IMG/VR virus record: IMGVR_UViG_2563366827_000001
From: a virus
Lineage: Duplodnaviria; Heunggongvirae; Uroviricota; Caudoviricetes
Direction: 5' to 3' (one strand)
DNA length: 16,617 bases
Within the stretch, counting starts at the first letter, position 1. Each line of letters opens with the position of its first letter. The position numbers and the translations under genes were made by a program. Positions 1 to 16,617 of this stretch are shown one piece after another. The notes below the pieces were generated by a model. That model was not told where the DNA came from, made no database searches, and saw nothing but the letters and a program-made list of their open reading frames with translations.

Positions 1-238
1 AAAAGGTTGCTGCTACGATAATGCCTGCGTGGAAAGCTTCTTTCATTCGCTGAAAGTGGAATGTATCCATGGAGAACACTTTATCAGCCGGGAAATAATG
101 CGGGCAACGGTGTTTAATTATATCGAATGTGATTACAATCGGTGGCGGCGGCACAGTTGGTGTGGCGGCCTCAGTCCGGAACAATTTGAAAACAAGAACC
201 TCGCTTAGGCCTGTGTCCATATTACGTGGGTAGGATCA
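1..238 (+). mobile_element. Right end of an IS3-family insertion sequence (most likely IS3 itself), including the terminal inverted repeat ending ...ACGTGGGTAGGATCA at 238
   Basis: The transposase 3' end is followed about 30 bp later by a sequence ending TGTCCATATTACGTGGGTAGGATCA, which matches my recollection of the IS3 right terminus (TGATCC... when read inward). The element boundary is placed at 238. The 3-bp target duplication cannot be checked because the other end is outside the window. Confidence 0.8.
2..208 (+). CDS. IS3 transposase OrfB (InsF-like), C-terminal fragment; 5' end lies outside the window
   Basis: Frame 2 translates without stops to ...[66 protein letters not shown], stop TAG at 206-208. 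This carries the DDE-transposase C-terminal region (the conserved E in a YDNA...ESFF...LK.E context) typical of the IS3 family, and matches my recollection of the IS3 InsF C-terminus. Not in the supplied ORF track because it has no start codon inside the window. Confidence 0.85.
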
Positions 239-548
239 CTCCTCTCCGGAAACCAACTTCCGCCGCCAGTTCAACATCCCGCAACCACCTCAGGCGTTCA
301 GACTACAGTTCTGCCATGTCCCCATATCCCGGCTCGGTGCAAACATTCTGGTTTATCCGTCTAAAAATCCTTAATGTGTAGTGCTGTTGCAACGTCCACT
401 CTTGGCACATAGCAGTCCTAGAGACTGTGGCGTAAAGTCATGGAGGATCGGTGGGAGGAGATGCAAATCCTCCCATACAAAAAATACGTAAAATCGGTAA
501 CGGCTGGAAATCATTCAATACTCGCACTATCGAAAGTTCACCAGCCAA

Positions 549-592
549 CCGCAGCACGTCCTGCATACGTCGTGTCTGCGGTTTTTCTTTTT
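549..592 (+). terminator. Intrinsic-terminator-like hairpin plus T-run, oriented for plus-strand transcripts
   Basis: Stem CCGCAGCACG (549-558) pairs with CGTGTCTGCGG (571-581) with one bulge, followed by TTTTTCTTTTT (582-592). It is the first block of the left copy of the duplicated tfa-3' module. The T-run is on the plus strand, so it would not terminate the minus-strand tfa fragment. Confidence 0.4.
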
Positions 593-595
593 CGC

Positions 596-865
596 TTACA
601 TTGTGTCTGGTTCTTCCGGCCACTCAATATCAGGTGCAGTTGATGTATCAACACGGTTCAGCAACACCCGATATTTATTCCATGCCTCCAGCAACGATCT
701 TTCTTCCTCCGTTGCGATTTCCAGATCTACAGCATCCTGCAGTGGCGCAATATACTCACTGAATTCCTGGATGTAGAACTGTGTGGTGACGGTCTTCCAG
801 CCATTCGGCTCCTGCTGTATCGAAGCATACCAGGCTATTTCAATATCGCTATGCTGCGGCAGCAT
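596..865 (-). pseudogene. Tail fiber assembly protein remnant (5'-truncated tfa homolog, TfaX-like); intact 89-aa ORF
   Basis: The C-terminal 50 residues ([47 protein letters not shown]...) are near-identical to the C-terminus of the full tfa at 1645-2229. The N-terminal part is only weakly similar and the ORF is less than half the length of a normal Tfa. Has ATG at 863-865 with an AAGGGG Shine-Dalgarno 4 nt upstream, so it may still be translated. Confidence 0.55.
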
Positions 866-892
866 TTAACCCCTTGTAATTCATCGCCATAA

Positions 893-921
893 TTGATTTA
901 ATTCACAAATAAAACTATAAC
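893..921 (+). promoter_or_regulatory. Candidate sigma70 promoter for the methyltransferase gene (-35 TTGATT, 17-nt spacer, -10 TATAAC)
   Basis: TTGATT at 893-898 and TATAAC at 916-921 with a 17-nt spacer in an AT-rich stretch. The -10 abuts the first ATG (922), so transcription would start inside or just after it, implying a leaderless or short-leader mRNA that initiates at ATG 934. Pattern match only. Confidence 0.25.
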
Positions 922-1590
922 ATGGTGAAATTAATGAAAAAAAACACAGATGATGGGGCTAAAATTTACACACCACTTACCCTAAAGCTTTATGACTGGT
1001 GGGTTTTGGGAGTATCAAATCGGCTTGCATGGGGATGTCCTACAAAGGAACACCTTCTTCCACACTTTCTGGAACATTTAGGTAACAACCATCTGGATAT
1101 TGGTGTTGGAACTGGGTTTTACCTTACTCACGTACCTGAGAGTAGTCTGATATCTTTAATGGATTTGAACGAAGCTAGCCTGAACGCGGCATCTACAAGG
1201 GCTGGGGAATCAAAAATTAAACATAAAATTAACCATGATGTTTTTGAACCTTATCCCGCGGCGTTACATGGTCAATTTGATTCCATTTCCATGTTTTACC
1301 TTCTTCACTGTCTGCCTGGAAATATATCTACAAAAAGCTGTGTAATACGCAATGCGGCGCAGACCTTAACTGACGATGGAACTCTATACGGAGCCACAAT
1401 TCTTGGCGATGGAGTTGTGCACAATAGCTTCGGTCAAAAACTGATGCGCATTTACAATCAGAAAGGCATCTTTTCAAACACAAAAGATTCCGAAGAAGGC
1501 TTAACACATATACTCTCAGAGCATTTCGAGAATGTTAAAACCAAGGTTCAAGGTACTGTAGTAATGTTTTCCGCTTCAGGGAAAAAATAG
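922..1590 (+). CDS. Putative class I SAM-dependent methyltransferase (phage moron; resembles the ybcY-type gene of DLP12-like prophages)
   Basis: 222-aa ORF, visibly AT-richer than the flanking phage genes. Contains Rossmann motif I LDIGVGTGFY, an acidic end-of-beta2 residue (ISLMDLNE) and motif II/III-like FDSISMFYLLHCLP. No DPPY/NPPY or PCQ/ENV motifs, so not an obvious DNA methyltransferase. No Shine-Dalgarno before ATG 922; a second in-frame ATG is at 934. Confidence 0.75.
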   Translation: MVKLMKKNTDDGAKIYTPLTLKLYDWWVLGVSNRLAWGCPTKEHLLPHFLEHLGNNHLDIGVGTGFYLTHVPESSLISLMDLNEASLNAASTRAGESKIKHKINHDVFEPYPAALHGQFDSISMFYLLHCLPGNISTKSCVIRNAAQTLTDDGTLYGATILGDGVVHNSFGQKLMRIYNQKGIFSNTKDSEEGLTHILSEHFENVKTKVQGTVVMFSASGKK

Positions 1591-1597
1591 CATCCAA

Positions 1598-1630
1598 CCG
1601 CAGCACGTTCTTGCTTAAGACGTGCTGCGG
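1598..1630. terminator. Perfect 11-bp hairpin between the convergent methyltransferase and tfa genes (possible bidirectional terminator or structured element)
   Basis: CCGCAGCACGT (1598-1608) and ACGTGCTGCGG (1620-1630) form a perfect stem with an 11-nt loop, starting 8 nt after the methyltransferase stop and ending 15 nt before the tfa stop. No canonical T-run directly follows on either strand (the minus strand has TTTTTT about 10 nt away). It is the first block of the right copy of the duplicated module. Confidence 0.4.
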
Positions 1631-1644
1631 CATAATCCCAATGA

Positions 1645-2229
1645 TTACTCCCTGACAGGGTTCGTAGGCCACTCAATATCAGGTGCAGTTGATGTATCAA
1701 CACGGTTCAGCAACACCCGATACTTTTTCCAGGCTTCCAGCAATGAGGTTTCTTCCTCCGTTGCGATTTCCAGATCTACAGCATCCTGAAGTGGCGCAAT
1801 ATGCTCACTGGCTACCTGCATCAGGCTGTTTTTTGTTTCTTCCGCCTCCCGGATCCGGAACAGTTTTTCTGCTTCTGCATCTTTCACCCAGGCTGTGCCG
1901 TTCCACTTCTGAAACTCCCCTTCCGGCGATAACCAGGTAACATTTTCCGGTAACGGACCGAGTTCAGAAATAAATAACTCGTCCCCTGACGCTACGTCAT
2001 AAACCGTTTTACCCCGATGGTCTTCAACGAGATGCCACGATGCCTCATCACTGTTGAAAACAGCCACAAAGCCAGCAGGAATATCTGGTGGTGCAATATC
2101 GGTACTGTTTGCTGGCAGACCTGTATGAGGCGGAATATATGCGTCACCTTCACCAATAAATTCATTAGTTCCGGCCAGCAGATTATAAATTTTTATGGTC
2201 CGTGCTTGTTCACTCATTCTGAATGCCAT
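1645..2229 (-). CDS. tfa: Tail fiber assembly protein Tfa (lambda orf-194 type)
   Basis: 194-aa product [51 protein letters not shown]... matches lambda Tfa in length and sequence as I recall it. Its ATG overlaps the stf stop (TAATG), indicating translational coupling. Confidence 0.9.
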
Positions 2230-5189
2230 TATGCAAGCCTCACAATATAGTTAAATGCGATGTTTTTGACGGTGTTTTCCGCGTTACCAGCAGCGTTAAC
2301 GGTGATGGTGTGTCCATGTGAGCCAATCGCAACGGAGTGCGTATGAGCACCAATACCGACAGTATGTGCGTGTGCACCTGCGCTTGCAGCAGTGCCGGAC
2401 AGTGAGTGGGTATGCGCGCCAGCAGAGTTCGTATTCGCCATCGTGCCAATGCCCAGACCAACCGCCCCTTGTACCTGGTATGAGTTACTTCCGACAGCTG
2501 TAGAACCATACTGATAGGTGTCTTTAAAAGTGCTTGTATTAAACCTGCGACCATCAACGTGCGAGTGTGCTCCGGCCGAGCTTGTAGAGCCGCTCAGACT
2601 GTGCGTATGAGCCCCGGTGTTATTCGTGGATTTAGTGCCGTAATCAAACGACGATGTGGTTTTCGTCCCCAAATCCGTACTGGATGCGCTGGCGCTGTGG
2701 GTGTGCGATTTAATGCCGTCCTGTTCCTGAGACAATACGGCACGACCACTGGCGGGTTTGCCCTTAATCGTCCAGCCACGCATATCAGGGATCACGCCTG
2801 ACGGATAAGCGGCTGCAAGTTTCGGGTATGCAGATTTGTCAAAAGTCTGCCCCTGCATCAGGGCATAGCCAGACGGAACGGTATCTGATGGCCACGGGAT
2901 TGGTGCGCCAGGCGGATAAAACTGCTCTGATGGCGTATAGAGTGAATAAACTGTACCGTCCGTTAACCCTTCCGGCTTATTAGCAGAATATGCTGGTGAC
3001 GTATGAATCGTCACGCTGGCATTACTGGTATAATCCCATTGAATATTTACACCAGTCGCATAATTTCCGATTGCAACGTAAATATCGTAAGTATCACCAG
3101 ATGTATTGACCCAGGCAAAATTTGTAAACCCTGTCGATGTGCGCTGCCATAAAGCACCAGTAATCCCCTTCGGATTACCATTACCTGCACGCAAAACAAG
3201 TTCAGATATACCTGCCTGTTGAGGTGACCCCACGTTAAATCCCGCGCCACCAATCAACGTAATTGAAACAACAGAACTCGCCTGTGGCATGGTTACCGTT
3301 GCTAATTTGAACCAACCAGCACCACCGCTGAATGACATTGTTGTTGAGTTAAGCGTACCAATATCTTTCGGCGTCAGTGTTATATCCGCTGAAAGCGCCT
3401 TACCATTCACCTTACGGGCAGAAGGTACCCGACCATTCGCATTATCATTAGCTGCTTTCACTGCTTTCGGTGTCGCGGCAAGCGTTTCAGATGCGCTGTT
3501 GGTTGCACTACTGAGCTGGACAATTCCTTTTTGTGCTGTCGTAGCGTCCTGAGCGGTATATTTCCCGTTAGCAAGGTCATAGGCTGCCTTTACCGACTTT
3601 GGCGTTGCCGCCAGCATTTCAGATGTGCTGTTGGTCGCGCTGCTGAGCTGAACGATCCCTTTCTGTGCTGTCGTTGCATCCTGTGCGGTGTATTTCCCGT
3701 TAGCCAGGTCATACGCGGCCTTAACTGCTTTTGGCGTTGCCGCCAGTGACTCGGAAGTGCTGTTAGTCGCACTGCTGAGCTGTACTATCCCCTTTTTCGT
3801 CGTGCTCGCATCCTCAAGCGCCACGGCGGATGCAATATCCTCTGCCCGTTTAGCTGCTGTCTCGGCGCGCGTTGCCGCGGATTCCGCCGTACTTTTGCTC
3901 TGAGCTGCCGCCGTCGCACTGCCAGCTGCCTCTGTCGCCTTCGTGGATGCCGTCGTGGCGCTGCTCTTCGCTGCTGACGCCTGTCTGGTCGCCTCATCTT
4001 TTGAAGCAGACGCCGATGATGCCGATGACGCCGCCGAACTGGCTGACGATGCGGCAGCCGTTTTTGAGGATTCTGCGCTGGTTTCCGACGCTTTCGCGTT
4101 CGTTTCGGATGTCTTCGCTGCGGAAGCAGAACTCGCTGCTGCGCTGGCCTGTTCAGTGGCTTCGCCAGCCTTCGTTGTGGCTGTTGAAGCGGATGATGCG
4201 GCGCTTTCTGCCGATTTTCCGGCGGCGGTGGCACTGGCTGAGGCCTGCCCGGCACTTGTTGACGCGGCACTGGCAGACGACGCAGCCGCTGTTTTTGAGC
4301 CTGCCGCAGCTGAGGCGCTCTGTCCCGCTGCCGTCTCAGAAGACTTAGCGTTCGTCTCGGACGTTTTTGCCGCCTTCGCGGAATTTCCTGCCGCCGTTGC
4401 CGAGGAAGCGGCACTACTGGCGCTTGATGATGCGTTCGTTTCTGATGATTTTGCCGCTTCTTTTGAAGCCGACGCATCCCGGGCTGAGGTGGCAGCTTCT
4501 GACGCTTTCGTGGTCGCGGTGGATGCAGAAGTGGCTGCTGATTGTTGTGACGCTGCCGCATTCGTTTCTGACGTTTTCGCCGCAGCGGCACTGGTGGCCG
4601 CCGCGCTTTTTGAGGACTCTGCAGCGGCAGCACTTTTTTCCGCTTCAGTGGCCTTTGTTGATGCCGTTCCTGCGCTGGAAGACGCTGACTGAGCCGACGA
4701 CGCGGCCTGTCCGGCTGACGTGCTGGCTGCGCGTGCTGAGCCTGCAGCATCAGTCGCATGGGTTGCCGCCTCACGGGCTGATGTGCTGGCATCGCTGGCT
4801 GACTTCTTCGCGGCTGCCGTGTTCTGTGCCACCGCGGACGCGTTACGCGCCACCTCTTCCACCATCAGTTCAAAACGGCGCAGTGCCTCAGGACGGGCAT
4901 CATCCTCCGTCATGGCACCGAGAAAATCATTCAGCGTACCGGGTCGGGAATCTTCATACACGGTGATGGTCCCGGCATGTGACGGCGGGAAGCCTTCCAC
5001 CAACAGAATAACGCTGTACTGACCGTACTCAACGTCCATGCTGTAACGCCCGGCTTCATCCGGATTTTCTGAGGCCAGCGTGTTCACCACCACCGTGGTA
5101 CTGTTACGTTTTGCTTTCAGCTGGATTGTGCAGTTCTGTACCGGTTTTCCTGTGCCGTCTTTCAGTACACCTGAAATCTTTACTGCCAT
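2229..5189 (-). CDS. stf: Side tail fiber protein Stf (long lambda-Stf-like variant, about 986 aa)
   Basis: N-terminus [26 protein letters not shown]... matches the lambda Stf N-terminus. Followed by a long Ala/Ser/Thr-rich low-complexity region, three tandem repeats of about 44 aa ([42 protein letters not shown]), and a C-terminal tip with GAHTHSLSG / [31 protein letters not shown] HxH repeats ending [11 protein letters not shown]. The track ORF begins at GTG 5195; I place the start at ATG 5187-5189. Confidence 0.9.
3430..3800 (-). repeat. Three tandem repeats of about 130 bp inside stf (coding for the 44-aa tail-fiber repeat)
   Basis: Near-identical DNA blocks such as GTATTTCCCGTTAGC.AGGTCATA.GC.GCCTT.ACTG.TTTTGGCGTTGCCGCCAG recur three times, corresponding to the [15 protein letters not shown]... 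protein repeats. In-frame and coding, not a CRISPR array. Confidence 0.7.
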
Positions 5190-5200
5190 ATTCACCCCAC

Positions 5201-5226
5201 AAAAAAGCCCGCCTGAACCGGCGGGC
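5201..5226 (-). terminator. Rho-independent terminator downstream of lom
   Basis: On the minus strand, GCCCGCC-GGTTCA-GGCGGGC hairpin followed by TTTTTT. Lies between the lom stop (5254) and the stf start (5189). Confidence 0.6.
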
Positions 5227-5253
5227 TGTCATAACACTGTGTTACCTGGCTAA

Positions 5254-5853
5254 TCAGAATTTATAACCGACACCCACGATGAAACCGTCAGTGCGCCAGT
5301 CGCCACTGCCGGAGCCTTCATAAGCAATATCAATGGCCACGGATTCGGTCGGGTTAAACTGCACGCCAGCTCCCCACGCCAGAGACGTGTTGCTGTGGCG
5401 ACCGTCATCACTTCCGGTCAGCACGTCGTGCGTTTTCCCCTTGTTGTCAGTTACGCGGAGATAATCCCCGGAGAAAGTCGACACACGGCTGTAAGACACA
5501 CCCGCCATCGCATACGCGCTGAACCATTCATTCACGCGCACAGACGGCCCCGCCATCACGCTGAACCAGCGGTTACGCACGGAATCTTCATGCCAGCGGA
5601 TATCGCTGTAACGGGTAAGCTGGCGATTCTTGTCTCCTGCATAGCTGAATGACGTCACCAGCCCCAGTGTGTCCGTAAACTCATAACGGTATTTCACGTT
5701 AATCCCGTTCAGATCATCGCTGCCGGGAACGTTCGTCGAGGCATGAAGATACCCCGCGCTCAGCGTGGACTGATGTTCAGATGCCCATGCAGACGCACCG
5801 GATACGGCCAGACAAATAGCTGCGGACAAAATGGCTGCATAAAGTTTACGCAT
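5254..5853 (-). CDS. lom: Lom outer-membrane protein (Ail/OmpX/PagC family moron)
   Basis: 199-aa product with an N-terminal signal peptide ([24 protein letters not shown]) and a beta-barrel-like alternating pattern ending ...[10 protein letters not shown] (C-terminal aromatic residue). Sits between J and stf as in lambda, flanked by terminators. Confidence 0.9.
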
Positions 5854-5875
5854 AATTACCTCTCGCTTTTCTGCA

Positions 5876-5901
5876 ATAAAAAAGGCGTCATTCCTGACGC
5901 C
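5876..5901 (-). terminator. Rho-independent terminator downstream of J
   Basis: On the minus strand, GGCGTCA-GGAA-TGACGCC hairpin followed by TTTTTTATT, 22 nt after the J stop. Confidence 0.6.
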
Positions 5902-5923
5902 CTTTATTGGGGTTATAAATATT

Positions 5924-8900
5924 TCAACGAATACTGATACCGGAAGCCGCTTTTTTGGTCACAATCACCGTACAGTCGGTGATATTCCCTGCCCCCTGAT
6001 TGCCTTTCTGGAAAATCTTAAACTCCAGAGTGACGCTACCACCACCACTAGGCATATCAATAACTGCACTGTAACTACCGGGAATGGCCCCTTTAGTTTC
6101 TCTGGATGCGATTAATACACCGTTTTTGCGAACTTCAAAACCATAACCCGTGTATCTTGTACCTCCCGGGTTATTACCACTTCCCGGATCGCTATACGCT
6201 ATTCCGTTAAAGATAATGGGCGGAATAATGATTTGACGGTCAAAGTTATGATCATCGCTGATGGTGACTGTAACCGTCCCGTTTGGTGTTTCCGTATTAC
6301 CCCACGTACCAGCCTGTTTCGGGAATGATTTGGATACAGCTTTAACGAAGTCACCTCTGACCTGAGTCGCCTCCAGCATGCCCTTAATCGTACAGTTTTC
6401 ATTTACCGTGACATTGTTGAGCGTCCCGGCGTTCGCATTCACTCTGCCACTGATATCCGCATTTTTAGCGGTCAGCTTTCCGTCTGATGTCAGGGAAAAT
6501 ACCGGAGGACTGCCACCGCTGGTAATGGTGGGGGCTGTCAGGCGCTTCAGGAACACGTCGTTCATGAATATCTGGTTGCCCTGCGCCACAAACATCGGCG
6601 TTTCATTCCCGTTTGCCGGGTCAATAAACGCGATACGGTTAGCGGCAACCAGAAACTGGCTCAGCTTGCCTTCCTCCGTGTCCTCCATGCTGAGGCCAAT
6701 ACCCGCGACATAATGTTTGCCGTCTTTGGTCTGCTCAATTTTGACGCCCCACATGGCATTCCATTTATCGTTAGCGTCCTTCCACTCTTTCGAAAACTCA
6801 TCCAGTCTGCTGGCGTTATCCTCCGTCAAATCAACTTTTTCCAGCAGCTCTTTACCGAGATGGGATTCGGTTATCTTGCCTTTGAAAAAATCCAGGTAAC
6901 CTTCCGCATCATCGCTCGCCCGACCGACGCCCTCCACGAATGCCGATTTGCCAACGGTGTTCACACTGCGGATATAAAAGTAATAATCATGGCCCGGTTT
7001 GATATTGATACTGGCGGCTATCCAGTACAGCGCCGTACCAAGATAGCGGGCTGTGGTTTCAACCTGCCTGATATCGGTAATCCGCTTTTCCGAGAACCAG
7101 AACTCAAACTGTACCGTCGGGTCATAAACGGCAAGATGCGGCGTGGCGGTTATCTGAAAATAGCCCGGCGTCAGCTCAATCCTCGACGGTGCTGCCGGTG
7201 CGGCAATCCGGAACGATACCGACGCCGGATCGCCCTGCTGCCCCCACGCATTTACCGCCCGGACTGTCAGCCTGTAGTTCCCCAGCGCCAGTTGCGTGAA
7301 GCGGTATGTGGTTTCCGTCGTCCGGGCCGTGCTGACCAGCCGCTCACTGCCGTCATCCGCTGTTACGGTCAGACGGAGCAGGAAGCTCACGCCCTTCACC
7401 ACCTTCGGCGTGTCCCAGCGCGCCAGCACCTGATATTCCCCGCTGTCTGCGGTGACTTCGGCGGTCAGGTGCTGCACCGCTGGCGGCGTGACACCATTCA
7501 CCGTGCCGCTCTGGTCGCCGTCAAAGTGCGCCCCGTTATCCACGATGGCTTCTTTTTCCGGTACATGCTGCACGGCAGTGATGGCATACGTGCCGTCATC
7601 GTTATCACGGATACTCACACAGCGGAACAGGCGCTGACGCAACGTCGGCAACTTCAGCCCCCACACACTGTATTCTGCAACGCCGTCAGGAACCCGGTTC
7701 ACTTTCACCTTAAGTCCGTCGGTGACGGACTGAACCTCCACGCTGACCGGATTACCACTTCCGTCAACCAGGCTTATCAGCGTGGTACCGGAGGATGGCA
7801 GCGTGATTTCACGGTCGAGCGTCAGCGTCCGGGTCTGGCTGTTCACCGCCAGCACGCGACCACCGGTGCTGATACCGGCATAGTCATCATCGAAGATTTC
7901 AATAACATCGCCCGGTACATGGCGAAGCCCTTCAGCACCCACGCTGAAATCCACGGTCTGCGTCTCCAGCAGTTCCGTTTTAATCAGCCACAGCCCGGCG
8001 CGGTGTGCCTGCCCCCGGCTGGTACAGCCAAAGGCATCCATCTTCGTGACATTACGACCGTAACGGGCAATGGCCTGCGTATCTTCAACAAGCTCTGTCG
8101 CCGTCTCCCAGCCGTTGTTCGGGTCAATCCAGTTCACCTCAACGGCATTATGGCGGTCCTTCAGGGCGCTGAAGCTGTAGCGGAACGGCGCGCCATCATC
8201 CGGCATCACCACATTACTGCGGTTATAGGTCCACACCTTATCTGATGGTCGGTCCTGCACGAACGTCAGCGTCTGCCCGTTCCATACCGGCATACAGCGC
8301 ATCGCCGAGCAGAAATCACTGAGCACATCCCACGCCTTGCGCTGTGTGGTCAGGTATGCATTACAGGTGATGCGCGGCTCCGTGCCGCCAAAGCCGTCCG
8401 GTACTGACTGGTCGCAGTACTGGCCGATGACATACAGCGCCCATTTGTCCACATCCGCCGCACCAAGACGTTTCCCCATGCCGTAGCGTGGATGGGTCAG
8501 CATATCCCACAGACACCAGGCCATGTTGTTGCTGTATGCCGGTTTAAACGTTCCGTCCCAGATACCGCTGTATTGCCGCGTCTGCGGGTTATAATTCGAC
8601 GGCACCTGCAGAATACGCCCGCGCAGATGATAATTACGGCTCACCTGCTGGCTGCCGAACTGCTCCGAGTCCACCTGCACGCCGACCAGTGCCGTGTTCG
8701 GGTAGCACTGTTTCACATCGATAATTTCGGTGTATGACGACCAGAGCGTTTTGTTCTGCAGCTGGTCTGTGGTGCTGTCCGGCGTCATCCTGCGCATCCG
8801 GATATTAAACGGGCGCGGCGGCAGGTTATCCACCACCACCGAGGCCAGATACTGCGAGGTGGTTTTGCCCTTAATGGTGATGTCTTTTTCCGTCACCCAG

Positions 8901-9337
8901 CCACCGTTACGTTGTATCTGAACCAGCAGACGGACTTCCGACGGATTCCTGTCACCCTTTGAGGTGGTTTCCACCAGTGCCTGTACACCGAAGGTAAAGC
9001 GCAGACGGTCGATGTTTGCAGACGTAATGGTGCGGGTGATCGGCGTGTCATATTTCACTTCCGTACCCAGCACCGTCTCGGAGCCGGAGGATTCAAACCC
9101 CTCCGGCGGTGTCTGCTCCTGCTCACCGGCACGGAACACCACCGTGATACCGGAGATGTTGGTATTCCCCTCAGTGTCCAGCACCGGCGTACTGTTCAGC
9201 AGCACGCTTTTTAATCCATCCACCGGACCTTCAACCGGCCCTTCGCTGATGGCATCGATCACACTCAGCAACTGCGTGGACTTCAGGTTGTCCTTCGCTT
9301 CGCGCGGGGTATGCCCCTTACTGCTTCCTTTACCCAT
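5924..9337 (-). CDS. J: Tail tip / host specificity protein J (central tail fiber), 1137 aa
   Basis: N-terminus [34 protein letters not shown]... and most of the length match lambda J as I recall it. The last roughly 130 aa (...[27 protein letters not shown]...[11 protein letters not shown]) look different from my recollection of the lambda J receptor-binding C-terminus. Confidence 0.95.
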
Positions 9338-9360
9338 TCCTCACGCTCCATAAATGACAA

Positions 9361-9378
9361 AACCGCCCGCAGGCGGTT
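9361..9378 (-). terminator. Terminator-like hairpin in the 60-nt I-J intergenic gap (possible attenuator)
   Basis: On the minus strand, AACCGCC-TGCG-GGCGGTT stem-loop followed by TTGTCATTT, then the GAGGA Shine-Dalgarno and the J ATG. Structure seen in sequence; function is inferred. Confidence 0.3.
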
Positions 9379-9397
9379 TCACATAAAACATTTTGCA

Positions 9398-10069
9398 TCA
9401 GCGACCAATCACCACAACCTGACCACCGTCCCCTTCGTCTGCCGTGCTGATCTCCTGAGAAACCACCCGTGACCCCACGCGCATTTCACCATACAGAACA
9501 GGCAGAACATTGCCCTGGGCAACCATGTTATCCAGTGAGGAGAAATAGGTGTTCTGCTTACCGTTATCCGTTGTCTGTGTACGGGGAGTTCTGGCTTTCG
9601 GTGCCAGCATCTGCGCCACACCACCGAGCACCATACTGGCACCGAGAGAAAACAGGATGCCGGTCATACCACCGGCCCCAATGGCTGCCCCCCATGCTGC
9701 AAGGGTGGCTCCGGCGGTAAAGAATGATCCGGCAATGGCGGCAGCCCCCAGGACAATCTGGAATACGCCACCTGACTTGGCCCCGGCGACTCTGGGAACA
9801 ATATGAATCACAGCGCCATCAGGCAGAGTCTCATGTAACTGCGCCGTTAACCCGGACGTGCTGACGTCCCGCCCGGCAATCCGTACCTGATACCAGCCGT
9901 CGCTCAGTTTCTGACGAAACGCCGGGAGCTGTGTGGCCAGTGCCCGGATGGCTTCAGCCCCCGTTTTCACACGAAGGTCGATGCGACGACCAAATCGTTG
10001 TAAATCCCCGTAAAGGCAGATGCGCGCCATGCCCGGTGACGCCAGAGGGAGTGTGTGCGTCGCTGCCAT
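9398..10069 (-). CDS. I: Tail tip assembly protein I (223 aa)
   Basis: 223-aa product MAATHTLPLASPGMARICLYGDLQRFGRRIDLRVKTG... with a hydrophobic glycine-rich segment, same length and position as lambda I. The 5' end overlaps the K 3' end by about 100 nt in a different frame, as in lambda. Confidence 0.9.
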   Translation of the reverse strand: MAATHTLPLASPGMARICLYGDLQRFGRRIDLRVKTGAEAIRALATQLPAFRQKLSDGWYQVRIAGRDVSTSGLTAQLHETLPDGAVIHIVPRVAGAKSGGVFQIVLGAAAIAGSFFTAGATLAAWGAAIGAGGMTGILFSLGASMVLGGVAQMLAPKARTPRTQTTDNGKQNTYFSSLDNMVAQGNVLPVLYGEMRVGSRVVSQEISTADEGDGGQVVVIGR

Positions 10070-10710
10070 TTGTCGGTGTACCTCTCTCGTTTGCTCAGTT
10101 GTTCAGGAATATGGTGCAGCAGCTCGCCGTCGCCGCAGTAAATTGCGGCGTGATTCGGCACCGATGAACCAAAACAGCACAGCAGCACATCGCCCGGCTG
10201 TGCCGCTGACAACGGCACCTGATACAGCCCCGTCGCCTCCAGATTATCCAGATAGAGATTCTGGCCGTTACGCCACCAGTCATCCTCACGATGAAAGTCC
10301 GGCATCTCAATCCCCGCCAGATGATAAGCATCCCGGAACAGTGTGTAACAGTCCGTCACACCGTGCTCAAAGCGCCGCCCGGTGAGATGCGGCACACAGC
10401 GGAACTTATGAATCGTCCCCCGGCAGACCAGCCACCACGGCAAATCACTCTGCACCTGCAGCCGCCGGTCGGCCTCACTCAGCCAGGGCAGACCACCGGG
10501 GTGGCTGTGGACCAGCGCCACAATCTCACCCTGCATTTCTGCCTGCAGCCAGTCTTCCGGCGACATACGGAAATACGCCTCCGGCTCACCGGAGATATTC
10601 ACGCAGGGGAAATATCTTTCCCCCTCCGGCGTGCTTACCACAAAGCCGCACGACTCCGCTGGCGCACATCGCCGGGCGTGCGCCAGAATCGCTGATTCTG
10701 TCTGTGTCAT
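9967..10710 (-). CDS. K: Tail tip assembly protein K (JAB/MPN plus NlpC/P60 domains)
   Basis: Product MTQTESAILAHARRCAPAESCGFVV... contains the JAMM metal-binding motif HSHPGG...SEAD followed by an NlpC/P60-like region with a catalytic Cys (VTDCYTLF). Position between L and I as in lambda. Confidence 0.9.
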   Translation of the reverse strand: MTQTESAILAHARRCAPAESCGFVVSTPEGERYFPCVNISGEPEAYFRMSPEDWLQAEMQGEIVALVHSHPGGLPWLSEADRRLQVQSDLPWWLVCRGTIHKFRCVPHLTGRRFEHGVTDCYTLFRDAYHLAGIEMPDFHREDDWWRNGQNLYLDNLEATGLYQVPLSAAQPGDVLLCCFGSSVPNHAAIYCGDGELLHHIPEQLSKRERYTDKWQRRTHSLWRHRAWRASAFTGIYNDLVVASTFV

Positions 10711-10715
10711 GGGAT

Positions 10716-11414
10716 TTACTGCGAAAGTTTGTTAATGGAAAGGAAGCCGCCAAAGTTGCCGACGTTATTGCGGAACTTACAACCGCTCAGGCATTTGCTG
10801 CATTTATCCTTCGTGATATCGGACGTTGGCTGGTCATATTCATCCGCGACAGCCGGACCGCTATAACCGCACTCGTCACCGCGATAGGTCCAGGTGCAGG
10901 TGTTGGCCAGCATGATACGTCCCGGAAAAACAGCGCCATCCGTTTCCGTCGGCGTGGACAGTACAAAGGAGGCACTCACCGCGCTCAGTTCGCTGCACTG
11001 CTCGATGCGCCAGCGGCTGATCACCTCCTGCTCCGGATCGGCGTCACTGTTTCCGTTGACGAAGTTCACCGCATCCAGAAAACGGGCGTAAACCTTACGC
11101 CGGACCACCGTTCCGCCGACCAGACTCTGCAGATCTTCCGCCATCCCGGTGACCATACCGTACAGGTTAGAAACCGTCAGCGTGGGGCGCGTACTGGTGC
11201 CTTTGCCATTCAGTTCAAAACCGCTCCCCTGAATGGGATACGGCTGATACTGTCGCCCCTGCCAGGTGACCGGCTCACCTTTTTCGTTCTGCTCATTACA
11301 GAAAAAATAACGTTCTCCACCGACCTCTGTCAGGTCGATTTCCCAGAGCACCACGCTGGCCGACTGCTCCGCACGGGTGCATTCATTCAGTGTTTCCTGC
11401 CGGATATCCTGCAT
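10716..11414 (-). CDS. L: Tail tip protein L (232 aa)
   Basis: 232-aa product MQDIRQETLNECTRAEQSASVVLWEIDLTEVGGERYFFCNEQ... with a C-terminal Cys cluster (CTWTYRGDECGYSGP...CSKCLSGC), same length as lambda L. Its start overlaps the M stop. Confidence 0.95.
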   Translation of the reverse strand: MQDIRQETLNECTRAEQSASVVLWEIDLTEVGGERYFFCNEQNEKGEPVTWQGRQYQPYPIQGSGFELNGKGTSTRPTLTVSNLYGMVTGMAEDLQSLVGGTVVRRKVYARFLDAVNFVNGNSDADPEQEVISRWRIEQCSELSAVSASFVLSTPTETDGAVFPGRIMLANTCTWTYRGDECGYSGPAVADEYDQPTSDITKDKCSKCLSGCKFRNNVGNFGGFLSINKLSQ

Positions 11415-11743
11415 CAGTTCACCACCTGTTCAAACTCTGCGCTGAACTCAACACGCAGCATACTGACCCGCGACGACCATTTTGCGCAGGTCACCTTTAT
11501 CTGCCGCCACTCATAAGGCGGCGTCCACAGAAAGGATTTCCAGCCCCCGTGCTCTTCCAGAAACGACTCCAGTACCGTGGCCTCCTCACGGGGGACAGAA
11601 AGCGTCACGCTGTACGTTTTCAGGTTGGCATTCAGCCCGGCAGGCGCTCGCTGGGAATAGCCATCACCAAAGCGCACCTTTCTTACAGAAGGGGCCGAAG
11701 CCACATCCATACCGGGTTTCACTTTCCAGCGGAAGGTTTTCAT
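11414..11743 (-). CDS. M: Tail tip protein M (109 aa)
   Basis: 109-aa product MKTFRWKVKPGMDVASAPSVRKVRFGDGYSQRAPAGLNANLKTYSVTL..., same length and position as lambda M. ATGA start/stop overlap with H. Confidence 0.95.
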   Translation of the reverse strand: MKTFRWKVKPGMDVASAPSVRKVRFGDGYSQRAPAGLNANLKTYSVTLSVPREEATVLESFLEEHGGWKSFLWTPPYEWRQIKVTCAKWSSRVSMLRVEFSAEFEQVVN

Positions 11744-14301
11744 CGTCCACCTCCGGAGAACAGGCCACCATCACGCATCTGTGTCTGAATTTCATCACGG
11801 GCACCCTTGCGGGCCATGTCATACACCGCCTTCAGAGCAGCCGGACCTATCTGCCCGTTCGTGCCGTCGTTGTTAATCACCACATGGTTATTCTGCTCAA
11901 ACGTCCCGGACGCCTGCGACCGGCTGTCAGCCAGACTGCCCGGTGTACCGACATAACCACCGGTGGCATAGCCGCGCATCAGCCGGTAGAGATTCCCCAC
12001 GCCAATCCGGCTGGTTGCCTCCTTCGTGAAGACAAATTCACCACGGTGAACAATCCCCGCTGGCTCATATTTGCCGCCGGTTCCTGTGAATCCTCCGGTT
12101 GCAAAATGGAATTTCGCCGCAGCGGCCTGAATGGCTGTACCGCCTGACGCGGATGCGCCGCCACCAACAGCCCCGCCAATGGCGCTGCCGATACTCCCGA
12201 CAATCCCCACCATTGCCTGCTTAAGCAGAATTTCTGTCATCATGGACAGCACGGAACGGGTGAAGCTGCGCCAGTTCTGCTCACTGCCGGTCAGCATCGC
12301 CGCCATATTCTGCGCAATACCATCAAAGGTCTGCGTGGCTGCACTTTTTACCTGCGACATACTGTCCGTGGCGCTCTCTTCCCACTCACTCCAGCCGGAC
12401 TTCAGGCCTGCCATCCAGCTCCCGCGAAGCTGGTCTTCAGCCGCCCAGGTCTTTTTCTGCTCTGACATGACGTTATTCAGCGCCAGCGGATTATCGCCAT
12501 ACTGTTCCTTCAGGCGCTGTTCCGTGGCTTCCCGTTCTGCCTGCCGGTCAGTCAGCCCCCGGCTTTTCGCATCAATGGCGGCCCGTTTTGCCCGTTGCTG
12601 CTGTGCGAATTTATCCGCCTGCTGCGCCAGCGCGTTCAGGCGCTCCTGATACGTAACCTTGTCGCCAAGTGCAGCCAGCTGGCGTTTGTACTCCAGCGTC
12701 TCATCTTTATGCGCCAGCAGGGATTTCTCCTGTGCAGACAGCTGGCGACGTAGCGCCGCCTCCTCCAGTACCGCGAACTGACTCTCCGCCTTCCACAAAT
12801 CCCGGCGCTGCTGGCTGATTTTCTCATTTGCTCCGGCATGCTTCTCCAGCGTCCGGAGTTCAGCCTGAAGCGTCAGCAGGGCAGCATGAGCACTGTCTTC
12901 CTGACGATCGCCCGCAGACACCTTCACGCCGGACTGTTTCGGCTTTTTCAGCGTCGCTTCATAATCCTTTTTCGCCGCCGCCATCAGCGTGTTGTAATCC
13001 GCCTGCAGGATTTTCCCGTCTTTCAGTGCCTTGTTCAGTTCTTCCTGACGGGCGGTATATTTCTCCAGCAGCGTCTGCAGCCGTTCGTAAGCCTTCTGCG
13101 CCTCTTCGGTATATTTCAGCCGTGACGCTTCGGTATCGCTCTGCTGCTGCGCATTTTTGTCCTGTTGAGTCTGCTGCTCAGCCTTCTTTCGGGCGGCTTC
13201 AAGCGCAAGACGGGCCTTTTCACGATCATCCCAGTAACGCGCCCGCGCTTCATCGTTAACAAAATAATCATCCTTGCGCAGATTCCAGATGTCGTCTGCT
13301 TTCTTAAACGCAGCCTCTGCCTTAATCAGCATCTCCTGCGCGGTATCAGGACGACCAATATCCAGCACCGCATCCCACATGGATTTGAATGCCCGCGCTG
13401 TCCTGTCTGCCCAGGTCTCCAGCGTGCCCATGTTCTCTTTCAGGCGGCGGGTCTGGTCATCAAACCCTTTCGTCGCGGCCTCGTTCGCCGCCTGCAATGC
13501 CCCGGCTTCATCGCCGGAACGCTGCAACTGAGCAACATACGCAATCTGCTCCGCCGTCACGTTATGGAACTGGCGTGCCATCGCTGTCAGCCCTGACGTC
13601 GGGTCTGTGGTCAGCTTCCCGAAGGCTTCAGCGACCTTGTCCACCTCCACGCCGGATGCAGAGGAGAAACGCGCCACACTCTGGCTGATGGACGCAATCT
13701 GAGCCTCACCGCTTACCCCCGCCTTAACCAGTGCGCTGAGTGACTCGCTGGTCTGGTTAAACGTCAGCCCTGCCGCCTGCCCGGCTCTGGACAGGACCAG
13801 CATACGATCTGCCGTCAGTCCCGCCTGATTGCCGGAAAGGACCAGCGTTTTGTTGAAATCGGACAGGGTTGAGTTGCCCTGATACCAGGCATACGCCAGC
13901 GCACCGGTCGCCACCGCCAGCGAGGTGGCCCCCACCATCGGCAGGGTGATCGCACCGGCAATCCCCCTGAACATGGGGATCATCCCGCCGAAGGAGTCCT
14001 TCACCTGCCCCCCCTGTTGCAGCAGGATCAGCCACGGACTTTGCCCGCCTGCAAGCTGCGTGGCCACGTCGGTGAACTGTGCAGGCAGCATACGCATGGC
14101 GGCTTTATACTGCCCGACGGAAATCCCCGCTTTCTGTGCAGCCAGCGCCTGTCGGCTCAGCGACTGTTCAACGACTGCCGCTGTTTTTTTCGCATCACTT
14201 TCCGTACCGGAAAAATGACGCCTGACTCTGGCCATCTGCTCGTCAAATCTGGCCGCATCCAGACTCAAATCAACGACCAGATCGCCTACCGGTTCAGCCA
14301 T
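11740..14301 (-). CDS. H: Tail tape measure protein H (853 aa)
   Basis: 853-aa product, the same length as lambda H, with a long coiled-coil-like central region and a Gly-rich C-terminal part. Begins 8 nt before the end of T, as in lambda. Confidence 0.95.
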   Translation of the reverse strand: MAEPVGDLVVDLSLDAARFDEQMARVRRHFSGTESDAKKTAAVVEQSLSRQALAAQKAGISVGQYKAAMRMLPAQFTDVATQLAGGQSPWLILLQQGGQVKDSFGGMIPMFRGIAGAITLPMVGATSLAVATGALAYAWYQGNSTLSDFNKTLVLSGNQAGLTADRMLVLSRAGQAAGLTFNQTSESLSALVKAGVSGEAQIASISQSVARFSSASGVEVDKVAEAFGKLTTDPTSGLTAMARQFHNVTAEQIAYVAQLQRSGDEAGALQAANEAATKGFDDQTRRLKENMGTLETWADRTARAFKSMWDAVLDIGRPDTAQEMLIKAEAAFKKADDIWNLRKDDYFVNDEARARYWDDREKARLALEAARKKAEQQTQQDKNAQQQSDTEASRLKYTEEAQKAYERLQTLLEKYTARQEELNKALKDGKILQADYNTLMAAAKKDYEATLKKPKQSGVKVSAGDRQEDSAHAALLTLQAELRTLEKHAGANEKISQQRRDLWKAESQFAVLEEAALRRQLSAQEKSLLAHKDETLEYKRQLAALGDKVTYQERLNALAQQADKFAQQQRAKRAAIDAKSRGLTDRQAEREATEQRLKEQYGDNPLALNNVMSEQKKTWAAEDQLRGSWMAGLKSGWSEWEESATDSMSQVKSAATQTFDGIAQNMAAMLTGSEQNWRSFTRSVLSMMTEILLKQAMVGIVGSIGSAIGGAVGGGASASGGTAIQAAAAKFHFATGGFTGTGGKYEPAGIVHRGEFVFTKEATSRIGVGNLYRLMRGYATGGYVGTPGSLADSRSQASGTFEQNNHVVINNDGTNGQIGPAALKAVYDMARKGARDEIQTQMRDGGLFSGGGR

Positions 14302-14728
14302 ACCGGACTCCTCCTGCGATCCCTTCTGATACTGTCATCAGCATTACGTCATCCTCCGTCATGTCCGCCACATCCGGGGAAGCGGGGATAACTTCATTCC
14401 CGTCCGGGCCAAAACGGACGCCTCCGGCAAGCCCTGCCGCTTTCTGCATCAGCACATCATCTTCAGGCTCTTCGTCAGCCTCGCGCCGGTTCAGCAGACT
14501 GAAATCCAGCGGATGCATATCCGGATCGCTGAAAAACAGGCTGAGCACGGTGTACGTCAGCCCGGAAAAGTGCATATCCAGCAGAACATCATGAAAATAA
14601 TGGGTACTGTAAAAGCGGTGCCAGTCGGCATACTCCGTGGATGACATCCCGGCAAGCATGGCACGCCAGTCGGGTCGCCCCATCTCACGCGCCAGTTTCA
14701 GGGCAAAACTCAGCTCACCGTCGAACAC
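14294..14728 (-). CDS. T: T portion of the G-T tail assembly chaperone (expressed only as a G-T fusion via -1 frameshift)
   Basis: Reading frame ...VFDGELSFALKLAREMGRPDWRAMLAGMSSTEYADWHRF... continues in the -1 frame from the slippery site at the end of G. The track ORF start at 14728 is a GTG inside the slippery site, not a true initiation codon. Confidence 0.85.
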   Translation of the reverse strand: MFDGELSFALKLAREMGRPDWRAMLAGMSSTEYADWHRFYSTHYFHDVLLDMHFSGLTYTVLSLFFSDPDMHPLDFSLLNRREADEEPEDDVLMQKAAGLAGGVRFGPDGNEVIPASPDVADMTEDDVMLMTVSEGIAGGVRYG

Positions 14729-15132
14729 TTTCCCGCAGAAACAGGCTCTGCGGGCCCGGCGTCCTCTGTCTGTTCAGGGGCATTATTCACAACAAACTCA
14801 TACATACCAGACAGCCGGTACACCACGTTTTCAGCATGAGAAATTGCCTCCGTGGGCCAGGTGGTAAGCACTTCCTGCTCAATCTGTTTAACGGCTTCAT
14901 TCATGGACGGCATCTGCGTCTTCTGCGGATGGTTATGCCACAGGGACATCGCCACCAGAAACGCGCCGGTTCTGATGGCGTCTTCCACAGTAAACTTCCG
15001 GTTGCTGTCTGACTCCGCCTGTTCTGCCTGCCGTTTCATCAGGGCGAGATGCTCAATACGCTGCAGGGCTGACAGTTCAGAAAGCGTGACGGTCACGCCG
15101 TTATGTTCAAATGATTCGGTTTTCAGGAACAT
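14710..15132 (-). CDS. G: Tail assembly chaperone G (140 aa)
   Basis: 140-aa product MFLKTESFEHNGVTVTLSELSALQRIEHLALMKRQAEQ... ending ...PVSAGKCSTVS directly after the slippery site. Lies between V and T. Confidence 0.9.
   Translation of the reverse strand: MFLKTESFEHNGVTVTLSELSALQRIEHLALMKRQAEQAESDSNRKFTVEDAIRTGAFLVAMSLWHNHPQKTQMPSMNEAVKQIEQEVLTTWPTEAISHAENVVYRLSGMYEFVVNNAPEQTEDAGPAEPVSAGKCSTVS
14728..14734 (-). promoter_or_regulatory. Programmed -1 ribosomal frameshift slippery heptamer GGGAAAG (G to G-T)
   Basis: The minus strand reads GCG GGA AAG TGT TCG ACG GTG AGC TGA in the G frame. Shifting -1 at G GGA AAG gives GGG AAA GTG TTC GAC..., which is the T reading frame. Same heptamer as the lambda G/T frameshift. 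Confidence 0.8.
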
Positions 15133-15147
15133 CGCTGACTCTCCTGA

Positions 15148-15888
15148 TTAACTGTCGGTGACAGTGATTTCTGCAACCGCAGCAAGTTCACCATTACCGG
15201 ATACAACCGGAATGTTGACCTTACCTGCAGCAACGCCTTTCACGGTGATGGTCATACCACTGACCGACACGGTGGCTTTTGTTTTATCCGCTGACACCGC
15301 ACGGAAGCTCTTGTCAGTTGCGCCCTCCGGCTGGAATGCCACGGTCAGCGTGGTGCTCTGCCCTTTCACCACCGAGGAGCTGGCAGGCGTCACAGTCATA
15401 CCGGTTGCCGCCGTCACCGTACTGCGATCTTCTGCCATTGACGGACGGCCCACATTGGTGACCTTCACCGTACGGGTGATCACTTCCTTCGCCGTCACCG
15501 CCTTACCGATACTGCTGACCCAGCCACGGAACACATCGACCGTGCCGTTCGGGAAGCGGATTTTATAGGCACGGGTATCACCTTCATTAAACCACGCCAG
15601 CAGCGCCTGCTGCCCCTGCTCTCCGGGCATCCACGCCAGCGTGAAGCTGGTATCTCCGGCGGATTTCTGCCCCTGCCCGGTCGCGGTCCAGTCCGCATCT
15701 TCATCATCGAGATAACTGTCGTCATAGGACTCAGCGGTCAGTTCGCCGGGCGTCAGGTCTTTAACTTTAGCCAGACGCGACCAGTCAACGTCTGAAAGCG
15801 GGTTCGCATAAGGGTCGCTGCTCCCGTTATAAACCCACAGGGTGGTCCCGGCACCTTTCACCGGTATTGCTGGATTTGGTACAGGCAT
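15148..15888 (-). CDS. V: Major tail protein V (246 aa)
   Basis: Product [57 protein letters not shown]... matches lambda V, including a C-terminal Ig-like region. I place the start at ATG 15886-15888, which has a GAGGA Shine-Dalgarno, rather than the upstream in-frame start used by the ORF track (15918). Confidence 0.9.
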
Positions 15889-15895
15889 ATCGTCC

Positions 15896-16291
15896 TCACA
15901 TTTCATAGGTAATGACATAAGTCAGATCGGCAGAACTCCACAGGCCCGCATCATCGTCGCGCCGGTAGTCATAGCCACTGGCCACCATACTGGTGAGCAA
16001 ATCTGACAGTGCCGGGATATCGCTCATCACCGGATAAATCCGGGACTCCATCCACGAATCCAGCTCTGAATCCGGTACCTGAGCAGGCAGGAAAACTTCG
16101 ATATGCAGCTCCGCCTGCCAGGTATCGCTGTCCAGCTCTTCGCCCGTGTATTCAGCGCCGGTGAGATAAACGGCAACTGCCGGAAAATCCGCCTCATCAA
16201 AAACAGCGGGGCGACCATCAAAAAACGTCGCCCCGGTGTCATGCTTCTCCAGTGCATCCAGTACGGCTGCACGGAGTTCAGTATGTTTCAT
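15896..16291 (-). CDS. U: Tail terminator protein U (131 aa)
   Basis: 131-aa product [54 protein letters not shown]..., same length as lambda U. ATGA overlap with the Z stop. Confidence 0.95.
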
Positions 16292-16617
16292 CGCTTTATT
16301 ACCATCCTCAGTTGATGCTGCAGCGCATAGCCCAGCTCTTTCGGAAGACGTTCACGCCGTATCCGCTCAATATTTTGTTTAAACGCCGTGGTCAGCGGCA
16401 CCGCCATCGGGATTTTCACCACATCAATGGGGTAACGGTTTTTCCCGGCCACACGCTGCATGACATGCCACCGGCCATTTTTCAGTTGCTGAATAAACGC
16501 GCCGGGAATACGACGGTTTCCCACCACAAGCACGCTGCCGCCACCTTTCAGGGCTGAACGCTGCCCCTTTTTACGACGCCTGCGTCGGGACAGGACAATC
16601 CGCGCGTTACCCAGCTT
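16288..16617 (-). CDS. Z: Tail completion protein Z, C-terminal part (5' end beyond the window)
   Basis: The reading frame stays open to the window edge and translates ...KLGNARIVLSRRRRRKKGQRSALKGGGSVLVVGNRRIPGAFIQQLKNGRWHVMQRVAGKNRYPIDVVKIPMAVPL..., matching the C-terminal half of lambda Z. The track ORF start at 16533 is an internal GTG. Confidence 0.9.
   Translation of the reverse strand, partial: KLGNARIVLSRRRRRKKGQRSALKGGGSVLVVGNRRIPGAFIQQLKNGRWHVMQRVAGKNRYPIDVVKIPMAVPLTTAFKQNIERIRRERLPKELGYALQHQLRMVIKR

Follow-up and report, generated by a model that had tools for sequence, protein, structure and literature searches.

A methyltransferase gene bracketed by two tfa 3′ ends in a lambda-like prophage

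Near the left end of the window (the whole 16,617-nt stretch of DNA analysed here), a methyltransferase gene is bracketed by two direct repeats, each joining a stem-loop to the 3′ end of a tail-fibre assembly gene (tfa). This raises the question of how a cargo gene came to be flanked by two such ends, and whether the repeats serve to move it. The first-pass annotation suggested that the arrangement could arise from serial cassette insertion by homologous recombination at the tfa 3′ end. Our analysis indicates that the layout is an ordinary one, already annotated in Escherichia coli K-12 as tfaD-ybcY-tfaX, and that it is explained by phage mosaic recombination; very probably, the locus as a whole reflects lambdoid mosaicism, with a moron situated between a working tfa and the relic 3′ end of another. 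The features to which the text refers are as follows.

1–238, + strand: 3′ end of IS3, with the transposase C-terminus (ORF 29–208) and the right terminal repeat
239–401: orphan C-rich segment of 163 bp, between the IS3 end and the L flank
402–541: "L flank", a conserved non-coding segment of about 140 bp, containing a GGGAGGA...TCCTCCC stem
542–581: stem-loop A (stem 549–581), 3′ of the relic tfa; pattern match, fold −19 kcal/mol, z = −3.75
596–865, − strand: tfa′ remnant, a 5′-truncated second tfa (89-aa ORF); repeated block 618–772
866–933, + strand: methyltransferase upstream region, with TTAACC-16-CATAAT (866–893) and GGTGA 5 nt before ATG 934
922–1590, + strand: YbcY-family class I SAM-dependent methyltransferase (222 aa from 922), convergent with tfa
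1591–1630: stem-loop B (stem 1598–1630), 3′ of the intact tfa, between the convergent tfa and methyltransferase genes
1645–2229, − strand: tfa, intact lambda-type tail-fibre assembly gene (194 aa); repeated block 1667–1821
2229–5195, − strand: stf, side tail fibre gene (988 aa), the upstream partner of tfa

Anatomy of the repeats and the cargo gene

The direct repeat consists of two parts separated by the same offset of 1049 bp: (i) a block of 155 nt (618–772 and 1667–1821) with 92% identity (BLAST E=1e-60), and (ii) the stem-loop segments 542–581 and 1591–1630, with 83–90% identity, within which CCAACCGCAGCACG is found at 545–558 and again at 1594–1607. Between stem-loop and block lie spacers of 36 nt (582–617 and 1631–1666), which are unrelated in the two copies and comprise the final 6–7 codons and the stop codon of the respective tfa. 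The repeats originally placed at about 546–770 and 1594–1810 are therefore real, but they do not form one continuous unit of about 220 bp; pairwise alignment did confirm that there is similarity beyond the tfa coding block, in the stem-loops. The methyltransferase, described as lying exactly between the repeats, does lie between them (ORF 922/934–1590), but is separated from the left one by non-repeated sequence (773–921), composed of tfa-remnant DNA and the methyltransferase upstream region. No inverted repeat linking the two tfa units was found. Chi-stimulated recombination was considered and set aside, the window containing no Chi site.

Both repeats were correctly recognized as tfa 3′ ends; the block encodes, on the minus strand, the Tfa C-terminus (Pfam Caudo_TAP). 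The right-hand ORF (1645–2229) spans positions 1–130 of the 131 of this profile (PF02413, E=2.7e-45) and has 91.5% nucleotide identity to lambda orf-194/tfa. The left-hand ORF (596–865), assigned to PHROG 2341, covers only profile positions 75–130, with residues 31–86 matching the Tfa family, and is thus a fragment rather than a functional member of it. Stop codons directly precede its first Met, and its upstream half (773–865) is unrelated to the intact tfa at the matching position. In the phage collection we found no full-length parent of tfa′, only the same fragment or distant Tfa proteins. The two blocks differ at 13 of 155 positions, mostly synonymous ones, which suggests that the copies diverged as working genes. 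By alignment and reading frame, the left copy is a decaying, 5′-truncated relic that derives from another, older allele of tfa. In relatives, tfa′ decays while the methyltransferase remains intact, and numerous variants of tfa′ are truncated, frameshifted or carry a swapped tail; on these grounds, a role as a functional mini-chaperone was rejected.

The adjoining stf has Pfam phage_tail_N, Phage_fiber_2 and Collar matches (in RefSeq, "prophage tail fiber N-terminal domain-containing protein"). The Rfam candidate sRNA RF02111 ("IS009") matches the minus strand at 1688–1886 (229.5 bits) and 639–842 (115.4 bits), coordinates that cover the repeated tfa 3′ coding region. The matching sequence is protein-coding tfa or its relic, with no sign of a separate RNA gene, and the IS009 family itself apparently represents the coding sequence of tfa.

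The cargo gene (RefSeq label "class I SAM-dependent methyltransferase") is named YbcY in phage PhiR26_1. Among Pfam families, Methyltransf_12 (37.7 bits against a cut-off of 30), Methyltransf_23 and Methyltransf_11 reach their cut-offs, and Methyltransf_25 scores exactly at its own (27 vs 27). PHROG 2132, annotated as unknown function, begins its profile match at residue 5 of the ORF counted from 922. Translation probably starts at 934, behind the putative promoter and GGTGA start signal; a consensus scan of 1–2400 gave 4 promoter-like sites, against 4.1 expected from shuffled sequence. PDB sequence matches are weak (UbiG and juvenile-hormone acid methyltransferase, E about 1.5e-3) and no NCBIfam family matched; the gene was rejected as a defence-system member, the PADLOC match being only marginal (E=0.0026). 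The reading frame is intact in 89 of 92 loci, its variant codons comprise 25 synonymous and 18 non-synonymous ones, and its identity across E. coli, Shigella and E. albertii is 98% or more; on its codon pattern, the gene is under purifying selection. Homologues with 61–64% identity are found in Enterobacter chromosomes, outside prophages. The GC content is 0.375–0.445 across 801–1600, compared with 0.47–0.52 on both flanks, and the cargo is absent from otherwise colinear relatives (lambda and the loci L096, L149, L166 and L167, which have the same flanks). By its low GC content, its independent orientation and its distribution, the methyltransferase qualifies as a moron.

Across the 16.6 kb of the window there are exactly two matches to the pattern CCGCAG-N15-30-CTGCGG, where 0.04 would be expected. 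Both hairpins belong to the family found 3′ of lambda tfa, and fold with −19 to −27 kcal/mol (z = −2.8 to −5.3); stem-loop B reaches −23.9 on the plus and −27.2 kcal/mol on the minus strand (z about −5). Other tfa alleles carry unrelated GC-rich hairpins at the same position. The two copies had been described as differing in loop and 3′ arm, from which selection on structure was proposed. The loops do differ, but the 3′ arms are nearly alike (CGTGTCTGCGG vs CGTGCTGCGG, with a one-base bulge). Since only the loops differ, there are no covarying pairs within the window, and selection on structure is not inferable from two copies. Wider comparison gives modest support for covariation: in 17 distinct variants, 94.7% of cells are paired, compensatory change affects 2 of 11 hairpin pairs (3 cells), and the covariation score exceeds 500 of 500 shuffles, the sequences compared being related to one another.

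On the plus strand, TTTTTCTTTTT comes directly after hairpin A, which thus resembles a terminator for transcription running rightwards. This is the only canonical T-run; hairpin B is without a T-tract on the plus strand and has only a distal one on the minus strand. A terminator scan called neither, as both loops are longer than the 8 nt it allows. The likeliest role of the stem-loops would be that of terminators or 3′-end stabilisers where the convergent transcription units meet.

To the left, positions 1–238 are 100% identical to the IS3-like element IS3 family transposase of thousands of E. coli records; this IS3 end abuts the cargo region and lies outside the repeat structure. Searches of complete E. 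coli genomes (in near and distant modes) and of plasmids gave no match to the orphan segment (239–401), nor did exact-pattern scans of viral and metagenome contigs; the segment is not a shuffle of the Rb-50 flank either. The L flank, which has no Rfam match, lies directly beyond the tfa stem-loop in cargo-less relatives and adjoins the tfa hairpin in six related loci, further left of which the DNA differs. A tRNA or att remnant in the flank was dismissed, as ARAGORN found none and Rfam gave IS009 only.

Related loci and the case for a cassette system

The tfa-methyltransferase-tfa′ trio was found in no fewer than 1099 of the 5426 complete E. coli genomes (about a fifth), and viable phages such as PhiR26_1 also carry it. 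We compared about 90 related loci, of which approximately 88 carry the methyltransferase and have an alignment spanning its junction with tfa′. This junction is constant in all aligned loci except L042, whose homology with the window begins only at 880 and runs rightwards, and its constancy points to a single founding event.

The immediate neighbours of the methyltransferase are likewise kept across the set, while the outer contexts vary. Homology breaks at the hairpin edge (1630/1636), in block B (1742, 1764, 1790), and in or at block A (595–641). There are 22 distinct right-hand junction types. The 231-bp unit 1591–1821 contains 8 of them, the remaining 408 bp of tfa 4, and a 1433-bp stretch of stf 10; on the left, about 8 of 12 types are in or at the edge of the repeat unit. 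Per base pair this is an approximately 3.5–5-fold enrichment in the repeat unit, where breakpoints are defined relative to this one window and counts are of loci rather than independent events, a problem that is lessened, though not abolished, by clustering according to flank. Hairpin variant, tail/spacer type of tfa (A, B or lambda) and L flank assort independently, and both flank types are found as single-copy tfa ends in other phages. The outer context of the cargo is not fixed, and many junctions fall inside the repeats, in partial support of the exchange that the first-pass annotation had supposed.

Comparison of relatives also bore out the expectation of alternative cargo at this position. 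The same tfa is followed in relatives by cdtABC, a reverse transcriptase, a Pin invertase, McrBC-like genes, sitABCD or an uncharacterised two-gene module, and in one locus (L013) the methyltransferase is separated from a different tfa by ipaH. L014 carries as many as three tfa 3′ ends in series, with different cargo between them. The methyltransferase cassette was also identified in a Nesevirus (2G7b), where it is flanked on both sides by tfa remnants only, and in a Mu-like prophage.

Precise loss of the cargo through the repeats, also proposed, is possible in principle: the two copies are identical over runs of 56 and 40 bp, and L149 is a natural chimera of the form that such a deletion would yield. 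On the other hand, no near-identical derivative (at least 99% identity in both flanks) was found among the 5426 genomes, the best single-piece cargo-less match to the prophage having 94.6% identity. In the absence of a recent derivative, repeat-mediated loss is inferred, not observed.

Much of this could be taken as the signature of a dedicated homology-flanked cassette system, in which tfa 3′ end and hairpin form a selected handle for serial insertion, swapping and precise excision of cargo. The excess of junctions in the repeat unit, the occurrence of the cassette in lambda-like, Nesevirus and Mu-like backgrounds, the serial ends of L014 and the long exact runs are all in keeping with it. 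However, Tfa protein function explains why the block is conserved: a C-terminal segment of about 55 aa is common to P2 G, Mu U and P1 U, and the differences are mostly synonymous. Other cargo does not sit between two tfa ends, L161 and L162 having the distal hairpin only; many junctions fall outside the repeats, in stf, with breakpoints spread through the homology; and a single methyltransferase/tfa′ junction in all copies speaks for one founding event. Finally, the repeats are direct, no deletion variant was seen, and no recombinase-like ORF was noticed among window ORFs of at least 90 aa (by listing, with four proteins Pfam-scanned). We thus consider a dedicated system improbable, and what stands of the serial-insertion proposal is generic, homology-driven exchange at the tfa 3′ end. 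It is also unlikely, though worth stating, that the tfa 3′ block and stem-loop (possibly with the L flank) constitute a selected portable handle that moves the highly conserved YbcY methyltransferase among phage families unrelated to one another; if so, the enzyme would have an important function of benefit to the lysogen. A site-specific, integron-like hairpin site is unsupported, as no recombinase was noticed among those ORFs and the junctions are dispersed.

Origin of the second tfa end

Lambdoid mosaicism accounts for the locus as follows. The region closes the late (tail) operon of a lambda-like prophage at its distal end, a place in which accessory morons accumulate. The right repeat comprises the 3′ end of the working tfa and the stem-loop that follows tfa in lambda, and the left repeat the 3′ end and stem-loop of a different, older allele that has lost its 5′ half. 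Most likely, the methyltransferase entered together with the present stf-tfa-stem-loop module. As a reconstruction from sequence, we propose that the founding event combined one crossover in homologous tail genes with one illegitimate exchange inside the resident tfa, leaving the relic. Such replacement of a tail-fibre module fits the left copy better than the serial cassette insertion first suggested, given its unrelated upstream half, the mostly synonymous differences in its core and its many decayed variants.

Because the Tfa C-terminal block is conserved by protein function, the block and the adjacent stem-loop serve as shared homology. Through it, general recombination (RecA or phage Red/RecET) has very probably re-joined the methyltransferase module time and again, to various tail-fibre modules at one end and to various downstream DNA at the other. 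In principle, an in-frame deletion of the 1049-bp unit could arise in the same way, an event that we did not observe.

Two further explanations have very little probability. Duplication in situ, by insertion of the methyltransferase into a single tfa with target-site-like or slippage-derived doubling of its 3′ end, would agree with the direct orientation and with the identical register of hairpin and block. It is contradicted by the unrelated spacers with their tfa C-terminal tails, by the unrelated upstream half of the remnant, by the mostly synonymous nature of the 13 block differences, and by the existence of both flank types as single-copy tfa ends in other phages. Equally remote is a host-range switch in which the extra tfa piece would be an alternative chaperone/fibre module, brought into use by site-specific inversion or recombination (cf. 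the G segment of Mu, C of P1 and P of e14). Although Pin/Gin-type invertases occur beside tfa in L003, L161 and L042, we rejected a switch of invertible or shufflon type: the two repeats are in direct orientation, with no inverted repeat linking the units, no invertase ORF was noticed among the tail-gene-sized ORFs of the window (four proteins Pfam-scanned), and tfa′, which decays in relatives, has neither an N-terminal half nor a partner fibre segment.

Comparison with known systems

The locus reveals the relic of a replaced tail-fibre chaperone gene bracketing a moron, which matters little beyond housekeeping. It does illustrate cleanly how the mosaic junctions of lambdoid phages cluster in a conserved coding block and its terminator-like hairpin, and the apparent protein-coding nature of the Rfam IS009 family is a practical point. 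YbcY, a widespread, intact and selectively constrained prophage methyltransferase, could merit a functional test. Within the literature on ybcY/tfaX, morons near tfa and tail-fibre-distal hotspots, we found no paper describing the repeats as cassette flanks; the ompT-ybcY adjacency has been noted in UPEC (PMC6854850).

The closest known arrangement is that of the K-12 cryptic prophage DLP12 (NC_000913), in which tfaD-ybcY-tfaX agrees with the window in its three elements, their order and their orientation, and which aligns contiguously over 1465 bp with window positions 619–2083 (97.6% identity). Stem-loop B is kept there between tfaD and ybcY, and tfaX is the counterpart of tfa′; the locus then continues into appY and ompT. 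In K-12, however, tfaD is 5′-truncated, ybcY is a pseudogene and tfaX is without the A-type 3′ end and hairpin, whereas the window has intact tfa and methyltransferase genes together with stf, and IS3 disrupts its distal side.

In lambda itself, a stem-loop of the same family occupies the corresponding position between the convergent tfa and ea47 genes (NC_001416, about 22573–22606), and shows one compensatory change of C:G to A:U. Homology with lambda begins at the edge of stem-loop B (window 1596). Unlike the window, lambda has neither the methyltransferase nor a second tfa end, and ea47 of the b region lies beyond the hairpin.

Morons and mosaic module boundaries are an established concept for lambdoid phages (Juhala, Hendrix), and effector-carrying loci lie distal to the tail-fibre genes in O157 prophages. 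The methyltransferase resembles lambdoid morons in being an extra gene of lower GC content, with its own orientation, a putative promoter and a hairpin, at a position that accepts many kinds of cargo. It differs in that the cargo is bracketed by two homologous tfa 3′ ends, because the relic of the replaced tfa has been retained. Tail-fibre and tfa segments have been exchanged horizontally among P2, Mu, P1 and lambda, as reportedly shown by Haggard-Ljungquist in 1992 and Sandmeier in 1994. The likeness lies in the conserved Tfa C-terminal block, which is common to unrelated phages and coincides with junctions; those studies concern host-range modules, whereas in the window a cargo gene with no structural role is bordered by this homology as well.

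Direct tfa repeats and the truncated tfa relic

A repeat search and BLAST revealed that the YbcY-family methyltransferase gene lies between two 155-nt direct repeats (block A, 618-772, and block B, 1667-1821; 92% identity, E=1e-60), which with small corrections bears out the first-pass annotation. A second pair, the hairpins at 542-581 and 1591-1630 (83-90% identity), shows the same offset of 1049 bp, but the 36 nt separating hairpin from block are unrelated between the left and right copies. The repeats are indeed tfa 3′ ends; the right ORF contains the full Caudo_TAP domain and the left one a C-terminal remnant of it.

Layout of the left end of the window
1-238, + strand reading: 3′ end of IS3
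239-401: orphan segment, 163 bp
402-541: L flank, conserved, non-coding
542-581: stem-loop A
596-865, − strand: ORF of 89 aa, tfa′ remnant (Caudo_TAP, last 56 profile positions only)
922-1590, + strand: methyltransferase, 222 aa (Pfam Methyltransf_12/23/25/11; PHROG 2132)
1591-1630: stem-loop B
1645-2229, − strand: tfa (tail-fibre assembly), 194 aa (Caudo_TAP full length, E=2.7e-45)
2229-5195: stf, 988 aa

The partial Caudo_TAP match of the ORF at 596-865, together with stop codons immediately upstream of its first Met, identifies it as a 5′-truncated tfa remnant (tfa′), whose C-terminal approx. 55 residues correspond to the Tfa portion common to lambda Tfa, P2 G, Mu U and P1 U. Most codon differences between the blocks are synonymous, a sign that the two copies diverged as working genes; this, and the lack of relationship between the upstream part of the remnant and intact tfa, excludes duplication in situ. 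In related loci the tfa′ ORF carries many truncations, frameshifts and swapped tails; 89 of 92 loci retain an intact methyltransferase (variant codons: 25 synonymous versus 18 non-synonymous). The relic is decaying, while the cargo is maintained.

The Rfam candidate sRNA RF02111 (‘IS009’) matched the tfa 3′ coding region (1688-1886, − strand; 229.5 bits) and the relic copy (639-842, − strand; 115.4 bits, slightly below the 117-bit gathering score). What the family describes seems to be coding sequence of tfa and not a separate RNA gene.

Hairpins and the left flank

The pattern CCGCAG-N15-30-CTGCGG occurs at only two sites, the two repeat hairpins (0.04 expected), and both fold far better than shuffled sequences. 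Their loops are divergent, as first described, but the 3′ arms, also thought to differ, are distinguished by a one-base bulge only. Selection on the structure had been suggested as well; alignment of the two copies shows no covarying pairs. Among 17 distinct CCGCAG...CTGCGG variants from tfa 3′ flanks, 94.7% of cells are paired and two pairs have both sides changed (the notable case being C:G to A:U in lambda-type variants). The covariation score is above that of all shuffles, but the relatedness of the sequences limits its weight. In other tfa alleles the same position is occupied by unrelated GC-rich hairpins, which fits a putative role as a terminator or 3′-end element between convergent genes; of the two hairpins, A alone is followed by a canonical T-run, and this on the + strand.

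The L flank (approx. 140 bp) recurs 3′ of the tfa hairpin in several prophages that differ in other respects (L085, L162, L163, L166, L167 and L151, the last representing five identical copies). Within it lies a GGGAGGA...TCCTCCC stem, in whose 3′ arm variation is limited to C-to-T changes, so that G:U pairs would be kept if the + strand is transcribed. Rfam and tRNA searches with the flank gave no match; it is possibly an RNA element.

The IS3 copy terminates 163 bp short of the L flank, at a place where relatives carry a DinI-like gene or other cargo. DNA distal to the cargo region was probably removed or displaced by IS3. Searches of 5426 E. coli genomes (near and distant modes) and of PLSDB plasmids found no counterpart of the C-rich segment between IS3 and the L flank (57 C, 28 G), nor did exact-pattern scans of viral and metagenome contigs detect it; derivation by shuffling of the closest relative's flank was rejected.

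Exchange of partners among related loci

We compared 80 viral contigs that carry the methyltransferase gene (aa identity of 98% or more throughout), together with a small number of genomic loci. The methyltransferase/tfa′ junction is identical in all aligned loci except the Mu-like prophage L042, where homology begins at 880, beside a Gin-type invertase. There (L042 4264-6068), the cassette (window 880-1742) lies between the full-length invertase gene and a copy of its first 66 codons, which indicates that insertion was accompanied by partial duplication of the invertase 5′ end.

To the right, 26 loci lose homology to the window at the outer border of hairpin B (1630/1636), 32 within block B (1742/1764/1790), 5 elsewhere in tfa and 23 in stf; to the left, homology stops at 479-525 in 39 loci, at 595-617 in 11 and at 618-641 in 30. 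Because loci cannot be counted as independent events, clustering of the sequence past each breakpoint was used to define distinct junction types, 22 on the right and 12 on the left. The repeat unit (231 bp) accounts for 8 of the right-hand types, the other 408 bp of tfa for 4 and 1433 bp of stf for 10. In a multi-way alignment three features assorted independently: L flank, hairpin variant and type of tfa tail/spacer (A, B or lambda). The tfa of locus L149 combines B-type block alleles at diagnostic sites with an A-type tail, hairpin A and the A flank, the shape expected from an inter-repeat crossover. In phage 2G7b the fibre gene preceding the cassette is unrelated, and all that is left of tfa to the right is a remnant of 32 codons. 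In L014, three tfa 3′ ends follow one another, the second and third separated by ompT, a hydrolase gene and an integrase remnant.

Other cargo was found 3′ of tfa genes with 95% or higher identity to that of the window: Pin invertase (L161, L165), reverse transcriptase (L136), cdtABC for cytolethal distending toxin (L150 6958-9166), sitABCD (L125), McrBC-like genes (L144) and a two-gene module of unknown function (L162). In L013, probably a Shigella prophage, the methyltransferase is separated from a different tfa by an IpaH-type LRR/E3-ligase effector gene (5985-7628). The anticipated alternative cargo exists distal to tfa, but is not bracketed by two tfa ends. Cargo-less loci, with the L flank immediately after tfa and its hairpin, are frequent in E. 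coli (24 of the best 25 matches are single-piece). None of the matches listed is a near-identical cargo-less derivative of this prophage (best 94.6%), and recent repeat-mediated deletion was thus not observed.

Of the recombination originally proposed, exchange within the repeats has repeatedly changed the partners of the module, but not by a specialised cassette mechanism: the locus reflects general, homology-driven lambdoid mosaicism acting on a moron, whose bracketing is incidental, a relic of a replaced tfa happening to lie on one side.

The cargo and known counterparts

The cargo gene encodes a class I SAM methyltransferase (PHROG 2132 is annotated as unknown function). In sequence searches of PDB it matched UbiG and juvenile-hormone acid methyltransferase weakly; NCBIfam has no model for it, and the PADLOC match was no more than marginal. 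The gene is lower in GC (0.38-0.44) than its flanks (0.47-0.52). Enterobacter homologues of the methyltransferase (61-64% identity; L175, L177-L179) are chromosomal, outside prophages and with no tfa nearby, which is consistent with host-gene capture and makes them candidate ancestors; their neighbours, named by eye, are presumably housekeeping genes (oligopeptidase A for the long ORF of L175, mtfA-like in L177-L179). Genes 97-99% identical to the E. coli one also occur on short MAG contigs (L169, L176, L181) binned as Bacillus, Planococcaceae and Segatella copri, most likely because prophage DNA of E. coli contaminated the bins.

Among 5426 complete E. coli genomes, at least 1099 have no less than 80% of the 240-2300 region in one place, UTI89, S88, APEC O1 and the type strain among them. 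Stf-Tfa-YbcY-Tfa′ is also carried by viable phages, e.g. PhiR26_1. A UPEC study reported that ompT adjoins ybcY in many strains (PMC6854850).

The tfa of lambda is 91.5% identical to that of the window, and a stem-loop of the same family separates it from the convergent ea47; in contrast to the window, lambda lacks cargo, and homology between the two starts exactly at the hairpin. The DLP12 prophage of E. coli K-12 aligns contiguously with 619-2083 (97.6%); its ybcY is a pseudogene on the opposite strand. The locus is therefore already known, having long been annotated in K-12 as tfaD-ybcY-tfaX.

Follow-up and report, generated by a model that had tools for sequence, protein, structure and literature searches.

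An intact allele of the Escherichia coli prophage cargo gene ybcY, predicted to encode a class I SAM-dependent methyltransferase, within a mobile block of about 1 kb

Introduction

What does an uninterrupted copy of the prophage gene ybcY encode, and on which acceptor would its product act? We addressed this question with a stretch of viral DNA of 16,617 nucleotides (the window), in which a gene of this type lies intact beside the tail fibre genes. The ybcY-type gene is among the most widespread cargo genes of E. coli prophages: of 5,426 complete E. coli genomes, 3,797 contain this DNA, under the label 'class I SAM-dependent methyltransferase'. A sequence-only reading of the window had stated that ybcY has no established function, and our literature search agrees with this. 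It retrieved incidental mentions of ybcY and no functional study, no publication citing the RefSeq protein WP_000239874.1, and nothing relevant on methyltransferase morons adjoining tfa. A defined activity would give a function to thousands of annotations of this wording. It would also show whether the association of a Klebsiella relative with liver abscess is causal or a matter of linkage. Since K-12 is a natural null for ybcY, an intact allele placed in this strain offers a clean gain-of-function setting.

Results

The window carries an intact ybcY allele at the tail end of a lambdoid prophage

The window covers the tail end of a lambdoid prophage, whose tail genes run along the minus strand; the annotation was transferred from a 99.6%-identical E. 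coli locus (Table 1). The methyltransferase ORF is convergent with the full-length tfa, as had been claimed, and divergent from a tfa remnant (tfa'), which is flagged as incomplete in RefSeq. To the left of tfa' the prophage accessory region is cut off by an IS3 copy. The exact junction of this arrangement, running from the IS3 end through 239-400 into tfa', was absent from all complete E. coli genomes in the collection.

Table 1. Coordinates of features in the window
Feature	Position	Strand	Basis or remark
IS3-family transposase 3' end (ORF 29-208) and terminal inverted repeat	1-238		Matching DNA annotated 'IS3-like element IS3 family transposase'
tfa' remnant, tfaX-like, 89 aa	596-865	-	Caudo_TAP, C-terminal part only; phrog_2341, full length
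Alternative promoter-like site TTAACC-16-CATAAT	866-893	+	Consensus scan
Candidate sigma-70 promoter TTGATT-17-TATAAC	893-921	+	Predicted; same hexamers as in PMC3946193
Probable methyltransferase CDS, 218 aa and stop	934-1590	+	Conservation of ATG 934; starts of homologues
Hairpin between the convergent stops of methyltransferase and tfa	1598-1630	.	dG -23.9 (+) and -28.5 (-) kcal/mol; z -5.9 and -4.7
tfa, full-length tail fibre assembly gene, 194 aa	1645-2229	-	Caudo_TAP, E 2.7e-45; phrog_105; annotation of the 99.6%-identical locus
stf, side tail fibre gene, 988 aa	2229-5195	-	Between lom and tfa
lom	5254-5853	-	Annotation from the 99.6%-identical E. coli locus
J	5924-9337	-	Follows M, L, K, I
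H	11740-14301	-	Then M, L, K, I in gene order

Two further features of this region were observed. On the minus strand, stf contains a long low-complexity tract rich in Ala, Ser and Thr (3600-4900), where GC rises to 0.63 and the AT skew is strongly negative, and towards its C-terminus the protein carries three near-identical repeats of about 45 aa each. A minus-strand ORF of 45 aa (1535-1672) overlaps the methyltransferase 3' end and the hairpin; its RefSeq label is 'hypothetical protein' or even 'nucleocapsid protein', and the gene call is most likely spurious.

The ORF at 922-1590 on the plus strand (222 aa) is present and open. Its translation contains the class I SAM signature that had been quoted for it, namely LDIGVGTGFY (residues 58-67), ISLMDLNE (77-84) and FDSISMFYLLHCLP (119-132), all in 222-aa numbering. 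The gene is also AT-richer than its surroundings, in line with the earlier description: GC amounts to 0.40-0.41 over 751-1500, compared with 0.47-0.55 in the tail genes on either side and a maximum of 0.63 within stf. For the methyltransferase gene alone we obtained a GC of 0.406 and a GC3 of 0.352. Profile searches detected the expected similarity to SAM-dependent methyltransferases, with four Pfam models passing their gathering cut-offs (Methyltransf_12, _23, _25 and _11; E 3.7e-9 for Methyltransf_12). The model phrog_2132, described as 'unknown function', matched residues 5-222 over its full length (E 1e-155).

Comparison with homologues from other genera yielded dN/dS values of 0.21 (Citrobacter), 0.17 and 0.10 (two from Salmonella), 0.11 and 0.11 (two from Enterobacter) and 0.13 (Klebsiella). 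This range of 0.10-0.21 indicates that the gene is under purifying selection across genera. AT-richness (GC 0.35-0.44) is common to all homologues with a dN/dS value; GC is 0.47 in a more distant homologue from Salmonella, whose dS was not estimable. Based on the Pfam matches, phrog_2132 and the dN/dS values, the ORF is no chance ORF.

One detail of the earlier description needs correction. RefSeq likewise places the start at 922 (222 aa), but the true start is most likely ATG 934, giving 218 aa, since ATG 934 is kept in 80 of the 80 IMG/VR loci that formed our viral comparison set, ATG 922 reads ACG in 8 of them, and all homologues, as well as the PHROG profile, begin at residue 5. Directly after ATG 934 there is a run of eight A (934-945, ATGAAAAAAAAC). 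The frame is open in all 80 viral loci, and there is therefore no sign of frequent slippage at this run.

The window gene is an intact copy of the known E. coli prophage cargo gene ybcY, which is common and already annotated. Its DNA is 99.9% identical to loci encoding WP_000239874.1, and positions 619-2083 are 97.6% identical to tfaX-ybcY-tfaD of the K-12 prophage DLP12, a segment between appY/tfaX and nohD. The K-12 lesion is a 2-bp deletion corresponding to window positions 936-937, at the edge of the eight-A run, and RefSeq calls the K-12 gene 'frameshifted'. These comparisons confirm the assignment to a ybcY-type locus that is a pseudogene in K-12 DLP12. K-12 ybcY, WP_000239874.1 and phrog_2132 are the same gene, intact in the window and frameshifted in K-12, and as such the finding itself is ordinary and expected. 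The surroundings differ: DLP12 has the order appY, tfaX remnant, ybcY, tfaD remnant and nohD, whereas in the window a full tfa lies to the right, with a complete stf-lom-J tail module behind it, and an IS3 copy interrupts the left side.

The gene moves as part of a block of about 1 kb

The methyltransferase gene is bracketed by a direct repeat. The sequence at 618-772, which corresponds to the 3' end of tfa, recurs with 92% identity at 1667-1821, inside the full-length tfa, with a spacing of 1049 bp. A short second repeat (542-562 and 1591-1611) forms the same bracket around the gene and covers the hairpin region. Alignment with DLP12, the phages ev243 and Kati and other prophages revealed 97-98% identity from about 619/641 to 1630, and the flanks diverge beyond these points. 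The right end of the block is the hairpin, where homology to other prophages breaks at 1630, and its left part is tfa'. The hairpin is kept in all 80 viral loci, and tfa' adjoins the methyltransferase in 77 of the 78 that have room for it. The window's right flank recurs in 53 of the 80 loci, and the other 27 have a different one. The phages ev243 and Kati carry the block beside the integrase, in an accessory region that also contains ompT and an appY-like regulator, and in ev243 the methyltransferase adjoins a different tail-fibre module. In 13 of 68 loci the tfa' ORF falls short of 86 aa, whereas no locus of the set has an interrupted methyltransferase frame. We conclude that the moving unit is a block of about 1 kb comprising tfa', the methyltransferase gene and the hairpin, which has been recombined into different prophage contexts. 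The gene had been described as wedged between tail fibre assembly genes. This is true of the window, but the tfa on the left is a shortened remnant moving together with the gene, and about a third of the viral loci have another right flank.

The sequence-only reading had also proposed that the gene is a moron. We judge this reasonable, because the gene is AT-rich and an RNA-polymerase/H-NS site has been published in the ybcY-tfaX spacer (PMC3946193). The base composition deviates from that of the neighbouring genes (GC 0.41 versus 0.47-0.63). Independence from the phage backbone is seen in the different tail-fibre modules and right flanks that accompany the block, and in relatives on plasmids and islands. 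With respect to own transcription signals, the gene runs opposite to the tail operon and is preceded by a predicted RpoD site, and the hairpin behind it has no U-tract and gave no match in the terminator scan.

Genomic SELEX with RpoD holoenzyme located a binding site in the K-12 ybcY-tfaX spacer, flagged as H-NS-bound, and a promoter TTGATT-17-TATAAC was predicted for K-12 ybcY at this site (PMC3946193). The corresponding candidate in the window has a -10 hexamer that abuts ATG 922 and reads TATAAT in 20 of 80 related loci; an mRNA for ATG 934 would therefore be nearly leaderless. Given that the predicted -10 directly adjoins the annotated ATG, neither the leader nor the promoter assignment is certain. 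The alternative site further upstream comes from a consensus scan in which the count of promoter-like sites, this one included, was not above shuffle expectation. A GGTGA Shine-Dalgarno sequence at 924-928 would fall in the leader of a transcript from the alternative site. The H-NS binding reported for K-12 suggests that ybcY is silent under laboratory conditions.

On the plus strand of the window no U-tract follows the hairpin at the right end of the block, and loci with other right flanks have T-rich sequence after it. A second copy of the hairpin was found at 547-594 (+; dG -19 kcal/mol, z -3.6). Since UUUUUCUUUUU follows it on the plus strand, this copy resembles a canonical intrinsic terminator, which would act on transcription entering rightward from the accessory region. 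It was missed by the consensus scan because of its long loop.

The family is self-sufficient single-gene cargo

At E <1e-30 the family counts 193 representative clusters, a number that rises to 796 at E <1e-10, and it extends over at least 600 species from many phyla. The genomic contexts of the relatives bear no relation to each other. Those in Enterobacter and Salmonella are lone chromosomal genes. Plasmid, IS and island settings were observed for relatives of 79-89% identity, one relative is located on a 35-kb Erwinia plasmid, and about 600 Klebsiella IncFIB/IncHI1B plasmids carry a homologue directly beside rmpA. We clustered all neighbouring ORFs in 80 loci from 80 species and found no conserved neighbour among them. 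Only generic short-chain dehydrogenases (12 loci) and LysR regulators (9 loci) recurred, at variable positions. The idea of an operon partner was rejected on these grounds, as the clustering yielded no functional partner. The family is thus self-sufficient single-gene cargo.

Fold and conserved residues

The AF2 model of the protein (pLDDT 90.9) has a class I fold with canonical strand order, in which a seven-stranded sheet is flanked by helices. A helical lid at the N-terminus and an insertion behind strand 5 complement the catalytic core, and the model contains neither an RNA-binding or substrate-recognition domain nor a target-recognition domain. Motif I reads D59-I-G61-V-G63-T-G65, and G61, G63 and G65 are invariant in close relatives. 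At the end of strand 2, D81 (222-aa numbering; D77 in the numbering of the 92-relative alignment) is invariant in 92 diverse relatives and, in the alignment with CysG, falls in the region of the ribose-binding Asp. In relatives that are about 35% identical, Y16, Y24, W37, C39, H57, D81, H129, C130, K138, N186 and D189 are invariant or nearly so; the motif after strand 4 is LLHCLPG. Judged by its modelled fold and its SAM-binding motifs, the protein is a class I SAM-dependent methyltransferase.

Structure searches placed the protein among many enzymes of this class. The best Foldseek matches were PmtA, the Plasmodium phosphoethanolamine methyltransferase PfPMT, JHAMT, NodS and CysG (E 1e-12 to 1e-10, TM 0.55-0.67, 13-21% identity). 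The structural similarity hardly differs among dozens of methyltransferases that act on various substrates (11-21% identity). The tRNA enzymes CmoA, Trm9 and METTL6 score nearly as high structurally. The viral fold library BFVD returned only generic methyltransferases, and NCBIfam only matches to CpaM, RquA and PmtA that lie well under the thresholds of these models. When a profile of 92 sequences was compared with the PDB, CysG/BelI came out best (E 1e-6), with NodS and XrdM also among the top matches. An hhalign comparison with CysG/BelI gave a probability of 97.5% and set H129-C130 on two His metal ligands.

Likeness to characterised methyltransferases

CysG and BelI (PDB 9FCD, 9FCE) are metal-dependent carboxyl O-methyltransferases of cystargolide and belactosin biosynthesis. 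In CysG a His-His-Asp calcium site positions the substrate carboxylate (PMC11408123), which is held by Arg22. The two His ligands align with H129-C130 of the phage protein, but the identity is about 17%, and the second ligand position is Cys in the phage protein and His in CysG. For the third ligand, CysG Asp191, we compared the invariant D189 by hhalign, with sequences from the paper's supplement; the C-terminal half is poorly aligned and offers no confidently aligned counterpart. CysG and BelI are furthermore encoded in biosynthetic clusters, whereas the phage gene stands alone.

The R-type phosphatidylethanolamine N-methyltransferase PmtA (8YS9) and PfPMT (3UJ7) were the top Foldseek matches (E 2.5e-12 to 1e-10, TM 0.61-0.67) and are similar in size to the phage protein. 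Their catalytic Tyr/His layout (Tyr10/His117 in PmtA, Tyr19/His132 in PfPMT), in which the His contacts the phosphate, resembles that of the invariant Y16/Y24 and of H129 after strand 4, a likeness in spacing rather than one of superposed structures. The identity to these enzymes is 15-17%, and we saw no indication that E. coli with this gene produces methylated phosphatidylethanolamine. The curated PmtA family model of NCBIfam, PLipidMtase_Leg, scored 16.3 bits against a cut-off of 390, well below what this model demands.

Discussion

Proposed function and acceptor

We consider it likely that the intact ybcY allele is a lysogenic-conversion moron in the accessory region of a lambdoid prophage, and that its product is a cytoplasmic class I SAM-dependent methyltransferase of about 218 aa. 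The gene sits beyond the side tail fibre genes and would be driven by its own promoter in the 56-bp upstream spacer. Because this spacer binds RNA polymerase and H-NS in K-12, the gene is probably H-NS-silenced unless repression is relieved. The enzyme may use SAM to methylate a small polar metabolite or the head group of a lipid. A putative acceptor pocket would be formed by the N-terminal helix (Y16, Y24, W37, C39), H129-C130 after strand 4 and the N186/D189 loop. The family moves as a single gene that has no conserved partner, and for this reason the acceptor should be either a compound present in every host or an external compound. As no family member has been characterised, activity and substrate can only be inferred.

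For the acceptor itself, the sequence and the model favour a small molecule or lipid, to which we assign somewhat less confidence than to the moron reading as a whole. A small fraction of our expectation is assigned to no acceptor class. Two chemistries appear about equally compatible with the comparisons above: N-methylation of an ethanolamine-type amine, with the Tyr/His layout of PmtA/PMT, and metal-assisted O-methylation of a carboxylate as in CysG/BelI. If a single type had to be named, we would tentatively choose the metal-assisted one, since the His-Cys pair aligns with the metal ligands of CysG. A far-reaching version of this guess, which we regard as rather speculative, is that the family forms an unrecognised class of metal-assisted methyltransferases in which His-Cys replaces the His-His of CysG. 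Such enzymes would travel as single-gene cargo, methylate a common metabolite or lipid head group and change fitness in the host. Their carriers would be lambdoid prophages (about 70% of complete E. coli genomes), a Klebsiella hypervirulence plasmid beside rmpA, and Erwinia plasmids.

The alternative that survives best, although still unlikely, is an acceptor of RNA (tRNA, rRNA) or protein in place of a small molecule. RsmC appeared weakly in the profile search (E 0.002), and a ubiquitous macromolecule would explain a stand-alone cassette just as well. On the other hand, apart from an N-terminal lid the 218-aa protein consists of nothing but the catalytic core and has no domain for binding RNA or recognising a substrate, the top matches in sequence and structure are enzymes acting on small molecules or lipids, and the fusion to a cytochrome P450 in one relative points to small-molecule chemistry.

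We think it improbable that the gene is a silent passenger, that is, an intact but unexpressed and functionally irrelevant hitch-hiker with the prophage accessory region. Such a state would agree with the reported H-NS binding at the K-12 promoter region (PMC3946193), with the loss of the gene from K-12 without known consequence and with the literature search, which found no reported phenotype. It is at odds with the long-term purifying selection seen across genera and with a frame that is open in all viral loci while the tfa' next to it is shortened in 13 of 68. The putative active-site residues are, moreover, invariant in relatives of only about 35% identity.

A role in the tail fibre, be it modification of Stf or Tfa or an action in virion assembly, is very improbable: the gene directly adjoins tfa and a tfa remnant, but it lies on the strand opposite to the late tail operon, the 27 viral loci with another right flank lack tfa at this place, ev243 has the gene beside a different tail-fibre module, and relatives of 56-89% identity occur in non-phage contexts.

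The weakest alternative is a DNA methyltransferase shielding phage or host DNA from restriction, which we regard as extremely improbable, as is DNA as the acceptor in general; orphan DNA methyltransferases are frequent in phages and have the same fold class, but direct reading of the 222-aa protein showed neither the catalytic motif IV (D/N/S)PP(Y/F/W) nor PC with ENV, the model has no target-recognition domain, no DNA methyltransferase is among the top matches in structure or sequence, the PADLOC defence models gave one negligible match (E 0.0026), and homologues stand alone on chromosomes and plasmids, where they have no restriction partner. The earlier statements that DPPY/NPPY and PCQ/ENV are absent, and that a small molecule, RNA or protein is a more likely substrate than DNA, agree with this result and with our own reading, which showed no PP[YFW], PCQ or ENV motif, the nearest structures being small-molecule or lipid methyltransferases.

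Relatives on virulence-associated mobile DNA

The small-molecule or lipid methyltransferase that we propose for ybcY has a close relative on the virulence plasmid of Klebsiella pneumoniae (WP_011251259.1 / BAH65943.1). The two proteins are 64-66% identical over the full length and have all conserved residues in common, and the Klebsiella gene is likewise an AT-rich single gene (GC 0.35) on mobile DNA, with the difference that it is plasmid-borne and not part of a prophage. The Klebsiella methyltransferase adjacent to rmpA has been found statistically associated with liver-abscess isolates (PMC5126061). We expect that this association arises via linkage to rmpA and iro. On the hypervirulence-type K. 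pneumoniae plasmid NZ_CP144338.1 the homologue (65% identity; locus L009, 8995-9648) adjoins rmpA in the order iroBCDN, peg-344, rmpC, rmpD, rmpA, methyltransferase. The same plasmid carries a second annotated class I SAM-dependent methyltransferase about 9 kb away (L009, 18082 onward), and tblastn hits two places per plasmid in most such Klebsiella records.

Among more distant relatives, domain fusions are rare and involve cytochrome P450 (P0246, 719 aa), RCC1 repeats in a lichen fungus (P0168, 743 aa) and PilZ (P0262, 388 aa). Their scarcity and variety led us to reject them as a general clue to the substrate. The vap pathogenicity island of the Prescottella equi plasmid pVAPB contains a relative of 34% identity (L011, 6962-7723), divergent from the LysR regulator. 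This protein has lost GxGxG (HLEVGARSAW) and the Asp of strand 2, and its His-Cys pair lacks the Cys; judged by these residues it looks like a catalytically dead pseudo-enzyme. On Salmonella enterica contigs (L099/L100) a 79%-identical copy is located downstream of a gene for a PerC-family regulator. IS fragments flank this copy and an autotransporter gene is close by, which makes for another virulence-island-like setting.

Follow-up and report, generated by a model that had tools for sequence, protein, structure and literature searches.

Gene J of the lambdoid E. coli prophage analysed here encodes a near-lambda body joined at approximately codon 981 to a receptor-binding domain of the phage 434 class, and its receptor is very probably OmpC. 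The protein is a natural "h434" allele, that is, the classical 434-type J in a common natural variant, and not a new tip. The combination of a lambda-like body with a 434-type tip is ordinary, because it has long been known and is found in about four of every ten complete E. coli genomes.

Gene J and its break against lambda J

The window (the whole 16,617 bp stretch of DNA that was analysed) covers the tail region of the prophage on the minus strand, with the genes U, V, G, T, H, M, L, K, I, J, lom, stf and tfa; next come a gene for a small methyltransferase, remnants of tail-fibre-assembly genes and the end of an IS3-family element. J sits in the lambda-like tail order V-G-T-H-M-L-K-I-J-lom-stf-tfa, in which the genes are 94–100% identical to their lambda or 434 homologues. 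All of the tail genes from U to tfa are intact open reading frames of lambda-like length, with G, T, H, M, L and I having exactly the length of their lambda counterparts. Head, lysis, replication and immunity genes fall outside the window.

The J product matches the NCBIfam model NF049904 (lambda_TipJ) over residues 1–1137, with a score of 2276.3 bits against a cutoff of 1950, and a Pfam search recovered the complete domain series in the order known from lambda J. A reading of J as a frameshifted gene or pseudogene was rejected, as the open reading frame is intact and its product is identical to the J of an isolated phage. A terminator-like hairpin lies directly past the J stop codon, at the same site where a terminator is annotated after J in phage 434; a hairpin scan placed this structure on the plus strand. 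The features of the locus are as follows, with window coordinates for DNA and residue numbers for the Pfam domains of J (body domain names after Ge & Wang 2024, PMC11101478).

5924..9337, minus strand: gene J (central tail fibre, tip attachment protein), 1137 aa plus stop, intact open reading frame
6398..9337, minus strand: lambda-like J body, codons 1–980 (hub, FNIII/Ig domains, alpha-helical shaft and most of the central straight fibre), amino acid identity 97.0% to lambda and 98.5% to 434
6338..6457, minus strand: junction zone, codons 961–1000, where DNA identity to lambda falls from 90% to 87%, 65% and 38% per 60-nt bin while identity to 434 stays at 83–100%
5927..6397, minus strand: divergent 434-type specificity block, codons 981–1137, 38.2% identical to lambda and 94.9% to 434
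5930..6337, minus strand: Ig-like C-terminal receptor-binding domain, aa 1001–1136 (Pfam PF12421 Ig_GpJ_C, AlphaFold2 model and Foldseek)
5874..5901, minus strand: terminator-like hairpin (stem 5884–5901, then a run of six T), read from the sequence
aa 86–207: PF24801, first in the series (hub/FNIII-A)
aa 330–498: PF13550, second in the series (Phage-tail_3)
aa 610–714 and 716–818: PF24421 and PF24489, two Ig/FNIII domains
aa 846–972: PF09327, tail-tip fibre
aa 1001–1136: PF12421, C-terminal receptor-binding domain

Comparison with lambda J (NC_001416 15505–18903; NP_040600.1) by BLASTP and global alignment gave an overall identity of 89% that was very unevenly distributed along the protein. 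Residues 1–980 were 97.0% identical (951/980), whereas residues 981–1137 were only 38.2% identical (60/157). At the DNA level, nucleotides 1–2850 of J were 96.7% identical to lambda and 97.3% identical to 434. In 60-nt bins the identity to lambda remained at or above 87% through codon 980, dropped to 65% over codons 981–1000 and ranged from 38% to 63% beyond, and a blastn match to lambda of 98.0% extended from window position 15843 down to 6368 and ended there. A shift from 97% to 38% identity inside one open reading frame is far beyond chance, and its pattern is that expected of a typical mosaic junction.

A sequence-only reading of this DNA had described the J body as lambda-like and the C-terminal residues, about 130 of them, as unlike lambda. 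The first description holds, and so does the divergence: the alignment with lambda J that it had proposed as a check rules out near-identity of the C-terminus, at 36–38% (36.2% over residues 997–1137, the span given by its coordinates). The size does not hold, as the stretch it quoted amounts to approximately 159 residues, and its placement at 5924–6350 is too short, covering 141 codons and the stop although the block begins at about codon 981 (window position ~6397), some 47 nt beyond 6350. The 20-residue motif it had quoted begins at residue 979 (window position 6403).

Membership of the phage 434 tip class

The window J and the J of phage 434 (UMO75286.1) are both 1137 aa long and align without gaps and with 23 substitutions (98.0% identity), the tip being 93% identical over residues 964–1137 and 94.9% identical over residues 981–1137. 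The window protein is 100% identical to the J of the isolated temperate phage 2B8 (YP_009909853.1, genus Alegriavirus). The 427 nt of DNA at 5924–6350 are 100% identical in phages Evi, 2B8, PhiR26_1 and PhiR29_1 and 96–97% identical in cdtI, Ayreon and many Stx1a- and Stx2c-converting phages; lambda was absent from the DNA matches to this segment among phage records.

A tblastn search of 50,697 phage records with the tip found 74 records that were at least 90% identical, with 434 at 93.1%, and none between 60% and 90% identity. The best matches below this gap did not exceed 47.5% and included phi330 (46.6%), phage 21 (44%), VT1-Sakai (42.7%) and lambda (40.2%). The identities were bimodal in the phage records and in the protein database alike. 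As no phage record falls at 60–90% identity and the best match shown below the gap lies at 47.5%, the 434-type tip appears to form a discrete class. The tip is at most 50% identical to those of lambda, 21, phi330 and A8, the last three of which belong to a separate tip class whose loop lengths differ from those of the window tip and to each of which the window tip is 48–50% identical (the A8 sequence being taken from the PDB alignment). Within that class the A8 and phi330 tips are 99% identical to one another and the phage 21 tip is 82% identical to both.

The likeness to 434 continues downstream of J in Lom (97% identical) and in the first 115 residues of Stf (99% identical), but the remainder of the window side fibre and the Tfa chaperone do not resemble their 434 counterparts. 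Phage 2B8 differs from the window in the same region: its side fibre gene is short (1314 nt) and 434-like, with type III effector genes downstream, whereas the window side fibre is 988 aa long.

Of 5,426 complete E. coli genomes, 2,111 carried DNA at least 90% identical to the tip, nearly always within a gene annotated as J, and homologues of the 434-class tip were also found in E. albertii and Shigella. Few tips in E. coli are commoner, and the finding is of minor importance in itself; that lambdoid phages swap the specificity region of J was already clear from the lambda-434 hybrids, and a systematic analysis has been published (Maddamsetti et al. 2018, PMC6646904). That the C-terminus is this classical and very common h434 allele had been missed in the sequence-only reading.

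Fold and predicted loops of the receptor-binding domain

The match of the C-terminal domain to PF12421 has an E-value of 2.2e-25 and a score of 89.7 bits against a gathering score of 26.2, and covers model positions 1–134 of 135. Divergent as it is, the C-terminus is clearly homologous to lambda and can be aligned over its whole length to the receptor-binding domain of lambda gpJ in PDB 8xcj/8xck (phmmer E 2.5e-30), while the strongest phmmer match among solved gpJ tips was the A8 chimera (9wca/9wcb; E 6.5e-39). An AlphaFold2 model of the tip monomer, built with an alignment of 28 homologous sequences, had a mean pLDDT of 82 and a pTM of 0.71; a single-sequence model of residues 955–1137 (mean pLDDT 50) was discarded and kept out of the fold search. 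The top four PDB entries returned by Foldseek for the tip model were 9wcb, 9wca, 8xck and 8xcj (E ~1e-15, TM 0.67–0.69), with the next match at E 2.8e-4, so that the structure prediction suggested in the sequence-only reading placed the domain nearest to the solved gpJ tips, those of lambda with LamB and of the A8 chimera with OmpC. On sequence and model together the tip is a member of the lambda J receptor-binding family, with a predicted Ig-like beta-sandwich. Replacement by a non-homologous tip, as in the GpJ tips of Drexlerviridae (10.64898/2026.04.02.716166), was rejected on the end-to-end alignment with the lambda domain and the common fold.

The window J and lambda J have the same domain order and the same Ig-like C-terminal fold in addition to a 97% identical body, and hold in common the scaffold motifs FP, DD..FDRQ, DMP.G.G and KK...GIS; lambda J, however, binds LamB. 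The A8 gpJ chimera also has this fold and is the best match among solved structures by both sequence and structure (Foldseek E 9.5e-16). PDB 9wca represents A8 in the closed state and 9wcb its complex with the OmpC porin of E. coli EDL933, so a gpJ-family tip with this fold can engage OmpC.

Relative to lambda, the tip has two additional residues at lambda 1011/1012, six after 1051 and one at 1077, and lacks four around 1103–1110. These indels coincide with, or lie close to, the four indel hot spots (lambda 1012, 1048–49, 1077 and 1107) that were shown to define J lineages by Maddamsetti et al. 2018 (PMC6646904), who also concluded that residues 960–1132 are a specificity module exchanged on its own. 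In the model the indels map between the main strands, to short hairpins or to segments without strand structure. Four variable loops were assigned by setting the secondary structure of the model and the indel positions against the descriptions in PMC11101478 and PMC6646904.

6281..6328, minus strand: predicted variable loop 1, aa 1004–1019, two-residue insertion at lambda 1011/1012 (non-strand segment or short hairpin in the model, with indel; 1012 hot spot, PMC6646904)
6149..6202, minus strand: predicted variable loop 2, aa 1046–1063, six-residue insertion after lambda 1051 (near the lambda 1048–1049 hot spot, PMC6646904)
6080..6097, minus strand: predicted variable loop 3, aa 1081–1086, one-residue insertion at lambda 1077 (lambda 1077–1078 hot spot, PMC6646904)
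5990..6004, minus strand: predicted variable loop 4, aa 1112–1116, four residues shorter than lambda around 1103–1110 (model and indel)

Predicted loop 1 would correspond to loop L1 of the lambda structure. From 434 to the window, 12 substitutions are found in residues 965–1115 (S965R, S970A, I978V, Q980E, A1004S, K1008Q, V1009A, D1019N, D1049S, V1108I, H1110Q and R1115G). Eight of the 12 (1004, 1008, 1009, 1019, 1049, 1108, 1110 and 1115) are located in the receptor-binding domain, in or beside predicted loops 1, 2 and 4, with four of them (1004, 1008, 1009 and 1019) in predicted loop 1. The same loop positions are recurrently polymorphic among 45 cluster representatives of the class, in which the window residues are common states; G1115, for example, is the majority state (30 of 39 cluster representatives).

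Receptor of the window tip

The sequence-only reading had proposed a receptor other than the LamB used by lambda, and membership of the 434 class together with the reported use of OmpC by 434 supports that proposal. According to two papers (PMC3509688, PMC11101478), OmpC is the receptor of phage 434, and lambda given the 434 fibre gene (h434) binds it in place of LamB. Because the tip domain is approximately 94–95% identical to that of phage 434, OmpC is most probably the porin recognised by the window J. The 434/OmpC statements in PMC3509688 and PMC11101478 cite Fuerst & Bingham 1978 and Hantke 1978, and the assignment of the OmpC determinant to J rests on this classical genetics as reported second-hand. 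In the lambda h434 imm21 hybrid (OM418627, from PMC9119081) we found the informative sites to be of lambda type as far as J codon ~705 and of 434 type from codon ~711 rightward, and the 434 region that transfers host range therefore includes the tip block. The 434 segment of this hybrid also includes lom, stf and tfa, so that the hybrid, taken by itself, leaves both the J tip and the side fibre as candidates for the OmpC determinant. PhiR26_1, in which the tip DNA is identical, is recorded with E. coli K-12 MG1655 as its host, in a record that names the host but not the conditions of growth. A literature search for published receptors of phages with the same or nearly the same tip (2B8, Evi, PhiR26_1, mEp460, mEp332, Ayreon and IdasGreatGrand) found none.

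Two characterised tips outside the 434 class, A8 and phi330, are OmpC-dependent (preprint 10.1101/2022.09.30.509847; PMC12502783), with the requirement of phi330 established by Keio deletion and complementation (PMC12502783). The window tip shares only some 50% identity with the solved OmpC-binding tip of A8, so the contacts of A8 with OmpC are not simply transferable. If the assignment of the 434 class to OmpC holds, at least two distinct classes of gpJ tip would use this porin.

In lambda, the trimeric tip puts four loops into LamB, upon which the domains spread and a movement up the fibre opens the tail (PMC11101478). The same opening mechanism with OmpC as the partner is a natural inference by analogy. 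The near-lambda body of the window J would build the tail tip and the central fibre, at the end of which three copies of the Ig-like domain would be arranged as in the solved gpJ structures and would offer four variable loops to a trimeric outer-membrane porin; these four predicted loops would be the contact surface. Binding of the porin would push the three domains apart, and the movement would travel up the fibre and open the tail tip for ejection of the DNA. In practical terms the prophage could be annotated as OmpC-type and not as LamB-type, an annotation that bears on host-range prediction, on superinfection and on the spread of the related Stx1a- and Stx2c-converting phages, whose tips are ~97% identical. 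As a natural and probably OmpC-type tip that lies outside the A8 class, it could also serve to retarget lambda-based delivery particles.

The substitutions that separate the window tip from that of 434 could alter the range of OmpC variants recognised or, conceivably, the porin itself; this common natural allele might then accept only certain OmpC variants, or use OmpF or another general porin. The position of eight of the 12 differences in or beside predicted loops is consistent with such a shift, as is the alignment of G1115 (R in 434) with lambda D1107: residue 1107 is one of two required for the laboratory switch of lambda to OmpF, for which four substitutions, including those at 1012 and 1107, suffice (PMC6646904). 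Two engineered gpJ chimeras, A8 and 1A2, also differ in the OmpC variant that they accept, from MG1655 or EDL933 (preprint 10.1101/2022.09.30.509847), and the recurrent polymorphism within the class concerns the same positions. We nevertheless consider a change of specificity improbable, given that the window carries alleles common in the class at these positions, with G1115 in the majority, that identity to 434 across the domain is still ~94%, and that the recorded K-12 MG1655 host of a phage with identical tip DNA fits a K-12 surface protein, as for 434. If the specificity were shifted, positions 1004, 1008, 1009, 1019, 1049, 1108, 1110 and 1115 would amount to a natural code that fine-tunes E. 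coli prophages, Stx-converting ones included, to particular porin alleles.

Continued binding of LamB, with the divergence from lambda due to drift or antigenic variation and no switch of receptor, is very unlikely compared with the assignment to OmpC. The tip does have its fold and conserved scaffold residues in common with lambda, and tips unrelated in sequence can have the same receptor, as exemplified by LamB-specific GpJ tips of Drexlerviridae with little to no homology to lambda (2026 preprint 10.64898/2026.04.02.716166). Against this, OmpC instead of LamB is the reported receptor of 434, the closest of the characterised relatives (PMC3509688, PMC11101478), and all four predicted variable loops differ from those of lambda in both length and sequence. 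Least probable of the readings considered is that J is a relic in a defective prophage and that its receptor specificity has no present function. The window does start in an IS3-family element beside the remnants of tail-fibre-assembly genes, and E. coli genomes very often contain remnants of lambdoid prophages; however, every tail gene from U to tfa is intact and of lambda-like length, and the J protein is the same, residue for residue, as that of the isolated phage 2B8.

Extent of the 434-like block and the side tail fibre

Downstream of J on the minus strand lie an outer-membrane protein gene, the side tail fibre gene and tfa:

5254-5853, minus strand: lom, Ail/Lom outer-membrane protein, downstream of J
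2229-5195, minus strand: stf, side tail fibre, 988 aa
1645-2229, minus strand: tfa, product 94% identical to lambda Tfa

The Lom encoded in the window shares 97% identity with that of phage 434 but only 51% with that of lambda, so the 434-like block begins near J codon 981, spans lom and reaches into the start of stf. Over its first ~115 residues the window Stf is 99% identical to 434 Stf, and over residues 760-988 it shares 71% identity with the C-terminal portion of lambda Stf (orf-314); like J, Stf is a mosaic. Since the Stf of Ur-lambda binds OmpC (PMC12617516), this prophage may engage a single porin with both its central tip and its side fibres.

The crossover behind the classical h434 hybrid was located within J codons ~705-711, using the sequenced lambda/434 hybrid lambda h434 imm21 (OM418627, locus 8620-8638). 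To the right of this crossover all the DNA is of 434 type, comprising the C-terminal third of J together with lom, stf, tfa and the type III effector genes, so the laboratory 'h434' marker takes in more than the J tip.

Related J tips and a probable HepS trigger peptide

The J tip of EHEC phage phi330 is 99% identical to that of the engineered 'A8' gpJ (PDB 9wca), while the phage 21 tip is 82% identical to it. The 'A8' tip has been used in OmpC-targeted DNA delivery, and its structure has been solved bound to OmpC. Another segment of J may bear on host defence:

6539-6634: J residues 902-933 including F924, identical to lambda J

The lambda version of this 32-residue peptide triggers HepS, the Gifsy-1 abortive-infection nuclease (PMC13043305), and given its identity in the window HepS would probably sense this phage as well.

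K and V reading frames and the prophage end

For two further tail genes the longest ORF exceeds the product annotated in lambda:

9967-10710: K, longest ORF 247 aa (lambda annotation 199 aa)
15148-15918: V, longest ORF 256 aa (lambda annotation 246 aa)

Both ORFs are in agreement with the phage 434 record, which aligns with each of them from end to end and has a K gene that is likewise 247 aa.

The prophage end carries the following features:

1 to ~390: end portion of an IS3-family element, by sequence match
~394-900: tail-fibre-assembly gene remnants, by sequence match
922-1590, plus strand: class I SAM-dependent methyltransferase, 222 aa, assigned by Pfam Methyltransf_12 and related families and by the RefSeq annotation of a homologue

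The exact junction at 1-900 was found in no complete E. coli genome over at least 80% of the 900 nt. In a related genome, ompT adjoins the prophage end. The methyltransferase gene, situated at the prophage end on the strand opposite to the tail genes, looks like a moron gene.
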